UHGV virus genome: UHGV-0335474 | Origin: a virus | Length of the DNA: 36,185 nucleotides | Reading direction: 5' to 3' (one strand) | Part shown: positions 1 through 36,185 of the stretch, piece by piece | Position numbering within the stretch: position 1 is the stretch's first letter | How the letters are laid out: each line of letters begins with the position of its first letter | The notes under the pieces: generated by a model | The model's input: the letters and a program-made list of their open reading frames with translations, nothing else | Database searches by the model: none | Told to the model about the DNA's origin: nothing | Made by a program: the position numbers and the translations under genes

Positions 1-236
1 CCATCCGACTAGTCGGATGGTTCAGCAAGGCTCTGGAGAGTGTCGACGAAGTTCGCATTATCACTGATGGACGGATTAATTTTATCGAACCATCGACAGG
101 GCTGGAGAAGAAGGGAAACAGCAAAGGCTCCATGCTGTTGATTTGGCGACCGTTCATCAGTCCTCGACGGATGTTTACTACCGTATCCAAAGCGGCATTG
201 ATGGCGATCGGGCAGGGCGTCAGGAGGGCGGCATGA
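1..236 (+). CDS. 3' end of an upstream nin-region gene (ninD/ninC-like), truncated by window start
   Basis: Frame 3 is open from the window edge to a TGA at 234-236, overlapping the ninE ATG as ATGA. Identity is inferred from position only. Confidence 0.35.
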
Positions 237-415
237 GACGACAGCGACGAAGTATCACCGACATCATCTGCGAAAACTGCAAATACCTTCCAACGAAACG
301 CTCCAGAAATAAACGCAAGCCAATCCCAAAAGAATCTGACGTAAAAACCTTCAATTACACAGCTCACCTGTGGGATATCCGGTGGCTTAGAGAACGTGCG
401 AGGAAAACAAGGTGA
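233..415 (+). CDS. ninE: NinE protein
   Basis: 60-aa product [23 protein letters not shown]... matches my recollection of lambda NinE. AGGAGG SD lies upstream of the ATG at 233; the longer track ORF from 143 is an upstream in-frame extension. Confidence 0.8.
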
Positions 416-582
416 TTGACCAAAATCGAAGTTACGAACAAGAAAGCGTCGAGCGGGCTTTAACGTGCGCTAACTGCGGTCAGAAGCTGCATGTGCTGGA
501 AGTTCACGTGTGTGAGCACTGCTGCGCAGAACTGATGAGCGATCCGAATAGCTCGATGCACGAGGAAGAAGACGATGGCTAA
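412..582 (+). CDS. ninF: NinF protein
   Basis: GTG start overlapping the ninE stop. Product [56 protein letters not shown], which I recognise as lambda NinF. Below the 60-aa track cutoff, read manually. Confidence 0.7.
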
Positions 583-1186
583 ACCAGCGCGAAGACGATG
601 TAAAAACGATGAATGTCGGGAATGGTTTCACCCTGCATTCGCCAATCAGTGGTGGTGCTCTCCAGAGTGTGGAACCAAGATAGCACTCGAACGACGAAGC
701 AAAGAACGCGAAAAAGCGGAAAAGGCAGCAGAGAAGAAACGACGACGAGAGGAGCAGAAACAGAAAGATAAACTTAAGATTCGAAAACTCGCCTTAAAGC
801 CCCGCAGTTACTGGATTAAACAAGCCCAACAAGCCGTAAACGCCTTCATCAGAGAAAGAGACCGCGACTTACCATGTATCTCGTGCGGAACGCTCACGTC
901 TGCTCAGTGGGATGCCGGACATTACCGGACAACTTCTGCGGCACCTCAACTCCGATTTGATGAACGCAATATTCACAAGCAATGCGTGGTGTGCAACCAG
1001 CATAAAAGCGGAAATCTCGTTCCGTATCGCGTCGAACTGATTAACCGAATCGGGCAGGAAGCAGTAGACGAAATCGAATCAAACCATAACCGCCATCGCT
1101 GGACTATCGAAGAGTTCAAGGCGATCAAGGCAGAGTACCAACAGAAACTCAAAGACCTGCGAAATAGCAGAAGCGAGGCCGCATGA
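575..1186 (+). CDS. ninG: NinG / Rap recombination protein
   Basis: 203 aa, near-identical to lambda NinG as recalled (MAKPARR...[21 protein letters not shown]..., Cys-rich). Start overlaps the ninF end. Confidence 0.9.
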
Positions 1187-1389
1187 CGTTCTCAGTAAAA
1201 ACCATTCCAGACATGCTCGTTGAAGCATACGGAAACCAGACAGAAGTAGCACGCAGACTGAAATGTAGTCGCGGTACGGTCAGAAAATACGTTGATGATA
1301 AAGACGGGAAAATGCACGCCATCGTCAACGACGTTCTCATGGTTCATCGCGGATGGAGTGAAAGAGATGCGCTATTACGAAAGAATTGA
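1183..1389 (+). CDS. ninH: NinH protein
   Basis: 68 aa, [37 protein letters not shown]... HTH-like, lambda NinH-like. ATGA overlap with ninG. Confidence 0.85.
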
Positions 1390-2038
1390 TGGCAGCAAAT
1401 ACCGAAATATTTGGGTAGTTGGCGATCTGCACGGATGCTACACGAACCTGATGAAAAAACTGGAGACGATAGGATTCGACACCAAAAAAGACCTGCTTAT
1501 CTCGGTTGGCGATTTGGTCGATCGCGGTACAGAGAACGTCGAATGTCTGGAATTAATCACATTCCCCTGGTTCCGAGCTGTACGTGGAAACCATGAGCAA
1601 ATGATGATTGATGGCTTATCAGAGCGTGGAAACGTCAATCACTGGATGCTTAATGGCGGTGGCTGGTTCTTTAATCTCGATTACGACAAAGAAATTCTGG
1701 CTAAAGCTCTTGCCCATAAAGCAGATGAACTTCCGTTAATCATCGAACTGGTGAGCAAAGATAAAAAATATGTCATCTGCCACGCCGATTATCCTTGTGA
1801 CGAATACGAGTTTGGAAAGCCAGTTGATCATCAGCAGGTAATCTGGAACCGCGAACGAATCAGCAACTCACAAGACGGGATCGTAAAAGAAATCAAAGGA
1901 GCGGACACGTTCATCTTTGGTCATACGCCAGCAGTGAAACCACTCAAATTTGCCAACCAGATGTATATCGATACCGGCGCAGTGTTCTGCGGAAACCTCA
2001 CATTGATTCAGGTACAGGGAGAAGGCGCGTGGGCATAA
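1367..2038 (+). CDS. ninI: NinI Ser/Thr protein phosphatase
   Basis: Metallophosphatase motifs GDLHG, GDLVDRG, GNHE. Start set at the internal MRYYERIDG by comparison with lambda PPase; the track ORF from 1292 is an in-frame extension overlapping ninH. Confidence 0.85.
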
Positions 2039-2547
2039 GAGAACTAAACCTCACCAAAGAACAGCATGAGTGGCTGAATGGCTGGCTTGAACTGTGGGGC
2101 GCATGGGTTTATTCAGGTCGTCTGGAAAAGCGCATGAGCAGCGTAATAGCGAAGTTCATGGAGAGCGTAGAGCCGGGAAGAGTTATGACAAGGCCAATGT
2201 GCAATGATGATGATGGAATGTTGATTTCTCAGGTCGTCGATTCCGTCATGTACATTGACAAAAAAGCCTTTGGCATCCTCCTCAGCTACTACGCTCATGG
2301 TTCATCTAAGCGAGCAATTGCATCCTACTATCACGCGACTGCAAAGCCACGCAAGATGTGTGGACGTGGTGGCGAGGGATGGAGAAAACCTTCACTGGCA
2401 ACCTGTAGAAACGAAATTGACGACATCCTGAAAGCGTCATTATTTGTTTTATACCAGCCAATGCAAAATGCTTTCAAAATGCGTAAACGTGTTGAGAAAG
2501 TTAAGCATGTTGCTGTTAAAAGCCTTGACATGCAATTAGCCATTTAG
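2029..2547 (+). CDS. Q: Late-gene antiterminator Q (non-lambda type, phage 21/82-like)
   Basis: Lies between ninI and the lysis cassette. Protein does not resemble lambda Q; family assignment is from position and recalled similarity. Probable GTG start at 2029 after GGAG; start uncertain (alternative internal ATGs). Confidence 0.6.
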
Positions 2548-2554
2548 CCATAAT
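2525..2554 (+). promoter_or_regulatory. Putative late promoter pR'-like (-35 TTGACA, -10 CATAAT, 18-nt spacer)
   Basis: TTGACA at 2525-2530 and CATAAT at 2549-2554, overlapping the Q 3' end and upstream of the lysis genes. Confidence 0.4.
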
Positions 2555-2565
2555 TAGAGGGTAAG

Positions 2566-2602
2566 CTGCCGTTAGTGACTCTTAAGTTGCAACGGTGGCT
2601 TT
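2566..2602 (+). terminator. Putative tR'-like terminator/pause region downstream of the late promoter
   Basis: Imperfect stem GCTGCCGTT...AACGGTGGC followed by a T7 run; weak stem with a long loop. Confidence 0.3.
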
Positions 2603-2886
2603 TTTTATTTGCACAACAGGTAAGAGCATTGAGTCGATAATCGTGAAGAGTCGGCGCGCCTGGTTAGCCAGTGCTCTTTCCGTTGTGCTGAATTAAGCGA
2701 ATACCGGAAGCAGAACCGGATCACCAAATGCGTACAGGCGTCATCGCCGCCCAGCAACAGCACAACCCAAACTGAGCCGTAGCCACTGGCTATCCTGAAT
2801 TCATCAGTGATAGTTACGCTGCGGCCTTCTTTTTTCCCCTTCCCAATATAAGAACTACGCAATCCGTTACTGGCGGAGGCGTTGCT

Positions 2887-3102
2887 ATGAAATCAATGGA
2901 CAAAATCTCAACTGGCATTGCCTACGGAACATCCGCTGGTAGTGCGGGATACTGGTTTTTGCAGTGGTTGGATCAGGTCAGCCCATCACAGTGGGCTGCG
3001 ATTGGAGTGCTTGGAAGCCTTGTGTTGGGCTTTCTCACCTATCTGACAAATCTGTACTTCAAAATCAGAGAAGACAGAAGAAAGGCTGCGAGAGGTGAAT
3101 AA
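2887..3102 (+). CDS. S: Class II holin (pinholin, S21-like) with dual-start motif
   Basis: 71 aa, [71 protein letters not shown]. Two Met codons (M1, M4) as in the phage 21 holin/antiholin; two TMDs. Confidence 0.9.
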
Positions 3103-3599
3103 TGCCTCCATCATTACGAAAAGCCGTTGCTGCTGCTATTGGTGGCGGAGCAATTGCTATAGCATCAGTGTTAATCACTGGCCCAGGTGGTAACGATGGT
3201 CTGGAAGGTGTCAGCTACATACCATACAAAGATATTGTTGGTGTATGGACTGTATGCCACGGACACATCGGAAAAGACATCATGCTCGGAAAAACGTATA
3301 CCGAAGCAGAATGCAAAGCCCTCCTGAATAAAGACCTTGCCACTGTCGCCAGACAAATTAACCCGTACATCAAAGTCGATATACCGGAAACAACGCGCGG
3401 CGCTCTTTACTCGTTCGTCTACAACGTGGGTGCTGGTAATTTCAGAACATCGACGCTTCTTCGCAAAATAAACCAGGGCGATATCAAAGGCTCATGTGAT
3501 CAGCTACGTCGCTGGACATATGCTGGCGGTAAGCAATGGAAAGGTCTCATGACTCGTCGTGAGATTGAGCGTGAAATCTGTTTGTGGGGTCAGCAATGA
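3102..3599 (+). CDS. R: SAR endolysin (R21-like lysozyme with N-terminal signal-anchor-release domain)
   Basis: Gly/Ala-rich hydrophobic N-terminus ([20 protein letters not shown]) followed by a lysozyme-like domain. TAATG overlap with S. Confidence 0.9.
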
Positions 3600-4063
3600 A
3601 CAGAGTAACCGCGATTATCTCCGCTCTGGTTATCTGCATCATCGTCTGCCTGTCATGGGCTGTTAATCATTACCGTGATAACGCCATGACCTACAAAGAG
3701 CAGCGCGACAAAAACGCCAGAGAATTGAAGCTTGCGAACTCGACAATTACTGATATGCAGCAGCGCCAGCGTGCTGCTGATGCACTCGATGCTAAATACA
3801 CGAAGGAGTTAGCTGATGCGAAAGCTGAAAATGATGCTCTTCGGCGCAAGCTTGATAATGGTGGTCGGGTGTTCGTCAAAGGAAAATGCCCTGTGCCATC
3901 CTCAGCCGAAACCTCCAGCGCCTCCGGCATGGGCAATGATGCCACCGTCGAACTCTCTCCAGTTGCTGGACGAAACGTTCTCGGTATCCGGGACGGAATT
4001 ATCCGCGACCAAACAGCACTGAGAACGCTTCAGGAATACATCAGGACGCAATGCCTTCGATGA
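3596..4063 (+). CDS. Rz: Spanin inner-membrane subunit Rz
   Basis: N-terminal TMD then coiled-coil periplasmic domain. ATGA overlap with the R stop; start at internal MNRV of the track ORF. Confidence 0.85.
3816..4022 (+). CDS. Rz1: Spanin outer-membrane lipoprotein Rz1, embedded in the +1 frame of Rz
   Basis: [21 protein letters not shown]: lipobox with Cys, then a Pro-rich segment [11 protein letters not shown], as in lambda Rz1. Confidence 0.8.
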
Positions 4064-4237
4064 TAGCGATAATTTTACTCATCATCCTTCACATCTGGCT
4101 CTGTAGACAGGATGGTGATCACTTCTGGAGTGAATCCAGATTAAACATCTCATTGCTGATGCTTGATATTGAGCATCTTGCGCGCGGTAAGGGGCTGCGT
4201 TGAGATAAGAGCCAGTCATCACAAACACCAGGATTTA

Positions 4238-4262
4238 GCCTCGCATTCGCGGGGCTTTTTAT
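4238..4262 (+). terminator. Rho-independent terminator after the lysis cassette
   Basis: Stem GCCTCGC/GCGGGGC (one G-T wobble), loop ATTC, then T5-T7 run. Confidence 0.55.
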
Positions 4263-4367
4263 TGCCATTACAAAAGCCATTCCCTACAGAGTGGCTTTGA
4301 TAATGGCTTATACCCTACACGGGATATCTTAACTGATATCCCTTTTAACGGATAAACGGAGCCAACA

Positions 4368-4610
4368 ATGGCAGAGATTATTCCCATGACTGAAGAACAG
4401 AAATTCCAGTTAGAGATTTACAAACTGGTCATGAACCAGAACGCAGCCGCAGAAGAAGCATTTCAATTCATTGGCACTGACGAACTGAAGCTTGAGCTAT
4501 TCAAAATTCACTTCCAGTCAGGCGGCGCTAATTCGGATATCACAACCCGCACTATCGAAGCGGTGCGTAAATCGAAGGAAGCGTTAGACCTGTTCACTAC
4601 CGGAGCGTAA
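4368..4610 (+). CDS. Hypothetical protein upstream of terminase
   Basis: 80-aa ORF with GGAG upstream; acidic, helical. No family recognised. Confidence 0.45.
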   Translation: MAEIIPMTEEQKFQLEIYKLVMNQNAAAEEAFQFIGTDELKLELFKIHFQSGGANSDITTRTIEAVRKSKEALDLFTTGA

Positions 4611-4689
4611 ACATGGCAACTCAAGGTTTCGACAACCCATCCAAATTCCGCGATGAATGGGATAAGCAAGCAGAAGGGAAATAATCAAT

Positions 4690-5115
4690 ATGGCGACTGA
4701 GAAAAAGAAAGGTGGTCGCCCCTCTGATTATATGCCGGAGGTGGCTAATGACATTTGCGCATTGCTTTCCTCTGGTGAGAGTCTGCGCAAAGTTTGCGAA
4801 CGCCCAGGAATGCCGAGCAAAACATCAGTTTTTCGCTGGCTGGCTGAACATCAGGAGTTTCGTGACCAGTACGCGAAGGCAACAGAGACTCGGGCCGACT
4901 CTATTTTCGAAGAGATATTCGAAATTGCTGACGACGTAATCCCTGATGCCGCCGAGGTGGCAAAGGCAAGACTTCGCGTTGATACCCGCAAATGGGCGCT
5001 GGCCAGAATGAATCCCCGTAAGTATGGCGACAAGGTAACTAATGAGCTTGTCGGCAAAGACGGCGGCGCAATCCAGATTGAAACATCACCGATGAGCACT
5101 CTATTCGGAAAATGA
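4690..5115 (+). CDS. Terminase small subunit (Sf6 gp1-like)
   Basis: 141 aa, MATEKKKGGRPSDYMPEVANDICALLSSGESLRKVCERPGMPSKTSVFRWLAEH..., HTH-type terS very similar to Sf6 gp1 as recalled. Confidence 0.85.
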   Translation: MATEKKKGGRPSDYMPEVANDICALLSSGESLRKVCERPGMPSKTSVFRWLAEHQEFRDQYAKATETRADSIFEEIFEIADDVIPDAAEVAKARLRVDTRKWALARMNPRKYGDKVTNELVGKDGGAIQIETSPMSTLFGK

Positions 5116-6527
5116 CCTCGATTAATCCTATCTTTGAACCGTTCATTGAGGCGCATCGCTACAAAGTCGCCAAAGGCGGTCGAGGTAGCGGTAAGTCATG
5201 GGCAATTGCGAGGCTTCTTGTTGAAGCGGCGCGTCGGCAGCCTGTGCGTATTCTTTGCGCTCGTGAGCTGCAAAACAGTATCAGCGATTCGGTAATCAGG
5301 TTGCTTGAAGACACCATCGAGCGTGAAGGGTATTCGGCTGAGTTTGAAATTCAGCGTTCAATGATTCGTCATCTCGGAACGAATGCTGAATTCATGTTCT
5401 ACGGCATCAAAAACAACCCGACGAAGATTAAATCGCTCGAAGGCATTGATATCTGCTGGGTGGAAGAAGCGGAAGCGGTAACAAAGGAATCGTGGGATAT
5501 CCTGATACCAACCATCCGCAAGCCGTTTTCCGAAATATGGGTGAGCTTTAACCCGAAGAACATCCTCGACGATACCTATCAGCGATTCGTCGTAAATCCT
5601 CCTGATGATATTTGTCTGCTGACGGTGAACTACACCGACAACCCGCACTTTCCTGAAGTTCTCCGTCTGGAGATGGAAGAGTGTAAACGCAGAAATCCGA
5701 CACTGTATCGTCACATCTGGCTTGGTGAGCCAGTAAGCGCAAGTGATATGGCAATCATCAAACGTGAATGGCTTGAAGCCGCAACCGATGCGCACAAGAA
5801 ACTCGGATGGAAAGCGAAAGGCGCGGTTGTCTCTGCGCATGACCCGTCAGATACAGGGCCAGATGCTAAAGGTTACGCATCGCGTCACGGTTCGGTGGTT
5901 AAGCGCATTGCCGAAGGCCTGCTGATGGACATCAACGAGGGTGCTGACTGGGCTACTTCGCTGGCGATTGAAGACGGCGCTGACCACTACCTGTGGGATG
6001 GCGATGGTGTCGGTGCCGGGCTACGCAGACAGACAACGGAAGCGTTCTCCGGTAAGAAAATCACCGCCACGATGTTCAAGGGCAGCGAATCGCCATTCGA
6101 TGAAGATGCGCCTTATCAGGCCGGGGCATGGGCTGATGAAGTCGTGCAGGGCGACAACGTTCGCACTATTGGCGATGTGTTCCGCAATAAGCGAGCGCAA
6201 TTCTATTACGCGCTGGCTGACAGGCTGTATCTGACATATCGGGCGGTTGTTTACGGTGAGTATGCAGACCCCGACGACATGCTGAGTTTCGACAAAGAAG
6301 CGATAGGCGAGAAGATGCTGGAGAAGCTGTTTGCAGAACTGACGCAGATTCAGCGCAAATTCAATAACAACGGGAAGCTGGAGCTTATGACTAAGGTCGA
6401 AATGAAGCAGAAGCTCGGTATTCCATCTCCTAACCTGGCTGATGCACTGATGATGTGTATGCATTGCCCGGAGTCGGCTGCGCAACCAGACTATTCCAGT
6501 TACTCAATTCCTTGTGGTGTAGGTTGA
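5112..6527 (+). CDS. Terminase large subunit
   Basis: 471 aa; Walker A GGRGSGKS near the N-terminus, nuclease-type C-terminus. ATGA overlap with terS. Confidence 0.9.
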   Translation: MTSINPIFEPFIEAHRYKVAKGGRGSGKSWAIARLLVEAARRQPVRILCARELQNSISDSVIRLLEDTIEREGYSAEFEIQRSMIRHLGTNAEFMFYGIKNNPTKIKSLEGIDICWVEEAEAVTKESWDILIPTIRKPFSEIWVSFNPKNILDDTYQRFVVNPPDDICLLTVNYTDNPHFPEVLRLEMEECKRRNPTLYRHIWLGEPVSASDMAIIKREWLEAATDAHKKLGWKAKGAVVSAHDPSDTGPDAKGYASRHGSVVKRIAEGLLMDINEGADWATSLAIEDGADHYLWDGDGVGAGLRRQTTEAFSGKKITATMFKGSESPFDEDAPYQAGAWADEVVQGDNVRTIGDVFRNKRAQFYYALADRLYLTYRAVVYGEYADPDDMLSFDKEAIGEKMLEKLFAELTQIQRKFNNNGKLELMTKVEMKQKLGIPSPNLADALMMCMHCPESAAQPDYSSYSIPCGVG

Positions 6528-6528
6528 T

Positions 6529-8727
6529 ATGGCAGAAAAAAAGATGACTGACTGGCATCGCAAGGTGCTGTGCAACTTTGATAATGCCTGGTCAGCAACG
6601 CAGGATATGCGTGAGCAGATTATTGAGGCTCAACGTTTCGTCCGGGTATCCGGCGCACAGTGGGAAGGCGGTACAAACGCTGGTTACTCATTTGATGAAG
6701 GCAGGTTTGAGCATTACCCGCGCTTTGAACTGAATAAGATTGCCCGTGAATGTGATCGCATCATTGGCGAGTATCGACAGAATCGCATCAGCGTTAAATT
6801 CAGGCCGAAGGACGATAAGGCATCGGAAGCGTTAGCCGAAAAGATGAACGGCAAATTCCGCGCTGACTATCAGGAAACATCCGGTGGCGAAGCGTGTGAT
6901 AACGCATTTGATGATGCCGTAACGGGTGGATTCGGTTGTTTCCGCATGTGTGCCGATTACGAAGATGAAATGGATCCGAGTAACGAGCAGCGACGCATCA
7001 GTCTTCTTCCTGTTTACGACCCAGCGACATGCGTCTTCTTCGATCAGGACAGCAAGCAATATGACCGCTCTGATGCTATGTGGGCTATGGAAATGTTCTC
7101 CATGACGCCTAAAGCGTTCGAGGCTGAATACCCTGATTCCATCGCGGCAAGTCTTTCTCGTGATGACACTGGTACTCAATATGACTGGTCAACTCCTGAC
7201 GCCATCTATGTTGGACGCTACTACGAAGTCCGCATAGAGAAGGTGAAGCTCACAGCATGGCGTAACCCTGTCAGCGGAGAAACGGCAATCTATGATGAAG
7301 AGCAAATCAAAGATATTGTCGACGAGCTGACCGATGGTGCATTCGAACTGATTGGCGAGCGAACGGTGAAGAAACGCCGAGTTTATTGCGGTCTTCTGTC
7401 TGGCGCTGAATGGCTGGAAGAACCGAAGCGTATTCCGGGCGAACATATTCCTCTCATCCCGGTATATGGGCGTCGTTCATTTGTTGATAATCAGGAGCGA
7501 ATCGAAGGCCACGCAGCAAAAGCGATGGATGCACAGCGTCTTGAGAACCTGATGGTTTCCATGATTGCAGATAACGCCACTCAGGCTGGCGGTGATGGCA
7601 TTCCTGTAGTTGATGTTGACATGATTCCTGGTCCTCTTGCCACTCATTGGGCGGAGCGCAACAAAAAGCGCCCGGCGTTCCTGCCGATGGTCAGTCTGAA
7701 AAACAAAAACGGAGATATTACTGCGCAGGCTCAGGTCAGCAGTTATACACCTCCGACACAAATGCCTCCTGCTCTTGCCGGGCTATTGCAGTACACCGGA
7801 ACGGCTATTCAGCAAATTACAGGTGCGTCGCAGCTTGAGAACATGCCGAGCAACGTCGCCACCGATACCGTTGATAGCATCTTTAACCGGATGGACACGC
7901 AGTCCTATATCTACATGGACAACATGGCTAAATCCATGCGTCGCGCTGGCGTTGTGTGGCTTTCTATGGCGCGTGAGGTCTATGGCAGCGATACGCCAAT
8001 GCGCATCGTTAATGAGGACGGCAGCGATGACGTGGCGCTGATGACTGGTGAAGTGGTTGACCGTCAGACAGGGCAGGTTATCGCGCTTAACGACCTTTCG
8101 CAGGGTAACTATGAAGTGACTGTCGATGTTGGTCAGTCGTTCGCTACTCGCCGTGATGCAACGGTTAAGTCGTTACTTTCCATGCTGGCACTTATCCCGC
8201 CTGGAACGCCGAAACACGACCTTGTGTCGTCTCTTATTCTCGACAATATGGACGGCGAAGGGATGGACGACCTTAAAGAATACAACCGCAATCAGTTGCT
8301 TCTGTCTGGCGTTATCAAGCCGAAAACGCCAGAAGAACAGCAAATGGTTGAGCAGGCGAAACAACAACAGGCCAGTCAGCCAGATCCGGCTATGGTTGCT
8401 GCGCAAGGTCAGCTTCTTGCTGGTCAGGCTGAATTGCAGAAAGCGCAGAACGAACAGGCAGCCATTCAGGTTAAAGCATTCCAGGCACAGACTGATGCTC
8501 ATGTTGCAGCGGCAAATGTTGTGAAAATCCTCGCATCTGCCGATAGCCAGCAGAAATCTGATATCCGCGAGGCTCTGAAACTGCTCGGACAGTTCCAGCA
8601 ACAGCAAGGAGACAATGCCCGTGCTGATGCAGAGCTTGTCCTGAAAAGTCAGGCGCAGGGACATGCACAACGCATGGACATCAGCAGCATCCTGCAAAAA
8701 TCAACTCAGCAACAACCACAGCAGTAA
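6529..8727 (+). CDS. Portal protein (P22 gp1-like, with C-terminal Gln-rich barrel)
   Basis: 732 aa immediately after terL; long C-terminal helical Q/A-rich tail as in the P22 portal. Confidence 0.85.
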   Translation: MAEKKMTDWHRKVLCNFDNAWSATQDMREQIIEAQRFVRVSGAQWEGGTNAGYSFDEGRFEHYPRFELNKIARECDRIIGEYRQNRISVKFRPKDDKASEALAEKMNGKFRADYQETSGGEACDNAFDDAVTGGFGCFRMCADYEDEMDPSNEQRRISLLPVYDPATCVFFDQDSKQYDRSDAMWAMEMFSMTPKAFEAEYPDSIAASLSRDDTGTQYDWSTPDAIYVGRYYEVRIEKVKLTAWRNPVSGETAIYDEEQIKDIVDELTDGAFELIGERTVKKRRVYCGLLSGAEWLEEPKRIPGEHIPLIPVYGRRSFVDNQERIEGHAAKAMDAQRLENLMVSMIADNATQAGGDGIPVVDVDMIPGPLATHWAERNKKRPAFLPMVSLKNKNGDITAQAQVSSYTPPTQMPPALAGLLQYTGTAIQQITGASQLENMPSNVATDTVDSIFNRMDTQSYIYMDNMAKSMRRAGVVWLSMAREVYGSDTPMRIVNEDGSDDVALMTGEVVDRQTGQVIALNDLSQGNYEVTVDVGQSFATRRDATVKSLLSMLALIPPGTPKHDLVSSLILDNMDGEGMDDLKEYNRNQLLLSGVIKPKTPEEQQMVEQAKQQQASQPDPAMVAAQGQLLAGQAELQKAQNEQAAIQVKAFQAQTDAHVAAANVVKILASADSQQKSDIREALKLLGQFQQQQGDNARADAELVLKSQAQGHAQRMDISSILQKSTQQQPQQ

Positions 8728-8817
8728 TTAACCCATAACGTGCAATGGCTGTCTTTATGAGGCCTGGCACCCTATTGCCTTCCGATGGGCTGAACATCGA
8801 GTAAACAGGGGTAACAA

Positions 8818-9714
8818 ATGGACCAGATGGCAGAAAACACACCAGAAGTTGAAATCGAAACCGACGCGTCAGAGCAGATTCCTGATGATGTCAAACTGGC
8901 TGAAGAAGTCGAAACAGAAGATGGCAGTGAGTACTCCGGCAATGATGCAGAGAAAGCTACTGAAACTGATGACGACGAATCAGAACAGGAATTCTACTTT
9001 GGTGACGAAAAGCTGGATTCGCCAACCAGCGAAGATGGCGCAGAGCATGGACTGGTAAAACACCTGCGCAAGACGATTAAAGAGAAAGACCGTGAGCTGA
9101 AAGAGCTGATGCGTCAGTCTCAGAAACCCGTCGAGCAGCAGCCGGTAATCACTCAACCACCTCGAATGCCAAAACTGGATGATGAGGACATTGGTTTCGA
9201 TGAAGAAATCTACCAGCAACGCATGGCTAAGTGGGCAGAGGATAACGGCAAGTACCAGCAACAGGAGATGGCTCGCAAGCAGAAGGAGCAGGAGCTTCAG
9301 GCTGCCTATCAAGAGCGATTATCCAAATATCAGCAACGTGTTAAGGCTCTCAAAGTTCCTGGCTATCAGGAAGCTGAGCAGGCCGTACTCGAGGAAATCC
9401 CCATCGAGACACAAAACGCGATCCTGTTTGAGTCAGAGAAGCCGGAAATCGTTGTTCTGGCGCTCGGTCGCAACGCTGAACTGCGCAAGAAACTGGCAGA
9501 AGCTACCAACCCCGTAGCAATTGGTCGTCTGCTGGAACGTATCGAATCGAAGGCCAGAATCATGCCAAAAGCAAAAACCACGGCAGCCACAACCCCGACA
9601 GTTAAGGGGAGCAACGGCGCAGTAATCAATAACCTCGACAAACTTCTCGAAAAAGCACGCGACACCGGTGATTACACCGAATACCGGGCGGCGAAGAACA
9701 AAGCTAAAAAATAA
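8818..9714 (+). CDS. Scaffolding protein
   Basis: 298 aa, highly acidic N-terminus, coiled-coil, between portal and coat (P22 gp8 position). Confidence 0.7.
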   Translation: MDQMAENTPEVEIETDASEQIPDDVKLAEEVETEDGSEYSGNDAEKATETDDDESEQEFYFGDEKLDSPTSEDGAEHGLVKHLRKTIKEKDRELKELMRQSQKPVEQQPVITQPPRMPKLDDEDIGFDEEIYQQRMAKWAEDNGKYQQQEMARKQKEQELQAAYQERLSKYQQRVKALKVPGYQEAEQAVLEEIPIETQNAILFESEKPEIVVLALGRNAELRKKLAEATNPVAIGRLLERIESKARIMPKAKTTAATTPTVKGSNGAVINNLDKLLEKARDTGDYTEYRAAKNKAKK

Positions 9715-9734
9715 TCCATCGGAGCTAAATACCT

Positions 9735-10994
9735 ATGTCTAACCAGTTAACCAAAGACCTCGAAATCCTCTTTGAGAGCGTCATTGATAGTTTTGAGGCG
9801 TCCAATGTCGTTTCCCGCGAGTGCAGCAAGTTCCGACCGGGCGACATTGAAATGCAGCGCGCTGGCGACGTTGTTTATCGCCCTCAGGGCTACCACCTGA
9901 AAACCGTGAGCGGACTTGATCTGACTTCGGCCACTGCAAACTCACTCGTTCAGCGTCAGGTGCCTGCTCGCTTCCGCGAGCCAGAGAACGTCATCTACGA
10001 ACTGGACGCAAAAGAAATGCGCGATCCGTGGCACAAAGAGCAGGCTGGCAAGGCGGCGGGTCGCCAGTTGGCGGCGTGGGTTGATAACATGATCGTCGAT
10101 GAGGTGGTCGCTCGCTCCACCAACGTGGTCACCATTAAATCGGCGTCCACCGGTAGCACTCTCGGCGAAGAACTCTGGAACGCATCGGCTGACGTTGATG
10201 CAATGATGCTGTCCATTGGTGTGCCTCAGGGTGGTCAGCGCAAGGCGTTCTACAACCCGTTCAACTACAAAGACCTGGCTAAGGAGCTTGGCTCTCGCGC
10301 ATATGCGGTCGGTGCAACTCTGACAGCCTATGAGAAAGCTCAGATTCCACCTGTGGCATCCTTCGACAGTTTCCGCGTTGATTATGCTGGCGCAATGAAG
10401 GCTGGTTCAGCTACCGCTGTAACTCTCGGCGGCGCAGTAAAACACAAAGTTACCGCGATGGATTCCAACGGCGCGCCTACCGATAACCGCCAGGGTGACA
10501 TCACCGTATCCACTGCTGACGTACTGGCTGTCGGCGATGCATTCACTATCGCAGGCGTTAACAGTGTCCACATGATCAAGAAGGTGGATACAGGTAAGCC
10601 GCAGGTATTCCGCGTCCTGGCAGTAAATGGCACTACCGTTACCATCAGCCCGAAAATTCTGCCACCAGACAACGCGGATAAGGCGTCTATTCCTTACCAG
10701 AACGTTACCGCCAATCCGGTGGCAAACGCGGCGATCACCATCCTCAACAAGAAGGCTGCGGCTTCCAACATCTTCTTCGCTGAGGGTTCTGTTGAGCTGA
10801 TGTATGGCAAGTTGGCATTCCCTACCGGCCAGGGTCCGCAGGTTATGACCGCAAGGACCGAGCAGGGTGCGACCATCATCATGGCTTACCAGTTCGACGC
10901 TAAATCTGGCAAAACGTGGACTCGCTTCACCACGCTGGCTGGCGCAAGCGTACTGGTCCCGGAATTCACCGGCCTGGTACTGGCTAACCAGTAA
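9735..10994 (+). CDS. Major coat protein (P22 gp5-like)
   Basis: 419 aa, position and size; followed by a strong terminator. Confidence 0.8.
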   Translation: MSNQLTKDLEILFESVIDSFEASNVVSRECSKFRPGDIEMQRAGDVVYRPQGYHLKTVSGLDLTSATANSLVQRQVPARFREPENVIYELDAKEMRDPWHKEQAGKAAGRQLAAWVDNMIVDEVVARSTNVVTIKSASTGSTLGEELWNASADVDAMMLSIGVPQGGQRKAFYNPFNYKDLAKELGSRAYAVGATLTAYEKAQIPPVASFDSFRVDYAGAMKAGSATAVTLGGAVKHKVTAMDSNGAPTDNRQGDITVSTADVLAVGDAFTIAGVNSVHMIKKVDTGKPQVFRVLAVNGTTVTISPKILPPDNADKASIPYQNVTANPVANAAITILNKKAAASNIFFAEGSVELMYGKLAFPTGQGPQVMTARTEQGATIIMAYQFDAKSGKTWTRFTTLAGASVLVPEFTGLVLANQ

Positions 10995-10998
10995 TCCA

Positions 10999-11024
10999 AG
11001 GGGCTTCGGCCCCTCTTTTTTTTT
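10999..11024 (+). terminator. Rho-independent terminator after the coat gene
   Basis: AGGGGC-TTCG-GCCCCT hairpin followed by a T9 run. Confidence 0.8.
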
Positions 11025-11034
11025 GGAGATCGAA

Positions 11035-11223
11035 ATGTCTCAAATCATGCTTTATAAGCCGGGATCGATGATCACCTGCGGCCCCCACTCGCTGGATTAC
11101 ATCATCGTTGATGACGAAGAAGTTAAATCTCACCTGAAAAAAGGCTGGGTAAAAACTCCTGAAGAAACCGCAACGAAGCAAAAAGTGGCTAAGGCGGAAG
11201 AAGATGGCGAAAATGAAGGGTGA
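11035..11223 (+). CDS. Small hypothetical protein (Sf6 gene 6 position)
   Basis: 62 aa after GGAG and ATG at 11035; the track ORF from 10867 is an upstream extension through the terminator. Confidence 0.4.
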   Translation: MSQIMLYKPGSMITCGPHSLDYIIVDDEEVKSHLKKGWVKTPEETATKQKVAKAEEDGENEG

Positions 11224-11665
11224 TCTCGTTCTAAAGGCTTTACGAAAAGCCGGGCTGTATTCCAATGCCACGTTGACAGATGCTGACCCTCAGGCAATTG
11301 AAGATGCCATTAATGACCTCGAAGACATGATGGCAGCATGGCAGGCTAAAGGTATCGAGCTTGGATATCAGTTTGCTGATACAGAAAACGGCATCATGCC
11401 GTTACCTGACGATGATTCAGGTATCCCTGCATGGGCAAATGATGGCGTCGCTTTGAAACTCGCTGTGCAAGTGTGCATGGATAACGTCATTCAGCCGTCA
11501 GACGCTCTCCTTACCGCTGCTGACAGTGCATATCAGACAATCTGCATCGCTTTAACCAAAATACCACCACTTGAGCGGCGAAATGACATGCCTCGCGGTA
11601 GTGGTAACAAAAGCGCGTTTACGTGGAATCGGTTTTACATCGAGAAAGATGATCCGAGTACGTGA
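11204..11665 (+). CDS. Head-to-tail adaptor / head completion protein (P22 gp4-like)
   Basis: 153 aa, KGDLV..ALRK.G...LTD..PQ...DA..DLE.MMA.W pattern matching P22 gp4 as recalled. Confidence 0.7.
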   Translation: MAKMKGDLVLKALRKAGLYSNATLTDADPQAIEDAINDLEDMMAAWQAKGIELGYQFADTENGIMPLPDDDSGIPAWANDGVALKLAVQVCMDNVIQPSDALLTAADSAYQTICIALTKIPPLERRNDMPRGSGNKSAFTWNRFYIEKDDPST

Positions 11666-11674
11666 GGTGAATAA

Positions 11675-13093
11675 ATGCCGATTCAGCAACTTCCGCTTAT
11701 GAAAGGTGTCGGCAAAGACTTTCGAAACGCCGACTATATCGACTATCTGCCAGTGAATATGCTGGCTACGCCCAAAGAAATACTCAACAGCAGCGGATAT
11801 CTTCGCTCATTCCCGGGCATTGCCAAACGTTCTGATGTGAACGGCGTATCGCGGGGCGTCGAGTACAACATGGCGCAGAATGCTGTTTATCGCGTGTGTG
11901 GTGGCAAGCTCTACAAAGGCGAAAGCGAAGTAGGTGACGTCGCCGGAAGTGGTCGCGTATCAATGGCGCATGGTAGGACATCTCAGGCTGTAGGCGTTAA
12001 TGGTCAACTGGTCGAGTATCGCTATGATGGCACGGTTAAAACCGTCTCAAACTGGCCTACTGACAGCGGATTCACACAGTACGAGTTAGGTTCGGTTCGC
12101 GACATTACGCGCTTACGTGGGCGTTATGCGTGGTCAAAAGACGGAACTGATTCATGGTTTATCACTGACCTTGAAGACGAATCGCATCCTGACCGTTACA
12201 GTGCACAATATCGCGCAGAATCGCAGCCGGACGGCATCATCGGCATCGGAACATGGCGAGACTTCATCGTATGCTTTGGTTCATCAACGATTGAATATTT
12301 CTCCCTGACTGGTGCAACCACCGTTGGTGCTGCTTTGTATGTCGCACAGCCATCGCTGATGGTGCAGAAAGGCATTGCCGGGACTTACTGCAAAACGCCG
12401 TTTGCTGATTCGTATGCGTTCATCAGCAATCCGGCAACGGGTGCGCCGTCTGTGTATATCATCGGCTCTGGTCAGGTGTCACCAATTGCCAGCGCGAGCA
12501 TTGAGAAAATCCTCCGCTCCTACACTGCTGATGAACTGGCTGATGGCGTGATGGAATCGTTGCGCTTTGATGCTCATGAGTTGCTGATTATCCACCTTCC
12601 ACGCCATGTTCTCGTGTACGACGCATCTTCAAGTGCCAATGGTCCGCAATGGTGTGTACTGAAAACAGGCTTGTATGACGATGTGTACCGCGCTATCGAC
12701 TTCATTTACGAAGGCAATCAGATAACGTGCGGAGATAAGCTGGAATCGGTTATCGGCAAATTGCAGTTCGATATCAGCAGCCAGTATGGGCTACAGCAAG
12801 AACATATTTTATTTTCACCATTAATAAAGGCAGATAATGTCATTATTAATGACCTTGAATTAGAAACATCAGGCGGCGTGTGTGATAGAATAGATAAAAT
12901 ATTTATATCAGCAACAACAGATGGAATAAATTACGGCAGGGAACAAATGGTCGTATTGCAATCTCCATTTGTATATGACAATCGAGTCTTATGGCGCAGG
13001 ATTGGAAGAGTTAGACGTCTCATCGGTTTTAAATTCAGAGTTATTGCAAAAGGCCCGGTTACATTATCCGGACTGTCTATTCGTACAACATAA
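11675..13093 (+). CDS. Tail accessory / head completion protein (P22 gp10-like)
   Basis: 472 aa, same length and position as P22 gp10 / Sf6 gp8. The last ~300 nt are AT-rich. Confidence 0.65.
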   Translation: MPIQQLPLMKGVGKDFRNADYIDYLPVNMLATPKEILNSSGYLRSFPGIAKRSDVNGVSRGVEYNMAQNAVYRVCGGKLYKGESEVGDVAGSGRVSMAHGRTSQAVGVNGQLVEYRYDGTVKTVSNWPTDSGFTQYELGSVRDITRLRGRYAWSKDGTDSWFITDLEDESHPDRYSAQYRAESQPDGIIGIGTWRDFIVCFGSSTIEYFSLTGATTVGAALYVAQPSLMVQKGIAGTYCKTPFADSYAFISNPATGAPSVYIIGSGQVSPIASASIEKILRSYTADELADGVMESLRFDAHELLIIHLPRHVLVYDASSSANGPQWCVLKTGLYDDVYRAIDFIYEGNQITCGDKLESVIGKLQFDISSQYGLQQEHILFSPLIKADNVIINDLELETSGGVCDRIDKIFISATTDGINYGREQMVVLQSPFVYDNRVLWRRIGRVRRLIGFKFRVIAKGPVTLSGLSIRTT

Positions 13094-13114
13094 ATCGAAA
13101 CTTAAGGAGTAGAT

Positions 13115-13660
13115 ATGTTAAGTGAAGATATTAGAGATGTAGTTGGTTATGAGGGGCTTTATGCGGTAACTCGTGATGGTAGAGTTTACTCTCACTCAAG
13201 GATAATAAATACATGCCATGGGGCTACTCGATTAATGAAGGGTAGATGGCTGAAGCCAGCAAAGGATGGGGGCGGATATCTATTTGTTGGTCTCTGTAAG
13301 GATGGAGAGGTTAAACCAAAAAAAATACATCGAATTGTTGCTGAGGCATTTATTGAAAACAAAGAATCTAAACCATTCATCAACCATATAGATAATAATA
13401 ATCAAAATAATAATGTAGAAAATCTTGAATGGTGTACGCAACATGAAAACATGCAGCATTGCTCTAGAAGCGGTAGGGTGAAAATACCTCATTATGTGGG
13501 TTCTGAACATCCATCGTCCAAATTAAATGAAGATATAGTTCTGGTCATAAAAAATGATTTGATTACGCCAATTAGCGAGTTAGCTGCAAGATATAATGTG
13601 ACTGTTCAGGCCATACACGCCATTAAAAAAGGGAAGACATGGAGGCATGTGAATGGCTGA
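13115..13660 (+). CDS. HNH homing endonuclease (NUMOD4 + HNH_3 type)
   Basis: 181 aa, [14 protein letters not shown] (NUMOD4-like) and [24 protein letters not shown] (HNH). Markedly AT-rich; AGGAG SD upstream. Confidence 0.8.
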
Positions 13661-14354
13661 TCCCAATCTCAACGTGCCAGTAACTATCCAGGCCACCCGG
13701 CTAGACACATCAATCCTGCCGCGAAATATCTTCTCGCAGTCGTACCTGCTGTACGTTATCGCTCAGGGTACCGATGCCAGTAACGTGGCTAACAAGGCAA
13801 ATCAGGCTGGTCAGGGCGCTTACGATGCTCAGGTGAAAAACGATGAACAGGACGTCGAACTGGCTGATCACGACGCAAGAATCACCGCAAACACAAAAGC
13901 GATAAATCTCCTTGAGGTCAGGTTAACAACCGCCGAAGGGAAGATAGTCGTACTGCGTAGCGATGTTGATTACTTGCTGGATGAGGTTATCGATATTCAG
14001 GCGCATCTGGTCACTGTTGACCAAAGACTGGATGACGTAGAAAACGATGTCTCTGGCATTAAGAGTGATTACGTATCGAAAACCGTAACCGAATTGCAGT
14101 CTCTTGAGTCACCGCTGGATGTAAAAACATCATATTCAGTTGATGGAATTCAGGTTGTTGGAGCAAGAAATACCGGATGGACTGCAGCCACAGGTACGCC
14201 ACTTCTTGGCTCATTCAACGCTAACCAGTCATACACGGTCGGCACTACGTACACACAATCCGAAGTCGCAGCTCTCGCTACAGGTTTGCAGCAGGCGCGG
14301 CAGCGTATTCTGGCGCTTGAAACAGCACTTAGATTACATGGGCTGATTGACTGA
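13653..14354 (+). CDS. Tail needle protein (P22 gp26-like)
   Basis: 233 aa, [25 protein letters not shown]... with heptad coiled-coil and a C-terminus matching P22 gp26 as recalled. Confidence 0.85.
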
Positions 14355-14809
14355 TGATTACATTCAAACCAACGCGAAACATCGACCTGATAGAAGCCGT
14401 GGGAAATCACCCCGACATTATCGCTGGTAGCAACAACGGTGATGGATACGACTACAAGCCTGAATGCCGTTACTTTGAGGTTAACGTGCACGGTCAGTTT
14501 GGCGGCATTGTTTACTATCAGGAGATTCAGCCGCTTACATTCGATTGCCACGCCATGTACCTGCCAGAGGTTCGTGGATTCAGCAAGGAAATCGGGCTGG
14601 CGTTCTGGCGATACATTCTGACTAACACCACCGTTCAGTGCGTCACATCGTTCGCTGCACGCAAATTCCGCCACGGGCAGATGTACTGCGCAATGATTGG
14701 CCTTAAGCGTGTCGGAACCATCAAGAAATACTTCAAGGGCGTGGATGACGTGACGTTTTACAGCGCCACACGTGAAGAACTAATCGACTTCCTGAATCAC
14801 GGGAGATAG
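14354..14809 (+). CDS. P22 gp14-like virion/ejection-associated protein
   Basis: 151 aa, gene-order equivalent of P22 gene 14; ATGA overlap with the needle gene. Confidence 0.5.
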   Translation: MITFKPTRNIDLIEAVGNHPDIIAGSNNGDGYDYKPECRYFEVNVHGQFGGIVYYQEIQPLTFDCHAMYLPEVRGFSKEIGLAFWRYILTNTTVQCVTSFAARKFRHGQMYCAMIGLKRVGTIKKYFKGVDDVTFYSATREELIDFLNHGR

Positions 14810-14811
14810 CC

Positions 14812-15501
14812 ATGTTATATGCATTTAAGCTGGGCAGAAAACTGCGCGGCGAGGAACCTTATTGCCCTGAAAAAGGCGGGAAAGGTGGCTCTGATAAAAG
14901 TGCAAAGTATGCCGCAGAAGCTCAGAAGTATGCCGCAGACCTGCAAAATCAGCAGTTCAATACCATCATGAACAACCTGAAGCCGTTTACTCCTCTGGCT
15001 GGGAAGTATGTCGGCAGCCTTGAGAACTTATCGTCTCTGGAAGGGCAAGGTCAGGCACTTAACCAGTATTACAACTCTCAGCAGTACAAAGATCTTGCTG
15101 GTCAGGCTCGCTATCAGAGTCTGGCGGCAGCGGAAGCAACAGGTGGATTGGGTTCCACCGCAACCAGTAATCAGTTAGCAACAATCGCACCAACGCTTGG
15201 TCAGCAATGGCTGTCTGGACAAATGAACAATTACAACAACCTGGCAAATATCGGTCTTGGCGCTCTTCAGGGGCAGGCAAACGCCGGGCAGACATATGCC
15301 AACAACATGAGTCAGATTTCGCAGCAAAGTGCGGCTCTTGCAGCGGCAAATGCCAACAGACCATCAGCAATGCAATCTGCTATTGGCGGAGGTGCGTCTG
15401 GTGCTATTGCTGGGGCCGGACTTGCGAAATTAATTGGTTCATCAACTCCGTGGGGGGCTGCGATCGGCGGCGGTCTTGGTCTGCTTGGCTCGTTGTTTTA
15501 A
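14812..15501 (+). CDS. Ejection (internal virion) protein, P22 gp7-like
   Basis: 229 aa, Gly/Ala/Gln-rich with hydrophobic C-terminus; position in the gp7-gp20-gp16 ejection cluster. Confidence 0.6.
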   Translation: MLYAFKLGRKLRGEEPYCPEKGGKGGSDKSAKYAAEAQKYAADLQNQQFNTIMNNLKPFTPLAGKYVGSLENLSSLEGQGQALNQYYNSQQYKDLAGQARYQSLAAAEATGGLGSTATSNQLATIAPTLGQQWLSGQMNNYNNLANIGLGALQGQANAGQTYANNMSQISQQSAALAAANANRPSAMQSAIGGGASGAIAGAGLAKLIGSSTPWGAAIGGGLGLLGSLF

Positions 15502-15511
15502 GGGGTAATCA

Positions 15512-16963
15512 ATGGCTACGTGGCAACAGGGTATTAATTCTGGTGGTTTTCTGGCTGGAATTGGTGCGCAAAATGAGAATGCGCCAAAGGCAAGCGACAT
15601 TAACGCAACGCTTGGTCTGATTCGCGAAAACAATGAACTGGCTCGTTCAGGTGCAAATAACGTTGGTCTGACCGCGTTACGTGGTCTGGCTGGAGTTGCT
15701 GATATTTATAAGCAGCAGCAACAGCAGGAACGTAAAGCGGCATTCCAGAAAGGTTATGCGGATGCTTATGCGTCCGGCGACAGGGAGCAGATGCGTAATC
15801 TTATTACAGCATTCCCCGAAGAGTTTGAGGAAGTCCGTAAAGGCATGGGGTATGTCGATGACGCCCAGCGGAATGATTTTGGCAATCTGGCGCTCAAGGC
15901 TCAGGTAGCTTCGTCGCTTGGTCCGGGTGCATTTGGCAGGTTCATGATGGATAACGAAAAGGAGATGCGTCGTTTAGGTATCCCTCCAGAAACTATTGCG
16001 GAAATGCAGGTTAATGACCCGCAGGGCTTCCAGCACTTCGCAGGTAATCTGGCACTATTTTCTCTCGGTCATGAGAAGTATTTCGATATCAAAGATCAAA
16101 TGGAAGGTCGGGATATTGAGCGTGGCAAGTTGGCAGAGACGATTCGCAGCAATAAAGCTGGGGAAGGTTTAAAGGCGCAAAGCATTGCTGTTAGCCGTGA
16201 AAACTCCCTGCGCACTGCTGGAGGTGCTGTTCCTGCATCTGTTAAAGAATATCAATATTTCAACAGCCTGTCTCCAGAGCAACAAAAGACATATCTTCGT
16301 GTTCGAGGTCGTCCTGATGCTGGCGGGGAGAATGTTGTGCAACTGGCAGATGGCAGAACGGTAACGGTTGGTAGGAAGCTTCACGGCGCTGGTGCTAATG
16401 CGTTCTACGAAGGAATAGACAACGAGGGCAATATGATTCGCGTCCCCGCAAGTTCTATTGCTGCTCCGGCTACATCGGCAGCTAATGCACAGAATTACGA
16501 AATGAAGAAAGATCTTGATGCAATTTCTGGCGCATCAATTGACGATCTTGGCTTCATGACAGGTATTACAGGTTCTTCAGGTTCTTTTGCTCTTGGTGCA
16601 GATATTCGTAGCAGGGCATCTGGTGTTGAGGAGAGGAGGCTATACAACGCTGCACAGCGAATCATGGGCAAAATGCAAAATCAGGGGATTGCAGCAGCCC
16701 GAGATATGGGGGCATCTGGCATCAACACCGAAGCAGAGGCCAATAGGTATTTTCAGGGTATGCCAAAGCCTGATTTCTCAAGTCCTGAAGCGCTGCAACA
16801 ATCAATGCGCGACATTCAGCAATATACCGACAATTACAACCAGCAATATAACGTTAATGTTGGTAATGGCGGGAAGAAATCATCAAGGCAACAGCCAGCT
16901 ACTCAGCAATCAGCAGGAGGTAGCTACACGTCAAAATCAGGCATTCAATTTACGGTGGAATGA
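15512..16963 (+). CDS. Ejection protein, P22 gp20-like
   Basis: 483 aa, position and size. Confidence 0.6.
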
Positions 16964-18975
16964 TGAAAGTAACTGCAAATGGTAAGACATTTACCTTTCC
17001 TGATGGTACGAGCACGGAAGATATTGGGTCCGCCATTGATGAGTATTTTGCTGGTCAGTCAGCGCCAACACAACAAGGTGTTCAGCAATCGCCAGCAGAC
17101 AACTCACTTGCATCAGGATATGCACAGCTTGCCACTCAGCAGAAGGAAGGACTAGATCGCTCTGCTGAGCAAGGGGCTGTTTTAGGTGCTGCAATGCGCG
17201 ATGCCGTTACCGGTGAAAGCCGAATGACACCAGAAATGGAGAGACTGCAAAATGTTGGGGCTGCCCCTGAGTTGAACTCACTAAGCATGGATGCCCTGAA
17301 GGCTGGATGGTCTCAACTTTTCGGCTCCGACGCGTCTCAGGAAAAGATTCTTCAGAGTATGGGGGCGAAATTAAGGCAGGATGAGAAGGGGAACACTATC
17401 GTTTCCCTGCCATCCGGTGATTATGCCCTGAACAAGCCAGGTTTATCACCGCAAGACCTGACTTCGTTTCTTGCTAATGCGTTAGCGTTCACACCAGCGG
17501 GCAGGGCTGGAACGGTGCTTGGTGCCATAGGGAAATCAGCTGCTACAGATTTAGCACTACAGGGTGGCACCAGCCTTGCTGGCGGAGAAGATATTGATCC
17601 TGCACAAACGGTAATTTCTGCTGGCATTGGTGGTGTTGGCAAGGGGCTGGAAAATACAGTTAGTGCGGTTTCCAGGGCTGTTCGCGGTGAGATGTCACCG
17701 GAAGCAAAGGCTGCTGTCGATTTTGCGTCGGAAAGAAACCTGCCGTTAATGACCAGTGACACGCTGAAAGATAAAACCTTTATGCAGAGTCAGGCTCAGA
17801 CATTAGGCGAAAGAGTTCCTTTTTTTGGAACCGGTAAGAATCGGCTGAATCAACAACAAGCACGAGAAAATTTAGTCAGAACATTTAGCGATGGTCTGGG
17901 TGGCATTTCTGATAAACAGCTTTATGAATCTGCGACTAAAGGGCAACAAAAATTCATTGAGGCAGCAGGAAAGCGATATAACCGCATAATTGACGCTATG
18001 GGGGATACCCCTGTCGATCTCTCAAACACGGTAAAAGCTATCGACAATCAGATTGCCGTGTTAAGCCGCCCGGGCAAATCTCAGGATAGAGCCGCGGTAA
18101 AAGTCTTGCAGCAATTTAAAGACGATATCACCAGCGGACCCAATGACCTGCGTCTGGCGAGAGAAAACAGAACTGACCTTCGAAAGCGGTTCATGAATTC
18201 AAACGAGACTGTTGATAAAGACACGCTCCAGAAAGCCAGCGATATTGTCTACAAGGCATATACAGCGGATATGAAAAAAGCAGTATCCCAAAAACTAGGC
18301 TCAGAAGAAGCTGCCAATATGTCTAGGGTTGATCGCTCATGGGCTAGATTCAATGACATGATGGGAAGAACGCGCGTTCAAAAGGCAATAGCCAGCGGCA
18401 AGGCTACACCTGAGGATGTAACAAAACTCGTTTTTAGCCAAAACCCATCAGAACGTTCTCAGCTTTACAGGCTTCTGGATGACAATGGTAGGCAAAACGC
18501 ACGAGCAGCCATAGTTCAGAATGCTGTAGATAAGGCGACTGATCCGTCTGGAAATATTAGTGTTGAAAAGTTTATTAATGCGTTACACCGGAACAGGAAG
18601 CAATCAGCAACTTTCTTTAAAGGCGTACATGGAAAGGAACTGGACGGCGTTATTAAATACCTCAACGATACAAGACACGCGGCAAAAGCGAACGTTCAAA
18701 ACTTAAATGGTCAGCAGCTTTATGGATTGTTAGTTGGTGGTGGCATCATAAACGCAGCAGTATTAGCGGGGATGCTAAAAACGGCTGCGTTTGTTGTTCC
18801 TGCTGCTGGTGTCGTAGGAGGAGCAGCGAAGGCATACGAAAGCCCTGTTATACGAAATGCCTTGTTACGTCTGGCAAATACGCCAAAAGGTAGCACAGCA
18901 TATGACAGAGCGATCAGTACGGTCACACAATCGCTCACCAGAGTCGCACAGGCATCACAAAAAGAAGCTCAATAA
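16960..18975 (+). CDS. Ejection protein, P22 gp16-like
   Basis: 671 aa, position; hydrophobic segment near the C-terminus. Confidence 0.6.
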
Positions 18976-18992
18976 CTGGCAGCCACGGATGG

Positions 18993-19397
18993 CTAATTTT
19001 TATTCTTTGATCTCGTCCACAGGTAAAGAAGAGCAATGGCAAGACAGGAAACAGAGAATAGATAACCTACCTCATATGGTGCGCCAAAAAAATTAGCTAT
19101 TGATACGGGCAAAAAAGCCGAAGCGATCAGAATTGAAAGGCAAAAAATAAGCCCAGTAACATAGTTTATTAAACTCTTAAATGAGAAACGTTTTGCTTGA
19201 TTTACGGTCTCAGCGAGTGATCGCTTAACGATGGATAAAAGCAAATAGATGGCGACAGTAGCTAATGCCCCTTTCCACCAGTCTGGATATAGTTTTGCGA
19301 CAATCAGCCCAAGGAAAACCATGATGACAGACTGAGCATTCACACCAACCTCCTTAGTTTTGTGCAGGATACCAGATGATGTATGGAGAGGCATCAT
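18993..19397 (-). CDS. Integral membrane protein (sieA-equivalent position; possible superinfection exclusion)
   Basis: Multiple hydrophobic helices. An AAGGAGG SD sits in front of an internal GTG/ATG, so the true start may lie ~15-20 codons inside the track ORF. Confidence 0.4.
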   Translation of the reverse strand: MMPLHTSSGILHKTKEVGVNAQSVIMVFLGLIVAKLYPDWWKGALATVAIYLLLSIVKRSLAETVNQAKRFSFKSLINYVTGLIFCLSILIASAFLPVSIANFFGAPYEVGYLFSVSCLAIALLYLWTRSKNKN

Positions 19398-19479
19398 CTA
19401 CTGGTGATAGAACGATGATTGCAGATTGATATTACGATCTGTACACTTCCAGTAGAACCGTGTGTTCTCTGGAGGCGAT

Positions 19480-20133
19480 ATGGACAACATCTACATAGCT
19501 AGTTTTGGTGATATAGACATTCGTTTTGTTAATGTCGACGATGATGTGTTTGTGTCTCAAGGGGATTTTGTCCGTGCAATGGAGTCGTGTCTCACTGATG
19601 ATATGAAACACATAGCTGGTATTTTCATCAGTGGTGGTGTGAGAATTGTTGGCGATTCTAGTGATAGCCGCTCTGCAATACTTGGCGACAGTCTAATTGG
19701 GCCAGCTATTCATTTTCATGCGGTAGGCAATATTCTTACCTCATTGGTTGAAATGAGTAATGAGGAAAACCCCTCTTTAAGAGAGAGTTGTTATCGCATG
19801 AATAGCTTATTGCAGTGGTACACGATAGCTTTATCCAAGGCCGATGAGTATTTTGGTCGTGATGTTGTTGACTTGCTATCTTCAGTAAAAAGGCGTCTTG
19901 ATCGACTTAACGCTCCATATACCGTAAACGTCCTTCATGATGGGGGTGTTTGGGTTGCAACATGCGATGAGCTTGGATTAGTTACAGAAGCTCCAGATTA
20001 TGAATCTCTTACTGAAAGAGTGTGGGATGTCGCTGGAGATATGCTGGTTGAGAATGGTATAGATCAAGACGTAGAAAGCCTGCGCTTTTCCTTCGTTCAG
20101 GAGCAGGTGTCTGATGACAGGATGGCGCTATAA
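19480..20133 (+). CDS. HicB-like antitoxin-domain protein with N-terminal Bro-N/AntA-like extension
   Basis: C-terminal YTVNVLHDGGVWVATCDELGLVTEAPDYESLTERVWDVAG fits the HicB N-domain pattern; N-terminal FGDIDIRFVNVDDDVFVSQGDFVRAME resembles Bro-N. GGAGG SD before the ATG at 19480; track ORF begins at 19462. Confidence 0.5.
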   Translation: MDNIYIASFGDIDIRFVNVDDDVFVSQGDFVRAMESCLTDDMKHIAGIFISGGVRIVGDSSDSRSAILGDSLIGPAIHFHAVGNILTSLVEMSNEENPSLRESCYRMNSLLQWYTIALSKADEYFGRDVVDLLSSVKRRLDRLNAPYTVNVLHDGGVWVATCDELGLVTEAPDYESLTERVWDVAGDMLVENGIDQDVESLRFSFVQEQVSDDRMAL

Positions 20134-20136
20134 GAA

Positions 20137-20334
20137 ATGGGGCAGGGGCTTTATCCAGAACTGAAAGAGTTATTGTTGTCCTACAACTGTTATTTTGTGC
20201 GTCAGGGTAAAGGTAGCCATGAGATATGGCGAAGCCCTATCACGAAAAAGGCATTTAGCGTTCCATTTACTATAGTTTCAAGGCATACGGCTAACGCAAT
20301 TCTTCGCCAGGCAGGAATAAACAAGAAAATTTAA
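20137..20334 (+). CDS. hicA: HicA-family toxin (mRNA interferase)
   Basis: 65 aa, VRQGKGSHEIWRSP...SVPFTIVSRHTANAILRQAGI matches the HicA consensus (GSH motif, C-terminal ILKQAGL-like). Confidence 0.7.
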   Translation: MGQGLYPELKELLLSYNCYFVRQGKGSHEIWRSPITKKAFSVPFTIVSRHTANAILRQAGINKKI

Positions 20335-20357
20335 CCCACCGTCAGGTGGGTTTTTTT
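20335..20357 (+). terminator. Rho-independent terminator after hicA
   Basis: CCCACC-GTCA-GGTGGG hairpin followed by T7. Confidence 0.8.
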
Positions 20358-20389
20358 ATCTTCTCTACTTTAAAGATTAAGGAAATACC

Positions 20390-20575
20390 ATGACCATAGA
20401 AGAACGTCTGAACAACATTGAGTTGAATCAAACCCTGCTTGACCAGCGACTTTCAGATCTTGAGCTTAAAGATCTAGATGTGCAAATATCAGAAGCAGAA
20501 GCCAAGCTCTCCAGCTTAAACCACCGCAGGAAGCAAATCCGCGACAGAATTACTCGTGGACGCGGAGGCTGTTAA
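20390..20575 (+). CDS. Small coiled-coil hypothetical protein
   Basis: 61 aa with AAGGA SD; heptad-like sequence. Could be non-coding. Confidence 0.3.
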   Translation: MTIEERLNNIELNQTLLDQRLSDLELKDLDVQISEAEAKLSSLNHRRKQIRDRITRGRGGC

Positions 20576-20652
20576 GGTGTGATGGTAATCCTTGCTCACT
20601 AAATTTAAGGATGCGAATCTTTCCGGCCATAGGAGTAATCATGATTTACCCA

Positions 20653-21189
20653 TCAAACAACCCACCAGTTTGCCTGATTGGATACCAGCCTTGCAGTTTT
20701 TATGGAATTAATTATGCCATGCTCAAGAGCCTTGTTAGCATCCAAAATGGTCGAGTCTGCTATCAGGGATGCCCACCTAATATGGGTTCCGATGTCGATA
20801 TTGAACGTCTCAACGAAGCGATCAAGATCGTTATCGAGGCATTTCCCGTACTCTCTCAATCTGGCATGGTCGGCGGCTGGGGAGGCAAAGCACCATAATA
20901 GAGGATGTAACAGGAATCTTGATAATGGGTTTGCGAAACGTTCTGAGCCAGCCAGGAAAACGATATTAGCTATGGATTCAACATTGCTTATGTTGTGAGT
21001 TCTAACGGTAACAGGGAGTGACTTAAGAAAGTTATACGCAGTAAAGCCAGCGGCAGTTTCCCCTCCCTGACTTGATATATGGATATTTAATTCAGTTGCG
21101 CCTTGAGATAATGCGGTGAGACAGTGGTTCTGAAGTTGCCCAACAGTGGCAGTGTTAACGGGGCATAAGAAATGAATTGTGTGCAGCAT
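20653..21189 (-). CDS. ClpP-like serine peptidase (S14-family fold)
   Basis: 178 aa; aligns by eye to the ClpP core (ISSQGG vs INSPGG, Ser in NVESIAN vs GQAASMG, His in RFLLHPL vs RVMIHQP). Start overlaps the mnt stop (TAATG). Confidence 0.65.
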   Translation of the reverse strand: MLHTIHFLCPVNTATVGQLQNHCLTALSQGATELNIHISSQGGETAAGFTAYNFLKSLPVTVRTHNISNVESIANIVFLAGSERFANPLSRFLLHPLLWCFASPAADHARLREYGKCLDNDLDRFVETFNIDIGTHIRWASLIADSTILDANKALEHGIINSIKTARLVSNQANWWVV

Positions 21190-21443
21190 TATTTATCATC
21201 CTTGCCATAAATCTTTTTAAGTGTCTCAAACACAACGGCCTTGAACTGCTCTGCTTGCTGATCAGCCAAGCGTTCAGCTTCGTCGCGATATCCTGTAATC
21301 GGTGATGGTTTTGATAGTGCATCCTGAACGATTTGTAATAACTCAGAGTTCATTGACCTTCCGTTAGCCTCGGCTCTTAATTTCAATTTTTCTCTTACTT
21401 CCAAAGGCATACGGAAGTTAAAGTGCGGATCGTCTCTAGCCAT
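21189..21443 (-). CDS. mnt: Mnt repressor (ribbon-helix-helix)
   Basis: 84 aa, MARDDPHFNFRMPLEVREKLKLRAEANGRSMNSELLQIVQDALSKPSPITGYR..., near-identical to P22 Mnt as recalled. Confidence 0.85.
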   Translation of the reverse strand: MARDDPHFNFRMPLEVREKLKLRAEANGRSMNSELLQIVQDALSKPSPITGYRDEAERLADQQAEQFKAVVFETLKKIYGKDDK

Positions 21444-21466
21444 GCCATCACTCCAAGTTAGTATCT

Positions 21467-21730
21467 CTAACTTTCGTCTTTATTGTTGCTATACATGCAT
21501 TTCAACTTCTCAACATCATGTTCAAGATCTATCAATCGTGATGCTATAGTTGCAAGGTCTAGTGCTTGAATGTGTTTATTTTTTTCGGTCCATGCTTCAA
21601 GTGCCGCGACCATCTCAGCATTTAATGAACGAGAATTAGCCTCAGCCAGTTCAATAAGACGTTCCTTTATCTCTACAGGAAGCCTCAGATTCACTTGAGG
21701 GTTTTTGTACTTACGATCAGACATCGGCAC
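21467..21730 (-). CDS. Arc/Mnt-family ribbon-helix-helix DNA-binding protein
   Basis: 87 aa, VNLRLPVEIKERLIELAEANSRSLNAEMVAALEAW: RHH motif. First gene of the leftward mnt operon. Confidence 0.6.
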   Translation of the reverse strand: MPMSDRKYKNPQVNLRLPVEIKERLIELAEANSRSLNAEMVAALEAWTEKNKHIQALDLATIASRLIDLEHDVEKLKCMYSNNKDES

Positions 21731-21761
21731 ATCCTGAATAATTTTTTACCACAGGATATGT

Positions 21762-21790
21762 AGGTATCTATTGACTATCAATGCGTACCT
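21762..21790. promoter_or_regulatory. Nested palindromic operator-like element in the divergent immI-like promoter region
   Basis: AGGTA-TCT-ATTGA-CTA-TCAAT-GCG-TACCT, plus a direct repeat ATGCGTACC x2 at 21781-21809, between the leftward RHH/mnt operon and the rightward arc-like/ant operon. Confidence 0.45.
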
Positions 21791-21829
21791 AAATACTATG
21801 TATGCGTACCACATATAACGGAGGATGCA

Positions 21830-21970
21830 ATGAAGGTAAAAACACTGCGTATGCCAGAGAAGTTAGAAAAAATCCTTGAAGAGAAAGCAAAGGAAGAGTG
21901 TCGCTCATTTAGTGCAGAAGTAATTAAACGGGTGATGGACAGCCTGAAGAGAGAGGGGATAACGGTATGA
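21830..21970 (+). CDS. arc: Arc-like repressor (ribbon-helix-helix), 46 aa
   Basis: Read manually (below track cutoff): MKVKTLRMPEKLEKILEEKAKEECRSFSAEVIKRVMDSLKREGITV, resembling P22 Arc as recalled. GGAGG SD 5 nt upstream. Confidence 0.6.
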   Translation: MKVKTLRMPEKLEKILEEKAKEECRSFSAEVIKRVMDSLKREGITV

Positions 21971-22170
21971 GTAAAGAATGTTGTTTCTGCGGCATTAGCG
22001 AATCAGACGCTGATCAAACATACATTTACTCTAAAGAAACAGGTCGGATGCTGTGTAGTGACTGCGTGTTGGACATCATAAGATACAAGCATCTTGGATG
22101 TTCTGCCAGCATTAGCAATATAGGTGAAGTATATGAAGGGAAAGATATAACTGATAGAGCAGAAAGTTGA
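21967..22170 (+). CDS. Small Cys-rich (zinc-ribbon-like) hypothetical protein
   Basis: 67 aa with CCFC...CSDC; ATGA overlap with the arc-like stop. Confidence 0.4.
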   Translation: MSKECCFCGISESDADQTYIYSKETGRMLCSDCVLDIIRYKHLGCSASISNIGEVYEGKDITDRAES

Positions 22171-22233
22171 AGCCCCAACTGCGGTAACAGTCAGGGCTTC
22201 GGTATCGTAAAACCACGCATAGGAATTAACGAC

Positions 22234-23157
22234 ATGACGAGTGTAGCAATTGCAGAACATACAATCAACGTTCCATTCCACGGCGCAGAGCTTTATGTTG
22301 TCAATCACAACGGCGAACCGTATACCCCAATGAAACCTATCGTTGAGGGAATGGGGCTAGACTGGAAATCTCAACATAAGAAGATTTCTCAACGCTTCTC
22401 GAAGGGTATGGTGGAAATCACCATACCTTCTGCCGGTGGGGTGCAAGCCATGATTTGTATGGCTTTACGAAAATTGGCAGCTTGGTTGAACAGCATCAGT
22501 CCTAACAAAGTCCGCCCTGAAATCCGCGACAAGGTAATCCAGTATCAGGAAGAGTGTGACGATGTGCTCTACGAGTACTGGACTAAAGGCTATGTAGTTA
22601 ACCCACGCAAATCTAAAAAGGCGTTGCCGGGTAAAATCACCACTGAACAGCAGGAAGCCATTAAACAACTCGTCATGAGTCGCGGTCAGTCTCTGCCAAA
22701 AGAAAAACAGGCTAAGGCGATGATCACCATGTGGTCGTCACTGAAATCCCATTTTGGATGTTCGTACAAAGAAATCAGTGAGGAGCAGTTTACCGAAGCA
22801 CTGTCACTTGCTGCTCGCGTTCCGCTTGAAGGTGAGTTCATTGGCAAACAAGAGAAGAAAACCAACGAGCTTTCTGCAAAAGAAGCAAACAGCCTTGTAT
22901 GGTTATGGGATTATGCCAACCGTTCACAGGCATTATTCCGCGAACTGTATCCGGCGCTAAAACAAATTCAATCGAACTATTCCGGCAGATGCTACGACTA
23001 CGGTCATGAGTTCTCGTATGTTATCGGAATGGCGAGAGACGTTTTAATCAATCACACACGAGATGTTGATATTAATGAGCCAGACGGACCAACGAATCTT
23101 TCCGCATGGATGAGACTTAAGAATAAAGAATTACCTCCTTCAGTACATAACTACTGA
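22234..23157 (+). CDS. ant: Antirepressor (Ant; AntA-like N-terminal domain)
   Basis: 307 aa downstream of arc in an immI-like layout; N-terminal FHG.ELYVV..NGEP pattern. Confidence 0.65.
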   Translation: MTSVAIAEHTINVPFHGAELYVVNHNGEPYTPMKPIVEGMGLDWKSQHKKISQRFSKGMVEITIPSAGGVQAMICMALRKLAAWLNSISPNKVRPEIRDKVIQYQEECDDVLYEYWTKGYVVNPRKSKKALPGKITTEQQEAIKQLVMSRGQSLPKEKQAKAMITMWSSLKSHFGCSYKEISEEQFTEALSLAARVPLEGEFIGKQEKKTNELSAKEANSLVWLWDYANRSQALFRELYPALKQIQSNYSGRCYDYGHEFSYVIGMARDVLINHTRDVDINEPDGPTNLSAWMRLKNKELPPSVHNY

Positions 23158-23176
23158 CAGATAACCAACGCAACGA

Positions 23177-23199
23177 CCCAGCTTCGGCTGGGTTTTTTT
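23177..23199 (+). terminator. Rho-independent terminator after ant
   Basis: CCCAGC-TTCG-GCTGGG hairpin followed by T7. Confidence 0.8.
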
Positions 23200-23257
23200 A
23201 TGCCCAAAATTCACCGTAGCCATGCTGCGGCGATTCCTTGTGTCTGGAGCAAATTAA

Positions 23258-25945
23258 ATGAGAGACATTACAGCCAATGTGATCGTATCGATGCCTTCGC
23301 AACTCTTCACTATGGCGCGTTCTTTTAAAGCCGTAGCTAATGGCAAAATTTATATCGGTAAAATTGACACTGATCCTGTAAATCCAGAAAACCAGATTCA
23401 GGTCTATGTGGAGAATGAAGACGGTTCTCACGTTCCTGTTTCGCAACCAATAATCATTAACGCTGCTGGATATCCTGTATATAACGGACAGATTGCCAAA
23501 TTCGTTACCGTGCAAGGCCATTCTATGGCTGTTTATGATGCGTATGGTGCGCAGCAGTTCTATTTTCCTAATGTGCTGAAGTATGACCCTGATCAGTCAT
23601 TGAAATATGTAGAAGGGGCATTGCTTGTTACTGACTTAGGTAATGGGACGTTTAAGAATAGTAGAAAAGACGTTGCCATTGGGGATAATCTAACAGGAAC
23701 CAATTTTATTAGAATAAACGGCGGCGTCTATAAATGCACTCCAGTTGCAACTGGAATTGTTACTGAGATCAAACATAGATACATTATCGCAGGCGGGGTT
23801 AAAAGCTACCTGTCTCATATTTCCAGGCATGTCAGTGGTACGCGTAGGCCGCTGAACTGGAAATTAGAATTCAGCATCATAGACGATGAGATTACCGCAG
23901 ATCTTAAAGATCAGTATGGTTACACGACCATGGGATTTCAGGGGATTTACATAGACAGCAATGATGGAATGGTATACATCGGCTGGCAGACGCTAGACCC
24001 CGCATCGGTATGGGTTACGGTGCATGACTGGGTAACAGGAGCATTGGTAACACGTCTTCATTTTCCGAATAACGTTGGTGCACCAGAAGGCATCCACGTT
24101 TACCGAGTGGCAGGACAGCGTTACATCCTGCTGCCGTACAGCCCATCTCGCACTATCAGAATTTACCCTATCGAAGATCCGCGTACGCTGGTTGATAAAA
24201 CGCAGATTACAAACTTCACTGAATCAACACGCCTTGGAGTGCGATATCAGTTTAGTGGCTTTGGTAATACCCTGATATACGAAAATGCGGATATGGGTTG
24301 GCCGAAAATTTTTGATGTTGAGACAGGTGTATCCAATATCTTTAACACACTGGATATTAACAGCCTTATAGAAGGATCTTACAGTCCAATGGGGACTATT
24401 ACGGTTGATGCAAATGTTGGAGGTCGCGGAGCCGGTAAACCAAAACGGCAGGGTGTCGCTCTTGGTTCTCAACGGATATTTGCTGGTATTGGTGCATCTA
24501 CCACGGCGGGATCTGGAAATACTTTCGCAGGGTTGCAGGGTTATATTGAGTACAGCCTTAATGGTTCAGAATTAGGTCAGTACCTGCTGTCACCTGCAGA
24601 TTTCAAAACATACTGGGATAGTTATTCAGGGAAGAGTGTTTACTCCACTGAAAATGAGGGGGTGCAGTCTTGTGATATTTCTGGCTCTGAGGAATTGTAT
24701 CTTCTACAGTCTATTCGCTATGACAATGGGGGCGGATCAAATTATAGGACTTTAAACATCATTCGCGCTAACTGTCCATCTAATGAACCTGGAACAGTAG
24801 ACATGACTCCGCTATCCAATGCCTCATCACAGTTATTTAACCCTCGCGGAAGGGTGATTAACGCTGGCCGTCACCCTGTAAACCCGGCTGATGGTATTGC
24901 GCTATTTACATCGGCACAGGCTATTTGTGACTATTTGCGGAATACAGATGCAGGTAGATATGTGACATATCTTGAACAGGATATGCCACTGTTTGAAGGT
25001 GGGCCATCTGCGCCAGGACAGATGACGCTGCCAGCATTCTGCCTATTGCAGATCGACTTCATCAACGGCGATACCTGGGAAATTACAGTTAATGGAACTA
25101 ACAGGGCTAATAATTATACAGGAAGGATTTCCAAAAACGGCGGGTACAACTCTTTTACTAAGGTGTCCTCCCGCAGCATGTCGATTCTCGGATCCCCTGG
25201 TCTGGTTGATGTATCAATTCGCTCACCTAACTCACTAAATCTTCCAGAATTTGCTGGAGACTGGTCTACTGGTGTAAGTATAGGAGCTGCAGGTGGGGTG
25301 ACAAACTGGCAGCCAGAAGGAACAGGTAACGGAGCATTATGGGAGTCAGGATATGCAAAAAACCGTGTGTTGCAGATATTCATGTCCACAACATCAAAAC
25401 TGTTCTTCCGCTACGCAGACGATGCTATTCGCGCAGGTAACACAGGCTGGGCTGAGGCATGGTCGTCGCTGAACACGACCGTCGATTCAAGTGGTTTCAT
25501 CAAAAAAGCCTCTCCGGTTGTGAAGATTTTCTCAGACGGTAGTAGTGAAACAAATCGCGAATCAGATGGGGTAACCGTCACACGGCTGGCATTGGGTGAA
25601 TATCTGATTGAGGGTTGCGTAGGTCTGAATGCAGATGCTTCATGGGGGGGGATTGATGGTGGATTTGAAATACCGCAGGACCGAAACAAGCAGCCGCTCA
25701 TCTGGCTGGATTATGTTGTTAACCAAGATGGATCTGTGTTGGTGAAAACGTTTCACCGCACTCATGATAACTCGCCCGTTTTTGCACGTAACGACATCCC
25801 TGGTGTTTCGAACGGTGACCCGATCGACATTCCTGCTAATCAATTCGTTTCTGTGCGAGTACAGATGCCTGAGGATTCTGCATGGAATAAGCTTAAGGAA
25901 CAACTAAATAAGGCTGAATTGATAGAAGATGATGTTGTGGAATAG
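23258..25945 (+). CDS. Tailspike protein (P22 gp9-like head-binding domain plus divergent receptor-binding domain)
   Basis: 895 aa. The first ~110 aa match the P22 tailspike N-terminus as recalled (ITANV.VS.P...F....[33 protein letters not shown]...NVLKYDPDQ); the remainder is unrelated to P22/Sf6 spikes. Confidence 0.85.
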
Positions 25946-25984
25946 GTCTGTGATATTGGCATAGGTATAAGTGTCCGCTATTTG

Positions 25985-26006
25985 GGTGGCATTACGCCAC
26001 CTTTTC
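25985..26006 (+). terminator. Rho-independent terminator after tailspike
   Basis: GGTGGC-ATTAC-GCCACC hairpin followed by a TTTT(C) run. Confidence 0.5.
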
Positions 26007-26305
26007 ATCAAGCCAGTCCGCCCATCACTGCATCATTTCTCTGCGCTTATCGTGGCAGATGCCTCACTATCACACGGTGATAGTTCATTACTGGTTTGCA
26101 TAATGGATAGAGAACTGAGGATAAAAGATATCCCAAAATCCCAAAATCTCATCTTTAGGATTTGCAGAAAGGGAGGCGTGAACAAATACCTGCGCATGAA
26201 AACGGAACTAGTCCAGATGTGATGTTTGTGGTGATTACATACATCATTAACGATGCTCGTTATGGTGAGTTTGATGACTACCCGCTGAAGTGAAAATTGT
26301 GTTGT

Positions 26306-26598
26306 GTACCAAATTGCGTACCAAACTAAAATCACAAATCATGAAACCCTTGTTCATGGCGGTTCTCAGGGGTGTTTCGCGTAATCGTGAAAGAGGAAGG
26401 TAGGTTGTTTATCTGTGTCTGTCATTGTCTATCATTGTCCACTGTAGTTAATTAACTGTCTGTTATAACTCGAAAAACAACCATTTTTTCACCTGAGTAT
26501 GTCTACGAACGTCAAATATAGTTGTTTACTGTGCGCTGTTGTCCATGTGATATTGTGTACCAGATGTGTACCAAACCATTATTTCTGAGCGTACCAAA
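26306..26598 (+). repeat. Putative attP arm-type integrase binding sites (five direct GTACCA[A/G]A repeats)
   Basis: Copies at 26306, 26318, 26557, 26568, 26591, flanking ~230 bp that would contain the core; immediately upstream of int. Confidence 0.5.
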
Positions 26599-26606
26599 TA
26601 TTATTT

Positions 26607-27785
26607 ATGGCTATAAGCGACACAAAACTGCGTACTATTTATGGTAAACCATATTCGGGCCCACAAGAAGTGGCTGATGCCGATGGCCTCAGCGTACGAA
26701 TTTCACCGAAGGGGGTCATCCAGTTCCAGTACCGCTATCGCTGGCATGGCAAGCCTAATCGACTTGGGCTTGGTCGATACCCATCCCTGTCTTTGAAGGA
26801 TGCCAGACAGATCACTGCTGACTTGCGAAAGCTCTATTTCTCAGGAACGGATCCACGCACCTATTTTGAAGAGAAGGTGGAGAACTCCATGACGGTCGCC
26901 CAGTGTCTCGACTACTGGTTCGACAATTACGTCTCTACAACTCTCAGAGAAAAGACCCAGGCACTTTACCGATCAACGGTTATGAAGCGCATGCATGACG
27001 CCTTTCCTAATCGTCCGGCATCTTCTATCACGGTTAAGCAATGGGTTGACCTGCTTACCGAAGAAGAAAGAGATAATCCACGCCGAGCAAGGCAGGTGCT
27101 AAGTCAACTAAGATCAGCAATAAGTTGGTGCATGCGGCGTCAGTTGATAGATAGTTGCGCAATTATGAGCATCCAGCCAAGGGACTTCGGCTCACGCGCT
27201 GAGGTAGGGGATCGGGTACTGTCGTATCACGAACTGGCTAAGATTTGGCTTGCTATTGAAAGAAGCCGTGCTTCTACGTCAAATAAGCTGCTTCATCAGA
27301 TGCTTATGCTGTGGGGGGCGAGGCTCTCAGAGCTTAGGCTGGCAACAAAGACAGAATTTGACCTGCTGGACAACGTATGGACCGTACCGAAAGAGCATAG
27401 CAAGATGGGTAATGTTATCCGCCGTCCAATCTTCGAACAAATTAAGCCTTTTCTCGAAAAGGCCATGACAACGTACAATGATGTTCTTTTCCCTGGAGAA
27501 GACATAAACAAACCGATCAGCATCGCTGCAGCCAACCGATTCGTAAATAGAATAAGGGGAGGGATGGATCTAGGTTACTGGCGAACACACGATTTCAGAA
27601 GAACGCTTGTTACACGGCTGTCCGAGATGAATGTCGAGCCTCATGTTACTGAGCGAATGCTCGGTCATGAACTTGGCGGGATAATGTCCGTATACAATAA
27701 ACACGACTGGATAGAGGCTCAGCGCAAAGCGTATGAGCTTCACGCTGATAAATTGTTCTGGCACATCAGGAGCATTTCTGATTAA
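26607..27785 (+). CDS. int: Tyrosine integrase
   Basis: 392 aa; conserved HDFRRT and GHELGGIMSVYNKHDW (H-x-x-R...Y catalytic region). Confidence 0.9.
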   Translation: MAISDTKLRTIYGKPYSGPQEVADADGLSVRISPKGVIQFQYRYRWHGKPNRLGLGRYPSLSLKDARQITADLRKLYFSGTDPRTYFEEKVENSMTVAQCLDYWFDNYVSTTLREKTQALYRSTVMKRMHDAFPNRPASSITVKQWVDLLTEEERDNPRRARQVLSQLRSAISWCMRRQLIDSCAIMSIQPRDFGSRAEVGDRVLSYHELAKIWLAIERSRASTSNKLLHQMLMLWGARLSELRLATKTEFDLLDNVWTVPKEHSKMGNVIRRPIFEQIKPFLEKAMTTYNDVLFPGEDINKPISIAAANRFVNRIRGGMDLGYWRTHDFRRTLVTRLSEMNVEPHVTERMLGHELGGIMSVYNKHDWIEAQRKAYELHADKLFWHIRSISD

Positions 27786-27957
27786 CGCCACCGTTAAGAA
27801 TCCACCCTTCAACAGCTTCACGAAGGTATGATTTGGGGTGGGTTCTGACTGGCTTCGGAAATCCGTGCCGTTTGGTATAGTTCCAGATTGTCTGACGTGA
27901 TGAAACACCGAGCTTGTTCATCACTTCTTTCTCAGGAATCAGGCTGGTATCGGTCAT
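27766..27957 (-). CDS. xis: AlpA/Xis-family excisionase-like DNA-binding protein
   Basis: 63 aa, LIPEKEVMNKLGVSSRQTIWNYTKRHGFPKPVR: AlpA-like HTH. Convergent with and overlapping the int 3' end. Confidence 0.65.
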   Translation of the reverse strand: MTDTSLIPEKEVMNKLGVSSRQTIWNYTKRHGFPKPVRTHPKSYLREAVEGWILNGGVNQKCS

Positions 27958-28036
27958 CTTAACTCTCCAGGCAAAAATAAACCGCCATATAGCGGCTCTA
28001 TCAGATATGAACAGGCCTCATCGAGTGTGAGGCGGG

Positions 28037-28381
28037 TTAGTCCTTGCGTAGCTCGCTGATTCTTCTGTAAGTCTCTGGTGCTTTGTTTCCGTGTATCTTC
28101 ATTTCAGACTTCAACAGAGCAACGAGGGAATCCCATTCGTTGAGGATTCCTTTGAATGCCGGAACGCGCTTTGCAACCTTGTCGAATGAATCTCTGATTT
28201 CTGGAATCTGCTCAACAAGTGCAACGCATCGTCGGAAATCGGCTGCGTCATGTGGAGCGCCGAAGCTATGACCATAGATATTCTTTTTCAGTCCACATGC
28301 GATTGAGGCAAGAGTTGCGCTACTGATGCCTACATCGCCAGTCGATTGCCATTTCAAAACCTTCATAGCCAAATCTGACAT
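28037..28381 (-). CDS. Hypothetical protein
   Basis: Start moved to internal MSDLAMKV (GGAGA SD), because the track start at 28408 lies inside a terminator hairpin. Confidence 0.45.
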   Translation of the reverse strand: MSDLAMKVLKWQSTGDVGISSATLASIACGLKKNIYGHSFGAPHDAADFRRCVALVEQIPEIRDSFDKVAKRVPAFKGILNEWDSLVALLKSEMKIHGNKAPETYRRISELRKD

Positions 28382-28394
28382 TTCTTGTCTCCAA

Positions 28395-28415
28395 TAAAAA
28401 ACCGCCATCAGGCGG
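28395..28415 (-). terminator. Rho-independent terminator (minus strand)
   Basis: Minus strand reads CCGCC-TGAT-GGCGG followed by TTTTTTATT; overlaps the stop of the 55-aa ORF. Confidence 0.6.
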
Positions 28416-28575
28416 TTTGGTGTTCTTTCAGTTCTTCAATTCGAATATTGGTTACGTCTGCATGCGCTATCTGCGCCCATATCATCCAGTGGTTATAGCA
28501 GTCGTTGATGTCCTCTGCTTCGATAACTCTGTTGAATGGTTCTCCATTCCATTCACCTGTGACTCGGAAGTGCAT
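28408..28575 (-). CDS. Small hypothetical protein (55 aa)
   Basis: Read manually: MHFRVTGEWNGEPFNRVIEAEDINDCYNHWMIWAQIAHADVTNIRIEELKEHQTA. GGAGA SD 6 nt upstream. Confidence 0.4.
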   Translation of the reverse strand: MHFRVTGEWNGEPFNRVIEAEDINDCYNHWMIWAQIAHADVTNIRIEELKEHQTA

Positions 28576-28663
28576 TTATCATCTCCATAAAACAAAACCC
28601 GCCGTAGCGAGTTCAGATAAAAGAAATCCCCGCGAGTGCGAGGATAGTTACTTGTTCATATTA

Positions 28664-28963
28664 TTAATCGTCAATGTATTTTGAGCATTGTGGGCAATCA
28701 TCGATCCCACAATACGATTCATATGCATCCTTTATTGCGTCGCGGGCTTCAGTAAGAGTATTGAATAAGTTGCAGCTATTATCTTTTTGATATAGGTAAG
28801 TTCCTAATTTATAAGCAGAAGAAGCATCATTTCCGCTGTCTAAAATTACATCGTTATGGATTCTGCACCTTGCAAGAACTCCTGATCCCATAAGGGTCTG
28901 CATAGCCCATTGCTCTTGATCTTCACACAAATCATGAATGCTCATTTCAACACCTCTCTTCAC
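28664..28963 (-). CDS. Cys-rich hypothetical protein in an AT-rich moron
   Basis: 99 aa; local GC is much lower than the flanks, with an AT-rich upstream region at 28964-29060. Confidence 0.45.
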   Translation of the reverse strand: MKRGVEMSIHDLCEDQEQWAMQTLMGSGVLARCRIHNDVILDSGNDASSAYKLGTYLYQKDNSCNLFNTLTEARDAIKDAYESYCGIDDCPQCSKYIDD

Positions 28964-29059
28964 GTTTCACACACGTTAAGATTAACAGTGTTTTTACATG
29001 CTTTGGAAGATTTATTTTATAAAAACTCTTTTAATACAAATAGATATAATAGTTCACTA

Positions 29060-29782
29060 TTATAGCTCCTTTAATCGAGGCGGTTCTGGTAGAGGCATCC
29101 AGTGGGTTACACCGCCAATTGGCTCATCGTCGTCGTACTCCAATGCGGCTATATAGAACCCGTCACGACGAGAATAAGAAATCCCGGACATTACAATGCC
29201 ATCCGAAACAACAATAATGTCACCCGTTTCTTTCGGCATTCGCTCACTACAGCTTATCCAACCATCCGGAGTTCCCGGAGAGTTGCCATTTACATCGAAG
29301 TTTGGCTCTGCGTCCTGAACCAGGAGGATGTAACCATTCTTGGCTGTATCAAGTTCTAACGCCTCGGTGACGGTGCCGAAATAGCGATTACCTAAATCAG
29401 CATCACAAGTGCTTACATCAATGGAAACTTCCATGCCTTCGATTAATTCTGCCAAGTTGTAAGCTTGGCTTACAGGTTCGGCTTCCAATTCTGCTATGCG
29501 CTTATTTGCTGCTTCCAGCTCATCCAGCAGCGCCAAGACGGTAGCAGGATTGGCTGCGGCGATGAATTCAGCATTGGCCTGCTGTTCCATTTGGAAATCT
29601 TCATCGAAACCGCTTTCAGGATGCGCTCCTTCAATTCTGCAAATGGGAAGATATCCAGCAGCCTTGCGATGAATTAGCGCATCATCACCATCAAATCGGC
29701 CCTCTCCATATTCGAGCGACCACGCACCACACGTTGCTTTCTCTGCCTTAGCACGCAGTGCCTGATAGTCAATTTCGCTCAC
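29060..29782 (-). CDS. Ead/Ea22-like protein with DUF551-like C-terminal domain
   Basis: 240 aa, [21 protein letters not shown]... with a coiled-coil middle and a C-terminus WISCSERMPKE...HWMPLPEPP typical of the family. Confidence 0.6.
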   Translation of the reverse strand: MSEIDYQALRAKAEKATCGAWSLEYGEGRFDGDDALIHRKAAGYLPICRIEGAHPESGFDEDFQMEQQANAEFIAAANPATVLALLDELEAANKRIAELEAEPVSQAYNLAELIEGMEVSIDVSTCDADLGNRYFGTVTEALELDTAKNGYILLVQDAEPNFDVNGNSPGTPDGWISCSERMPKETGDIIVVSDGIVMSGISYSRRDGFYIAALEYDDDEPIGGVTHWMPLPEPPRLKEL

Positions 29783-30267
29783 TGTTTGCCTCCTTTGCGA
29801 AGCTGGCCGGCGAACAAACGTACACTAGACGCTTCACTGCGTAGAAACTTAACGGCATAATCAAAACCACCTCGTTCTGCGTCGTCTGCTGCGTTGTCGA
29901 GGTTATCTGCGTACATCTCCACGCCCTGCGCCCGTACTTCAGCCAGAAAAGCATCGGTGGCTGGGGTTTCAGGTATCTGTCTCCTCATCCGTTCTATTGC
30001 ATGATTGAATCCGAAGTCTTCAGCAAGAGATACGTCATCCATATTGTCATTGTCAGCATCAATATCCCGTAGTTGAGGAATTGCAGACTTTATTCCCGCA
30101 TTCTCCACCGCCAGTGCCGCGCACTTGGCCTCAGCTTCAGCAAATTTACGCACCAGATATTCAGCATTTGTTTCGTTAACCTTTAAATCTCGTGGGATGC
30201 ATTTACCTTTCAGAAAACCATCCATCTCAATTAGTGACATTTGTTTCATTTCTTCCCACTCCGCCAC
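29779..30267 (-). CDS. Hypothetical early-left operon protein
   Basis: 162 aa, acidic; overlapping stop/start with the downstream gene. Confidence 0.5.
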
Positions 30268-30406
30268 ATCGCATTCAGATATTTGTTTTGATTCACTGAT
30301 GGAAAAGAATTTCTCTTAAGCAATTCCTCTCTCGATGGCATTGGCTTTACGCGTTGGCGAATAATCATTTCTGCCGGAAGAATGCCGGGATTGTATGCAA
30401 GTCCTC

Positions 30407-30697
30407 TCATGATTTACTCTCCACGAACTGGTCAATAGCCATGCTAAGTGACACACCTAAAGTTTCGATATGCTGCTGAATATCCTGTAGCGTCTGCGCC
30501 TGAGATAACAGAATTTCACGGTTTAATAACTCTTTAACCAGATGCTCAAACTTGCTGTAATAACCGATACGGCTTAGTGTTTCTTTCCCTGCATTCTCAC
30601 CTTCTTTGATAATTCCTCTTTCGCTAAGAATCAGGTCGTGTTTGGTTCCGGTAATAACGTATTTTCCGAGGTCGATGTTCAGCTTCATTGTTTTCAT
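30407..30697 (-). CDS. Hypothetical protein
   Basis: Start at MKTMKLNID after a GAGGAG SD; the track ORF from 30838 overlaps the upstream gene. Confidence 0.45.
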
Positions 30698-30707
30698 TGT
30701 TAACTCC

Positions 30708-31004
30708 TCAGTCATTACTGATAGCGCCATAGCGTGAGCGGTAATTACGCAGCCGCGGGTCGATATATTCAGGGAAGTGGGTATATGTGGCTTTGCGGAA
30801 TGGTCGGATTGATGTTTCGTTTGTTCGGTCCTTCTCATCTTTTAACGCGAGTTGTATATCGCGTCGGTACATCCGTTCTGCTTTTGTTTCTGGTGGCAGA
30901 TCGATAAACGTGTCGAAAATGTTTTTGATATTTTCCAGCACCTCCGCCTTGGAGCTACCGGAGCAATTGCGCGGGTCATCCGCACCATACAGAGGCGCTG
31001 GCAT
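30708..31004 (-). CDS. Hypothetical protein
   Basis: 98-aa ORF in the operon series. Confidence 0.4.
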   Translation of the reverse strand: MPAPLYGADDPRNCSGSSKAEVLENIKNIFDTFIDLPPETKAERMYRRDIQLALKDEKDRTNETSIRPFRKATYTHFPEYIDPRLRNYRSRYGAISND

Positions 31005-31027
31005 AATGGGAGCCTTATTTTCAGTAA

Positions 31028-31615
31028 TCAGAAAGCAGGGTAATCGTTCTGGCTGTAACCATAATCATCTGCATGATTCTGGCTTACGTTTTTAGAGCGA
31101 TTGTCTTTATCTTTGAGATTGGCAACCATGTTGGCGATAGTTTCTGGTTGCTTGCCTTCTGCCTTTTCTTTAAGGGTTTGACCTGTTTGTGCAATAAACG
31201 GGATGCGTATTTCCATCTGGTAGTTGTCTGCGCCAGTCTTTTTGTTTGTGGTTAATACTTTCTGGAGCACTAACCCGATTTTCTTTCCATGAAATTCAGG
31301 TGCAACAAATTTACTGGCGGAAACCATATGCTGCGTTAATTGTCCAATCCCGGCACACCCCATCATGGCGTGAACGACATTTGCGCCAAATTTGTTTTCC
31401 GTTCCGTCATTTTTCTGAACACAGACGCTAAGATATTGGATTTTACGTCCGTCGTCGGATTCTCCAGAAAACTCAATAAATTTGGCTCCTTTTTCTGATT
31501 GCTTTAGTTCTGCTTCAGTAATGGTAATGATATGGGCGCCAGTTTCGTTAATAAAACCACCTTGCCCTGCGGTCAGTGCTGCTTCTTCGTTATAAGTAAA
31601 AATCACGTTGCTCAT
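31028..31615 (-). CDS. Hypothetical protein, possible ssDNA-binding partner of the Sak4-like ATPase
   Basis: 195 aa, translationally coupled to the upstream ATPase; acidic aromatic C-terminal tail (DDYGYSQNDYPAF) reminiscent of SSB tails. Confidence 0.4.
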   Translation of the reverse strand: MSNVIFTYNEEAALTAGQGGFINETGAHIITITEAELKQSEKGAKFIEFSGESDDGRKIQYLSVCVQKNDGTENKFGANVVHAMMGCAGIGQLTQHMVSASKFVAPEFHGKKIGLVLQKVLTTNKKTGADNYQMEIRIPFIAQTGQTLKEKAEGKQPETIANMVANLKDKDNRSKNVSQNHADDYGYSQNDYPAF

Positions 31616-32292
31616 GCGGCGTTTTCCTTAATTTGATGAACATTATTGATGCCGTAGTAATCACAAACAGTGGCATCGACGAAAGAGAGATCGTTATCAA
31701 TCTCATTGGAATCAAACATTCCCATTGGGGATTTGACAGTGTCTGCACCGTTGTTTTTCGTGGTGAAAAAGAACTGGTCATCGCGGGTAAGAGTGCGAAG
31801 AACTATAGTAAACATGCCTTCGACAGTGATTTTCTCGTCCAGCATTTTGCCGATAGTTTTCATTTTCACGCGCCCCATAGGGGTTTCTTCGGTATGTGCA
31901 AGAAAATAGACTCTCAGGTCATCAGGTGCATCCTGTGCAGCCTTAATCACCTCCCATGCGTGGCGGCCTATCTCAGTAAATTTATCAAACGATTTTTCTT
32001 CTGAGCGGCGCATAAACTCATTGCTCATCACATACTGGAAGTCATCAACAATAACGATTCTTTTTCCGTATTCGTGAGCACGCTTAATTACAGCAACTAT
32101 TACGTCCCATTTGTCAGTGGTAACTACGGTTCCTTTTTTTGCTCTGGCATCCCATGCAAGCCAGTCTTTTGATTTAAATGGTAGCGGCTTGCCTATTGGT
32201 TTTATAAGTATTGCTTCCTCTGGATTGATATTTCTCATGCTGGTTGATTTTCCGGTGCCAGATTCACCGAGTATTAATGTCGCAGTTCCCAT
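31612..32292 (-). CDS. Sak4-like RecA-fold ATPase (recombination / single-strand annealing)
   Basis: 226 aa; N-terminal Walker A GESGTGKST and Walker B-like IVIVDDF. Occupies the position of lambda Red genes. Confidence 0.6.
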   Translation of the reverse strand: MGTATLILGESGTGKSTSMRNINPEEAILIKPIGKPLPFKSKDWLAWDARAKKGTVVTTDKWDVIVAVIKRAHEYGKRIVIVDDFQYVMSNEFMRRSEEKSFDKFTEIGRHAWEVIKAAQDAPDDLRVYFLAHTEETPMGRVKMKTIGKMLDEKITVEGMFTIVLRTLTRDDQFFFTTKNNGADTVKSPMGMFDSNEIDNDLSFVDATVCDYYGINNVHQIKENAA

Positions 32293-32300
32293 AATTTGCC

Positions 32301-32501
32301 TCAGAATGGTAATTCGGATGGGCAGGAAAGAAATTCGCGCTCATTCATGCGCTCTCTTTGCGCCTGCCATAAACAAAGTTGTTTCTTTGATTTATCTCCC
32401 GCTTTACGCCAGTAACGAGCCTCAGCAATGTGATATTCTCTTTTTAATCGACTTAACTCTGGAGTTTTCGCCAGTTCTACCGGAATCATTTTGACCTCCA
32501 T
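32301..32501 (-). CDS. Hypothetical protein
   Basis: 66-aa basic ORF between kil and the ATPase. Confidence 0.4.
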   Translation of the reverse strand: MEVKMIPVELAKTPELSRLKREYHIAEARYWRKAGDKSKKQLCLWQAQRERMNEREFLSCPSELPF

Positions 32502-32599
32502 TTTCTGTAGGCTTCTACGGCTTCACGAAACATCTTTTCATCGCCAATAAAAGTGGCGATAGTGAATTTAGTCTGGATAGCCATAAGTGTTTTATCCAT
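32486..32599 (-). CDS. kil: Kil-like protein (host killing / FtsZ inhibition)
   Basis: MDKTLMAIQTKFTIATFIGDEKMFREAVEAYRKWRSK matches the lambda Kil N-terminus as recalled; overlaps the cIII 3' end as in lambda. Confidence 0.6.
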   Translation of the reverse strand: MDKTLMAIQTKFTIATFIGDEKMFREAVEAYRKWRSK

Positions 32600-32732
32600 T
32601 TTTGGGAACTCCTGGCTGATTAAGTATGTCGATAAGGCGTTTCCATCCATCACGTAATTTACGTGTGATTCGTTCAAGTAAAGATTCGGAAGGGCAGCCA
32701 GCAACAGGCCACCCTGCAATGGCATATTGCAT
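32592..32732 (-). CDS. cIII: CIII (FtsH inhibitor protecting CII)
   Basis: MQYAIAGWPVAGCPSESLLERITRKLRDGWKRLIDILNQPGVPKNG, essentially lambda CIII; AAGGAG SD upstream. Confidence 0.8.
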   Translation of the reverse strand: MQYAIAGWPVAGCPSESLLERITRKLRDGWKRLIDILNQPGVPKNG

Positions 32733-32793
32733 GGTGTGCTCCTTATTTATACATAACGAAAAACGCCTCGAGTGAAGCGTTATTGGTATGCAT

Positions 32794-32818
32794 ATAAAAA
32801 AGCCCTCACACTGGAGGG
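32794..32818 (-). terminator. Rho-independent terminator within the pL operon (tL-like)
   Basis: Minus strand reads CCCTCCAGTGTGAGGG followed by CTTTTTTAT. Confidence 0.6.
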
Positions 32819-32969
32819 CAAAGAAGATTTCCAATAATCAGAACAAGTCGGCTCCTGTTTAGTTACGAGCGACATTGCTCCGTGTATTCACTCGTTGGAA
32901 TGAATACACAGTGCAGTGTTTATTCGTATGCCTGTCTTTTAACCACATCAGGCTCGGTGGTTCCTTCAC

Positions 32970-33016
32970 TTTCCACAGTCAAAGGAAATGGGTAGACTGT
33001 TGTTTCCACAGTCAAA
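32970..33016 (+). repeat. Direct repeats TTTCCACAGTCAAA (x2) overlapping a putative promoter
   Basis: Copies at 32970-32983 and 33003-33016; candidate -35 TTCCAC (32971-76) and -10 TAGACT (32993-98) upstream of the + strand gene at 33030. Confidence 0.45.
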
Positions 33017-33029
33017 AGAAGGAAATGCT

Positions 33030-33212
33030 ATGTCTAGCAACAATGTAGATGTAACTTTGTACCCAGTTCATGCCGCCTATCAGGTCGCACTTGAGCTTGC
33101 AAAGGCTGGGGCATTCAACAACTCAAGCGATCGCGGAACTGCTTTCATTAATGCCTTTGACAAGTTGAAAGAAAGGTTTGAGCAAGTTCAGGAAGAATCT
33201 AACAACAAGTAA
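33030..33212 (+). CDS. Small hypothetical protein transcribed against the pL operon
   Basis: 60 aa after an AAGGA SD; the track ORF from 32988 would translate through the second repeat. Confidence 0.4.
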   Translation: MSSNNVDVTLYPVHAAYQVALELAKAGAFNNSSDRGTAFINAFDKLKERFEQVQEESNNK

Positions 33213-33498
33213 GCTTTGCAAAGCCAGCGATAATGTTGCTGGCTAACATCTCAAACCGTTTTTTCTGAATATCTCTTGATTCTTCATCAATTGGGGGTTC
33301 ACTATTGCTTAGTGCCGTTACATATACGCGAATTGCCGCTGACCGGACATCATCAGGAAGATGTTCAAGTGTACTGGCTCTTGTTTGAATAAGTTCTGCA
33401 ATAGTTGCTTTCTTAATATCTTCAGTTTTTTCATCAATTACTGATATAAAATTTTTTACTGATGCTTCCAAGGAGCTTTCTAATTTACTTAAATCCAT
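33199..33498 (-). CDS. Hypothetical acidic protein immediately downstream of N
   Basis: Start at MDLSKLE, 2 nt after the N stop; the track ORF from 33567 overlaps N. Confidence 0.45.
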   Translation of the reverse strand: MDLSKLESSLEASVKNFISVIDEKTEDIKKATIAELIQTRASTLEHLPDDVRSAAIRVYVTALSNSEPPIDEESRDIQKKRFEMLASNIIAGFAKLTCC

Positions 33499-33500
33499 AA

Positions 33501-33884
33501 TTACCTCGCTGTCAGTTGTTTTGATTTCCGATAGCCTGCCGCGTAAAGAGCTACATTTGGAAGACATACACCAGTTTCTGGTTGCTTATGTCCAAACTCA
33601 TTCGCGTACACAACGGCCGCTCGCTCCAGATTGCGTCTGTATTCTTTCTGTTGCCAGATCACGTCCTGTGCCATGAACTTAATTGGCTTAGCGTCTTCTA
33701 TGCGCTCAGGCGTTTCGTGAGTACCTTTAGCCTGAATCTGCGCTCTGCTTAGAGTAGGGCGGTGTAATACTTCTGAACTTATTGCTTCTTCGCGGGCCAG
33801 TACGCCGTTAGCTAATGCCTTTGCCTTTAAATGCTCACGACGACGAGAACGTGAATTGCCTTTGAACTGAGTTCTGCGTGTCAT
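33501..33884 (-). CDS. N: Antitermination protein N (P22 gene 24-like)
   Basis: 127 aa with an N-terminal Arg-rich motif (GNSRSRRREHLKAKA); the C-terminus ...VALYAAGYRKSKQLTAR matches the P22 gp24 end as recalled. First gene downstream of pL. Confidence 0.75.
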   Translation of the reverse strand: MTRRTQFKGNSRSRRREHLKAKALANGVLAREEAISSEVLHRPTLSRAQIQAKGTHETPERIEDAKPIKFMAQDVIWQQKEYRRNLERAAVVYANEFGHKQPETGVCLPNVALYAAGYRKSKQLTAR

Positions 33885-34049
33885 ATAGACCTCCTGATGA
33901 ACTTTGGTGGTGTGGTAGGTGGGAGACCCATTTCGACCTGTTTCGGCCTACTTCAATTCGGCAATAGTCCTGCAGGCCTCGCCGCTTTACGTGCGACATA
34001 TTCCCGTCCATGAACCCTTCACCACACCCCAAAGTTCACTTTGGTTATT

Positions 34050-34064
34050 GCGCTTTGTCAGCGC
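34050..34064 (-). promoter_or_regulatory. nutL boxB (P22-type GCGCTGACAAAGCGC hairpin)
   Basis: Minus strand reads GCGCT-GACAA-AGCGC between pL and N. Confidence 0.6.
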
Positions 34065-34132
34065 CGTAGATTCATATTCGAATCGTTGTATATTCACCGC
34101 CCTGGTGAGTAGTGCGTCCTGCTGATGTGTTT

Positions 34133-34195
34133 AGTATCACCGCCAGTGGTATTTATGTCAACACCGCCAGAGATAATTTATCACCGCAGATGGTT
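34133..34195 (-). promoter_or_regulatory. Lambda-type OL1-OL2-OL3 operators with pL promoter
   Basis: TATCACCGCCAGTGGTA (34135-51), CAACACCGCCAGAGATA (34159-75), TATCACCGCAGATGGTT (34179-95); minus-strand -35 TTGACA and -10 GATACT. Matches the lambda OL region as I recall it. Confidence 0.85.
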
Positions 34196-34352
34196 ATCTG
34201 TATGTTTTTTATATAGATTTATTTTTTTGCAGGGGTGTGTGGCTTGGGAGGTGATCGAGAGATCTGAATTGCGATGTTTAGTGAGTTGTATCTATTAATT
34301 TTCAAATAAATACAATTGGTTATGTGTTATTGGGTGAAGGGGATCGTGAGGC

Positions 34353-34378
34353 AAAGAAAACCCGGCACTGGGGCCGGG
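34353..34378 (-). terminator. timm-like rho-independent terminator at the end of the cI operon
   Basis: Minus strand reads a CCCGGC...GCCGGG hairpin followed by TTTTCTTTG; homologous to the lambda terminator downstream of rexB. Confidence 0.65.
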
Positions 34379-34387
34379 TTGGTTGAT

Positions 34388-35409
34388 TTATAGTTTAACC
34401 ACCATCCTATCAATGGCTTCTAAGCAAGATTGTTTATATGGGGCATTAACTTTTACCCTTCTGTTCATAACTCGTACACTACCTGTTGGTAGGATCGAAA
34501 ATGGACATCCTTTAGCAAAGGCAACAACACCAGTTGTCTGAAAATCTTTAATATTTACCACTCCCTCTTCAATATTTTCGAAGTCGAAAATTTCAGGGTT
34601 ACTTAGTAATAGTTGCTGAATATCATTATCGATTGATTTTAGAACTGCGGCATAGGCTGATGCAGGCCCCATATACTGTGTAAGACGGTTTTTTGCGATC
34701 ATATGAACTTTGGGTAGTGGTCTGCTCACCGCGGTAAGTTTGTTTGCAAATGCGTAGGATGCATAAATATCAGATGGCAACTTTAATCCATAAATCAAAG
34801 AGAAAGCATTTTGAATGGCGCGACGAGAGGAATCATCAGCCATAACTGGCAAGATGAGCTTTTCTACAGCAGCTAATGCTATTTGAGTATAAATTGAAAA
34901 ACTAGGATTACAGTCAATAAATAAAACATCGTACTCATCATTTAGATCTTTAATAAGATCATTAATCCAATCAATGATGCTTACCCATGCATTTGTTCCT
35001 GGAATCTGCTGATTAGCAAGAGTGTTGATGGCGTTTGCTTGAAGCTCAAGAAGCGGGTCACCGCATACCAACGATATATTGGCTGGAATATGTTCGTTGA
35101 ATTTTTTTGGGTGTGTCAAATAATCGTGGGCATCAACAATGGGTTTTTGATAAGGCGTCGGGAGGCGCATTTGGAAGTAGCCACCCAAAGTACATCTATT
35201 ATTTATATCATGCCTAGTCAATAAGTTTATGCTTCCATTACCTATTAACCCCCCAAGAAAAAGCTCTGACAAGTTTGCCTGTGGGCACACATCAATAACC
35301 AACACGCGCTCAAGCGGGTGAATTTCTGCATATCTGCAAATAGCTTGAAATGACAGGCTTGTTTTCCCTGTTCCTCCCTTGTTGTTCCATATAGCATATT
35401 TCTTCATCA
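34388..35409 (-). CDS. ParA/MinD-superfamily ATPase with C-terminal extension, in the rexAB slot
   Basis: Deviant Walker A KGGTGKT, A' motif VLVIDVCPQAN, Walker B YDVLFIDCNPS. Start at MMKK (ATG 35409 or 35406) after an AGGAG SD; the track ORF from 35482 is an upstream extension. Confidence 0.7.
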
Positions 35410-35578
35410 TAAACTCCTGGTTAACGATGTCATTGCTGGTTAATGTTTTACCATTGGTAAAGTGGTGCACCAAGAGTGACACGGTAAACCAAATAGATCA
35501 AGACTTATGGTAAACGATTTACCAGTGGTGACATCGATAACCGAAAAAGACTGCATTTCTGCAGCCTGTTTCACACAA

Positions 35579-36185
<607 letters not shown>

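Follow-up and report, generated by a model that had tools for sequence, protein, structure and literature searches.

A phage 21-type pinholin and SAR-endolysin pair with a second spanin allele in a predicted lysis cassette of a P22-like Escherichia coli phage

Introduction

The pathway of phage 21, in which a pinholin, a SAR (signal-arrest-release) endolysin and spanins act in turn, is a textbook system of host lysis. In phage lambda, S is a class I holin that forms large holes, and R is a cytoplasmic transglycosylase. The pinholes formed by S21 measure up to 2 nm, R21 and Lyz are SAR endolysins, and R21 is established to be exported by Sec, tethered to the membrane and activated when the membrane depolarises (PMC6116005). 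Both the lambda and the phi21 pathways require spanins, whose inner-membrane (i-spanin) and outer-membrane (o-spanin) members contact each other via their C-terminal parts; the DNA shared by the two genes serves the second coiled-coil domain of Rz as well as Rz1, and the periplasmic cysteines of spanins form homotypic intermolecular disulfides (PMC6139136).

We analysed a 36,185-nt stretch of a viral genome (UHGV-0335474); this whole stretch is referred to below as the window. Positions 2887-4063 very probably constitute a functional pinholin, SAR-endolysin and two-component-spanin cassette of a P22-like (Lederbergvirus) E. coli phage, transcribed from a Q21-type pR'. The assignment is made from sequence comparisons, and the lysis activities themselves are those expected because S21, R21 and lambda Rz/Rz1 have been studied in published work.

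Results

Layout of the cassette and family assignment

The original prediction placed the cassette at 2887-4063, and these limits proved to be exact: they coincide with the start codon of S and the stop codon of Rz. The interval is occupied by four intact, overlapping genes on the plus strand:

S gene, 2887..3102, + strand: 71 aa; predicted pinholin/antiholin
R gene, 3102..3599, + strand: 165 aa; predicted SAR endolysin, T4-lysozyme-type muramidase
Rz gene, 3596..4063, + strand: 155 aa; predicted i-spanin
Rz1 gene, 3816..4022, + strand: 68 aa; predicted o-spanin, outer-membrane lipoprotein

The ATG of R and the stop of S overlap by one base (TAATG), and R and Rz share a four-base overlap (ATGA); both stop/start overlaps are consistent with coupled translation. 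Since all four proteins exceed the curated Pfam cut-offs, and by a wide margin, the reading frames are not chance occurrences, and all four are also contained in families of the PHROG "lysis" category. Antisense reading frames within the cassette, such as one of 84 aa at 3691-3945 on the minus strand, were set aside because the span is already filled by well-supported plus-strand genes.

As a reference we used the annotated Escherichia phage 21 sequence (OL657228), whose S, R, Rz and Rz1 were aligned directly with those of the cassette. This comparison, which had been set beforehand as the check on the phage 21 assignment, aligned all four pairs, with identities of 71/71 positions for S, 160/165 for R, 96/152 for Rz and 29/58 for Rz1. 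Because S and R align with their phage 21 counterparts and neither has a BLASTP match to lambda S or lambda R, the cassette is assigned to the pinholin/SAR-endolysin type and not to the lambda S/R type, as had been proposed.

The pinholin and the SAR endolysin

S is 100% identical to the phage 21 holin/antiholin S21, and the seven nucleotide differences between the two genes are all synonymous. The protein matches Pfam PF04971 ("Bacteriophage P21 holin S") with 122 bits against a cut-off of 26. It begins with M1-K2-S3-M4, which provides starts at 2887 and 2896 (Met4); the first would give a 71-aa antiholin (S71) and the second a 68-aa pinholin (S68), the same dual-start pair that is annotated in phage 21 as S21-71 and S21-68. 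The second transmembrane domain (TMD2, about residues 33-58) is the only segment above the Kyte-Doolittle threshold, while TMD1 is a Gly/Ala/Ser-rich, weakly hydrophobic segment (residues 8-27) that falls below it, as in S21. From these features, S is classified as a class II holin of the S21 family with two transmembrane domains. Given its complete identity to S21, it would be expected to form small (~2 nm) depolarising holes, too small for a folded endolysin.

R is 97% identical to R21 (160 of 165 residues; PDB 3HDE) and equally close to E. coli RrrD (PDB 4ZPU; E about 1e-109). It belongs to Pfam PF00959 (Phage_lysozyme; 151 bits against a cut-off of 22) and is placed with the GH24 enzymes of T4-lysozyme fold; its catalytic triad, with the spacing Glu-8aa-Asp-5aa-Thr, is intact (E35, D44 and T50). 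The N-terminal SAR segment (residues 8-27) consists of Gly, Ala and Ser to 60%, and residues 1-28 are identical to those of R21. The five substitutions relative to R21 (G29, I56, E68, T98 and S131) include none at the catalytic residues, but G29 is located where the SAR segment ends. At the codon level, the R genes of the two phages differ by 12 synonymous and 5 non-synonymous changes. By analogy with R21, R would be exported by Sec, tethered to the membrane and activated on depolarisation.

Q, the late promoter and the module boundaries upstream of S

The region between the nin genes and S carries the elements expected of a late transcription unit:

Q gene, 2029..2547, + strand: predicted late-gene antiterminator, Q21 family
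Late promoter pR', 2525-2554, + strand: TTGACA-18 nt-CATAAT, predicted by promoter scan (11/12 match) and aligned with pR' of phage 21
QBE-like direct repeats, 2534-2549, + strand: placed by alignment to annotated phage 21 features
Equivalent of the transcription start site (TSS), ~2561, + strand: placed by alignment to annotated phage 21 features
Sigma-dependent pause element (SDPE) TAAGCTG, 2562-2568, + strand: identical to phage 21
Terminator tR', 2563-2610, + strand: identical to phage 21
Non-coding lambda-type spacer from tR' to S, 2600..2828, + strand: 229 bp, 96.9% identical to lambda 44775-45003

Q matches the Q21 structures (PDB 6JNX/6P18) with E = 1.6e-92 and is 86% identical to Q21, with no significant BLASTP match to lambda Q, in agreement with its earlier description as a non-lambda Q. 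With the Q proteins of CUS-3, vB_EcoP-611R6 (611R6) and an E. coli 23AR1217 prophage, its identity is 98-99%. The resemblance to Q21 is unevenly distributed: residues 1-100 are near-identical, residues 101-162 are diverged, and the protein has a 10-aa extension. The QBE repeats likewise differ, being AATTAGCC / ATTTAGCC here and ATTGAGCA / AATGAGCA in phage 21, with a spacer that is 1 nt longer; the Q21 fold and sequence, the SDPE and the terminator are all shared. Since both the C-terminal half of Q and its binding repeats depart from those of Q21, Q-dependent read-through is attributed by family and not by identity. The Q variant together with its altered repeats may mark a distinct specificity of loading among Q21-type proteins.

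The lambda-type spacer sits at the place where phage 21 carries the tRNA-Asn and tRNA-Thr genes. ARAGORN detected no tRNA gene in the whole window, and a permissive Rfam scan of 2450-4400 returned only two sub-threshold matches, one to osmY RNA (23 bits, with a gathering score of 46.9) and one to a microRNA family, both of which we take as chance. The idea that the Q-S interval contains tRNA genes or their remnants was therefore rejected.

The nin genes upstream of Q had been described as lambda-type, and the comparison bears this out: NinF, NinG, NinH and NinI are 100%, 98%, 100% and 96% identical to the lambda proteins, respectively, and the DNA from 240 to 2031 is 97.4% identical to the lambda nin region. 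A module boundary had also been placed between this non-lambda Q and the lysis genes. The joint between lambda and non-lambda DNA is real, but it lies at ninI/Q (about 2031), because Q, pR', tR' and S-R are all collinear with phage 21. We accordingly describe Q, pR', tR', S and R as one phage-21-like block with internal patches. Joints are located at ninI/Q, at tR', in a conserved stretch 5' of S and within Rz, in its conserved 5' part; for three of them, the CUS-3 and Sf6 records already list "boundary sequences" at the same places. The cassette is a clean illustration of lambdoid mosaicism, of modest value as such.

Downstream region and genomic context

Two further features follow the cassette:

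orf50, 4051..4203, + strand: putative 50-codon ORF that overlaps the last 13 nt of Rz; hydrophobic N-terminus
Intrinsic-terminator-like hairpin with T-run, 4237..4266 (hairpin 4237-4256), + strand: predicted by terminator scan; 8-bp stem with 6 GC pairs and a TTTTATT tail

Homologues of orf50 include Sf6 gene 65 and epsilon34 gp67, and the product matches PHROG 11822, a family of unknown function, with E = 9e-38. It is present in 44 phage records at 90-100% identity and lies directly 3' of Rz in all 10 relatives inspected. A selection test on 10 relatives gave 5 synonymous and 8 non-synonymous codon variants, compared with 5/7 and 4/8 in the control frames, and hence no signal; since these ratios match, orf50 was rejected as a protein under selection. 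Its overlap with the Rz stop, its hydrophobic N-terminus and its position after Rz allow a further reading, unlikely and given no support by this test, in which orf50 is a real fifth gene of the lysis cassette and its product, a small membrane protein, would modulate either holin or spanin. The hairpin at 4237..4266 is assigned, from its structure, as the terminator-like element that closes the lysis block. In epsilon34, a Rho-independent terminator is annotated shortly 3' of the orf50 homologue, and in Ayreon a terminator is annotated likewise.

The rest of the genome is P22-like, with an Sf6-type small terminase, a P22 coat protein, a P22 antirepressor and a tailspike with a P22 head-binding domain, followed by an integrase. 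Its nearest overall relative is CUS-3, with 51% coverage at 95.6% identity. This context bears on the first alternative reading, namely that the cassette is a decaying remnant, comparable to the lysis genes of cryptic prophages (e.g. the DLP12-type essD-rrrD-rzpD genes), that has lost its lysis function. DNA related to 2000-4700 occurs in 5155 of 5426 complete E. coli genomes, many of the copies likely residing in defective prophages, and the equal closeness of R to the prophage protein RrrD points the same way. However, the four reading frames are of full length with their motifs intact, S differs from S21 by synonymous changes only, and the promoter, the pause element and the terminator are preserved. 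The genome also holds a complete P22-like late gene set (Sf6-type terminase, P22 coat, tailspike) in vegetative order, with the integrase after the tailspike. We therefore consider a decaying remnant very improbable and favour a functional cassette.

The spanin genes and the allele switch inside Rz

Rz matches Pfam PF03245 (Rz; 103 bits against a cut-off of 25) and, over its full length, PHROG 13; it has an N-terminal transmembrane domain (residues 1-27) followed by a periplasmic domain. Rz1 matches Pfam PF06085 (Rz1; 75 bits against a cut-off of 28) and, again over its full length, PHROG 3198. Its lipobox is V-V-G-C19 with Ser at +2, its mature part comprises 50 aa with 8 Pro, and a ribosome-binding site, AAGGAG, lies 7 nt 5' of its start. 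The periplasmic cysteines of the two proteins (Cys98 and Cys153 in Rz, Cys27 in Rz1) align opposite those of phage 21 Rz and Rz1 and would be available for homotypic disulfides. The original prediction had Rz1 embedded in the +1 frame of Rz, and the coordinates confirm it, as (3816-3596) mod 3 = 1. Rz1 spans 0.47-0.91 of the length of Rz, a placement within the typical range for embedded +1 o-spanin genes (PMC6139136).

Most close relatives, including 611R6, Ayreon and the E. coli RefSeq prophage, lack an annotation for Rz1. In the present genome, the gene should be called.

Along its length, Rz is a hybrid. Its 5' 248 nt are 21/lambda-like, and its 3' part corresponds to the allele of ST104, Ayreon and 611R6. 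Over residues 1-83, Rz shows 88-89% identity to the proteins of phage 21, lambda, 611R6 and Ayreon (69% to CUS-3); over residues 84-155, the values are 35% for 21/lambda and 94-100% for 611R6, the E. coli 23AR1217 prophage and Ayreon. At the DNA level, blastn aligns 2770-3843 with phage 21 at 95.5% identity and the match ends at 3843, and matches of the Ayreon/611R6 type cover 3596 onward; the 21/lambda-like N-terminal part of Rz is estimated to extend to about codon 55-83. Rz1 follows the distal part, with identities of 100% to Ayreon, 97% to ST104, about 55% to 21/lambda and 30% to CUS-3, the last of which rules it out as the allele of the nearest genome relative. A tblastn search with the 68-aa Rz1 found it in 84 phage records, including ST104, in which the corresponding locus bears the label "15 / orf44: Rz-like spanin"; in SPN3UB, too, the match is annotated as an Rz-like spanin.

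High identity to the phage 21/lambda allele is hence not maintained along the whole of Rz and Rz1. The description of the cassette as phage-21-type holds for S and R but does not extend to the distal spanin, in which identity to phage 21 is 35% for Rz 84-155 and about 55% for Rz1. The spanin, in any case, never distinguished phage 21 from lambda, since Rz and Rz1 of phage 21 are nearly the same as those of lambda. We read the cassette as a recombinant: phage-21 DNA makes up S, R and the 5' portion of Rz, and the 3' half of Rz together with Rz1 is a second known allele.

The joint in Rz, within its conserved 5' part, coincides with the boundary sequence bsq7 of the Sf6 record, which indicates that such swaps recur. 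From the positions of the joints, including the one within the 5' part of Rz, the C-terminal region of Rz and the embedded Rz1 appear to be exchanged together; as both come from the same allele, the interacting parts of the spanin are inherited as a unit. We assume that the N-terminal part of Rz is compatible with the C-terminal part from the other allele. The alternative, that the hybrid is a non-cognate chimera that impairs the spanin and makes outer-membrane disruption inefficient or dependent on, e.g., orf50, takes its force from the joint inside Rz and from the regular occurrence of orf50 after this Rz 3' end (10 of 10 relatives), but we judge it to be the least probable reading of all, given that the interacting C-terminal region of Rz (PMC6139136) and Rz1 are both 100% identical to Ayreon, that all alleles compared, with the exception of CUS-3 (69%), agree to 88-89% in the 83 N-terminal residues, that the joint lies at bsq7, that orf50 carries no protein-level selection signal, and that the same architecture is found in the viable isolated phages Ayreon, PhiR70_1, Kati and vB_EcoS-569R4 (569R4).

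Proposed lysis pathway

For the functional cassette, we propose the following order of events, in which the steps for S21 pinholes and R21 SAR release are as described in PMC6116005 and membrane fusion by spanins as described in PMC6139136. Q would load onto RNA polymerase paused at pR', allowing read-through of tR' into S-R-Rz/Rz1. R would be exported by Sec and remain anchored in the inner membrane by a Gly/Ala-rich SAR domain that is not cleaved and keeps the enzyme inactive, while the S68 pinholin, made from the second of the two starts, would be restrained by the S71 antiholin. At a set time, TMD1 of S would leave the bilayer and TMD2 would oligomerise into pinholes of up to about 2 nm, and the membrane potential would collapse. 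Depolarisation would release the SAR domain, and R would refold into an active muramidase (E35/D44/T50) that degrades the murein. Finally, Rz in the inner membrane and Rz1, an outer-membrane lipoprotein, joined via their C-terminal parts, would fuse both membranes.

Comparison with known systems

The closest described system is that of phage 21 (OL657228; R21 structures PDB 3HDE/3HDF), which shares the gene order, the stop/start overlaps, a Q of the Q21 family, pR', the SDPE and tR'. Identity to phage 21 is 100% for S, 97% for R and 88% for Rz 1-83, and the DNA is 95.5% identical over 2770-3843. The two differ in the C-terminal 60 aa of Q and in the QBE repeats, in the two tRNA genes, which are replaced here by the lambda-like spacer, and in the spanin, as Rz1 has 60 aa in phage 21 and 68 aa here and, with the C-terminal half of Rz, belongs to the other allele. 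Moreover, the present genome is P22-like, while phage 21 belongs to the lambda-like siphoviruses and has bor downstream.

With lambda, the locus has in common the four-gene logic with an embedded +1 Rz1, the 5' 248 nt of Rz (91.5% identity) and the nin region (97.4%). The S, R and Q proteins of lambda are unrelated to those found here (no BLASTP matches, and for Q none that is significant).

CUS-3 and 611R6, two P22-like E. coli phages that are the nearest relatives at the level of the whole genome, resemble the window in the DNA of Q and pR' (97.5-98% identity) and have orf50, DUF2560 and structural genes in common with it. Unlike the present cassette, they carry a lambda-type S (107 aa) and R (158 aa) in place of the 21-type pair. 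The Rz/Rz1 allele of 611R6 is the same as here (Rz 92% overall and 94% over residues 84-155; Rz1 97%), while that of CUS-3 is yet another one, with an Rz1 that is 30% identical.

The same combination of genes has been found before. The whole cassette is present in Ayreon, PhiR70_1, Kati and 569R4, with 100% coverage and 91-92% identity, and in the E. coli 23AR1217 prophage with 94.9% identity; Ayreon (MF807953) and its relatives, as well as this prophage, all join a 21-type S and R to a 155-aa Rz, a 68-aa Rz1 and orf50. In Ayreon, the C-terminal half of Rz, Rz1 and orf50 are 100% identical to those here, but S is 86% identical and a DNA methylase, not Q, lies upstream. The 23AR1217 prophage matches the NinG-NinH-phosphatase-Q region upstream at 98% but keeps tRNA-Asn and tRNA-Thr between Q and S. 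Beyond its correct annotation, the significance of the present cassette is small. On these alignments, it is already known in all its parts: a near-identical copy exists in phage 21, its gene combination occurs in other phages and prophages, and its spanin allele and orf50 belong to catalogued families.

Variation of Q and of its binding repeats

The following region, which comprises the late antiterminator gene and the late promoter pR', was aligned to the Q protein of phage 21 (Q21) and to the annotated features of that phage (OL657228).

2029-2568, + strand, Q variant and pR' region

According to the protein alignment, this Q is a variant of the Q21 family that shares about 99% identity with Q21 over residues 1 to 100 but has diverged from it over its C-terminal 60 residues, which also bear a 10-aa extension whose coding stretch reaches into the -35 element of pR' and the repeats. 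The Q-binding repeats are AATTAGCC/ATTTAGCC in the window and ATTGAGCA/AATGAGCA in phage 21, with the same two positions changed in both repeats. The pause element and the terminator are the same as those of phage 21. The variation looks like a co-variation of the DNA-binding part of Q with its site. CUS-3 and the relative vB_EcoP-611R6 have this Q variant in common with the window (about 98% identical), and the repeats of the latter are AATTATCC/ATTTAGCC.

The spacer between tR' and S

In phage 21 and in a closely related prophage of E. coli, genes for tRNA-Asn and tRNA-Thr lie between the terminator tR' and the pinholin gene S; the window lacks both at this place (2600-2828). The slot is filled by 229 bp with 96.9% identity to positions 44775-45003 of lambda, in which ARAGORN and Rfam detected neither a tRNA nor a tRNA remnant.

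Rz, Rz1, and the downstream ORF

The closest relatives, namely vB_EcoP-611R6, phage Ayreon, and the RefSeq prophage of E. coli 23AR1217, carry no annotation for the o-spanin gene Rz1 (3816-4022 in the window), which is embedded in Rz, but each of them possesses an intact Rz1 of 68 codons. Also within Rz, Rfam returned a weak match to the osmY RNA (3757-3836, + strand; E = 0.018), which scores 23 bits where the gathering score is 46.9 and was judged to be due to chance.

Directly 3' of Rz, a short ORF shares the last 13 nt of that gene.

4051-4203, + strand, 50-codon ORF with a hydrophobic N-terminus

This ORF belongs to PHROG 11822, a family of unknown function, and its homologues include gene 65 of Sf6 and gp67 of epsilon34. 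It is found in 44 phage records with 90-100% identity, and it directly follows Rz in all ten relatives inspected, regardless of the Rz allele. In the balance of synonymous against non-synonymous variants it does no better than the control frames, so that this stretch may be conserved DNA instead of a gene.

Gene order in the rest of the window

The region 23258-27785 contains the 895-aa tailspike, which has a P22 head-binding domain, and directly after it a tyrosine integrase (26607-27785); next come the minus-strand early-left genes. This arrangement is the vegetative, circular gene order, and the window therefore reads as a phage genome and not as an integrated prophage flanked by host DNA. 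Close to the right end lies a pair of ORFs.

within 34388-36100, - strand, 364-aa ParA/MinD-like ATPase ORF (Pfam AAA_31, CbiA)
within 34388-36100, - strand, adjoining 173-aa ORF with an S24-peptidase domain

Mosaic joints and boundary sequences

The mosaic joints at 2548-2612, 2761-2830, and 3596-3843 match "boundary sequences" annotated in other genome records, which are short conserved segments common to modules that otherwise differ. In Sf6, bsq7 is annotated within the 5' part of Rz, while in CUS-3, bsq4 and bsq3 are annotated on either side of the spacer between Q and S.

Follow-up and report, generated by a model that had tools for sequence, protein, structure and literature searches.

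Results

An HNH gene occupies the junction between genes 10 and 26

The DNA analysed here (UHGV-0335474; 'the window' refers to the whole stretch of 36,185 nt) derives from a CUS-3/HK620-like P22-like phage (Lederbergvirus). On its + strand, the gene specifying gp10 (tail hub/packaged-DNA stabilisation protein) extends over positions 11675-13093 (Pfam Phage_stabilise, E = 1.8e-281), and that for the tail needle, gp26, over positions 13653-14354 (93.7% nucleotide identity to HK620 gene 26). These matches uphold an earlier sequence-only reading of the region, which had named the neighbours of the insert as a gp10-like and a tail-needle gene. Between them, and also on the + strand, lies a gene for a 181-residue HNH endonuclease (13115..13660), recognised by its matches to Pfam, PHROG and the homing endonuclease I-HmuI. 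The alignment with an insertion-free relative proposed in that reading was provided by HK620, in which the site is empty; the flanks are 92-94% identical, which located the junctions. In HK620, gp10 directly abuts gp26, the gp10 stop overlapping the gp26 start. In the window the gp10 and gp26 ORFs are both intact around the insertion; the HNH stop and the gp26 start codon share an 8-nt overlap, and the Shine-Dalgarno sequence of gp26 (GGAGG, 13641-13645) sits within the 3′-end of the HNH gene. The latter is translationally coupled to gp26 inside the late structural operon, ∼6.6 kb downstream of ORF 5112-6527 (putative terminase large subunit, as judged by its position).

The HNH gene is preceded by a 21-nt leader (13094..13114, + strand), delimited by its sequence conservation and containing the Shine-Dalgarno sequence AAGGAG (13104-13109), which ends 5 nt ahead of the HNH ATG. 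This leader, ATCGAAAC..GGAGTAGATATG, was kept in all 31 carrier contigs and was also found ahead of a related HNH gene at the gp4/gp10 site. Neither a promoter nor a terminator was found on the + strand within the island, the counts being lower than in shuffled sequence. A search for group I introns and other RNA elements gave no Rfam match at E values up to 1 over positions 12400-14000, so no group I intron was detected. As judged from the sequence, the HNH gene is therefore free-standing, being placed outside any intron or intein and having its own translation signals. A transposon-like insertion was also considered and rejected, since there are no flanking direct repeats; the sole inverted repeat in the region is an imperfect one of 14 nt (12819-12851).

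The protein is identical to RefSeq WP_042048397.1 and matches the HNH endonucleases of PHROG 59 (E = 2.9e-52). The NUMOD4-like and HNH motifs previously proposed for this ORF were recovered by Pfam models scoring above their curated cut-offs: a NUMOD4 domain (13133-13294, residues 7-60; E = 2.6e-8, 34.4 bits versus a cut-off of 23.4) and an HNH_3 domain (13322-13456, residues 70-114; E = 9.4e-9, 35.2 bits versus 24.8). They are followed by a C-terminal three-helix domain (about 13529-13654). In the AlphaFold model (pLDDT 90.5), residues 6-70 contain beta strands and residues 139-180 helices, and the homologue in phage HZ41 gives a weak HTH_3 match at residues 144-174. Both DNA-binding modules, the N-terminal NUMOD4 and the C-terminal helical domain, are thus present. 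Five residues, N90, H91, N103, E105 and W106, do not vary among 55 homologues, while N112 is at least 90% conserved. A lack of catalytic HNH residues would have spoken against a homing endonuclease; the general-base histidine and the structural and metal-binding asparagines of the HNH motif are all present, H91, N103 and N112 being aligned to I-HmuI, and the catalytic residues are intact. The dN/dS ratio of the gene is ∼0.05 (pN 0.09-0.15 versus pS 0.70-0.77), showing it to be kept under purifying selection.

The AT-rich 3′-end of gene 10 is a foreign allele

The GC content of positions 12780-13660 is 0.373, compared to 0.468 for the whole window, 0.510 for the upstream part of gp10 (11675-12779) and 0.494 for gp26 downstream. 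The 800-bp segment of minimum GC content in the entire window begins at 12801 (0.361, against a mean of 0.467 and an sd of 0.038). At third codon positions (GC3) the values are 0.25-0.27 for the gp10 tail, 0.30 for the HNH gene, 0.53 for the gp10 head and 0.41-0.63 for other late genes. The lowest GC content and the low GC3 thus coincide with the island in the composition and codon-usage profile that the sequence-only reading had suggested. That the GC content drops inside the 3′-end of gp10 held true, but the proposed starting point, 12780, is ∼20 nt too far to the left, the break in both composition and homology being at 12794-12805. The recovery claimed at the tail-needle gene was borne out as well, the right edge of the island lying at the gp26 start (13653-13693). 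Carrier relatives are also AT-rich in this region against a GC-richer background; the matching composition that would have spoken against a horizontal insertion was thus not seen.

The break divides gp10 into two parts. The resident head (codons 1-375, 11675..12799, + strand) is 94.5% identical to HK620 gene 10 in nucleotides and 99.5% in amino acids, and has an overall GC content of 0.51. The tail (codons 376-472 plus the stop codon, 12800..13093, + strand), delimited by the HK620 comparison and GC3, has a GC content of 0.36; GC3 in the corresponding HK620 tail is 0.59. The identity profile against HK620 runs at 92-100% up to ∼12745 and at 50-65% from 12775 to the gp10 stop. Over the last 97-104 codons, the two sequences are 55% identical in nucleotides, 63% in amino acids and 22% at third positions, with no indels. 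The AT-rich tail is a foreign allele. Its 97 C-terminal residues are thus only ∼63% identical to those of the resident form, yet the protein is evidently functional.

The source of this allele was sought among known sequences. The tail of phage HZ41 is 87% identical in nucleotides and 91% in amino acids. When 50,697 phage records were searched with the tail by tblastn, no donor lineage having a whole gp10 of the AT-rich type emerged. Nor was a native donor found in a set of 5.8 billion proteins, where the matches were short partial proteins only, or in a one-genome-per-species set, metagenome contigs or IMG/VR. In these searches the tails were either at least 87% identical, the HNH gene being always present, or at most 70% identical, with nothing in between. 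A conserved recombination hotspot to the left of the edge was considered and rejected, since nucleotide identity between lineages over 12746-12790 (60-69%) does not exceed the head average (68%).

The tail and the HNH gene travel together

Of 5426 complete E. coli genomes, ∼858 have a gp10-gp26 junction of the HK620 type, and in ∼840 E. coli P22-like prophages the junction is uninterrupted. The AT-rich tail is present in 56 E. coli genomes, and the HNH gene follows it in 47 of 47 among the matches listed; in three of those 47 it is separated or disrupted by an IS element. The two such cases inspected contain an IS1 beside the HNH gene and an IS3 within it. Overall, ∼6% of the P22-like prophages of E. 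coli carry the cassette, and only 4 of the 5426 genomes contain the HNH type found in the window. Most close relatives lack the HNH gene, HK620, P22, Sf6 and CUS-3 among them. Among 160 contigs of metagenomic or viral origin, 30 of 30 AT-rich tails were followed by an insert at the junction, as against none of 129 standard tails (Fisher P = 9e-34, the contigs not all being independent); the inserts measured 0.45-0.7 kb, with one larger. In the 31 carrier contigs, one HNH copy is truncated where its contig ends; the other 30 copies are complete, 29 of them intact and one split by an IS. The HNH gene is therefore polymorphic in its presence or absence at one defined site between homologous genomes.

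Sequence comparison among carriers defined an identity island (12800..13693, + strand), which represents the minimal recently transferred cassette. Seven genomes share this block almost unchanged, with 0-1 differences in the 861 bp that were aligned (12800-13660), the figure that holds for the window against each of L014, L015, L022, L023 and L024. Outside the island, the same pairs differ by 3.9-6.8% in the gp10 heads and by 1.4-42% in gp26; the Poisson probability of the island identity is 1e-15 to 1e-26. The mean pairwise difference among the seven genomes is 0% in the island, 8% in the adjacent left bin and 12% in the adjacent right bin; this profile was computed with type A HNH genes alone (types are described below), as the ungapped comparison of members with indels blurred types B and C. 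The first 41 nt of gp26 (13653-13693) fall within the identical block. In every genome compared, the left edge falls within 12773-12805, while the right edges are ragged (13694, 13703, 13865 and 14022). At least five head haplotypes, told apart within 60 nt of the edge, carry the block unchanged. An island that is identical while its flanks differ by 4-42% carries the sequence signature of co-conversion: the block has spread recently into different backgrounds.

Three observations support the gp10 tail being part of a mobile cassette that moves together with the HNH gene. The tail and the HNH gene are the same in genomes that differ by 4-7% in their flanks; a single tail allele is found in gp10 genes whose heads are just 64-72% identical; and in the cases inspected the AT-rich tail was not seen without the HNH gene. 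In the more distant carriers (L008, L009 and L011), the heads are 64-72%, the tails 76-82% and the HNH genes 72-78% identical to those of the window. The foreign tail, its linkage to the HNH gene and the island identity together support the proposal of the sequence-only reading that an HNH gene was inserted horizontally along with a co-transferred piece of gp10.

Several HNH genes are found at gp10

Phage HZ41 and ∼52 E. coli prophages (in which the product is annotated as a 'NUMOD4 domain-containing protein') share with the window the position of the gene, the leader, the AT-rich tail and the length of 181 amino acids; the HZ41 protein differs in being only 56% identical. Between HZ41 and the window, pS is 0.79 (saturated) in the HNH gene and 0.39 in the adjoining tail, indicating that the HNH gene body was exchanged independently of the tail. 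Gene bodies of three types (A, B and C), with 45-58% identity between types, share one gp10 tail, and diverged HNH variants are interchangeable in the gp10-gp26 slot. Two other HNH genes occupy the gp10-gp26 junction or the opposite end of gp10. The related homing endonuclease gene (HEG) at that opposite end, the gp4/gp10 site, comes with a recoded version of gp10 codons 1-31. The types of gp26 and gp4 vary among carriers. The 'endolysin' of phage vB_EcoP-683R2 was recognised as an HNH-AP2 endonuclease and its annotation corrected.

Discussion

The island is probably a mobile homing-endonuclease cassette inserted in the late operon of a P22-like phage. It consists of the recoded last 97 codons of gp10, the 21-nt leader with its ribosome-binding site, and an I-HmuI-like NUMOD4-HNH-HTH gene whose 3′-end provides the gp26 ribosome-binding site and overlaps the gp26 start. 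Movement would be triggered when a carrier genome and a cassette-free relative share one cell: the enzyme would nick or cut the cassette-free allele in or beside the 3′ part of gene 10, and repair of the cut allele would copy the carrier sequence. As the carrier tail is 55% identical to resident tails, a crossover could not separate it from the HNH gene, and the block 12800-13693 would be inherited whole. Carriers might escape self-cleavage via the recoded tail, the disrupted gp10-gp26 junction, or both; linkage of tail and HNH gene is expected from the lack of homology alone, however, and is thus no proof of tail immunity. Four features of this model are inferred: that the enzyme cleaves, that it does so by a nick or a double-strand cut, the position of its target and how carriers are made immune.

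In classical co-conversion, the tract ends vary on both sides. The stretch co-transferred here is instead constant, its left edge being shared by all lineages examined, a difference that counts against homing as the explanation. So do the low frequency of the cassette and the failure to find an AT-rich donor with a matching whole gp10. On one tentative reading, the box-shaped island may mark the point of attack, the gp10 tail being an immunity segment and gp10 a two-ended arena for HEGs. An I-HmuI-like nickase may then nick cassette-free gp10 near codon 375, ∼315 bp upstream of the HNH gene; everything to the right of it may then be copied from the carrier, and the 294-nt recoded tail may be an obligatory immunity segment. 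This idea derives from the left edge falling within 12773-12805 in every lineage while the right edges are ragged. If it is true, rival HEGs at the two ends of gp10, among them the three gene-body types that share one tail, drive domain exchange in an essential structural protein.

The end of usable homology could on its own explain the fixed left edge, and it might be argued that the tail and the HNH gene were moved as a block by general homologous or illegitimate recombination, the HNH gene being a passive passenger. Mosaicism is pronounced in P22-like phages, the carriers vary in their gp26 and gp4 types, and general recombination between temperate phages could yield an identity island with no nuclease drive. 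Such ordinary mosaicism nevertheless seems unlikely: a passenger would not be expected to show the full I-HmuI-like architecture with its catalytic residues, to be intact in 29 of 30 complete copies and under strong purifying selection, or to sit in a block that stays unchanged in at least five head haplotypes, and the two other HNH genes at the gp10-gp26 junction or the other end of gp10 fit nuclease-targeted sites. Strong purifying selection across a long divergence, together with persistence in prophages, might equally reflect a benefit to the carrier phage or lysogen, the HNH protein harming those cassette-free P22-like phages that co-infect or superinfect (interference or marker exclusion). 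Intron-borne or free-standing HEGs have been reported to act in phage competition (PMC11620839, PMC12724721). Sequence, however, cannot tell such a weapon from plain homing, the molecular steps being identical, and the cassette's low frequency (∼6% of E. coli P22-like prophages) argues against it; this role is conceivable but doubtful. Location in the late structural operon with translational coupling to gp26 could also suit an accessory of packaging or morphogenesis, like the terminase-assisting HNH proteins of the HK97 gp74 type. Those genes adjoin the terminase or portal genes and are conserved group-wide; the present one lies away from both, is missing from most close relatives (HK620, P22, Sf6, CUS-3), exists as interchangeable diverged variants in one slot, and has a NUMOD4-HNH_3-HTH architecture with I-HmuI as its sole significant structure match, which makes a packaging role highly improbable.

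The homing cassette is a clear but ordinary case of a HEG moving between related viruses, and not a new kind of system. It offers a clean natural example, in well-studied temperate phages, of how a HEG can bring in a foreign form of one portion of an essential virion protein, with the cassette and cassette-free alleles both available in culturable phages (HZ41 and HK620). No description of an HNH gene between P22-like genes 10 and 26 was found in the literature searched; Casjens & Thuman-Commike 2011 and Casjens & Grose 2016 may mention one.

The closest known enzyme is I-HmuI (PDB 1U3E), matched by sequence (E = 5e-12) and, as the only significant solved structure, by fold over its full length (E = 1.6e-8, 182 aligned columns). 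Both proteins follow a three-part plan, with a DNA-binding beta-sheet domain (NUMOD4) at the N-terminus, an HNH motif of the beta-beta-alpha-metal type, and helices that bind DNA at the C-terminus, and I-HmuI residues H75, N87 and N96 correspond to H91, N103 and N112 here. Overall identity is just ∼26%, however, and D74 of I-HmuI is replaced by N90, which is invariant in the family of the present protein. I-HmuI is moreover encoded in a group I intron of the DNA-polymerase gene of Bacillus phage SPO1, while the present gene is free-standing and intergenic.

Phage HEGs of the free-standing kind take flanking DNA with them when they move, and SegF, SegG and MobE of T4-like phages, cases of 'intronless homing' and localised marker exclusion, likewise lie between conserved essential genes, are polymorphic, and have flanking donor sequence co-inherited (PMC2988022, PMC2790892). 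The Seg proteins are GIY-YIG nucleases, however, whereas the present family is HNH and its host a temperate P22-like phage; co-transfer in T4-like phages involves a variable tract of near-identical sequence, here a block of constant extent, 294 nt long, that shares just 55% identity with resident alleles. I-HmuI-like HNH enzymes of lactococcal Skunavirus are reported to show marker exclusion (PMC12724721). Skunavirus (PMC12724721) and ICP1 (PMC10448857) resemble the present case in having I-HmuI-like HNH genes of variable number and position by essential genes, clustering of these genes by insertion site, HEGs bounding exchanged DNA, and HEG domain shuffling. They differ in phage lineage and host and, unlike in either of them, gp10 here has HEG sites at both ends and the cassette holds a recoded piece of gp10.

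The AT-rich island and the foreign end of gene 10

The window covers the greater part of a P22-like (Lederbergvirus) genome, with its best matches over the virion module in CUS-3, phiv205-1 and E212 (94-96% identity); it also encodes a P22-type tailspike head-binding domain, an antirepressor and an integrase. Gene 10 (11675-13093; Pfam Phage_stabilise, E 1.8e-281) is followed by an HNH ORF of 181 aa (13115-13660), gene 26, specifying the tail needle (13653-14354), and gene 14 (14354-14809). The drop in GC content at 12780-13660 proposed in the sequence-only reading proved real, its coordinates being right to about 20 nt: GC is 0.373 in this region, against 0.51 for the remainder of gene 10 and 0.49 for gene 26, and the 800-bp interval with the lowest GC in the entire 36 kb begins at 12801. 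The final 97 codons of gene 10 have a GC3 of 0.25 and the HNH gene one of 0.30, compared to 0.41-0.63 in the other late genes. The second lowest-GC stretch (34100-34800; 0.375-0.40) lies in the early region and overlaps an ORF on the minus strand (34388-35482) for a 364-aa ParA/MinD-like ATPase (Pfam AAA_31, E 1.3e-16). Between the ejection-protein genes and the antirepressor gene, a 178-aa ORF on the opposite (minus) strand (20653-21189) matches Pfam CLP_protease (E 2.2e-11).

In HK620, a P22-like relative lacking the cassette, the stop codon of gene 10 overlaps the start of gene 26 (TAATG), with no sequence between them. Identity between the window and HK620 is 92-100% up to about 12745, 50-65% over the rest of gene 10, and 83-100% in gene 26. 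Over gp10 codons 1-368 the two share 99.5% of amino acids, 94.5% of nucleotides and 84.5% of third positions (GC3 0.53 in the window and 0.54 in HK620); over codons 369-472, which align without indels, these values are 63.5%, 55% and 22% (GC3 0.27 and 0.59). The 55% nucleotide identity and the shifted GC3 show that gene 10 has had its end replaced; judged by these alignments, which establish the anatomy of the cassette, the new end is a distant homologue that matches the HNH gene in composition. An imperfect inverted repeat with 14-nt arms and a 5-nt spacer (CATTAATAAAGGCA / TGTCATTATTAATG; 12819-12851) is found at the start of this AT-rich tail, next to the part that divergent carriers conserve best (82-84% identity over 12819-12953). 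It may be a chance occurrence in AT-rich DNA.

The HNH gene

The 181-aa product, which RefSeq already lists under the names 'HNH endonuclease' and 'NUMOD4 domain-containing protein', matches PHROG 59 (annotated as HNH endonuclease) and, above the Pfam cut-offs, NUMOD4 (residues 7-60) and HNH_3 (residues 70-114), the two motifs named in the sequence-only reading. Its sole relative among solved structures is I-HmuI (1U3E; sequence match E 5e-12), which an AlphaFold model of the protein (pLDDT 90.5) matches across its full length. Residues H91, N103 and N112 align with H75, N87 and N96 of I-HmuI, and N90 stands where I-HmuI has D74. Since N90, H91, N103, E105 and W106 are invariant in an alignment of 55 homologues, the catalytic core is intact by the standard of its own family.

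An Rfam search of the island region matched no family; no intron was therefore detected, and the HNH gene appears to be free-standing. The motif AAGGAG sits 5 nt before its ATG, while the GGAGG that serves gene 26 lies within its final codons, which also overlap the ATG of that gene by 8 nt. As no promoter or terminator was predicted on the plus strand of the island, the gene would be expressed from the late operon. Its pN is 0.09-0.15 and its pS 0.70-0.77 (dN/dS about 0.05); by these estimates, the gene is under purifying selection.

Linkage of the AT-rich tail to the HNH gene

A P22-like gp10-gp26 junction is present in about 916 of 5426 complete E. coli genomes, and 858 genomes align with the HK620-type junction along 80% or more of it. 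The AT-rich tail occurs in 56 E. coli genomes, with the window's HNH type in 4 and that of Escherichia phage HZ41 in 52. These sequences show the cassette site to be polymorphic. In all 47 of the matches listed for these 56 genomes an HNH gene follows the tail, an IS element separating or disrupting it in three of the 47. In a prophage of E. coli M160133 (L005, 2842-3539) an IS1 interrupts the HNH coding sequence after about 12 nt, and the reading frame is re-annotated downstream of the IS; in one of ETEC6333 (L006, 2878-4106) an IS3 lies within the gene. A third strain, ETEC6334, gives the same truncated match. The E. coli carriers inspected held no other disrupted copies.

The tail peptide retrieved 160 metagenome and viral contigs, whose tails showed a bimodal identity (≥87% or ≤68%). 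AT-rich tails were found in 31, one of which ends at the contig edge; the other 30 all had an insert before gene 26 (0.45-0.7 kb in 29, larger and IS-split in one), and all 31 had the leader ATCGAAAC..GGAG..ATG. None of the 129 contigs with standard tails had an insert (Fisher P = 9e-34, for contigs that are not all independent). A partial Salmonella gp10 has the same AT-rich tail (98% identity), which places the cassette outside E. coli as well. A crossover falling between a tail of 55% identity and the HNH gene would find nothing to pair with; this linkage is therefore expected from missing homology alone, and is thus no proof that the tail is an immunity determinant.

Transfer of the cassette between genomes

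Positions 12800-13660 recur with 0 or 1 differences in 861 bp in five other genomes: two IMG/VR contigs (L014 and L015) and three prophages of E. coli (L022, L023 and L024), each of the latter with WP_042048397.1 as its HNH protein. The gene 10 heads (the resident 5′ part) of these carriers differ from that of the window by 3.9-6.8%, and gene 26 by 1.4-42%; the Poisson P is 1e-15 to 1e-26. Pairwise differences across seven genomes average 8% in the 50-nt bin that ends at 12793, 0-1% over 12794-13693, and 12-25% beyond. Within 60 nt of the left edge the heads fall into at least five different haplotypes, the switch in L015 falling between 12799 and 12805, and the shared block ends on the right at 13694, 13703, 13865 or 14022. 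Sequence comparison thus establishes recent spread of the cassette, and the empty HK620 site, the foreign tail and the identical block amid diverged flanks uphold the earlier proposal of a horizontal insertion that brought along a piece of gene 10. Distant P22-like carriers (L008/L016, L009/L017 and L011), whose gp26 types differ, have heads 64-72%, tails 76-82% and HNH genes 72-78% identical to those of the window; with cassette-free tails, theirs share only 55-62% identity.

HNH genes at both ends of gene 10

NUMOD4-HNH gene bodies of three deeply diverged types occupy the gp10-gp26 junction, all behind the same tail: type A (that of the window), type B (that of HZ41) and type C (177 aa). 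Representatives of types B (L026, 2816-3358; 181 aa) and C (L027, 2816-3346), equivalent to 13115-13660 of the window, have tails 98% identical in nucleotides and identical leaders, but HNH proteins only 52% identical. Identity falls some 60 nt after the gene begins and recovers some 15 nt short of its end, which indicates that the body of the enzyme gene is exchanged as a module flanked by conserved ends. In phage vB_EcoP-683R2 (L004 2932-3426, ON470594.1 32056-32550) a fourth, unrelated gene lies at this junction, following a standard HK620-like tail. Annotated as 'endolysin', it encodes, by its domain matches, an HNH_3 + AP2-domain endonuclease (Pfam E 4e-16; PHROG 99, E 4e-70); the final ∼18 nt of the gene duplicate the 3′-end of HK620 gp10 (AGGATTGAGTAATGGCT), and copies at least 99.6% identical are present in 16 E. 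coli genomes.

A fifth gene, a NUMOD4-HNH gene 46% identical to that of the window, lies between gp4 and gp10 in Salmonella phage UPF_BP1 (L003, 1501-2300) and E. coli LD39-1 (L007, 2392-3118). Here the first 31 codons of the resident gp10 are left upstream as a dead truncated stub, and downstream the cassette provides a recoded, diverged copy of codons 1-31 (MAIQQLPLMKGLGKSAVNADYIDQ...), which overlaps the 3′-end of the HNH gene and is fused to the rest of gp10, mirroring the recoded tail of the window. Three metagenome or viral contigs (L029, L116 and L117; leader motifs at 844 and 2816 in each) bear the UPF_BP1-type gene upstream of gp10 and type B or C downstream, an essential gene being thus bracketed by two homing endonuclease genes. 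The proteins of the gp4-gp10 site and of type B share 44 of their first 48 residues (L003 1643-1786; L026 2816-2959) and are far more diverged beyond, which suggests that the N-terminal NUMOD4 module has been shuffled between the endonucleases of the two sites.

Mechanism and comparison with known systems

The cassette is best explained by homing of a free-standing endonuclease gene, in which the neighbouring piece of gene 10 is necessarily transferred along with it. Among the carriers compared, the left edge is fixed and the right edge ragged, consistent with a break of cassette-free alleles near 12800 and copying rightward from there; cleavage itself, the position of the target, whether it is nicked or cut, and immunity are what we infer. 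These edges would also fit trimming by general recombination to the end of homology. A sequence hotspot was ruled out as the cause of the fixed left edge, since conservation of the region just left of it is not unusual.

Passive mosaic exchange of the block is possible, but fits poorly with an intact enzyme under selection and with HNH genes recurring at both ends of gene 10. The enzyme might instead serve inter-phage competition, in which the molecular steps would be those of homing, so that sequence cannot separate the two. A packaging role for the HNH protein was rejected on position, distribution and architecture.

A literature search, from which two key P22-like comparative papers were missing, found no description of the cassette or of the linked gp10 tail. 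The cassette is a neat case, well suited to experiment, but not a surprising one. The HNH gene shows every sequence-testable feature of a free-standing homing endonuclease gene of the I-HmuI-like HNH kind; homing with co-transfer of a flanking gene piece has been described for SegF, SegG and MobE of T4 (PMC2988022, PMC2790892) and, at the population level, for the homing endonuclease genes of ICP1 (PMC10448857) and Skunavirus (PMC12724721).

Follow-up and report, generated by a model that had tools for sequence, protein, structure and literature searches.

The DNA analysed here (the window) is the 36,185-nucleotide virus genome UHGV-0335474, and the locus of interest consists of two open reading frames on the (+) strand, hicB followed by hicA, that are separated by 3 nt: the hicB stop codon TAA (20131-20133) is followed by GAA and then by the ATG of hicA. 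The upstream ORF (19462-20133) opens with GTG, but the ATG at 19480 is the likelier start because a GGAGG Shine-Dalgarno sequence (19471..19475, + strand, identical in all six of the aligned cassettes) lies 4 nt upstream of it and because the homologues (216-218 aa) begin at the equivalent methionine. Read from this ATG, hicB spans 19480..20133, stop codon included, and is predicted to encode a 217-aa ‘long' HicB antitoxin of Class 7 (Pfam DUF1902, phrog_3448), and hicA spans 20137..20334, also with its stop, and is predicted to encode a 65-aa HicA toxin (PF07927, phrog_353). The pair is preceded by gp7, gp20 and a gp16-like gene and, after these, by a membrane ORF resembling sieA; on the downstream side follow Mnt, Arc, the sar RNA and Ant, that is, the immI region.

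The pair is flanked by candidate expression signals. A candidate sigma-70 promoter (19419..19447, + strand), read from the sequence, comprises a -35 hexamer TTGCAG (19419-19424), a spacer of 17 nt and a -10 hexamer TACACT (19442-19447); with 8 of 12 consensus positions matched, it falls under the threshold of the promoter scan and so was not called there, but an alignment shows that equivalent hexamers with the same spacing are retained in the SEN22, Serratia and Yersinia-type cassettes, which reside in different phage backbones. An 8-bp inverted repeat at the promoter (19397-19404 / 19449-19456) was considered as an operator and rejected; it is not retained in SEN22 or the other cassettes, and is therefore treated as a chance occurrence, and no conserved operator-like repeat was found in the aligned cassette promoters. 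At the other end, an intrinsic terminator (20333..20358, + strand) overlaps the hicA stop codon; its stem of 8 bp, 5 of them GC (20333-20352), is followed by a T-run, and folding gives -14 kcal/mol with z = -5.2, a stability reached by none of 200 shuffled sequences. The only Rfam match in positions 18500-23500 is the sar RNA in immI, with no RNA family inside the cassette. The sequence-only reading of this DNA had described two same-strand genes 3 nt apart, closed by a strong terminator and placed between the ejection genes and an immI-like region, and all of this is borne out.

The second gene encodes a HicA-family toxin, a putative RNase, as had been supposed from the letters alone. Its product matches Pfam HicA_toxin PF07927 over aa 8-61 with 41.2 bits, compared with a cut-off of 27 (E 1.9e-10), and phrog_353 ‘toxin' with E 2.7e-16; a PDB sequence search returned no match at E <= 1. 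The Gly26-Ser27-His28 triplet is present (encoded at 20212-20220), and the motif GSHEIW is unchanged in 22 related HicAs from long-form and short-form loci. Gly26 and His28 are required for the activity of Y. pestis HicA3, the matching pair in B. pseudomallei HicA is Gly22/His24, and the roles of these residues and their masking by HicB have been described for HicAB (PMC11594946). The window HicA is strongly basic (pI 10.1).

The C-terminal domain of the first protein (aa 146-217; 19915..20130, + strand) is the predicted toxin-neutralising part. It matches DUF1902 (PF08972) over aa 147-208 with 40.4 bits, compared with a cut-off of 22, as do 24 of the 25 members of the long-HicB family in Pfam searches, and fold searches detect in it a partial RNase H-like HicB fold that matches solved HicB structures, so that the HicB-like segment seen at first inspection can be accepted. 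Sequence and profile searches of the PDB returned only 1wv8 and 2yzt, both relatives of the C-domain. No helix-turn-helix (HTH) or ribbon-helix-helix (RHH) domain is matched by Pfam in the window proteins or in the 25 family members. The putative neutralisation of the cognate HicA is supported by the HicA-HicB dimer model of Gerdes 2024, in which HicA is seated on the beta-sheet of the C-domain, and by the opposite charges of the predicted partners.

The pair is already known and belongs to the published Class 7 hicBA (Gerdes 2024, mBio 15:e03293-23), the class with a ‘long HicB' of 216-233 aa, whose prototype is Salmonella enterica HicB WP_000065196.1 with HicA WP_001674386.1. The window HicB and HicA are ∼71% and ∼92% identical, respectively, to the prototype pair (the HicB value was measured against P0010, which is near-identical to WP_000065196.1), with a 3-nt gap in both. 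The window locus has hicB upstream and closely linked, and its two-domain, 217-aa product aligns end to end with a family that includes near-identical relatives of the proteins in sheet 7 of Table S1 of Gerdes 2024. Moreover, the window HicB is identical to E. albertii WP_273779579.1, and the identical Escherichia albertii proteins are already named by NCBI. Two impressions of the sequence-only reading therefore have to be given up, namely that toxin-downstream order is unusual, given that antitoxin-first hicBA makes up Classes 2 and 5-8 and that Classes 1 and 2 are the most prevalent ones (Gerdes 2024), and that the fused architecture is unusual, given that it has been published as Class 7, for which a Salmonella relative is the prototype.

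The association of the two genes is stable across the family. hicA lies directly 3' of hicB in 12 of the 13 long-form loci (a count that includes L008, where hicA is frameshifted; the exception, L007, has no hicA) and in most short-form loci. Several loci show decay: hicB is an orphan in L007, and hicA is frameshifted or degraded in L008, L020, L021 and L024. The two genes are conserved together in Gamma- and Betaproteobacteria, the Salmonella version is found on >800 contigs with all parts intact, and dN/dS is 0.03-0.11 for the N-terminal module, the C-domain and hicA wherever dS is computable.

The other part of the antitoxin is its N-terminal half, which consists of a predicted alpha+beta domain (aa 1-95; 19480..19764, + strand), with the order three strands, two helices, beta-hairpin and helix, and of two long helices that join it to the C-domain (aa 96-145; 19765..19914, + strand). 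In the AF2 models, these helices span aa 98-124 and 129-143 and are predicted with confidence (block pLDDT of 84-96), except at the C-terminal end near residue 145 (block pLDDT of 75). Gerdes 2024 described both halves of Class 7 HicB as DUF1902, with no recognisable DNA-binding-type domain. Judged from the predicted structure, the N-module is not a second DUF1902, contrary to that description: the N-half yields no HicB match in fold searches, and the fold predicted for aa 1-95 is matched by Bro, Bro-N, Ant-like and KilA proteins from BFVD and, among PDB entries, by APSES DNA-binding domains. Thus, the N-terminal ∼95 aa are predicted to share the Bro-N/KilA-N/APSES fold.

The resemblance holds at the level of the fold only. 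None of the 25 family members matches Bro-N, KilA-N, AntA or P22_AR_N in Pfam at E <= 1, the positive control being the Ant of the window itself, which matches P22_AR_N at 9e-45, and scans of Pfam, NCBIfam and PADLOC gave no Bro-N, KilA-N, AntA or defence assignment for the module. Comparison of the module with a Bro-N profile by hhalign (a narrow profile of 28 enterobacterial sequences) gives P = 0.026 and a probability of 1.9% over 39 columns, which is not significant; the motif vRFV...d.FVS..D aligns in the expected register with strands 1-3 and helix 1 of that profile. The ∼140-aa Bro-N/AntA-like N-terminus that had been proposed is thus supported at the level of the fold. A catalytic role of the conserved HFHA motif (aa 78-81) was weighed and rejected, since more distant members do not retain it. 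In an exhaustive HMMER search, the module was found almost only within the 216-234-aa architecture (20 representatives among 1.84 billion); the exception among these 20, P0026 (778 aa), is a repeat protein of the NHL type, matched by way of ten short repeats, and was discarded as spurious.

Two observations bear on what the N-module might do. First, it is acidic in 25 of the 25 members, with pI 4.1-6.6 and net charge from -1 to -10, compared with pI 6.9-9.8 in a sample of five Bro-N domains from Ant-type proteins; an acidic module fits protein binding better than DNA binding as a predicted role. Second, the Photorhabdus loci allow a long and a short form of the antitoxin to be compared. The long locus of Photorhabdus namnaonensis and the short locus of P. 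viridis (L017) are 96% identical in the upstream region and 87% identical across the C-domain and hicA, and the short form corresponds to an in-frame loss of about aa 18-148 relative to the long one, so that at least one Class 2 locus has the appearance of a long form from which a segment was deleted in frame. The HicAs of long and short loci are nearly interchangeable, and those of L006 and L011 differ at a single residue. Because the Photorhabdus short locus, devoid of the module, keeps the promoter region and an intact hicA, the N-module (the Bro-N/KilA-N-like domain together with the helical hairpin) is probably accessory to toxin neutralisation.

The cassette is also mobile, as can be gleaned from a prophage of E. 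coli SW070919 that is otherwise 99-100% identical to the window and in which the cassette site is occupied by 641 bp containing two small, unrelated ORFs. The blastn breakpoints delimit an exchanged segment at 19375..20325. Its left junction adjoins 34 nt (19341-19374) that match the 5' region of P22 sieA with 100% identity; on the right, homology resumes at 20326, and the terminator is common to the alternative cargo. Homology to a Serratia locus of the siphovirus type begins at 19416, and the promoter-to-terminator unit is found in P22-like phages as well as within tail-gene clusters of the siphovirus type (lambda-like); the GC content of the cassette is 42-44%, compared with ∼52% in the upstream part of the gp16-like ejection gene. 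A sieA-like gene and immI accompany the cassette here, in SEN22 and in L035, L034 has an Arc/Arc/Bro-N Ant module, and in L031-L033 the surroundings of the cassette are tail genes, an immunity module being absent from the vicinity. The cassette of ∼0.94 kb thus moves between unrelated temperate phages. With a predicted promoter of its own, a terminator, presence or absence in near-identical prophages and atypical composition, it is a phage moron, as the sequence-only reading had held.

Taken together, the region is very probably a type II Class 7 hicBA cassette, a self-contained moron of ∼0.94 kb (promoter, two genes and terminator) in a P22-like prophage, most likely one of Escherichia albertii. 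Under this interpretation, a constitutive sigma-70 promoter would drive a single bicistronic hicB-hicA mRNA, and hicA, with no good ribosome-binding site, would be translated by coupling to hicB, so that the antitoxin would be made in amounts at least equal to those of the toxin. The acidic C-domain of HicB would bind the basic HicA and cover its RNase site (Gly26/His28), a mode known from the solved HicAB complexes; once HicB is lost or displaced, HicA would cleave mRNA and arrest growth. Such loss could follow from loss of the prophage, from host shut-off or proteolysis in superinfection, or from a trigger bound by the N-module. The prophage might gain by addiction or by exclusion of the abortive-infection type, next to a sieA-like exclusion gene; a defence role of HicAB has so far only been proposed (PMC11594946).

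The function of the N-module within this scheme admits several readings, among which a role in protein binding, sensing or oligomerisation appears somewhat more likely than classic operator binding. It is conceivable, as a tentative suggestion, that the module is a sensor or adaptor whose target is a protein of a superinfecting phage or, in the manner of an antirepressor, of the resident phage in the course of induction, and that such binding frees or destabilises the HicA-HicB complex, resulting in triggered abortive infection. The acidic surface and a fold common to the N-domains of phage antirepressors are consistent with this possibility, as are purifying selection on a module that is apparently dispensable for holding the toxin, the invariable location of the cassette in prophages, frequently with exclusion or immunity genes as neighbours, and the general argument for a defence role of HicA contexts (Gerdes 2024). 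However, the L031-L033 cassettes have no immunity module nearby, and PADLOC-DB v2 contains no match for either protein at E <= 1 and no model for the pair. The more specific version, in which the acidic Bro-N/KilA-N-like module would be an antirepressor-like sensor of an incoming or inducing phage component, freeing HicA in response, is rather unlikely, and the link to antirepressor-like sensing that the sequence-only reading had raised is speculative.

It is also possible, if not favored, that the cassette acts chiefly in addiction or stabilisation, or is purely selfish cargo, with no part in exclusion, and that the N-module serves only for oligomerisation or for the stability of HicB. Plasmid stabilisation by a prophage HicAB has been demonstrated, and the HicAB-like pair of the mycobacteriophage Adephagia protected against none of the phages tested (PMC11594946); horizontal spread among unrelated phages, as for a selfish element, and the decay of the loci listed above point in the same direction. 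Against this stand the intact state of the Salmonella version on its many contigs and the strong purifying selection on the N-module, which suggests more than the role of a spacer.

Finally, the N-terminal domain might be the missing DNA-binding domain of Class 7 HicB, which would bind the hicBA promoter, autoregulate the operon and replace the RHH or HTH domain of canonical HicB, a reading that we regard as possible but doubtful. Every structural neighbour of known function binds DNA (Mbp1 APSES, Bqt4, Dachshund, Ski-like and DdrC), the literature describes Bro-N and KilA-N as DNA-binding domains of viruses (PMC8096241), a DNA-binding domain is present in canonical type II antitoxins (HicB of Classes 3-6 among them), and Gerdes 2024 flags its absence in Class 7 as an open question. 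This reading is at odds with the uniform acidity of the domain compared with the neutral-to-basic Bro-N sample, with the Photorhabdus short derivative, which keeps the upstream region and an intact hicA after losing the domain, and with the lack of a conserved repeat or operator in the aligned promoters. That the two ORFs are chance or mis-called frames, or that the upstream protein is unrelated to HicB, is suggested by nothing more than the ambiguous GTG/ATG start and can be dismissed, considering that both genes score above curated Pfam thresholds, that the structure matches HicB and that the two genes stay together in Gamma- and Betaproteobacteria, at dN/dS values well under 1.

As an object, the cassette is ordinary, a member of a catalogued hicBA class already named by NCBI. 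What is new is the answer that the structure models suggest to the question raised by Gerdes 2024 on the N-half of Class 7 HicB, namely a Bro-N/KilA-N/APSES-like fold followed by a helical hairpin; the published description of the class missed the Bro-N/KilA-N fold of this extra front domain of the antitoxin. The Photorhabdus long and short loci with near-identical toxins offer a natural comparison for the contribution of the module, and the cassette is a clean case of a moron, complete from promoter to terminator, that is swapped at the sieA/immI hotspot in P22-like phages and is found also among siphovirus tail genes. Should the N-module indeed be a sensor, Class 7 hicBA would be a directly triggered, prophage-borne abortive-infection switch, in which a viral Bro-N-type domain was recruited as the trigger-reading head of an antitoxin. 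These points may be relevant to toxin-antitoxin and phage-defence research.

Compared with known systems, the window pair shows no architectural difference from the Class 7 prototype, with the same gene order, the same lengths (217/65 aa) and a DUF1902-containing, two-domain HicB with a linking helix. Class 2 hicBA with a short, DUF1902-type HicB, exemplified by Salmonella EAN4946474.1 and by Xenorhabdus and Photorhabdus L009-L017, lacks aa 1-145: its HicB is 44-54% identical to the window C-domain, hicA follows 1-6 nt downstream, and its HicAs belong to the same clade, with 62-82% identity to the window HicA and near identity to the HicA of the Photorhabdus long form. DUF1902 is represented structurally by TTHA1013 of Thermus thermophilus (PDB 1wv8), a single-domain protein of 73 aa. 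Canonical HicAB (E. coli K-12, Y. pestis HicAB3 and B. pseudomallei; Classes 3/4) is toxin-first, with a C-terminal RHH or HTH domain in HicB, whereas the window pair is antitoxin-first and, instead of an RHH or HTH domain, has the N-terminal Bro-N/KilA-N-like module. With the Bro-N, KilA-N and APSES domains themselves (baculovirus Bro, the N-domains of phage Ant-type proteins, yeast Mbp1), this module shares the predicted fold of aa 1-95 but no significant sequence similarity, and it differs from them in being acidic rather than neutral to basic and in being fused to an antitoxin domain.

The window is a P22-like prophage, with the P22-type portal and coat, gp7, the gp20 injectosome translocase and a 671-aa protein in the gp16 position, followed further along by Mnt, Arc-like genes, the sar RNA, an Ant protein with P22_AR_N and P22_AR_C domains, the tailspike and the integrase. 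The order from the last ejection gene to immI is a membrane ORF (minus strand), hicB and hicA (both plus strand), a 61-aa coiled-coil ORF and a ClpP-like ORF (minus strand). The two central genes are a real, well-formed toxin-antitoxin moron, a hicBA pair of Class 7 among the 14 classes of HicA contexts described by Gerdes (mBio 2024, PMC10865869).

The sequence-only reading had described these as two same-strand genes separated by 3 nt and closed by a strong terminator, which is borne out except for the start of the first gene, listed as GTG 19462-20133. The ATG at 19480 is the credible start because the GGAGG 4 nt upstream is invariant in six aligned cassettes and the homologues, all of 216-218 aa, begin at the equivalent Met. 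Hence, hicB spans 19480-20133 (plus strand, 217 aa), with its stop codon (20131-20133) followed by GAA and the ATG of hicA (20137-20334, plus strand, 65 aa). Folding predicts a terminator hairpin at 20333-20352, followed by a T-run (-14 kcal/mol, z = -5.2). The candidate promoter, TTGCAG-17 nt-TACACT (19419-19447, plus strand), was read from the sequence and falls under the threshold of the promoter scan; its hexamers and spacing are retained in cassettes sitting in quite different phages.

The second gene belongs to the HicA family, as had been proposed (Pfam HicA_toxin, 41.2 bits with a cut-off of 27; phrog_353 'toxin'). The protein is basic (pI 10.1) and contains Gly26-Ser27-His28, within a GSHEIW motif that is unchanged across 22 related HicAs. 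The activity of Y. pestis HicA3 requires Gly26 and His28, and in solved HicAB complexes, HicB masks these Gly/His residues (PMC11594946). The HicB-type C-terminal segment of the first protein is likewise confirmed, with DUF1902 (PF08972) at aa 147-208 (40.4 bits, cut-off 22) and a sequence match to TTHA1013/1wv8; this domain is acidic (net charge -13). The AlphaFold2 model of the complete HicB (pLDDT 81) consists of an alpha+beta domain (aa 1-95), two long helices (aa 98-143) and the C-terminal domain. Annotations of 111-aa 'DUF1902 domain-containing' proteins share 90%-identity clusters with 217-aa HicBs (P0040, P0048, P0056 and P0057) and may stem from gene calls at an internal start or from copies whose N-terminus is disrupted.

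The claimed resemblance of the N-terminal module (aa 1-145) to Bro-N holds at the level of the fold, but homology is as yet unproven. In sequence libraries, none of 25 family members matched Bro-N, KilA-N, AntA or P22_AR_N at E <= 1, with the Ant protein of the window itself, which matches P22_AR_N at 9e-45, as the positive control. With aa 1-144 as the query, HMMER run exhaustively against 1.84 billion representatives retrieved only 20 proteins, nearly all of 216-234 aa and with the same architecture; one was a spurious match to a repeat protein. Modelled alone from 24 sequences (pLDDT 90.2, pTM 0.85), the module retrieves with Foldseek, among viral models, Bro, an Ant-like antirepressor, many 'Bro-N domain-containing' proteins, KilA and 38.7K, with E-values of 5e-5 to 1e-2 and a probability of about 1. 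Profile-profile alignment to Bro-N places strands 1-3 and helix 1 in register (vRFV...d.FVS..D) without reaching significance (P = 0.026). The searches suggest that the N-terminal half of HicB falls in a fold class known for DNA binding.

Three readings of the module can be considered. It may be a protein-binding sensor or adaptor, a possibility consistent with the antirepressor-like predicted fold, with its charge (acidic in all members, at pI 4.1-6.6 and with -10 for the window protein, in contrast to the neutral to basic Bro-N domains found in Ant-type proteins) and with purifying selection, which is indicated by dN/dS of 0.03-0.11 where dS is unsaturated. It could instead be a DNA-binding autoregulator, as its fold neighbours would suggest, but three things speak against this role: the acidity of the module, the absence of a conserved operator, and a short form that is viable and keeps this upstream region. 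A putative oligomerisation or stability element is the third reading.

Photorhabdus namnaonensis encodes a long HicB (L006, 3989-4642) and P. viridis a short one (L017, 1482-1742), at loci whose flanks are homologous; the two are 96% identical in the upstream region and 87% identical across the C-terminal domain and hicA. The P. viridis HicB starts with MSNTVYKAHFGDRQTSFV, which corresponds to the first ~17 residues of its long counterpart and resembles the first two strands there, and passes from this directly into the C-terminal domain. This suggests that about aa 18-148 were deleted in frame, between the RFV and PFV motifs. The hicA of this locus is intact, and we infer that the N-terminal module is unnecessary for holding the toxin. 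Compared with stand-alone DUF1902 HicBs of ~80 aa, the C-terminal domain in the window is 44-54% identical, and the HicAs of short-HicB loci are 62-82% identical to the HicA of the window.

The cassette appears to be exchanged as a unit. The window matches the prophage of E. coli SW070919 at 100% identity as far as 19374 and at 98.9% identity from 20326 onward; between these points, that prophage has 641 bp with unrelated small ORFs. The left breakpoint abuts 34 nt (19341-19374) that match the 5' region of P22 sieA at 100% identity and occur in dozens of P22-like phages, and the right one (20326-20358) is the shared intrinsic terminator; both have the look of conserved boundaries at which morons are swapped. 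On the left, the junction falls within the sieA-like membrane ORF (18993-19397, minus strand, 134 aa; only 34 nt in common with P22 sieA), so that its first codons change with the cargo. Cassettes elsewhere are homologous over about 19416-20355, a stretch bounded by the promoter and the terminator. These include one in a Serratia/Klebsiella siphovirus-type tail cluster and others in Yersinia-type lambda-like tail regions, one adjoining an Arc/Arc/Bro-N-Ant module. In Salmonella phage SEN22, as in a P22-like prophage of the Salmonella type, the cassette occupies the site that it has in the window. None of the 5,426 complete E. coli genomes carries it, SEN22 is the sole carrier among 50,697 phage records, and the Salmonella version is present on >800 contigs. 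In 12 of the 13 long-form loci, hicA follows hicB; hicB is an orphan at one Xenorhabdus locus, and hicA has decayed at a few others. For P0018 (243 aa; L003, 5001-5886), the enterobacterial-type homologue that diverges most, hicB overlaps hicA by 44 nt, the public gene call has a minus-strand ORF in place of hicA, and the cassette lies in a prophage, adjoining a BrnT/BrnA toxin-antitoxin pair.

Beyond the architecture, motif conservation, co-occurrence and cassette boundaries, which are directly established, a mechanism can be proposed from established HicAB biology. The promoter would yield a single bicistronic transcript, with hicA translation coupled to that of hicB, and the acidic C-terminal domain would bind the basic toxin and mask Gly26/His28. 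Loss or displacement of HicB would free the mRNA-cleaving toxin and cause growth arrest. The prophage might benefit through addiction or through exclusion of superinfecting phages, the latter of which would suit the location of the cassette next to the sieA-like gene and immI.

Directly after the hicBA terminator, the 61-aa coiled-coil ORF (20390-20575, plus strand; phrog_7586, E 1e-43; weak XhlA-like similarity) has a good ribosome-binding site, and its DNA is 91-95% conserved in phages Emek, Kapi1, S.Kent 1-2-1 and many E. coli prophages. The 178-aa ClpP-like serine protease ORF (20653-21189, minus strand; Pfam CLP_protease, 2e-11; NCBIfam 'head maturation protease, ClpP-related', 5e-13) lies in the immI region immediately downstream of mnt, with a stop/start overlap at 21189, and is also kept in the SW070919 prophage and in one Salmonella-type P22-like prophage. 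To our knowledge, P22-type phages assemble without a prohead protease, which makes a Clp-like protease in the same transcript as Mnt an unexpected passenger. As in P22, the sar antisense RNA (22165-22232, minus strand; Rfam RF00262, 85.7 bits, E 1e-17) is just upstream of ant; unlike in P22, immI includes a second Arc-like ribbon-helix-helix protein upstream of mnt (21467-21730, minus strand, 87 aa) and a Cys-rich (CxxC...CxxC) ORF between arc and ant (21967-22170, plus strand, 67 aa).

The cassette itself is already known, both as a published class and under NCBI names. The Class 7 prototype is a Salmonella pair, WP_000065196.1 (217 aa) and WP_001674386.1 (65 aa), with 3 nt between the genes (PMC10865869); its HicB is near-identical to a cluster (P0010) that is 71% identical to the HicB of the window, and the corresponding HicA is about 92% identical. 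Escherichia albertii has proteins identical to both of those in the window: the HicB is annotated 'DUF1902 domain-containing protein' (WP_273779579.1), and the HicA 'type II toxin-antitoxin system HicA family toxin'. The sequence-only reading, largely right on the domains, overstated how unusual the arrangement is: the toxin-downstream order is not rare, because antitoxin-first hicBA is common (Classes 2 and 5-8; PMC10865869). According to Gerdes, each half of the Class 7 HicB gave a Foldseek match to DUF1902, and there is no recognisable DNA-binding domain (PMC10865869); DUF1902 in the N-terminal half was not reproduced here, where the fold searches favour the Bro-N/KilA-N-type fold class. 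The remaining interest of this Class 7 pair lies in its N-terminal module, which is reassigned here to a Bro-N/KilA-N-like fold and is evidently modular.

Follow-up and report, generated by a model that had tools for sequence, protein, structure and literature searches.

What does a gene for a ClpP-like serine protease do when it sits at the distal end of the mnt repressor operon of a P22-like phage, well away from the genes for head assembly? The question is raised by the virus genome UHGV-0335474, a stretch of 36,185 nucleotides that is referred to here as the window. The initial annotation regarded the gene as an accessory function expressed with a maintenance repressor, and its physical coupling to mnt is confirmed here. 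We describe the locus, the predicted protein, and its relatives elsewhere, and then consider what the gene might contribute to a lysogen.

Organization of the immI region

The phage genome in the window is P22-like (Lederbergvirus-type), with a large terminase, P22-type ejection proteins, an integrase, and a tailspike whose head-binding domain is that of P22. Portal, scaffold and coat genes of the P22 type follow one another without an intervening protease gene, and lie about 10 kb from the ClpP-like gene, in agreement with the original statement that this phage type uses no prohead protease and that the gene is remote from the head genes. The immI region is flanked by a gene 16 homologue and the tailspike gene. 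Three leftwards-transcribed genes span 21730–20653 in the order RHH, Mnt, ClpP-like, as first annotated from the open reading frames, and Arc, Ant and the tailspike lie to their right. The features of the region are as follows.

20653..21189, minus strand: ClpP-like gene, 178 aa, predicted short ClpP paralogue of the PpClpP1 type (ORF; Pfam PF00574; AF2; match to 9uxt)
21189..21443, minus strand: Mnt repressor orthologue, 84 aa, second leftwards gene (ORF; Pfam Arc and Repressor_Mnt)
21467..21730, minus strand: extra Arc/Mnt-family RHH protein, 87 aa, GTG start, first leftwards gene (ORF; Pfam Arc, 3.4e-10)
21189..21203, minus strand: mnt/ClpP-like coupling junction, with an AAGGA Shine-Dalgarno sequence at 21203–21199 and TAATG at 21191–21187 (read from the sequence)
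21753..21799, no strand assigned: overlapping divergent sigma-70-like promoter candidates (consensus scan and repeat finder; pattern matches only)
21830..23157, plus strand: rightwards half of immI, comprising Arc, a 67-aa phrog_7150 protein, and Ant
21830–21970, plus strand: Arc (Pfam Arc, 2.9e-09)
21967–22170, plus strand: 67-aa phrog_7150 protein (PHROGs)
22234–23157, plus strand: antirepressor Ant (Pfam P22_AR_N, 9e-45; P22_AR_C, 6e-30)

The assignment of the second leftwards gene as mnt is secure: the product matches both Pfam Arc (4e-28) and Repressor_Mnt, the C-terminal domain (4e-12), the gene has about 85% DNA identity to P22 mnt (megablast), and the protein is 81% identical to P22 Mnt. 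The arrangement is that of a P22-type immI, in which an Mnt with an Arc domain and an Mnt C-terminal domain is divergent from arc-ant and lies between the ejection genes and the tailspike. The 87-aa RHH protein corresponds to the second 'mnt' of the CUS-3 type, and the DNA is 97.6% identical to a CUS-3 region annotated with two mnt genes. Between gene 16 and mnt, in a variable part of the genome, the window has HicAB.

The mnt junction and candidate promoters

On the minus strand the boundary between mnt and the ClpP-like gene reads ...GGCAAGGATGATAAATAATGCTG..., in which the mnt TAA (21191–21189) and the ClpP-like ATG (21189–21187) have one base in common and thus form the TAATG overlap originally reported. 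The AAGGA Shine-Dalgarno sequence is 9 nt upstream of the ClpP-like start and lies within mnt codons. The junction ...TATG(G/C)(C/T)AAGGATGA(T/A)AAATAATG is kept in 35 loci behind 20 distinct mnt upstream sequences, all of which converge on a common last ~20 nt, ...TATGGNAAGGATGANAAATAATG. One locus (L017) is a hybrid, with an RHH gene of the window's 87-aa type that now ends in the shared ~20-nt tail. With 20 upstream sequences joined to a common tail and this hybrid, the mnt 3' end thus behaves as a recombination joint. With its predicted embedded ribosome-binding site, this 3' end carries the ClpP-like gene behind differing mnt alleles.

The gap between the RHH gene and arc is 99 bp and holds both divergent promoter-like sites together with 21-nt operator-like repeats. 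A consensus scan places a leftward candidate promoter for the RHH, mnt and ClpP-like genes at 21781–21753 (TTGATA-17-TATCCT) and a rightward candidate for arc-ant at 21771–21799 (TTGACT-17-TACTAT); the leftward, Pmnt-like call is a weak consensus match (9/12), and the number of such sites does not exceed that expected from shuffled sequence. No promoter-like site was found by the same scan between the Pmnt-like site and the ClpP-like gene, and a scan of this region for terminator-like sites found none between mnt and the ClpP-like gene. A repeat finder locates the operator-like 21-nt repeats at 21764–21805 and an inverted repeat at 21757–21795. A search for the P22-type mnt operator GGTCCACNGTGGACC gave no matches with up to three mismatches. 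The operators of the window appear to differ from the P22-type mnt operator, with the repeats at 21764–21805 as the candidates in its place.

Features of the ClpP-like protein

The 178-aa protein matches Pfam CLP_protease (PF00574) with E=2.2e-11 and 44.4 bits, relative to a gathering score of 20.2, and an AF2 monomer model built on 62 homologues has a mean pLDDT of 94.6. The model superimposes on E. coli ClpP (EcClpP; 1yg6) with a TM of 0.83 and an rmsd of 2.2 Å over 170 columns (Foldseek), and predicts an S14/ClpP alpha/beta fold with a handle helix. A spurious ClpP similarity, which the initial annotation had named as one outcome that would undo its assignment, is at odds with both the Pfam score and the structural match. 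In the ClpP-like core, the Gly-Gly motif (G42 G43) is the counterpart of EcClpP G67/G68, and Ser72 and His95 are those of Ser97 and His122, as first proposed; all are invariant in 62/62 homologues of the family alignment. They are among 18 residues that are invariant in the 62-sequence alignment, comprising the SxGG motif, Ser72, His95, Arg91 and 12 others. Structural modeling had been suggested as a check of both fold and catalytic residues, and while the fold, Ser72 and His95 hold up, the catalytic Asp is absent: EcClpP Asp171 aligns with Ser146, a position occupied by A, S or G across the family.

Two further features set the protein apart from EcClpP. The alignment pairs residue 1 with position 24 of mature EcClpP, so there is no N-terminal axial loop; and six of the eight residues of the LGF/IGF docking pocket for ClpX/ClpA are polar, with the changes Y60N, Y62H, F82S, I90H, L114N and L189K relative to EcClpP, as judged from the alignment. 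The TIGR00493 clpP equivalog (NCBIfam) scores 19.2 bits, well short of its cut-off of 308.6. We conclude that, as predicted from its sequence, the protein is not a canonical ClpX/ClpA-docking ClpP.

The closest structural relative is bacterial. In a search of the PDB with the family profile, 9UXT scores far above all canonical ClpPs (E=1.5e-51, positions 3–179 versus 4–182), and the AF2 model matches 9uxt_A with a TM of 0.93 and 38% identity (Foldseek). This structure is ClpP1 of Pseudomonas plecoglossicida (PpClpP1), a 183-aa protein with a truncated N-terminus and the residues Ser73-His96-Pro151 (PLoS Pathog 2026; PMC12900304). PpClpP1 forms a homotetradecamer with a dilated axial pore of 42.7 Å, its peptidase activity is about 13-fold below that of the canonical PpClpP2, and this activity requires the Ser and the His, with the third residue being dispensable (PMC12900304). 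It does not bind ClpX, but in a heterotetradecamer with canonical ClpP2 the activity is higher, both alone and with ClpX (PMC12900304). By sequence and predicted structure, then, the product is a 'short ClpP' of the PpClpP1 type, an S14 subunit that is truncated at its N-terminus. In an exhaustive profile search, 244 clusters (formed at 50% identity) reached E<=1e-30, and the majority of the 150 listed are 180–200 aa long; short ClpPs therefore constitute a sizeable family, and among its members we found none characterized other than PpClpP1. We had considered phage proteases as the nearest relatives and dropped this idea, because the ClpP-like proteins of viruses in BFVD, with 25% identity or less and E about 1e-15, are poorer structural matches than the bacterial 9UXT.

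The ClpP-like gene is under strong purifying selection. The pN values are far below pS in all pairs of ClpP-like genes, and dN/dS is 0.08 for the two non-saturated pairs, among them that with the 79%-identical Pectobacterium orthologue; the ratio is quoted for these two only because dS is saturated in all but the closest pairs.

Distribution and genomic context of homologues

The comparison draws on 103 loci, taken from phage records, E. coli genomes, IMG/VR and assemblies, and scripted surveys of genomic context took in 94 of these. The ClpP-like gene lies directly behind an Arc/Mnt-family gene, with an identical 1-nt overlap, at 37 loci; these are 34 at 97% identity or more, which are all of the intact copies at that identity with the exception of one (L046), and three of a 79%-identical Pectobacterium type, two of them from Pectobacterium assemblies. 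In L046, the sole exception, the gene in front is a different RHH gene that extends about 34 nt past the ClpP-like start. Across the 37 loci, identity to the window's Mnt varies between 35 and 98% for the RHH partner, and the ClpP-like protein is 98–100% identical (79% in Pectobacterium). A Providencia homologue with 66% identity is also located behind mnt in a P22-like immI, separated by a 30-nt gap, and the gene is thus downstream of mnt in Escherichia, Pectobacterium and Providencia.

The second RHH gene is not a regular part of this cassette, as most carriers have a single mnt. The order seen in the window (87-aa RHH, P22-type Mnt, ClpP-like) is repeated only in one IMG/VR contig (L019), and coverage of the 1.9-kb region reaches 80% in none of the complete E. 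coli genomes; the three-gene combination is a mosaic. Phage CUS-3 has both RHH genes, but its downstream cargo is different and includes a YafO-like toxin. The cassette can also travel, and in lambda-like PhiR12 phages clpP-like, mnt, arc and ant are inserted together between tail genes L and K.

Homologues with 51–74% identity, in Leclercia, Klebsiella, other E. coli prophages and Chromobacterium, are without an RHH gene. They are solitary and usually antisense, and are found between the spanin/lysozyme genes and the terminase, or beside tail-fibre genes; at 29 of the 48 distant loci the gene is within 1.5 kb of lysis genes, and on the opposite strand in every case. Collectively, the ClpP-like genes are present in lambda-like, P2/Mu-like and P22-like prophages, outside of their head modules. 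In one carrier prophage there is a KAP NTPase near the ClpP-like gene.

Among 5426 complete E. coli genomes, 128 have the gene with a nucleotide identity of at least 95%, and in 127 of these the identity is at least 99%. These carriers (about 2.4%) include S88, an extraintestinal-pathogenic strain, as well as avian-pathogenic (APEC) isolates. Whereas immI-like DNA occurs in about 820 E. coli genomes, only about 128 contain the ClpP-like gene. Two copies are disrupted, by an IS5 insertion (L053) and by a 5' replacement (L065), with intact mnt/RHH genes beside them; the ClpP-like gene is therefore dispensable. The data fit a picture, drawn from these sequence comparisons, in which the ClpP-like gene is a mobile prophage cargo (moron) in Enterobacterales that would act on its own, and in which P22-like phages would have captured it as the distal cistron of the mnt operon.

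Possible functions of the ClpP-like gene

By analogy with PpClpP1, we lean towards the view that the gene provides a lysogen-expressed ClpP isoform of the short-ClpP type that modifies host Clp proteolysis. Its transcription would start at the mnt promoter and its translation would be coupled to that of mnt, and the protein would hence be made whenever Mnt is, in the lysogen. The P22 Pmnt is active in lysogens and is shut down by Arc in lytic growth. The phage protein may assemble as a wide-pored tetradecamer with weak peptidase activity, as PpClpP1 does, and/or it may stack with host ClpP rings; it would itself be unable to recruit ClpX/ClpA, and would change how active host ClpXP/ClpAP are, or the spectrum of their products. 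The prophage or lysogen might benefit if a Clp substrate, of phage or host origin, were turned over differently, or if superinfecting phages were hindered. Lysogens of Kapi1, a P22-like phage of E. coli, gave no detectable mnt mRNA (PMC12922286), and expression from Pmnt may therefore be very low. A more elaborate form of the proposal, which we put forward tentatively and consider rather doubtful, is that temperate phages of Enterobacteria encode a ClpP subunit that stacks on or mixes into host ClpP rings in the lysogen and re-programs ClpXP/ClpAP, with a change in the fate of substrates such as replication, SOS, switch or superinfecting-phage proteins. If so, the promoter of the maintenance repressor would confine this hijack of a host protease to the prophage state.

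The main rival explanation is a stand-alone anti-phage or superinfection-exclusion protease that degrades ejection, scaffold or capsid proteins of incoming phages and does not need host ClpP. The gene is in a classic cargo slot, the variable region from gene 16 to mnt that holds sieA in P22, the YafO-like toxin pair in CUS-3, and HicAB in the window, and other homologues occupy an antisense slot beside lysis genes, with the KAP NTPase nearby in the one prophage; such placement is circumstantial. The nearest PHROGs are head maturation proteases (phrog_94, 7e-21), which makes structural proteins of phages conceivable as substrates, but by structure and sequence together the nearest relative is a bacterial housekeeping-type paralogue, 9uxt, and not a phage protease. 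The 178-aa protein has no sensor or targeting domain, we found no literature on ClpP-like genes in prophages or defence to this effect, and PADLOC gave no match: PADLOC-DB 2.0.0 returned no families at E<=0.01 for the ClpP-like, Mnt and RHH proteins, and nothing relevant in neighboring proteins. We regard an exclusion protease as unlikely. The same PHROGs similarity could be taken to indicate a prohead protease displaced by rearrangement, as could the 'head maturation protease' annotation of phiv205-1, and the few disrupted copies might suggest a decaying, functionless remnant. Both are highly improbable. The P22-type head module of portal, scaffold and coat has no protease step, the gene is about 10 kb from it, and the protein has no C-terminal scaffold or targeting extension; the NCBIfam head-protease model Clp_rel_HeadMat (NF045542) gives 49.3 bits relative to a cut-off of 120, the NCBIfam matches being limited to sub-threshold ClpP and head-protease models; and the gene lies outside the head modules of the lambda-like, P2/Mu-like and P22-like prophages that carry it. 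These observations also speak against the mis-localised prohead protease that the initial annotation had allowed for, and a dN/dS of 0.08 with 18 invariant residues is not that of a decaying gene.

A role tied to immI itself is also improbable, though less so than a displaced or decaying head protease. Here the protein would process or degrade Mnt, Arc, the extra RHH protein or Ant, or would be the toxin of an RHH-antitoxin/protease-toxin addiction pair; the initial annotation had proposed both an addiction- or defence-like module of two RHH regulators and a protease, and the processing of a repressor or antirepressor. Tight translational coupling to mnt in three genera, and the movement of clpP-like, mnt, arc and ant as one unit into lambda-like phages, are what such a role would favor. 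Yet the RHH partner is freely swapped (35–98% identity) beside a ClpP-like gene that is 98–100% identical, and near many homologues RHH, Arc and Ant are all lacking. A partner that is interchangeable and often absent does not agree with an enzyme devoted to Mnt, Arc or Ant, and the processing proposal is not sustained. In the other direction, P22 and CUS-3 have an immI that functions without the ClpP-like gene, and of the roughly 820 E. coli genomes that have immI-like DNA only about 128 have the gene. The module proposal is not supported, in view of the variable RHH partner, the RHH-less homologues, and the PADLOC result. For an addiction pair specifically, we looked for a conserved, co-varying RHH/ClpP-like pairing and did not find one, and rejected this candidate; disrupted copies persist beside an intact RHH gene with mnt retained, which is a poor fit to a toxin/antitoxin pair.

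Annotation and significance

The fold and the short-ClpP subfamily are known already. The RefSeq name of the protein is 'ATP-dependent Clp protease proteolytic subunit', and the gene is labelled 'head maturation protease' in at least one phage record (phiv205-1). By the features tested, neither label fits, as the gene product is not a canonical ClpX/ClpA-docking ClpP and not a head protease, and we classify it as a phage-borne short ClpP in a new regulatory setting, the mnt operon. Our literature searches found nothing on phage-borne short ClpPs or their coupling to mnt, and no description of a phage-encoded ClpP subunit outside of capsid maturation; reviews citing phiv205-1 credit other genes with its effects on biofilm and colonisation. 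A bacterial paralogue with 38% identity, whose structure and biochemistry date from 2026, leads to a concrete hypothesis, the formation of hetero-oligomers with host ClpP, which is readily testable by E. coli genetics. If true, this would be a new class of lysogenic-conversion function, and if false, the gene is one more prophage moron.

Comparison with known systems

Phages are known to modulate host proteases by small inhibitors, such as T4 PinA acting on Lon and lambda CIII acting on FtsH. The ClpP-related prohead proteases (NF045542; phrog_94) are, like the window gene, phage-encoded with a ClpP fold and detectable profile similarity, but the window gene is without a scaffold or capsid fusion and belongs to a phage type that matures its capsid without proteolysis. 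EcClpP shares the fold, the SxGG oxyanion motif, the Ser and His, and the long handle helix, but with about 20% identity, and the phage protein is without the first ~23 mature residues and the catalytic Asp. The likeness to PpClpP1 is greater, with full-length homology, near-equal length (178 versus 183 aa), an equivalent N-terminal truncation that removes the axial loop, Ser and His at matching positions (72/95 versus 73/96), and a non-acidic third residue in both, although this is Pro151 in PpClpP1 and Ser146 in the phage protein. In Pseudomonas and Azotobacter, genes of the PpClpP1 type belong to the chromosome and lie beside KGG/CsbD-type stress genes, whereas the window gene is phage-borne and mnt-coupled; as these chromosomal genes are not in prophages, their biology may differ. 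The P22 immI has the Mnt orthologue, the divergent arc-ant, and the placement between the gene 16 homologue and the tailspike in common with the window, but the window has an additional RHH gene upstream of mnt, and in place of the P22 cargo the mnt cistron is joined at its 3' end to a ClpP-like gene.

Mobility of the cassette and its cargo

Relatives of the ClpP-like gene and its neighbors were examined in comparison loci from other phages and from E. coli prophages, and features of some of these loci are listed here.

Features of the comparison loci
L002 (PhiR12_1, PV340549.1), 4023-6035: entire immI cassette (clpP-like, mnt, arc, ant), inserted between tail-tip genes L and K
L003 (CUS-3), 2900-3903 (-): 199-aa protein and overlapping 139-aa YafO-family toxin (Pfam, 3.2e-11)
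L012, 3275-3823 (+): 182-aa gene upstream of a ClpP-like paralogue; also in L077-L083
L053, 2619-4354: inactivated ClpP-like copy, split after residue ~63 by an IS5-type transposase gene
L065, 3284-4372: inactivated ClpP-like copy, first ~55 codons replaced

The backbone of PhiR12_1 is that of a lambda-like siphovirus; it follows that the cassette moves between backbones of the podovirus and the siphovirus type. CUS-3 has two mnt genes; downstream of them, in the slot that the ClpP-like gene fills in the window, lie the two overlapping genes listed above, which are probably toxin-antitoxin cargo.

The C-terminal tail of the 87-aa ribbon-helix-helix (RHH) protein (…DVEKLKCMY…; 21467-21530, leftwards) is similar to that of Mnt (…FETLKKIYGKDDK), and locus L017 (2310-2567) has a hybrid RHH gene, with an 87-aa-type N-terminus and a Mnt-type tail, that is fused to the ClpP-like start. 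This likeness together with the hybrid points to recombination inside the short tail homology. In L065, it is a gene for a 105-aa signal-peptide protein, in place of the ClpP-like gene, that is coupled to the RHH gene.

The conserved 182-aa gene belongs to a single lineage of E. coli prophages, where it lies on the same strand as the ClpP-like paralogue (52% identical) and 79 nt upstream of it; its product, without a family match, is possibly a partner or regulator.

Genes and sites flanking the operon

Features of the window
18993-19397 (-): 134-aa predicted membrane protein, directly after the gene 16 homologue
19462-20334 (+): HicA toxin (65 aa; Pfam HicA_toxin, 1.9e-10) and preceding 223-aa protein
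20333-20352: bidirectional terminator-like hairpin, 3' of the HicA gene
20390-20575 (+): 61-aa coiled-coil protein (phrog_7586, 1e-43; XhlA similarity weak)
21764-21805: two 21-nt direct repeats, GTATCTATTGACTATCAATGC / GTACCTAAATACTATGTATGC, overlapping divergent promoter-like sites

No family match was found for the membrane protein, whose gene occupies the site of the exclusion gene sieA in P22. The HicB-like DUF1902 / phrog_3448 domain of the 223-aa protein is confined to its C-terminal ~70 residues, the N-terminal extension (~150 residues) being without a family match. The coiled-coil gene, whose relatives carry the RefSeq name 'hemolysin XhlA family protein', and the ClpP-like gene are convergent, their stops being no more than 77 nt apart; in some E. 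coli prophages the two travel together (matches spanning the query from base 1).

An 18-nt imperfect palindrome also overlaps the divergent promoter-like sites. Although the window and P22 Mnt proteins have nearly identical N-termini, a search of the window for a P22-type mnt operator (≤3 mismatches) found none.

The ClpP-like C-terminus

The ClpP-like proteins keep a C-terminal NWWV(x)C motif (residues 173-178 of the window protein in the homologue alignment), with Trp175 nearly invariant, and the segment forms a terminal beta-strand in the predicted model. Canonical ClpP has nothing equivalent, and PpClpP1, the short ClpP of Pseudomonas plecoglossicida, ends in …PQWSVH.

Follow-up and report, generated by a model that had tools for sequence, protein, structure and literature searches.

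O-antigen-specific tailspikes are the default for P22-like phages. The virus genome UHGV-0335474 encodes a tailspike with an unusually long receptor part, which raises the question what this part recognises. An earlier note on this DNA had assigned the first ~110 residues to the head-binding domain of P22 gp9 and had described the remaining ~780 residues as unrelated to the receptor domains of P22 and Sf6, making the protein much longer and implying a different polysaccharide specificity and possibly a different enzymatic activity. These claims were followed up by computational analysis of the whole stretch of 36,185 nucleotides (hereafter the window) and by searches of protein, genome and structure collections.

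Gene context and architecture of the tailspike

The genome is that of a temperate P22-like phage, with genes for a large terminase, a P22 portal, a P22 coat protein, gp10, Ant and an integrase. The tailspike gene lies 3' of the ejection genes and the immI/ant region and 5' of att/int, as in the P22-type gene order, and since its neighbours are P22-like phage genes, it was assigned to the gene-9 position. The features of the locus are as follows (positions in the window):

22234..23157: antirepressor gene ant, upstream of the tailspike
23175..23201, plus strand: intrinsic-terminator-like hairpin (8-bp stem, 5 GC pairs) with T-run at the end of the upstream ant
23246..23249, plus strand: Shine-Dalgarno sequence GGAG, 8 nt 5' of the tailspike ATG at 23258
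23258..25945, plus strand: tailspike ORF, uninterrupted, encoding 895 aa
23258..23596, plus strand: P22-type head-binding (virion adaptor) domain, aa 1-113, based on Pfam PF09008, PDB matches and DNA identity to CUS-3
23597..23854, plus strand: beta-rich neck/linker, aa 114-199, with hairpins in the AF2 model and a second recombination junction inside
23855..24802, plus strand: predicted five-bladed beta-propeller, aa ~200-515, likely ligand-binding and possibly catalytic
24803..25462, plus strand: post-propeller region, aa 516-735, pLDDT mostly 24-77
25463..25945, plus strand: C-terminal tail-fibre end domain, aa 736-895 and stop codon, with PF25670 at aa 739-872 followed by an amphipathic helix
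26607..27785: integrase gene, downstream of the tailspike

Some further ORFs were noted in this part of the window. A 107-aa ORF on the minus strand (23198..23521), which overlaps the start of the tailspike gene, is without support and probably spurious. The immI-like region harbors a 178-aa ORF with a Clp-protease domain (20653..21189, minus strand; PF00574, E 2.2e-11), an unusual passenger for this region in a P22-like phage, directly downstream of two small minus-strand ORFs (21189..21443 and 21467..21730) that look like repressors of the Arc/Mnt type by eye. A 223-aa ORF (19462..20133, plus strand), flanked by the ejection-protein genes and the immI-like region, matches DUF1902 at its C-terminus (E 3.5e-10).

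Residues 1-113 of the tailspike cover the entire Pfam family PF09008 (Head_binding, 1-113 of 113, E 1.2e-66), which places the protein in the gp9 family of P22-type tailspikes, and align with Sf6 gp14 (7sg7_A, E 1e-63) and P22 gp9 (2xc1_A and 8tvr_A, E ~1e-49). All alignments to the full-length P22 and Sf6 chains (623-667 aa) end at residue 114. Correspondingly, the DNA match to known P22-like phages (CUS-3 with 98.5 %, HK620, Sf6) is limited to nt 1-340 of the gene and stops at the 'boundary sequence' annotated in CUS-3. Because the protein alignments and the DNA match both end at the adaptor boundary, the description of the earlier note is correct with respect to the head-binding domain and to the dissimilarity of the remaining ~780 residues from the P22 and Sf6 receptor domains. 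The greater length is confirmed as well, the tailspike being 228-272 aa longer than its P22 and Sf6 counterparts. The term 'unrelated' holds against these two proteins, but not for known relatives overall, as aa 739-872 belong to a described family (PF25670, see below). By homology, the N-terminal 113 residues dock the trimer onto a P22-type tail. A mobile receptor module of ~780 aa is attached to this adaptor, with the junction at the canonical recombination boundary.

The region past aa 113 is modular and consists of several parts rather than a single block. In the neck, residues 21-75 of the AF2 model are beta hairpins (pLDDT ~70-82), and the second recombination junction (aa ~158-197) is visible in an epsilon15-type fusion. 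The post-propeller region is conserved in six of six close homologues and is placed like the 'tower' of staphylococcal receptor-binding proteins (RBPs), with Foldseek alignments to the RBPs of phages P68 and phi11 (~582 columns) extending past the propeller. For aa 115-700, no sequence match was obtained in Pfam, NCBIfam or the PDB.

The C-terminal domain matches PF25670 ('Phage tail protein C-terminal domain') with 199.8 bits against a gathering cutoff of 27 (E 2.1e-59). It recurs at 55-86 % identity in short tail-fibre proteins of enterobacteria (more than 376 clusters) and stands where remote relatives of the propeller carry an S74 intramolecular chaperone. The C-terminal ~150 aa of gp12, the proximal protein of the long tail fibre of the Kuravirus SU10 (7z47_D), are homologous to aa 727-872 (E 6.6e-61), while gp12 is otherwise unrelated to the tailspike. 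As gp12 was built for residues 1-90 only (PMC9509320), 7z47_D gives no coordinates for a PF25670-type domain. Judged from its position, this widely shared fibre-end module probably aids trimer folding or stability, or a secondary contact with the cell surface. It is followed by a predicted amphipathic helix (aa ~875-893, nt ~25880-25936), which is present in all six close homologues and variable in sequence.

Predicted fold, rarity and mobility of the receptor module

The earlier note had suggested a structure prediction and fold search for the receptor part. An AF2 model of aa 115-895 was generated as a monomer from a shallow alignment of 13 sequences (overall pLDDT 64.9). It is confident (pLDDT 80-93) for aa ~200-515, where about twenty beta strands form five four-stranded blades. 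When the model was compared with the PDB by Foldseek, RBPs of the S. aureus phages P68 (6iab/6q3g), phi11 (5efv) and 80alpha (6v8i) were the top matches (E 3e-12 to 2e-10 over ~582 columns), and the next class was bacterial glutaminyl cyclase (E 3e-6), which is five-bladed too. With propellers as top structural matches, the receptor core is predicted to be a five-bladed beta-propeller and not the right-handed parallel beta-helix of P22-type tailspikes.

In sequence, the similarity to the staphylococcal RBPs is marginal. PF21311, the Pfam family precomputed for these proteins, did not match the tailspike at E<=1 in a Pfam scan, and single-sequence hhalign comparisons with phi11 Gp45 and P68 gp17 were not significant (E 0.68 and 0.26). 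With the propeller alone, the best profile-profile alignment covers a two-blade unit (probability 81 %, P 1.2e-5) and is out of register, and the pieces aligned in register score poorly (P 0.016 and 0.15). The latter pair Q228, R397-Q398-G399 and E465-x-E467-G of the tailspike with Q165, M329-Q330-G331 and E385-x-E387-G of Gp45, where the pocket proposed for GlcNAc is lined by Q165 and Q330 (PMC4901313). Across all relatives of the module, down to 22-30 % identity, the propeller residues W252, F269, E277, G278, P308, K396, Q398, G412, P446, E465, N466, E467 and D515 are invariant.

The central module is very rare. It forms six clusters at 90 % identity among 5.8 billion proteins and has 11 representatives among 1.84 billion proteins, and a search of NCBIfam yielded no relatives. 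Comparison with characterised tailspikes, likewise suggested in the earlier note, brought up no near-identical protein: tblastn with aa 115-739 gave zero matches in 50,697 deposited phage genomes, and there was none among solved structures. With a 5-sequence propeller alignment as query, the only relative found among single genomes of 185,579 species was that of Kluyvera intermedia INSAq229 (L012 6001-7002, 73 % identity), and six IMG/VR contigs matched the module at 99-100 %.

Six close homologues are alike from ~residue 118 to the C-terminus and differ in their N-terminal adaptors. A 949-aa 'phage tail protein' of E. coli XJ55 is 100 % identical to the tailspike over aa 198-877, identity climbing from 48 % to 100 % across aa 118-198, and has a different N-terminus with 87-89 % identity to E. 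coli Uetakevirus-type phages and 71 % to the epsilon15 tailspike. In remote relatives the propeller has other partners, namely N-termini of the T7-fibre-like, Tail_spike_N or tail-collar type and C-termini with Peptidase_S74. Given these varied adaptors and C-termini, the propeller appears to be a receptor-binding cassette that is exchanged among phage tail proteins.

O antigens and capsule loci of the carriers

Since the RBPs of temperate phages are expected to correspond to the surface glycan of the bacteria that they lysogenise, carriers of the module were compared with non-carriers. Among 5,426 complete E. coli genomes, exactly 14 contain the propeller, with 15 copies in total. NZ_LS992166.1 contains it twice (1558598-1561285 and 1373411-1375015), in a P22-like and an epsilon15-like prophage, and is thus doubly lysogenic, for two podoviruses that share their predicted specificity. 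For two hospital-wastewater isolates, B1.H1.18 and B1.H1.1, the P22-like phage is a separate 39.9-kb record (NZ_CP146561.1 and NZ_CP146567.1) whose propeller region is 100 % identical to that of the window, and the phage may have been excised or may be in active replication.

At least three O-antigen types are represented among the carriers: MS14384, SCU-109 and ECamp083 possess an rml/glf-type O locus (OgN12-like) that was found in 18 genomes, KE40 and OZ546993 are O15, and XJ55 is O88. Literature serotype data were informative for MS14384, published as OgN12:H18 and ST963, and for SCU-109 only; the latter is ST963 as well, so at least two carriers are clonal. An ordinary O-antigen-specific tailspike of the P22, Sf6 and HK620 kind, with a divergent receptor domain that binds and cleaves a single O polysaccharide, would be in keeping with the gene-9 position. 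However, modules with at least 99 % identity reside in lysogens with these unrelated O loci, the module is present in three of the 18 OgN12-type genomes and in at least two of 100 O15 genomes (among the matches listed), and the predicted fold is not a beta-helix. O-antigen specificity was rejected, as the module follows none of the O loci located in MS14384, KE40 and XJ55, and we regard an O-antigen-cleaving tailspike as very unlikely.

In the O locus of MS14384, the gene for the EpsG-family O-antigen polymerase is split (L008 15783-16046 and 16063-16758), whereas it is annotated as a single gene in most of the other 17 genomes with the OgN12-type locus; this may reflect a defect in O-antigen polymerisation or a sequencing error.

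The carriers do share a capsule locus. The serotype-specific part of the kps locus of KE40 encodes a Stealth protein of 363 aa, a CDP-glycerol glycerophosphotransferase (TagF-like) of 1173 aa and a 427-aa protein. This Stealth/TagF-like region 2 is present in 31 of the 5,426 genomes (0.57 %), and all 14 carriers, including the chromosomes of B1.H1.18 and B1.H1.1, are among those 31, while the other 17 are without the module. The hypergeometric P for this overlap is 1.2e-33 if genomes are treated as independent, and 1.7e-7 to 8.7e-10 if only three to four independent acquisitions are counted.

The K type was named by comparing gene lengths, domains and locus variants with the tables of a 2026 E. 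coli K-typing study. There, K51_9 is a 363-aa Stealth protein and K51_10 a 1173-aa PF04464 protein, and K108 has the same two genes at ~99 % and differs in a later gene (PMC13171606). Two locus variants occur among the 31 genomes, one with full coverage and one with the first 76 % covered. Because the gene lengths of 363 and 1173 aa and the presence of exactly two variants match the published pair, the locus was assigned to K51/K108. K52, the first guess from known O15:K52 clones, was discarded, as its gene set differs (K52_10 encodes 829 aa with hexapeptide repeats; PMC13171606). In KE40 the kps locus (L011 1624-17459) runs kpsFEDUCS, kpsMT and serotype-specific genes in a single orientation, which differs from the usual group-2 layout with region 2 in the middle and fits the rearrangement reported for K51, K52 and K7 (PMC13171606).

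Co-occurrence in lysogens is indirect evidence and partly confounded by clonality. The capsule link could be due to hitch-hiking in a few related K51/K108 lineages, the receptor being an outer-membrane protein, the LPS core, ECA or a ligand of the PF25670 domain. Several carriers are indeed clonal, such as the two ST963 strains, and high conservation of the C-terminal domain in fibres of many enterobacteria would be expected if it bound a conserved ligand. On the other hand, independence of the acquisitions is supported by the three or more O types, the two K-locus variants, the two unrelated prophage backbones and the widely varying chromosomal positions of the prophages. In addition, the phage is a free record in two strains, and drift would hardly produce an overlap of 14 of 14 when the background frequency is 0.57 %. 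We therefore consider hitch-hiking improbable, though a better candidate than the O-antigen-cleaving tailspike.

Proposed function and comparison with known systems

Given the perfect co-occurrence in 14 of 14 carriers, we infer that the K51/K108 capsule is the receptor. For the propeller module in the tailspike of this temperate P22-like podovirus, the most likely ligand is the group-2 capsule K51/K108 of E. coli, a reading that we hold to be probable. With this capsule as the most likely target, the tailspike is probably not O-antigen specific. The different polysaccharide specificity implied in the earlier note thus finds support in the predicted propeller fold and in the co-occurrence with a single capsule type rather than an O antigen, while the different enzymatic activity raised there is no more than a possibility.

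In the chemistry literature, K51 figures as an oligo(glycosyl phosphate) antigen, and it shows cross-reaction with the capsule of group A meningococci (PMC2188001). The K51/K108 capsule is a glycosyl-phosphate, teichoic-acid-like polymer made by the Stealth hexose-1-phosphate transferase and the TagF-like enzyme. The K51 repeat is alpha-GlcNAc-1-phosphate. The core of the module is predicted to be of the structural type of the wall-teichoic-acid-binding 'platform' in Staphylococcus phage RBPs, and its likeness to binders of GlcNAc-decorated teichoic acid would fit a polymer of similar chemistry. The capsule is probably bound in the central pocket of the propeller, lined by the invariant E277, K396, Q398, E465, N466, E467 and D515.

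As phages with short tails have to get through the capsule before they arrive at the outer membrane, the central pocket may serve for cleavage of the polymer as well, for instance at the phosphodiester bonds. To our knowledge, capsule-targeting podoviruses carry depolymerases, and the tailspike of CUS-3 bears an endosialidase annotation. Catalysis would also suit the invariant Glu/Asp/Lys cluster, and we put cleavage of the capsule by the propeller pocket at about even odds. Alternatively, the tailspike might be a purely lectin-like K51/K108 adhesin, the membrane being reached by reversible binding or at capsule-poor sites. No signature of a hydrolase, lyase or phosphodiesterase family was found in the tailspike by Pfam, PDB and NCBIfam searches, which is in line with such an adhesin, as is the lack of any known enzymatic activity among its closest structural relatives. 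Specifically, no enzymatic activity has been demonstrated for phi11 Gp45, for which a binding role of this kind was proposed (PMC4901313), so that a depolymerase would be without precedent in the Gp45-type fold group. We see the adhesin as a serious contender, albeit short of an even chance. The complete proposal, that a Gp45-type propeller was recruited by P22-like and epsilon15-like E. coli podoviruses and both binds and cleaves the K51/K108 capsule, is tentative and a little less likely still.

A capsule-binding propeller would have several consequences. In a 2026 survey (PMC13171606), K51 ranked with the K types whose association with invasive E. coli disease is strongest, and no phage or depolymerase for the K51/K108 capsule was found in the searched literature or in the 50,697 phage records. 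A K51/K108-specific binding module would provide a reagent for typing, a candidate enzyme against the capsule and an exchangeable cassette for host range, which nature already shows on two adaptors. If both binding and cleavage hold true, the module would represent a new class of phage capsule depolymerase of the phosphodiesterase type.

Among known tailspikes, P22 gp9, Sf6 gp14 and HK620 gp9 share with the protein described here the PF09008 domain, the gene position and the recombination boundary at ~codon 113. Their receptor part is a right-handed parallel beta-helix directed against O antigen, whereas a propeller, likely directed against a capsule, is predicted here. The closest concept is the CUS-3 tailspike, in which the P22 head-binding domain (98.5 % nucleotide identity over nt 1-340) is combined with a propeller-containing capsule module. 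The CUS-3 endosialidase has a propeller fold and is specific for the K1 group-2 capsule. In endosialidases (GH58; CUS-3, K1F), the sialidase propeller has six blades and the C-terminus is a Peptidase_S74 chaperone, while for the tailspike of the window five blades are predicted, no signature of a sialidase or of S74 was found, the end domain is PF25670 and the likely target is a different capsule. That receptor modules are exchanged behind the head-binding domain of P22 is well established, and with CUS-3 as a capsule-specific, propeller-containing example the general kind of protein is known, too. No characterised phage, solved structure or paper describing this module was found, and a Gp45-type five-bladed propeller on the tailspike of a Gram-negative podovirus, together with its tie to a teichoic-acid-like K antigen, appears to be undescribed.

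The best structural matches by two methods are phi11 Gp45, the 80alpha RBP and P68 gp17 (PF21311). In common with these proteins, the tailspike is predicted to have a five-bladed 'platform' followed by further C-terminal beta domains, and it has similar blade motifs (xQG...D, PEG / ExEG). Their ligand, GlcNAc-decorated wall teichoic acid, is a phosphodiester-linked glycopolymer like the ligand proposed here. In contrast to the staphylococcal RBPs, which are anchored by an N-terminal coiled-coil stem, the propeller is attached to a P22 head-binding domain, and the C-terminus and the host differ as well, the module being part of a podovirus tailspike directed at a Gram-negative host. To date, the Gp45-type propeller is known only from wall-teichoic-acid-binding phages whose hosts are Gram-positive cocci. 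If the proposed recognition holds true, the propeller-type RBP of staphylococcal phages would not be limited to Gram-positive hosts, the fold would be linked to a class of phosphodiester-linked glycopolymers, and a single receptor-binding fold would track a single polymer chemistry across the Gram divide.

Follow-up and report, generated by a model that had tools for sequence, protein, structure and literature searches.

The window is the whole stretch of DNA that we analysed (36,185 bp), and the region discussed here (25946-26606) lies in it between a tailspike gene and an integrase gene. The tailspike gene (23258-25945, plus strand, 895 aa) closes the run of late genes ahead of the attachment region. 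Its product matches Pfam Head_binding at 1.2e-66 and Phage_tail_C_2 at 2.1e-59, and the corresponding tailspike region in the prophage of E. coli MS 21-1 is 99.1% identical. On the other side, int (26607-27785, plus strand) encodes a tyrosine integrase with an Arm-DNA-bind_3 domain (8.2e-18, residues 4-85) and a Phage_integrase domain (1.1e-16, residues 204-366). This integrase is 100% identical to the EC.P3 integrase and 99.5% identical to that of Stx2 phage 1717, and the paper on phage Sf101 equated these integrases with 2851 Int at 99% (PMC4159516). Convergent with int is a gene for a probable excisionase of 63 aa (27766-27957, minus strand), an AlpA/HTH_17-like protein that matches PHROG 66 ('excisionase and transcriptional regulator') at 1.9e-8. 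Its match to Pfam AlpA (0.0032) is below the cut-off, and the homologues in HK544 and mEp234 are annotated as AlpA family or as excisionase-like. The role we give to this protein is a putative one, read from its sequence.

The part of the region next to the tailspike gene consists of remnants. A terminator-like hairpin (25984-26005, plus strand; GGGTGGC-ATTAC-GCCACCT, then TTTC) folds with -12.9 kcal/mol in ViennaRNA for 25971-26015, and our terminator scan, with its stricter T-run rule, did not accept it. On the minus strand, 25985-26056 is what remains of an integrase gene of the IntS/HK620 type, namely about 20 codons of its 3' end, with an internal stop, that read ...HDKRREMMQ*WADWLDEKVA*. 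The relic has a 90-97% DNA match to the int 3' ends of HK620, IME10, CUS-3, HF4s and Kapi1. In two contigs with the same tailspike (L097 and L098) the similarity to the window ends at 26052, and one of them (L097) runs into the host genes ybhB and bioA. Judged from these matches, the relic is a mosaic recombination scar left by an exchange of integration modules, outside the active site. It is followed by a humD (umuD-like) pseudogene (26043-26293, plus strand), which retains residues 46-129 (of 129), is broken by one frameshift and by one internal stop, and was found in two frames by tblastn with HK140 HumD (E = 1e-17). The gene is intact in HK140, and the same stretch in E. coli GPEC1292 is a frameshifted HumD pseudogene in RefSeq. 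An 8-bp tandem duplication, ATCCCAAA twice at 26130-26145, adjoins the humD frameshift. We also looked at a minus-strand ORF of 100 aa (26033-26335) and at small plus-strand ORFs in the region; none matched a Pfam family, and we rejected them as artefacts of the humD pseudogene and the int relic.

Several relatives with an intact attP share the sequence of the window only from 26161-26230 rightwards. We estimate from the sequence that the functional attP would occupy about 320 bp, 26290-26606 or close to it. An earlier note on this DNA, made from the sequence alone, had called the whole of 25946-26606 an attP-like region. That description fits from about 26290 to 26606, and leftward of this it has to give way to the integrase relic and the humD pseudogene.

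The same note had listed five direct GTACCA(A/G)A repeats, two near 26306-26325 and three at 26557-26598, and a pattern search finds exactly these. Two copies of GTACCAAA lie in the left (P) arm at 26306-26313 and 26318-26325, with a spacing of 12 bp, and we propose them as the arm-type Int sites P1 and P2. The right (P') arm has a triplet, GTACCAGA at 26557-26564 and GTACCAAA at 26568-26575 and 26591-26598, proposed as P'1-P'3; its spacings are 11 and 23 bp, and the last repeat ends 8 nt before the int ATG. The repeat unit can be extended to 11 nt, TG(T/C)GTACCA(A/G)A. When both strands of the 36,185-bp window are searched, GTACCARA has 5 matches, all on the plus strand and within 293 bp. Shuffles of the window had a mean of 1.49 matches, with 5 being reached in 1 of 100. 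As a control that is independent of choosing the motif beforehand, we counted 8-mers in 25946-26606, where GTACCAAA is the commonest with four copies; a non-trivial 8-mer occurred at least 4 times in 1 of 5000 first-order Markov simulations of this region. The CATTGTC-type repeats reported between the arms are also real, and are TGTCTGTCAT, TGTCTATCAT and TGTCTGTTAT at 26416, 26426 and 26457 (span 26416-26466).

Between the arms, upstream of int, lies the 13-bp core CGTAATCGTGAAA (26380-26392, plus strand). It is identical to the annotated and published core, which has been reported as the same 13 bp for phages 2851 and Sf101 (PMC4159516). The GenBank records of mEp234 and HK544 carry 'attP; prophage attachment site (type 2851)' at this position, and in the record of Stx2 phage 1717 the same 13 bp are annotated as a duplication caused by insertion. 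Similarity searches with the region gave matches in mEp234, HK544, HK140, Sf101, E212 and Stx2 phage 1717. The site itself is thus already known, an ordinary attP of the catalogued type 2851. Among 5426 E. coli genomes, 909 have matches to the module, mostly split at the core.

To place the core, we aligned the attP of the window with both junctions of the MS 21-1 prophage and with the empty attB of E. coli K-12. The 13-bp core is the only block that is identical in all four sequences. The left arm runs on into the tail-side junction of MS 21-1, beyond which come the sbcB start and dacD. The right arm runs on into the int-side junction, and the body of sbcB lies in front of that junction. This is the classical POP' x BOB' pattern. 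In MS 21-1, the closest relative (~99% identical on both sides), the two arms are 42.8 kb apart, one joined to dacD and the 5' end of sbcB and the other to the sbcB body. The target therefore lies at codons 13-17, in the 5' coding end of the host gene for exonuclease I (sbcB), and not in a tRNA gene. The earlier note had proposed to locate the core by comparison with host tRNA and tmRNA 3' ends. With the core in sbcB at 26380-26392, such a comparison could not have found it; the window contains no tRNA or tmRNA, and an Rfam scan found no RNA family in the att region. Taking the core, the junctions and the module together, we think it very probable that a P22-like temperate coliphage equipped with the '2851-type' integration module has its complete attP here, with its DNA most likely in phage form.

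We considered core-type inverted repeats as well. TTTCGCG-TAAT-CGTGAAA looks like an imperfect palindrome, and its conservation is confounded by the coding constraint on sbcB, so we set it aside. A separate observation concerns a lineage whose Int is 61% identical, in which one locus has an intact attP (L069) and two are in prophage form (L074 and L085). The host side shares TTTCGTAATC, and to the right of GTAATC both the sequence (TTCGGCAAGG) and the host gene differ. The comparison suggests a second target for the lineage, and it also suggests that strand exchange would take place within or beside GTAATC.

The 2851-type phages have attP sequences that are about 98% identical among themselves. 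At this level of identity, conservation of the repeats says nothing, so the argument that they are arm sites rests on more distant lineages. GTAC recurs without exception at -50/-39/-16 (±1) from the int start in 31 related loci, whose Int identity is 56-100%; in the two argW-type loci among them the triplet is at -52/-41/-17 instead. Every relative whose attP is intact, down to 60% Int identity, also has the left GTAC pair, at -301/-289 (±1). These GTAC positions are fixed even though the identity of the arms falls to about one half in distant relatives. The Salmonella phage SEN34, for example, has an Int that is 60% identical, an attP that is ~50% identical and the same core, and its GTAC repeats lie 302/290/50/39/15 bp upstream of the int start, as compared with 301/289/50/39/16 in the window. 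IMG/VR provided 27 loci with 61-100% Int identity, all with the -50/-39/-16 triplet; the -301/-289 pair is found there only where attP is intact, and the prophage-form loci have sbcB coding sequence in its place. When eleven lineages are aligned, GTAC is invariant in each right-arm repeat and most other columns vary. The layout also extends to relatives with 56% Int identity that target argW, a tRNA-Arg gene, which have the same 2+3 arrangement with spacings of 12 on the left and 11 and 24 on the right; in VT2phi_272, a phage of this argW type, the equivalent left pair has the 12-bp spacing. The motif itself varies by lineage, being GTACAnAA in SEN34 and the argW group and GTACCARA here. It would be hard to find another explanation for a motif that recurs on both arms in one orientation, at constant distances from the core and with two target specificities, and we conclude from this pattern that the five repeats behave like arm-type integrase sites that Int is predicted to bind.

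Another protein might bind the repeats instead, for example the excisionase-like protein or a regulator of int, in which case they would be operators, or they might have arisen by chance. We consider this very improbable. Chance is excluded by the shuffles and the Markov simulations described above. A pure transcriptional operator would look much like the right-arm triplet, which does overlap the probable int promoter, and the lineage shift between GTACCAAA and GTACAnAA does not identify the binding protein. However, such operators would also have to occur on both arms, in one orientation and at a constant distance from the core, whichever of the two targets a lineage uses. The left pair lies 290-300 bp from int, and integration parts the two, an arrangement that would be senseless for an int operator. 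The adjacent Int has a dedicated arm-binding domain. Excisionase sites are normally on one arm only in lambda-type sites.

The remaining alternatives concern the form in which the DNA was sequenced. The earlier note had read the window as a non-integrated, circularly permuted genome, and this agrees with what we find: both arms are phage DNA and are joined at the core, while MS 21-1 carries them split. The flanking genes are also as it described, with a tailspike-type gene on one side and, on the other, int followed by the excisionase-like gene, Sak4, SSB, N and the repressor (the last five on the minus strand). By blastn against the 42.8-kb MS 21-1 prophage, window positions 12-26409 (nin region to tail-side junction) and 26380-33566 (sbcB-side junction to N region) are colinear with its two ends at 97-99.7%. 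The window ends in phage genes on both sides, NinG, NinI and Q on the left and the repressor on the right, and the segment missing between its ends is the cro/replication region. By this colinearity the window corresponds to a circularly permuted MS 21-1-like prophage, and since its arms are also contiguous, the DNA was most likely sequenced in a virion, replicative or excised form.

If the site were instead the attL or attR of an integrated prophage, there would be host DNA on one side of 26380-26392, and the earlier note had named host sequence within 26340-26550 as the sign of such a junction. Host-like sequence is indeed present there, since the core is identical to sbcB and the next ~45 bp resemble a divergent sbcB start (AAGGTAGGTTGTT as compared with AAGGTAGATTGTT in K-12). 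Yet it does not mark a junction because the same stretch is found in every free phage copy of attP (mEp234, HK544, HK140 and Sf101). The four-way alignment already refutes the attL/attR reading, as both flanks match phage arms and not host DNA; with the tailspike gene on one side, int on the other and no host gene between, we give it next to no probability. The only live rival is that the window comes from a bacterial chromosome and spans the junction of two related tandem prophages at sbcB. Tandem integration at shared attB sites has been described (PMC8112680), and window positions 25999-26700 are contiguous in the chromosomes of O157:H7 MB9-1, Show KS 470-1 and STEC799. In MB9-1 (L005, chromosome 2014822-2015523) the attP-like site has the tail/nleG7 end of one prophage on one side and the int of a second prophage on the other. 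The window, which runs from the nin region to the repressor and lacks the replication region, cannot show closure of a single genome. We nevertheless judge this arrangement unlikely. A tandem junction is rare, at 3 of the 909 E. coli genomes that carry the module, and both sides of the window are nearest to and colinear with one prophage, MS 21-1. No host genes are present at either end of the window, and phage records and viral contigs of 36-40 kb routinely show the same contiguous arrangement.

For the attP that we favour, the proposed mechanism is as follows. The N-terminal arm-binding domain of Int would bind the five GTACCARA arm sites, two of them ~55 bp to the left of the core and three ~165 bp to the right, and its catalytic domain would bind around the 13-bp core. 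The folded complex would then recombine with the identical 13 bp at sbcB codons 13-17, and the prophage would afterwards sit between dacD and sbcB. Within this scheme, sequence comparison establishes the identity of the core, how the lysogen junctions are built, which domains Int has, and that the repeat positions are conserved. IHF was considered too; a search with its consensus, WATCAANNNNTTR, found one 1-mismatch match in the region, at 26569-26581, which is no more than expected, and the counts across the window are at or below chance.

The direction of int transcription, away from the core, requires an int promoter within the right arm. A standard promoter and terminator scan of 25850-26750 found no int promoter and no terminator, and gave one weak plus-strand hit inside the humD pseudogene. 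A lenient scan, which is the only source of the promoter candidate, picked out TGtGATATT (26546-26554, plus strand) as a candidate extended -10 that abuts the first P' repeat. A TGnNATATT-like sequence is kept at this place across lineages with 60-100% Int identity, in which the rest of the arm has diverged. The three right-arm sites overlie this probable promoter and the int leader, so Int probably represses its own gene. In KplE1 IntS and P4 Int, arm sites overlap the int promoter and Int is autorepressed (PMC2951348).

The right arm has a further property, which is that it rebuilds the start of sbcB. On the minus strand, 26381-26425 forms a phage-borne replacement 5' end that is in frame with sbcB across the core. 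It reads ATG (26425-26423) ACA GAC ACA GAT AAA CAA CCT ACC TTC CTC, and then TTT CAC GAT TAC in the core. The right arm thus supplies MTDTDKQPTFLF, to which the core adds HDY; the peptide of right arm plus core is MTDTDKQPTFLFHDY, as compared with MMNDGKQQSTFLFHDY in K-12 SbcB. In the MS 21-1 lysogen, sbcB is annotated as intact (474 aa) with its start in the P' arm. Ten Int lineages that we examined, with 70-100% identity, have a start-capable codon (ATG, TTG or GTG) at the same codon position, usually after a stop and GGA, and followed by ...Q(P/L)TFLF. SEN34, with 60% Int identity, has GTT at the start position, GTG two codons upstream and the peptide ...QNTFLF. The lysogen junctions from Int lineages at 70-94% are in frame to ...ETFG..DRPAQF in all eight cases (8/8), and the MS 21-1 junction is also in frame. 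When reverse-complemented, the CATTGTC repeats read GACAATG, and the replacement start codon is part of them. A possible leftward promoter, TGGACA-19-TATATT (26545-26515), is a candidate from the lenient scan.

The replacement start that the P' arm provides for sbcB is conserved, so lysogens keep a full-length reading frame. We find it quite possible, if a little short of probable, that the right arm acts as a conserved 'gene-repair cassette', made up of an RBS-like GGA, a start codon and 11 codons, and that it places sbcB under phage-supplied and possibly Int-modulated control. If this is true, the candidate leftward promoter, int and the proposed Int-binding repeats would share a divergent control region of 170 bp. 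It would also mean that lysogeny does not knock out exonuclease I, contrary to the assumption of the Stx-phage literature, in which sbcB is described in terms of 'disruption' or 'occupancy' (PMC8309913). The rebuilt frame bears on how sbcB 'occupancy' is read in the typing of pathogenic E. coli.

In comparison with known systems, the site is closest to the type 2851 attP of Stx2c phage 2851, Stx2 phage 1717, Sf101, mEp234, HK544 and HK140. They have the same core, arms that are 93-98% identical and Int at 99-100%, and in each case a rightward int follows attP immediately and faces a convergent AlpA-like gene. The difference is in what surrounds the module: the backbone of the window is that of a CUS-3/Sf101-like P22-type podovirus, for which the best coverage by a phage record is 51%, and left of 26230 the arm varies by carrier, with humD intact in HK140 and a pseudogene in the window. 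SEN34 and the argW-targeting Stx2a phages (the VT2phi_272 / PA2 group) have the 2+3 GTAC geometry within 1-2 bp. SEN34 shares the sbcB core with the window, whereas the argW group recombines with a tRNA-Arg gene; both differ from the window in having an Int that is 56-60% identical and the consensus GTACAnAA in place of GTACCARA.

The general layout is that of lambda attP, in which a heterobivalent Int has P1 and P2 on one arm and P'1-P'3 on the other (PMC2951348 and established knowledge). As in lambda, five arm-type repeats are split 2 + 3 round a short core and are distinct from the core sequence, the adjacent tyrosine integrase has a separate arm-binding domain, and a small excisionase(-like) gene is beside int. 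On these likenesses, the window site would work like a lambda-type heterobivalent integrase site with 2 + 3 arms. Unlike in lambda, Int belongs to the Arm-DNA-bind_3 (P4-like) group and int is transcribed away from attP, with its promoter candidate inside the P' arm. The repeats in the window are also all direct, no IHF site was recognised, and the target is inside a protein-coding gene. The site resembles those of KplE1/HK620 IntS and satellite phage P4 Int in having the probable int promoter and leader in the P' arm, overlapped by arm-type repeats, and int and excisionase genes that are transcribed separately. The targets there are tRNA genes and autoregulation is experimental, while in the window it is a prediction. 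HK620 Int and the window Int are ~22% identical.

The comparison gives a firm annotation, namely that the phage integrates at sbcB by means of a catalogued integrase/attP module and that the sequence is in phage order. The site map, with the core, the 2 + 3 arm repeats and the likely int promoter, defines a minimal attP of ~320 bp (26290-26606). This integrase family is widespread in enterobacteria and mobilises Stx2c phages and O-antigen-modifying phages. What this adds to a known site is modest: a geometry that is conserved across the integrase family, and an arm that restores sbcB.

Elsewhere in the window, an ORF of 364 aa (34388-35482, minus strand) lies between the N-like gene and the repressor and has a ParA-like ATPase match (PHROG 164, 2.5e-39). 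The MS 21-1 prophage lacks an equivalent of this part of the window, and the ORF could be an accessory or exclusion gene. Two Rfam matches were above the gathering score. One is the lambda cIII thermoregulator element (32687-32745, minus strand, 88.5 bits), and the other is the sar antisense RNA (22165-22232, minus strand, 85.7 bits), which adjoins the anti-repressor gene.

Follow-up and report, generated by a model that had tools for sequence, protein, structure and literature searches.

The sieB locus of lambdoid phages, with its promoter PsieB and the antisense RNA sas, represents a type of control region known since 1993. In that year, Ranade and Poteete reportedly used RNase protection to map where sieB transcription starts, and knocked out the promoter at its −10. 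The product, SieB, is presumably a membrane protein of about 190 amino acids, the membrane assignment being our own reading. In lambda, sieB is the sole gene between N and ral and lies on the strand opposite pL, about 50 bp after a 35-bp element that recurs in related phages. The P22 record (BK000583) annotates both sieB and esc, together with a sieB promoter at 29690–29720 and a sieB RNA start at 29727.

According to reviews, sas switches sieB translation from SieB to Esc. A 2026 small-RNA sequencing survey lists the P22 molecule, P22A-sas, as a 127-nt minus-strand RNA found in infected cells only (Table 2 of PMC13397905). We mapped this RNA to BK000583 positions 29636–29762, where it overlaps the first 36 nt of the sieB mRNA (leader, start codon and the next two bases), while its other 91 nt comprise the −10, the first copy of a duplicated motif described below, the 35-bp element and 16 further bases. 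The P22 sas RNA spans the start codon together with the two copies of the motif and the conserved hairpin, and folds into three hairpins, the last being the GCCUG/CAGGC hairpin of the 35-bp element. Here we compare this system with a lambdoid prophage that carries an unrelated small gene in the same place.

A small gene opposite the early-left operon

The window that we analysed, the whole 36,185-nt stretch of virus genome UHGV-0335474, is a lambdoid prophage with its early-left operon on the − strand. The gene for the antitermination protein N (33501–33884, − strand; Pfam N_peptide, E = 1e-14; PHROG 271, E = 2.5e-37) defines the pL operon that the small gene opposes. Upstream of N, at about 34130–34200, lie what we take to be pL and oL of the lambda type, from the well-known lambda PL sequence. 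At the other end of the region, the cIII gene (32592–32732, − strand) carries the Lambda_thermo thermoregulator, which was the sole match in an Rfam search of 30000–36185 at E ≤ 1, with no family at the repeat region or at the sas position. Two intrinsic terminators, like cIII, lie to the left of the gene for a 99-aa protein.

Between N and cIII, on the strand opposite pL, we find a gene for a 60-aa protein, starting with an ATG at 33030 and ending at 33212 (+ strand), so that the order is the same as in lambda and P22. The preliminary description of this locus had placed the ORF on the + strand, convergent with early-left transcription, and had made much depend on its conservation in related prophages. 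Both points hold: the ORF faces N and the pL operon on the − strand, and it is conserved in Citrobacter and Edwardsiella prophages, with homologues 72–98% identical and all but one exactly 60 aa long, and a dN/dS of 0.05–0.09 at a dS of about 1 indicates strong purifying selection. The 60-aa ORF is a real gene. This version of the cassette is rare, being present in 1 of 5426 complete E. coli genomes, and an HMM search of 1.8 billion representative proteins returned only about seven small relatives; we set aside the long matches in that search, which look spurious and on our reading reflect repeats or low complexity.

The 60-aa protein belongs to no known family. AlphaFold2 predicts a two-helix hairpin (pLDDT 65), there was no Pfam match at E ≤ 1 and no PADLOC or PDB match, and the PHROGs, NCBIfam and Foldseek BFVD matches were all below threshold. 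Membership of the SieB/Esc family was considered and rejected, since the protein has no visible resemblance to lambda or P22 SieB and the gene has no meaningful internal-start product.

Several other features of the region were noted. The homology to lambda ends at 32963 in a megablast comparison with phages, and the lambda-matching stretch (lambda 33471–34430, in pieces) includes a long inverted repeat at 32872–32919, just left of the 35-bp element, with 22-nt arms that are 82% complementary and a 4-nt loop; in the pL transcript this repeat would fold as a long hairpin before the tL2-like terminators. Beyond pL, a gene for a ParA/AAA_31-like ATPase of 364 aa (34388–35482, − strand) lies directly downstream of the cI repressor gene (S24 domain at 35579–36100) and before the lambda-type oL/pL, with a terminator-like hairpin nearby at about 34350–34372. 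It occupies the rexAB slot of lambda and is accordingly a candidate for an accessory or defence gene expressed by the prophage; a PADLOC search gave no match for the 364-aa protein.

The 60-aa gene is paired with a convergent partner

The first gene after N in the pL operon encodes the 99-aa protein (33199–33498, − strand, starting MDLSKLE), and its 3′ end overlaps that of the 60-aa gene by 14 nt. In E. coli MS 21-1, whose copy of this prophage is 99.5% identical, PGAP annotates the longest ORF for this partner, which is 122 aa and overlaps the 3′ end of N by 67 nt (33501–33567); we adopted the MDLSKLE start, 2 nt past the N stop codon, which is used in related records. In every locus, the small gene abuts or overlaps (by 4–14 nt) the 3′ end of an opposite-strand gene of 58–106 aa, which in most loci directly follows N, and the pair is retained even where the small protein has fallen to 40% identity. 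The conserved core of the partner is its C-terminal part of about 58 aa, and tblastn found the family only in loci of the motif class of the window (class B, see below) among more than 160 fetched loci. The 60-aa gene is always paired tail-to-tail with this gene, which is an obligate partner.

For the 99-aa protein, AlphaFold2 gives three helices (pLDDT 80), and we found no significant match in Pfam, PHROG, NCBIfam, PADLOC or PDB and no DNA-binding family. Foldseek searches of viral models with the small protein and the partner gave nothing below E = 0.5. A few residues shared between the small protein and the C-terminal half of the partner raised the idea that the two are paralogues, which was discarded at an hhalign probability of 0.3%. 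A type II toxin-antitoxin pair was also rejected, as the genes are convergent and form separate transcription units; the search of toxin-antitoxin families produced only a sub-threshold match, to VapB, with E = 0.077 and 13.5 bits where 60 were required.

The junction of the two genes is covered by a compound stem-loop (33167–33265) with a minimum free energy of −34.2 kcal/mol and a z-score of −2.9. It is followed by a T-run on the + strand and by TTTCTTTC on the − strand. Six loci preserve its consensus structure, and at six of the pairs both partners have changed. Because U-runs accompany the stem-loop on either strand, it is a candidate terminator for both directions.

The control region resembles that of sieB

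The leader of the 60-aa gene lies next to the 35-bp element (32929–32963) that is found upstream of sieB-slot promoters and contains a hairpin with a stem of GCCTG (32930–32934) and CAGGC (32949–32953) and a 14-nt loop. The element is 97–100% identical in lambda (34396–34430), P22, HK620 and many other phages, and is carried by 990 of 5426 complete E. coli genomes (about 18%). In Citrobacter and Edwardsiella variants the stem still pairs through U-A to G-C changes. The element is nearly invariant, with strikingly constant loop bases, although the flanks on both sides are mosaic, and may be a recombination boundary or the 3′ hairpin of an antisense RNA.

Beyond the element, two exact copies of TTTCCACAGTCAAA lie at 32970–32983 and 33003–33016, 33 nt apart from start to start, as the preliminary description had reported and as both a reading of the sequence and a repeat search established; the match can be extended to 18 nt at 94%. 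GGAAATG follows both copies, as was also described, directly in the case of copy 1 (32984–32990) and after the four bases AGAA in the case of copy 2 (33021–33027). The first six bases of copy 1, TTTCCA (32970–32975), form a predicted −35 hexamer if a 17-nt spacer to the predicted −10, TAGACT (32993–32998, + strand), is assumed. Copy 1 is near-invariant in 12 distinct leaders, and its TTTCC can pair with GGAAA at 32984–32988.

The alignment with P22 supports these assignments. TAGACT aligns with TAAACT, the hexamer that ends the annotated P22 promoter on its 3′ side, 7 nt ahead of the RNA start given in that record, and the pattern TAnnnT is kept in all variants. Copy 2 begins 4 nt past TAGACT, and the annotated sieB RNA start of P22 is the first base of motif copy 2 of that phage; by alignment, copy 2 of the window would hold the mRNA 5′ end, and transcription would start at about 33005, inside this copy. 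A 10-mer, ACCCCTACAG, occurs twice in P22, lambda and HK620, exactly at the positions of the two copies in the window. The earlier placing of one copy over the −35 and the other just past the −10 agrees with the annotated P22 promoter and RNA start, and homology with P22 likewise favours the proposal of a separately promoted, moron-like gene opposite pL, which would be prophage-expressed cargo. The Shine-Dalgarno sequence read from the leader, AAGGAA (33019–33024), stands 5 nt before the ATG at 33030, and the GGAA before the start codon is kept in all loci of the 60-aa family. An in-frame ATG further upstream (32988), which would give a 74-aa ORF, was rejected, as it precedes the inferred transcription start and is out of frame in loci with a 54-aa homologue.

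As judged by the consensus, the promoter is weak. A generic promoter scan of 32700–33600 reported nothing, because the site scores 8/12 and the cut-off was 9/12; on our reading the P22 sieB promoter scores lower than the window site, mainly through a poor −35. Taken with the gene order, these correspondences indicate that the small-gene region is probably a sieB-type prophage cassette, that is, a variant of the sieB/sas control region with other cargo. The preliminary description had recognised neither this locus identity, nor the antisense RNA that lies opposite the repeats in P22, nor the obligate convergent partner.

The duplicated motif is conserved in three classes

None of 300 sequences simulated from a first-order Markov model of the window contained an exact direct repeat of 14 nt or more within a 60-nt span, against two such repeats in the real window, the other being a coding repeat at 14905/14926. 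This second repeat (14905–14939) is an exact 14-mer, AAGTATGCCGCAGA, with a 21-nt period inside the ORF at 14812–15501, and gives a 7-residue tandem repeat in a virion-region protein. Tandem Repeats Finder reported nothing, because the repeated stretch is only 14–18 nt long.

The comparative conservation of the motif is stronger evidence than these chance simulations. We scanned IMG/VR and GTDB for the 35-bp element and sorted the more than 140 loci obtained by the 75 nt downstream of it. In class A, which includes lambda, P22 and HK620-like phages, ACCCCTACAG is present twice and the cargo is SieB or a 164-aa protein that on our reading combines a coiled coil with a zinc ribbon. Class B, the class of the window, has TTTCCACAGTCAA twice. 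Class C, from Edwardsiella and Trabulsiella prophages, has TCCCCAACA twice, with a cargo of about 170 aa resembling HK620 hkaP. In all three classes the copies are 32–34 nt apart and flank the TAnnnT hexamer.

To this sample we added class B leaders retrieved by way of small-protein homologues in Citrobacter, Edwardsiella and metagenomic phages. Both copies are kept in these leaders with 0–2 mismatches and the −10 is also kept, while the spacer bases, and even the sequence of the upstream hairpin, vary. The adjacent gene in class B loci has a dS of about 0.8–1.1 or is saturated, so that the constancy of the copies and the −10 reflects a strong constraint on the motif. Judged by these alignments, the duplicated motif is a conserved, class-matched hallmark of sieB-slot control regions, and the distinct motif class present in the window is new.

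The scans also returned loci of other kinds. In a group of class A loci (L038, L074, L090 and similar IMG/VR loci), a GC hairpin of the form CCCCC...GGGGG comes straight after the −10 region and replaces the second motif copy and the cargo; these look like sieB-less cassette remnants. The species-representative genomes with the 35-bp element (L009–L031) belong mostly to unrelated phyla and have it on short or roughly 48-kb contigs, most likely because these assemblies are contaminated with lambda DNA. A metagenome scan with the motif gave chance 14-mer matches only and zero new loci.

Within E. coli prophages, an identical class B leader with both copies stands before three cargo genes: that of the 60-aa protein, that of a homologue of 54 aa, and that of a protein of 84 aa without evident similarity to the 60-aa one. 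The 84-aa cargo replaces the 60-aa gene in two loci (L002 and L003, from E. coli F5505-C1 and PEC41; locus coordinates about 2091–2700), where the C-terminus of the partner is a different one and extends 40–52 aa further, encoded opposite the 84-aa gene and giving an antisense coding overlap of 62–98 nt. No PADLOC family was found for the 60-aa, 99-aa, 54-aa, 84-aa and 97-aa proteins.

Proposed mechanism and role of the duplicated motif

By position relative to P22 sas, the pL transcript of the window would contain a sas-like antisense segment at 32913–33034 (− strand), a stretch that includes the start codon and Shine-Dalgarno sequence as well as the two motif copies and the conserved hairpin. 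The predicted segment does not fold better than shuffled sequence (z = −0.56), and variants disagree in the hairpins formed around copy 2. The translational switch by which sas action is defined in P22 cannot work in the same way here, because the cargo is unrelated to SieB and has no Esc-like start.

We propose the following mechanism. The weak σ70 promoter (TTTCCA, TAGACT, start at about 33005), a homologue of PsieB of P22 and lambda in both its placing and its architecture, would transcribe the 60-aa gene rightward, against the repressed pL operon, and the protein would be made in the lysogen because its gene would be transcribed while pL is repressed. When pL fires, either on induction or from a superinfecting relative, N-antiterminated transcription would cross the cassette and occlude the promoter, and the read-through would also yield the equivalent of sas over the Shine-Dalgarno sequence and start codon, turning off translation of the 60-aa protein. 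The gene would in this way fall silent while the phage itself grows lytically, or when a relative with the same leader superinfects. The duplicated motif, a hallmark kept constant by selection, would form part of the antisense RNA rather than an operator for the cargo protein, and the 60-aa protein would act together with the 99-aa early protein.

A different role for the copies would be that of DNA operators, bound by the 99-aa early protein or by a host factor, such that binding over the −35 and the +1, three helical turns apart, switches the promoter of the small gene off or on. Direct repeats 32–33 bp apart that flank a −10 have the geometry of a classical repressor site, and several other observations fit: the sequence itself, and not merely the match of one copy to the other, is conserved across very divergent loci, the 99-aa family occurs only with the class B motif among all the fetched loci (more than 160), and RNA folding gives the copies no consistent structure. 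However, lambda and P22 have the same layout with another motif, no gene between N (or 24) and sieB, and repressors and N proteins that differ, so that these phages offer no co-varying phage protein. The 99-aa protein, moreover, has a plain three-helix model without a DNA-binding family match, and a single host factor would need to read three different motifs. We therefore consider binding of a protein to the copies unlikely.

The copies could also be twin target elements at the RNA level, with the antisense RNA carrying two segments complementary to the same mRNA 5′ end and pairing with it faster or more strongly. It would then be understandable that P22 sas holds both copies though only copy 2 is in the sieB mRNA, and that, whichever of the three motif classes is considered, the two copies agree in sequence. 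In native combinations the promoter unit shows a weak extra similarity to the leader/start-codon unit (p = 0.024 in P22, 0.009 in locus L172 and 0.07 in the window), which is absent where the cargo has been swapped, but these p-values are weak and not mutually independent. Two of the three loci with differing copies differ, on our reading, by a transition that would give a G-U pair in this orientation; L169, on the other hand, has two non-wobble mismatches between its copies. Minimum-free-energy folds do not put the copies in equivalent loops, and the RNA of the window is not unusually structured. On balance, we regard twin targets as quite unlikely. A more specific form, in which the antisense RNA presents the copies in twin identical hairpin loops, was kept only as a minor alternative: in P22 the two copies do not fold equivalently, other loci give a mixture of folds, and the z-score in the window is the one given above.

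The preliminary description had also suggested an autoregulated small regulator, with the 60-aa protein acting on its own promoter through both copies. A small gene right after repeated promoter elements is indeed the typical layout of an autoregulator, but the suggestion is not supported by comparison between loci, as the identical leader drives three cargo genes, of which the 60-aa and 84-aa proteins have no evident similarity. The 60-aa protein has only a two-helix model, with no DNA-binding family match and no helix-turn-helix or ribbon-helix-helix signature. The architecture is, furthermore, common to SieB, on our reading a membrane protein, and to the coiled-coil/zinc-ribbon cargos of 164–175 aa. 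Autoregulation is very unlikely because the identical leader drives unrelated cargo genes. That the two copies are left over from a tandem duplication of the leader and have no function, as a weak resemblance of the promoter unit to the leader/start-codon unit could suggest, is barely credible when both hardly vary next to synonymous sites that are saturated and the layout is the same in three motif classes.

Implications of the sieB slot

Returning to the sas-like reading of the locus, the arrangement of the two genes suggests, by analogy with SieB and Esc from which we infer it, a prophage-expressed exclusion or conversion factor (the 60-aa protein) and its early phage-borne counterpart (the 99-aa protein); in family, defence and fold searches, nothing in either protein sequence or model pointed to exclusion. 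A more far-reaching version, which we put forward tentatively and think rather improbable, is that the pair constitutes an unrecognised two-protein module for exclusion and self-immunity, or for stabilising lysogeny, housed in the sieB slot and switched by a sas-like RNA whose duplicated motif provides two binding segments for one mRNA 5′ end. If this were true, the duplicated motif would be a general design element of every sieB-slot control region, in lambda and P22 as well as elsewhere, that had gone undescribed. Matched within three classes and present inside P22 sas, the duplicated motif is in any case an unexplained feature of a classic antisense system.

More generally, the sieB slot can be viewed as a conserved expression socket, made up of the 35-bp hairpin element, a weak promoter and a leader that would be under antisense control, into which lambdoid prophages plug different cargo genes. 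Because about 18% of complete E. coli genomes contain the socket, it offers a simple route to harvest prophage-expressed genes. The harvest would include candidate exclusion or conversion factors absent from current defence catalogues, and the 60-aa/99-aa pair is one such candidate.

Comparison with known systems

BstA/aba and other prophage defences with cognate self-immunity (PMC8585504) share with our proposal only the concept, in which a factor expressed by the prophage goes with an element, carried by the phage, through which the phage itself is spared. They have no sequence or architectural relation to the window, and PADLOC gave no match here.

The hkaP gene of HK620, annotated as a "putative superinfection exclusion protein", and its Edwardsiella and Trabulsiella relatives are closer, as they are likewise interchangeable cargo behind a sieB-slot promoter and leader. 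In HK620, too, the cargo is separated from N by a gene, hkaQ. The cargo of the hkaP type differs, however, in its size (164–175 aa) and in having, on our reading, a coiled coil with a CxxC zinc ribbon, and hkaQ has no tblastn match to the 99-aa partner.

The closest systems are the P22 sieB-esc-sas locus and lambda sieB (Ranade and Poteete 1993, J Bacteriol 175:4712 and Genes Dev 7:1498). The window has in common with them the slot between N (or 24) and ral or cIII, opposite pL, the 35-bp element, the position of the −10, the duplicated motif over the −35 and at the +1, and a short leader, the opposite strand of which forms the sas antisense RNA in P22. In contrast, the motif is TTTCCACAGTCAA in the window and ACCCCTACAG in lambda and P22, and the cargo of the window is a predicted soluble helical protein of 60 aa with neither similarity to SieB nor an internal Esc start. 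Lambda and P22 also lack a convergent gene like that of the 99-aa partner, whereas the window has one, and this 60-aa cargo with its conserved convergent partner is an uncharacterised and new occupant of the slot.

Follow-up and report, generated by a model that had tools for sequence, protein, structure and literature searches.

A conserved stem-loop at the 5′ end of the PreS small RNA is a candidate processing hairpin of lambdoid early-left operons

What is a perfect inverted repeat with no adjacent T-run doing inside the early-left operon of a lambdoid phage? The repeat in question, GTGTATTCA-ctcgttggaa-TGAATACAC at 32882-32909, lies in the viral genome UHGV-0335474, and the whole stretch of 36,185 nucleotides that was analysed is called the window here. 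A first-pass annotation had reported a perfect 9-bp inverted repeat with a 10-nt spacer, and it is exactly that, with zero mismatches and a single occurrence in the window. It also holds that no T-run is adjacent: neither strand has one, and the repeat is missing from our terminator scan. An intrinsic terminator was set aside for want of a U-run, and only 5 of the 14 pairs of the surrounding helix are G-C. Taken by itself, without its fuller structure, the 9-bp repeat is not significant against chance, for the window has three perfect 9-bp inverted repeats with spacers of 3-12 nt versus 1.76 ± 1.6 expected from 100 first-order Markov simulations.

The structure as a whole is larger and stronger than the one first described. 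In the pL transcript (minus strand) the full stem-loop occupies 32872-32919, with a 5′ arm at 32919-32898, the loop CAAC at 32897-32894 and a 3′ arm at 32893-32872. A repeat search finds the same arms of 22 nt (32872-32893 and 32898-32919), 82% complementary across a 4-nt gap, and the hairpin outranks every other inverted repeat in the 12-kb early region. The minus-strand fold has 14 contiguous pairs below the CAAC tetraloop, followed by 3+3 pairs over two 1x1 mismatches, ~20 pairs in all. The 14-pair helix and its tetraloop span 32880-32911 (minus strand), and the 9-bp repeat at 32882-32909 is their core. RNAfold gives the full hairpin -24.9 kcal/mol versus -9.7 ± 2.4 for shuffled sequences (z -6.3), and 0 of 200 shuffles folded as well.

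The hairpin had been expected to form in either transcript, and for the energies of this copy that is correct, with -24.4 kcal/mol on the plus strand and -24.9 on the minus strand. It does not extend to the hairpin proper or to versions that lack a tandem duplication found here, which fold better on the minus strand. The duplication, CACTG-CACTG (32909-32918, minus strand, 5-nt unit), is also in lambda and is absent from a class of relatives that we call class c (CGAATAA-GCACTG...). The outermost ACA/UGU pairs of the extended stem come from it, and because these favour the plus strand, both strands fold about equally in the window copy. Within the 14-pair helix, 32910.32881 and 32900.32891 are G.U pairs, where the plus strand has A.C mismatches.

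The minus strand of the window is a lambdoid early-left (pL) operon. It includes an N antiterminator of the H-19B/933W type (33501-33884, minus strand, PHROG 271), followed by an unassigned ORF (33199-33498, minus strand); a 60-aa ORF on the plus strand (33030-33212) lies where lambda has sieB, and neither ORF matches a PHROG family. Calling the position of the repeat N-cIII intergenic is therefore loose, as these two ORFs separate N from the hairpin. At 32962-33021 on the plus strand, just upstream of the 60-aa ORF, there are two direct copies of tttccacagtcaaa(g/a)gaa. On the cIII side, the two terminator hairpins mentioned in the first-pass annotation were both found by the terminator scan. 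The nearer is a tL2a-type intrinsic terminator (32796-32819, minus strand; GCCCTC-cagtgt-GAGGGC followed by T6, stem 32802-32819), and the farther is of tL2b type (32757-32781, minus strand; stem 32762-32781), just upstream of the cIII leader; the annotation of HK620 calls the equivalent terminators tL2A and tL2B. The translation-initiation region of cIII itself matches Lambda_thermo (Rfam RF01804, 32687-32745, minus strand, 88.5 bits, E 1.7e-20), which marks the next cistron downstream, with kil and the recombination module beyond. Elsewhere in the window, at 22165-22232 on the minus strand, there is a full-length match to sar RNA (RF00262, 85.7 bits), the P22 antisense regulator of the antirepressor ant, so this phage has a P22-type immI region beside a lambda-type cIII and a 933W-type N.

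Comparison with lambda gave the locus its identity. A 124-nt block, 32802-32925, matches the lambda sequence J02459 at 100% identity in the interval from ral to ea10, where the 28-mer of the repeat lies, unchanged, at 34013-34040. The lambda block is flanked by the inserted genes ral and ea10, while in the window ral is absent upstream and ea10 downstream. No annotation lies at the hairpin in the lambda and HK620 records V00638, J02459, NC_001416 and AF335538 of GenBank. The interval between ea10 and ral does, however, encode LPR1, renamed PreS, an Hfq-dependent lambda sRNA (Silverman et al., bioRxiv 10.1101/2024.10.31.621285) that also appears in a 2025 review. According to that preprint, PreS ends at tL2a, gives bands of ~88 nt and ~68 nt, is restricted to the lytic cycle with expression from 10 min after cI857 induction, activates translation of the host dnaN and represses alaS. 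Its text names neither a promoter nor a processing enzyme for PreS.

The window holds a PreS homologue of ~85 nt at 32796-32880 on the minus strand, with its +1 at the G of 32880 and its 3′ end in the U-run at 32796-32801. It has the LPR1 sequence, a tL2a-type 3′ end with a U-tail, and the same-strand pL slot between N and cIII. Nucleotides 1-79, the seed included, are identical to lambda (32880 down to 32802 in the window); the seed, UGUUCUGAUUAUUGGAAAUCU (~nt 36-56; 32825-32845, minus strand), corresponds to the part of lambda PreS that pairs with the dnaN and alaS mRNAs (alaS, 42-56), as the mutagenesis and deletion primers P838/P839, P888/P889 and P970/P971 of the preprint indicate. The tL2a element is both the 3′ end and the Hfq-binding module of PreS, Hfq binding being known from the lambda experiments. 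Thus +1, seed, terminator, strand and operon are the same as in lambda, and the difference is in the terminator tail, GGGCGAUUUUUU in lambda and GGGCUUUUUU in the window. The first-pass annotation missed this known sRNA, and its description of the hairpin as separate from the two terminator hairpins is misleading, since the nearer one, tL2a, is the 3′ end of PreS; hairpin and tL2a bracket a single sRNA unit. In Rfam, no family matches 32790-32925 above the gathering threshold and PreS is absent from Rfam 15; a permissive search of the same interval returned four chance-level overlaps (13.7-16.9 bits, E 3-8.5), and Lambda_thermo is the only match in the region that passes.

The position of +1 is central to what follows. 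We fixed it at GAGCAATGTCGC from primers P810, P1103, P1107 and P969 together with the LPR1 numbering of Fig. S3E in the preprint, where the primers for cloning, in vitro transcription and deletion start PreS at GAGCAATGTCGCTCGTAACT and the pairing diagram counts GAUUAUUG as PreS 42-49, in line with that +1. The preprint does not say how +1 was mapped, and it may be an estimate good to a few nt. PreS as its authors define it excludes the hairpin, and the full-deletion primer retains everything up to ...GAGTGAATACACG, and hence the hairpin. A plasmid copy of PreS that begins at +1 and lacks the hairpin is active, so the hairpin is not needed for the function of the sRNA itself (bioRxiv 10.1101/2024.10.31.621285). 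In the window, +1 (32880) belongs to the final pair of the 14-bp helix, as its 3′-arm nucleotide, and PreS nt 3-5 and 7-9 make the outer pairs of the extended stem. Pair probabilities computed in a 421-nt context exceed 0.9 for the core helix and are about 0.75 for the two closing pairs beside +1.

Relatives of the locus show what has been conserved. Searches of IMG/VR with the PreS seed, the hairpin and patterns that excluded the reference stem gave ~270 related loci. A hairpin is in the PreS slot in all of the ~120 PreS seed matches that have upstream sequence, and a recurring linker runs through the ~270 loci: a ...GAA-TAA stop, GCAC(C), the helix, and (U)GAGCAAU(G/A)UCGC. The helix comes in two types of unrelated sequence, type R, which is that of the window, and type D, TATAGCAGA-N8-TCTGCTATG. 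In type-D loci, homology to the window restarts exactly at PreS +1. When the upper helices of the two types are aligned, 8 of 11 pairs are changed on both sides with pairing kept, the first four pairs differing by transitions only. Both types share a lower stem of G-C, C-G, an A.A or G.A mismatch, and a C-G pair to +1. The tetraloops vary freely, both in type R (CAAC, CAGU, CAAU, CAGC, CGGU, UUCU) and in type D (UACG, UGCG, GCGC, GCAC, CACG, UACC, and ACUC in the single locus L248), and position -1 is occupied by all four bases among the relatives.

The two strands also differ. In each type there are G.U pairs whose U lies on the 5′ arm, and these are A.C mismatches on the opposite strand; the hairpin proper folds better in sense than in antisense orientation, at -20.2 versus -14.6 kcal/mol for type R and -13.4 versus -11.6 for type D. 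When a covariance model was trained on type R only, it picked up type D over its full length, though weakly (E 0.007-0.4); its automatic alignment included antisense matches, and pairs were counted by script instead. Point variants within type R comprise ~2 that keep a pair and 6 that break one, mostly singletons, too few and too mixed for a covariation signal. The rare variants that break stem pairs are U33C, U35C, C43A and G60U (3 loci). The evidence for structural conservation is accordingly the swap of one helix for the other, the helix structure being kept in relatives despite the exchange of its sequence.

Pairing that is conserved on the transcribed strand, free in sequence, indifferent to its loop and close to stop codons is what marks an intercistronic hairpin for processing or stability, as opposed to a loop-specific protein site. 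A nut site was set aside on its architecture, the stem being far longer than boxB and the loop varying freely (CAAC, CAGU, CGGU and others), and with the sole boxA-like string (CGCTCGTAAC) lying 3′ of the hairpin, which is the wrong order. The boxA consensus, CGCUCUUA or UGCUCUUUAAC, is resembled by CGCUCGUAAC at 32861-32870 (minus strand; PreS nt 11-20).

The protein-binding site offered as another option in the first-pass annotation found nothing in its support. Such a site would be an operator in the DNA, palindromic and bound by a dimeric protein of phage or host, with GTGTATTCA and TGAATACAC as half-sites, and perfect 9-bp half-sites around a variable centre are what an operator would look like; type D, as a second "specificity", could even mirror a second protein. 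The half-sites are nevertheless spaced 19 bp centre to centre in one type and 17 bp in the other, pairing runs into the "spacer" as RNA only, there is no promoter nearby on either strand, and a stop-adjacent position within an operon is odd for an operator. By eye, no match of the half-sites was recognised to a consensus of the host regulators considered (ARG box, CRP, LexA, Fur). We regard an operator as very unlikely.

Still less credible is a chance palindrome without function. It is true that ~1.8 such 9-bp repeats would be expected in 36 kb, but this reckoning ignores the z of -6.3 for the full hairpin and is contradicted by the conservation data, in which the helix has been replaced by another helix and not lost. 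Moreover, 2239 of 5426 complete E. coli genomes and 333 phage records contain the 136-nt block of hairpin plus PreS at 95-100% identity, although PreS by itself could account for this degree of conservation. An E. coli genome has up to 6 copies, 20 copies are on plasmids, and no RefSeq feature underlies the block in the E. coli records listed. Species-representative genomes added no diversity, as their 21 matches are mostly lambda spike-in contamination. Assemblies of Pseudoxanthomonas, Shewanella, Bradyrhizobium, Kitasatospora, Neobacillus and others also contain the PreS sequence, on short contigs or on ones of ~48.5 kb with low coverage; these are almost certainly contamination by lambda spike-in or control DNA.

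If the hairpin is an RNA element of the pL transcript, its place at the 5′ end of PreS suggests what it does. Our promoter scan found no sigma-70-like promoter able to start PreS, and an origin from its own promoter was set aside. The 5′ end of PreS would then be made by cleavage, because there is no promoter, because expression is pL-like, and because the base of the helix coincides both with +1 and with the breakpoint between types R and D. We infer the cleavage, the enzyme and a PreS 5′ end set by the cut from the structure, the identity with lambda, the position of +1 and the helix swap, and we give about an even chance to a hairpin that is cleaved, in the manner of an RNase III site, to set the 5′ end of PreS. 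The first-pass annotation had suggested an RNA processing or stability element; this is the reading we favour, and it is partly supported, in that the hairpin is on the strand transcribed from pL and has its base at the 5′ end of PreS.

In the mechanism we propose, RNA polymerase modified by N would read from pL through the region after prophage induction, and the hairpin would fold in the transcript. A double-strand-specific endonuclease, most likely host RNase III, would cut between 32881 and 32880, at the base of the 14-bp helix, giving the 5′-monophosphate end of a PreS of ~85-88 nt that ends at tL2a, and the upstream RNA would keep the hairpin as a protecting cap at its 3′ end. The shorter form, PreS-S, would come from a second cleavage, probably by RNase E, ~20 nt further in. 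The linker that contains the hairpin is a generic intercistronic one of lambdoid early-left operons, placed also between ordinary small genes.

The geometry of the hairpin can be compared with what RNase III prefers. The stem has 22 positions, about two helical turns that are mostly paired, in keeping with the ~20-22 bp of an E. coli RNase III processing hairpin. A cut between -1 and +1 with a 2-nt 3′ overhang falls at the centre of the stem and leaves an 11-bp hairpin. At double cuts by RNase III in vivo, the two positions between the staggered cuts are paired, usually including a G-C pair (PMC6212723). In the +1 register these positions are U.G and G-C in type R, which fits the rule, and C.U and U.G in type D, which breaks it. 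For its part, RNase E prefers RN↓WUU. The +1 context, ACG↓GAGC, misfits this preference, and the approximate site for the 68-nt form, GUAACU↓AAAC, fits it in part.

The poor match of the type-D helix to the double-cut rule is one reason to consider a hairpin that is never cleaved, and acts passively, shielding the upstream message from 3′ exonucleases, insulating the PreS seed against pairing with upstream RNA, or doing both, with an RNase E/G-like enzyme making the 5′ end. The surroundings of the hairpin in relatives are the other. Ahead of the helix core, GAA-TAA ends at least 8 unrelated ORFs, whose frames are open for 47-91 codons and whose C-terminal peptides differ, and the distance from stop to core is fixed at 5 nt in type D or 7 nt in type R without the duplication. 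In the window, the GAATAA of the linker's left flank (32920-32925, minus strand) closes only a 31-codon frame of doubtful reality. Downstream of the linker there is PreS, a divergent PreS-like body, a 66-codon ORF or, once, the cIII leader, so that the hairpin precedes ordinary ORFs and cIII where there is no sRNA at all. In addition, a 146-nt fold pairs the 5′ nucleotides of PreS with the seed-proximal region directly after the hairpin, as insulation would have it. An uncleaved hairpin nonetheless leaves the 5′ end to an enzyme of the RNase E kind at a +1 sequence that is neither AU-rich nor single-stranded, as RNase E prefers; it makes no use of the exact coincidence of helix base, published +1 and R/D homology breakpoint; and a stem of 22 positions exceeds what is needed to block an exonuclease. 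We see it as possible but less probable than a cleaved hairpin.

The same surroundings qualify the processing reading itself. In loci that have no PreS, the hairpin stands ahead of small ORFs or, in one case, is joined to the cIII leader; it therefore cannot serve PreS alone, and its primary role may be a general one, such as protection of upstream 3′ ends, insulation of folding or a joint for recombination. The cIII fusion is in locus L136 (minus strand, ~7486-7530 and downstream), in which a type-R hairpin and GGAGCAAT are joined straight to the cIII leader (SD, ATGCAATATGCC), and PreS body, tL2a and tL2b are all missing; the hairpin can therefore exist without PreS.

A joint for recombination could also be all that the linker is. 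On this account its flanks and palindrome would be a "boundary sequence" at the DNA level, used in homologous or Red recombination of cassettes, and the RNA hairpin would be functionless. Mosaic breakpoints do cluster at its edges (sense positions 16, 26/27, +1 and after +19), ral and ea10 have been inserted on either side of the block in lambda and neither is in the window, PreS and the PreS-like bodies occur in free combination with either helix type, and some phages have two linkers around a 66-codon ORF. Yet breakpoints gather at the edges of any conserved element in mosaic phages, and recombination needs identity and not pairing, which leaves two unrelated, fully pairing helices without an explanation, as it does the G.U pairs that are mismatches on the other strand and the stems that are conserved around free loops. 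We consider a purely DNA-level joint unlikely.

The phages with two linkers were seen in locus L124 (328-640) and also in L130, L131, L139 and L258, where a type-D linker is followed ~245 nt on by one of type R and the two flank the 66-codon ORF (MGRKFKVWLDSGANIHSCYKQEIDIEEDLG...EEIESE*), an arrangement that resembles a hairpin-bounded cassette. Candidate PreS-like sRNAs lie behind the linker at L224:3390-3600, L124:590-790, L248:3190-3400, L261:470-680 and in L130. They share the 5′ end GAGCAAUAUCGCUCGUAAC, and they differ in their seeds (e.g. GUUCUGGUUAAUCGAAAAAUC, GUUCUGGUUAUUGGAGAAUC) and in their intrinsic terminators. The PreS homologues in the preprint are all at least 92% identical (bioRxiv 10.1101/2024.10.31.621285), and the candidates therefore look like an undescribed, seed-variable family.

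A combination of the two functions can be imagined, in which the linker is a dual-purpose junction, at once an RNA processing site and a DNA joint at which phages exchange cassettes of sRNAs and small genes, much as at integrons or PeSL elements. This extension of the processing reading is speculative and, in our judgement, improbable. Equally conjectural is its corollary that processing would yield individually stabilised units, among them the seed-variable PreS-like sRNAs.

The hairpin of the window is an exact copy of that of lambda, in a locus published in 2024-2025, and intercistronic processing hairpins of phages are a well-known kind of element. In the literature on tL2a, on the pL processing sites of Hyman and Honigman, on lambda RNase III sites and on the Hfq-binding sRNAs of EHEC (Tree 2014), we found nothing on this hairpin. 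Its link with the 5′ end of PreS, the linker with two helices and the PreS-like relatives appear to be undescribed in the accessible literature, which for PreS is the preprint version of the study.

Among lambda sRNAs, PreS was the first for which reprogramming of an essential host function was shown, through activated translation of the sliding clamp gene dnaN, and the accessible text of that study does not explain its release from the pL transcript. If the hairpin is the release signal, the dosage of PreS would depend on how active RNase III is and on read-through by N. Should it serve only for stability or as a joint for recombination, it would be an ordinary feature of the operon. The linker also precedes the divergent PreS-like sRNAs with other seeds, and the hairpin-plus-PreS block, which carries no annotation, is found in ~41% of complete E. 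coli genomes, so that the linker is a convenient marker with which to find and annotate sRNAs of prophages, those of Shiga-toxin phages included.

Several known systems invite comparison. Phage lambda itself has RNase III hairpins in the pL transcript, in the N leader and at sib, which are long imperfect stems without a U-run and regulate N and int. The hairpin described here shares their transcript and would share their host enzyme, while its position and sequence differ, and no RNase III site is recorded at lambda 34003-34050 in the GenBank lambda records examined. On the DNA side, T4-type phages have PeSL elements, and "boundary sequences" of lambdoid phages have been noted for HK620 and HK97. 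Like these, the linker is a short conserved stem-loop element that flanks small, freely reassorting genes of the early region. PeSLs, however, have an early promoter, of which we see none here, and a part in recombination is inferred for the linker from breakpoint positions only.

The operon slot occupied by PreS has counterparts in E. coli K-12. The annotation of that genome places kilS of the Rac prophage (L273:8406-8503) and dicF of Qin (L274:19383-19435) in the equivalent slot, which runs from the sieB or ydfC side to the division inhibitor kil or dicB, so that an "sRNA slot" upstream of kil seems to recur in lambdoid early-left operons. The sequences of DicF and KilS are unrelated to that of PreS. 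K-12 has no copy of the linker hairpin, Rac and Qin included, and published RNase III maps of K-12 therefore do not cover it. DicF is matured through RNase III together with RNase E, with RNase III acting at its 3′ side.

The early operon of T7 offers a matching layout, with intercistronic RNase III hairpins, e.g. R1.1, close to stop codons. These sites are likewise hairpins of ~20 bp between early cistrons, with an internal mismatch near the cut and a loop of no importance, and cutting at the 3′ side would in both systems keep the hairpin attached to the RNA upstream. They differ in having no sequence similarity to the linker, in that cleavage is putative here, and in their downstream product, which is an mRNA in T7 and would be an sRNA in our case. 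The early RNase III sites of T7 and the maturation of DicF are the closest functional precedents for a hairpin that would release PreS.

Follow-up and report, generated by a model that had tools for sequence, protein, structure and literature searches.

Lambda-type OL/pL followed by a probable H-19B/HK97-type nutL and N gene at the head of the early-left operon in a lambdoid prophage

The window analysed here is the whole 36,185-nucleotide stretch of DNA of virus genome UHGV-0335474. The region under study lies on its minus strand and runs from an intrinsic terminator through a set of operators, a promoter and an RNA leader into an antiterminator gene. In the direction of transcription, its features are the following.

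34359-34380, minus strand: Timm-like intrinsic terminator, found in a terminator scan and aligning with the annotated Timm of phage mEp234.
34179-34195, minus strand: operator OL3, AACCATCTGCGGTGATA, identical to lambda OL3 and annotated as oL3 in mEp234.
34159-34175, minus strand: operator OL2, TATCTCTGGCGGTGTTG, identical to lambda OL2.
34135-34151, minus strand: operator OL1, TACCACTGGCGGTGATA, identical to lambda OL1.
34133-34161, minus strand: pL promoter, with -35 TTGACA at 34156-34161, a 17-nt spacer and -10 GATACT at 34133-34138.
34114-34127, minus strand: conserved patch CATCAGCAGGACGC at the transcript start, invariant in a five-way alignment and common to lambda, P22, H-19B, 933W and HK97.
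34094-34108 (+19 to +33), minus strand: 5' leader hairpin UCACC-AGGGC-GGUGA, from RNA folds.
34069-34084, minus strand: spacer hairpin GAUUC-GAAUAU-GAAUC, 5' of boxB, from a fold that is thermodynamically weak when taken alone (z = -0.96).
34050-34064 (+63 to +77), minus strand: nutL boxB, GCGCUGACAAAGCGC, identical to the P22 nutL boxB at 15/15 positions and annotated as nutL boxB in mEp234.
34021-34039, minus strand: 5' arm of a long-range stem, GUGAACUUUGGGGUGUGGUG, from folds and an inverted-repeat BLAST match.
33897-33916, minus strand: 3' arm of the long-range stem, CACCUACCACACCACCAAAGUUCAU, from folds, ending directly 5' of the N ribosome-binding site.
33890-33895, minus strand: Shine-Dalgarno sequence AGGAGG of N, read from the sequence, 5 nt upstream of the ATG at 33884.
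33501-33884, minus strand: N antiterminator gene of the H-19B/HK97/933W type (127 aa), 98% identical to HK97 N and near-identical to H-19B N.
33831-33860, minus strand: arginine-rich motif of N, GNSRSRRREH (residues 9-18), aligned with P22 gp24 and, by analogy, the putative site of boxB recognition.
33504-33593, minus strand: C-terminal 30 residues of N (..CLPNVALYAAGYRKSKQLTAR), the part common with P22 gp24 and, by analogy, the presumed RNA-polymerase-binding end.

The control region at the head of this array is that of lambda. Across OL3 to OL1 and pL (34133-34195, minus strand) 63 of 63 bases are identical to lambda, which amounts to three 17-bp operators with the lambda sequence and spacing, overlapped by a leftward sigma-70 promoter. 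This promoter agrees with the consensus at 10 of 12 positions and is the sole promoter-like site returned by a promoter scan of 33400-34500. Its transcript is predicted to begin with the A at 34126, based on identity with lambda and on the annotation of the equivalent base in mEp234. To judge from work on H-19B, lambda and P22, CI and Cro of the lambda type would bind OL1-3 and control pL. The Timm-like terminator forms the right-hand edge of a block common to lambda, HK97 and mEp234, in which homology begins at 34376-34382. A sequence-only reading of this DNA had delimited the feature as 33885-34210, and these limits are accurate, with 33885 being the base before the N ATG and 34210 lying just past OL3.

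That reading proposed a mosaic junction, at which lambda OL/pL is joined to a P22-type nutL and a gene-24-like N within a few tens of base pairs of the pL start. The three parts that it named are all present on the minus strand, namely lambda OL/pL (63/63 bases), a boxB of the P22 type (15/15) and an N protein with a gp24-like end (21/30 residues). The position of the joint is likewise borne out by alignment with lambda and P22, in which similarity to lambda decays from +17 to +33 and has vanished by +34. The operators and promoter are 100% identical to lambda, and the figure then falls to 87% from -6 to +17, 62% from +18 to +33 and 38% from +34 onward; this last value is background, and it is reached precisely where lambda has boxA. 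BLAST homology to lambda extends from 34380 to 34094 at 88.5% and then ends. Beyond +34 two lambda-like islands remain, of 12 and 13 nt, which make up the base of the long leader stem. Alignment also places the leader and N closer to H-19B and HK97 than to P22.

The leader itself is about 242-243 nt long and has four structural elements, which are a 5' hairpin, a spacer hairpin, boxB and a closed domain of 143 nt. The 5' hairpin has its stem (CACC/GGUG) in common with lambda and a different loop, and it is the final stretch of similarity to that phage. The spacer hairpin sits where lambda and P22 have boxA. Its stem is invariant over the 78 population loci described below and mEp234, and its loop occurs in five variants, four of them in the loci and the fifth in mEp234. 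Support for this hairpin comes from the restriction of variation to the loop, without compensatory changes. The element is suggested to match the spacer dyad ('reducer') of the H-19B nut sites, an attribution that goes back to Neely & Friedman 2000, who reportedly described boxA, NusB and S10 as dispensable in H-19B and the 'reducer' as a stem-loop in the spacer.

No canonical boxA was found within three mismatches of CGCTCTTTA in +1 to +62 of the leader. The mEp234 annotation marks a putative nutL boxA at +11 to +19 (CGCACTACT), which was not adopted here. It has four mismatches to CGCTCTTTA, and its place also argues against it, the stretch being common with lambda, where it is not boxA. The boxB hairpin folds into a 5-bp stem with a 5-nt GACAA loop (z = -3.3), and its DNA, GCGCTGACAAAGCGC, occurs in a single copy in the window even when two mismatches are allowed (0.11 expected by chance). 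The nutL of the window thus combines a GACAA-loop boxB, a spacer dyad 5' of it and the lack of a canonical boxA, as H-19B-type nutL does. Neither nut sites nor the N leader are represented by an Rfam family, and Rfam gave nothing significant in 33400-36185.

Downstream of boxB, the 143-nt domain is predicted to be closed by a 19-bp base stem (z = -4.7). Its 5' arm includes the 12-nt CTTTGGGGTGTG, identical to lambda at 12/12 positions, and its 3' arm the 13-nt CACACCACCAAAG, identical at 13/13. The lambda leader follows the same plan as that of the window, with boxB and then a long stem that ends at the N ribosome-binding site, and the 12-13-nt arms are conserved between them. A boxB followed by a closed long-stem domain is predicted in five leaders, those of the window, H-19B, a 339-nt variant, lambda and P22. 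The interior of the stem (33917-34020) is occupied by three unrelated cassettes in leaders of 243, 206 and 339 nt (loci L008, L020 and L085), across which the base arms are conserved. This interior constitutes a second, smaller mosaic within the leader. From the predicted fold and by analogy, the long stem may correspond structurally to the RNase III site of the lambda N leader; like that site, it would probably couple N translation to RNA processing, and it would probably modulate N translation. RNase III cleavage and its effect on N translation are said to have been established for lambda by Kameyama et al. 1991 and Wilson et al. 2002.

The N gene encodes a protein of the H-19B type, with 127 aa, the C-terminus YAAGYRKSKQLTAR and the RSRRRER motif with one substitution (R18H). 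It is 98% identical to HK97 N, the differences including R18H, I91V and R100K. With P22 gp24 it shares the core of the arginine-rich motif, where F7, G9, N10, R14, R15 and E17 are conserved (F-x-G-N-x-x-x-R-R-x-E), as well as the C-terminal end, where 21 of 30 residues (70%) are identical (E = 1e-10). Both proteins belong to Pfam family PF25694 (N_peptide), in which window N scores 55.3 bits against a gathering cut-off of 27.9 and P22 gp24 scores 152 bits. Nevertheless, gp24 has only 100 aa, whereas window N is 27 residues longer and has an unrelated middle, and a three-way alignment of window N, HK97 N and P22 gp24 has only 39 invariant columns. Window N is unrelated to lambda N by BLASTP (E = 1.9) and gave no match to Pfam PF11438 (lambda N36, N-terminal 36-mer MDAQTRRRERRAEKQAQW...), the family in which lambda N falls.

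The functional parts of this protein type are known from H-19B. The motif 12-RSRRRER-18 of H-19B N, which binds nut, was defined experimentally, and mutations there abolish antitermination (PMC3526286). Its C-terminal domain, residues 101-127, acts on RNA polymerase and is required for antitermination away from nut (PMC3526286); this domain binds RNA polymerase, and the system depends on NusA and NusG (PMC3526286; PMC4499122). The window differs from this background at residue 18 (33831-33833, minus strand), the last of the RSRRRER RNA-binding motif, which is H in the window versus R in H-19B, HK97 and all of the best 80 of 489 IMG/VR loci that encode this N. I91V is a second difference relative to the same set of H-19B, HK97 and all of these best 80 loci. 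The exact window protein is found on 67 public E. coli contigs, and H18 is therefore a circulating N allele.

A direct recombinant of lambda and P22, produced by a crossover just past the pL start that linked P22 nutL and gene 24 to lambda OL/pL, is very improbable as the source of this arrangement. It would explain the 15/15 boxB, an N end 70% identical to gp24 and the first 14 transcript nt, which are those of P22, and it fits with the P22-like virion genes and the sar RNA found elsewhere in the window. However, P22 DNA matches only the 15-nt boxB, the 14-nt CATCAGCAGGACGC (14/14, and also present in lambda) and the last 70 nt of N (77%), with no other BLAST match in the 242 nt of the leader or the initial 310 nt of N. 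P22 nutL has the canonical boxA CGCTCTTTA 9 nt upstream of boxB and an unrelated spacer, neither of which is present in the window; only the boxB of a P22-type nutL is thus found here, and its boxA and homologous flanks are not. The two N proteins differ in length (127 vs 100 aa), the operators of P22 are of the C2 type, and the block as a whole is 97-100% identical to HK97, mEp234 and H-19B. P22 is therefore not the partner that had been proposed. The boxB and the core of the arginine-rich motif are of the P22 kind, and N belongs to the Pfam family of gp24 (PF25694).

Comparison with other lambdoid phages offers a better account. The block from Timm to the N stop codon (34376/34382 to 33503, about 875 nt) is 97% identical to HK97 (NC_002167), mEp234 (EF120460/NC_019715) and HK106 (EF120461/NC_019768) by megablast against phage records, all three being wild phages with lambda immunity. 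Like the window, they have Timm, lambda-type OL3-OL1 and pL, a boxA-less leader with GCGCTGACAAAGCGC and a 127-aa N, and the mEp234 record EF120460 annotates oL1-3, pL, +1, the nutL boxB and N at equivalent positions. The cognate nutR of the present system lies outside the window; that of mEp234 has boxA CGCTCTTTT, a GGAC-ATTC-GTCC dyad and boxB UCGCUGACAAAGCGA. From +1 to +102, a stretch that takes in the spacer hairpin and boxB, the H-19B leader is 100% identical to that of the window, and the N of H-19B is near-identical. In contrast, the operators and repressors upstream of CATCAGCAGGACGC in H-19B and 933W are their own, and the long stem of H-19B has a different, shorter interior, giving a leader of 206 nt against 243 nt in the window. 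Lambda has in common with the window OL1-3 and pL, the first 17 transcript nt, the 5' hairpin stem and Timm, but it has the boxA CGCTCTTA and the boxB GCCCUGAAGAAGGGC.

It is thus very likely, judging from these comparisons of sequence, that the region opens the early-left operon of a lambdoid prophage, which carries the lambda-immunity module and the H-19B/HK97/933W N-nutL module as one block and is not a cross of lambda and P22. The first module would be the lambda-immunity control region of OL1-3 and pL, and the second the leader with its boxA-less nutL, spacer hairpin, GACAA boxB and long stem, together with the 127-aa N gene. The joint between them is not a private recombination event, the Timm-to-N block, at 97% identity to HK97, mEp234 and HK106, having been inherited intact. 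The arrangement itself is one already known from these three phages. The proper annotation is lambda-immunity OL/pL followed by H-19B/HK97-type nutL and N, rather than a lambda/P22 hybrid, and has little import beyond that.

The joining of these modules was followed further in population data. In IMG/VR, 489 loci encode an N of the window type; the best 80 of the 489 were fetched, and 78 of these could be classified directly by the 25 nt that precede the transcript start. Among the 78, the operators are of the lambda type in 27, the 933W type in 25 and the H-19B type in 14, with eight and four loci in two further types. An earlier BLAST-based count of 42 lambda-type loci was replaced by the figure of 27, the BLAST extension having bridged unrelated operator regions. 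All five operator types abut CATCAGCAGGACGC, and the shared sequence starts there in 78/78 loci (from the best 80 of 489). One locus among these best 80 shows no difference from the window in the 333 nt that precede N. Operators of the H-19B and 933W types occur with the same N module in many Stx phages.

A second survey, a scan for the 14-nt CATCAGCAGGACGC alone, returned 120 loci (L086-L205). The downstream sequence was seen only once in 65 of the 120, which are probably mostly chance matches, and the 58 with a recognised boxB type and a callable N open reading frame were classed as lambdoid pL leaders. The boxB type tracks the type of arginine-rich motif in N: 17 of 18 leaders with a P22-type boxB encode the motif N[AS][KR]xRR, and all 16 with a lambda-type boxB encode RRRERR. 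The C-terminal end ..RKSKQLTAR, on the other hand, is found with lambda-type, NARNRRR-type and P22-type motifs and assorts freely. For this reason nut specificity is indicated by the pair of motif and boxB and not by a P22-like C-terminus, and the gp24-like end of N loses the meaning that the sequence-only reading had given it as a sign of P22 nut specificity. This free assortment agrees with a comparison of phages L and P22, whose N proteins have unrelated C-termini, are interchangeable and recognise the same boxB, so that exchange of the C-terminus leaves boxB specificity in place (PMC8022706). Canonical boxA is lacking in 10 of 10 H-19B-type leaders versus none of the eight other leaders with a P22-type boxB.

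These surveys also bear on the idea that the P22-like boxB hairpin arose by chance or convergence and has no nut function, which is barely conceivable. In its favour, the match is only 15 nt long and has no canonical boxA beside it. Against this, the hairpin is present once in 36 kb, at +63 of pL, where nutL is expected, and it is invariant in 78/78 classified loci (among the best 80 of 489 IMG/VR loci with the same N) while the neighbouring spacer loop varies. It is, furthermore, associated with the matching type of arginine-rich motif across independent leaders (17/18) and is identical to the nutL boxB of H-19B, whose nut sites were studied experimentally.

In the scan, at least ten operator types lie upstream of CATCAGCAGGACGC and at least eight boxB types lie downstream of it. 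The patch is the usual point of exchange between immunity and N/nut modules in lambdoid phages. Since pL stays with its repressor and boxB stays with its N, the joint must fall between the pL -10 and nutL. Repressor-operator and N-boxB pairs are separate units of specificity, which makes the region a textbook case of modular exchange among lambdoid phages, and the only permissible crossover zone is therefore the stretch of about 60 nt from promoter to nutL. Exchange would be tolerated only there, and the conserved first 14-33 nt of the transcript would supply the homology for it.

Two further ideas, which are rather improbable, concern details of this region. One is that the R18H allele tunes the affinity of N for boxB. 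The other is that the first 14-33 nt of pL transcripts, that is CATCAGCAGGACGC and the 5' hairpin, may themselves be selected, either as a 'linker' for exchange or as a functional 5' RNA or initial-transcribed signal. That lambda, phage 21 and P22 have a conserved pL start was noted as early as the 1980s, and selection on the patch, if true, would mostly restate old observations.

With lambda immunity and an H-19B/HK97-type N module as the preferred composition, a course of events can be sketched from work on H-19B, lambda and P22, these relatives being the source for antitermination, Nus-factor needs and RNase III processing alike. When CI leaves OL, RNA polymerase would start at 34126, and the nascent boxB hairpin would be bound by the arginine-rich motif of N. 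N, together with NusA and NusG, would then modify the elongation complex through its C-terminal 27 residues. The modified RNA polymerase would read through terminators, and the early-left genes beyond them would be expressed. This N module is also the one that drives early gene expression in the Shiga-toxin phages H-19B and 933W, so that the biochemistry of antitermination by H-19B N may be directly transferable, by analogy, to the prophage of the window.

Whether the switch is still active is a separate matter, which turns in part on the repressor gene. The cI reading frame occupies 35579-36185 (minus strand), and within it 35579-36086 codes for the C-terminal part (S24 peptidase) of a lambda-type cI. 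Homology to cI of lambda, mEp234 and HK97 extends only as far as 36086, and the reading frame continues through the 99 nt that remain of the window. No DNA-binding domain of CI is recognisable up to the window end at 36185, and nothing matching these 99 nt was found among complete E. coli genomes, phages (even at word size 11), IMG/VR sequences or GTDB genomes (one per species). Given this loss of homology, the immunity module may not be intact.

It is possible, though unlikely, that the region is a decaying relic in a defective prophage, its switch dead through a broken repressor gene and a mutated N motif. The end of cI homology at 36086, followed by 99 nt that match nothing searched, is in keeping with this, as is R18H in the RNA-binding motif, where another replacement, R18P, is antitermination-defective in H-19B N (PMC3526286). 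Yet the operators, promoter, boxB, ribosome-binding site and N frame are intact and essentially identical to those of functional phages, and the exact N allele is present on 67 independent contigs. The window also ends 99 nt past the break in cI, which could have been caused by an insertion, an assembly artefact or the window edge. Decay of this kind concerns the activity of the region and not its identity, and is compatible with the explanation preferred here.

The surroundings of the block differ among its carriers. Between cI and Timm/OL, the window has a 364-aa open reading frame for a ParA/MinD-like ATPase (34388-35482, minus strand; Pfam AAA_31 and CbiA), where mEp234 has hicAB and one open reading frame, HK97 has gp48/gp49 and lambda has rexAB, the last being absent from the window. 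The ParA-like protein has no match among PADLOC defence systems, and its exact sequence is absent from a collection of 15 billion proteins. At the other end, the N stop codon is the point where homology to HK97 and mEp234 gives out, and it therefore marks another module boundary. The open reading frame directly downstream of N (33199-33497, minus strand; likely start ATG at 33497) has no match in Pfam or PADLOC.

Rfam matches in the window are limited to two RNAs. The first is the lambda cIII thermoregulator (32687-32745, minus strand; RF01804, 88.5 bits), which indicates that the early-left operon includes the start region of a lambda-type cIII. The second is sar, the antisense RNA of the P22 immI (ant) region (22165-22232, minus strand; RF00262, 85.7 bits). 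Genes for a P22-like portal, ejection proteins and tailspike lie within 5000-26000, and the virion genes of the window are P22-like, unlike those of HK97. The phage thus combines a P22-type virion and immI with lambda immunity.
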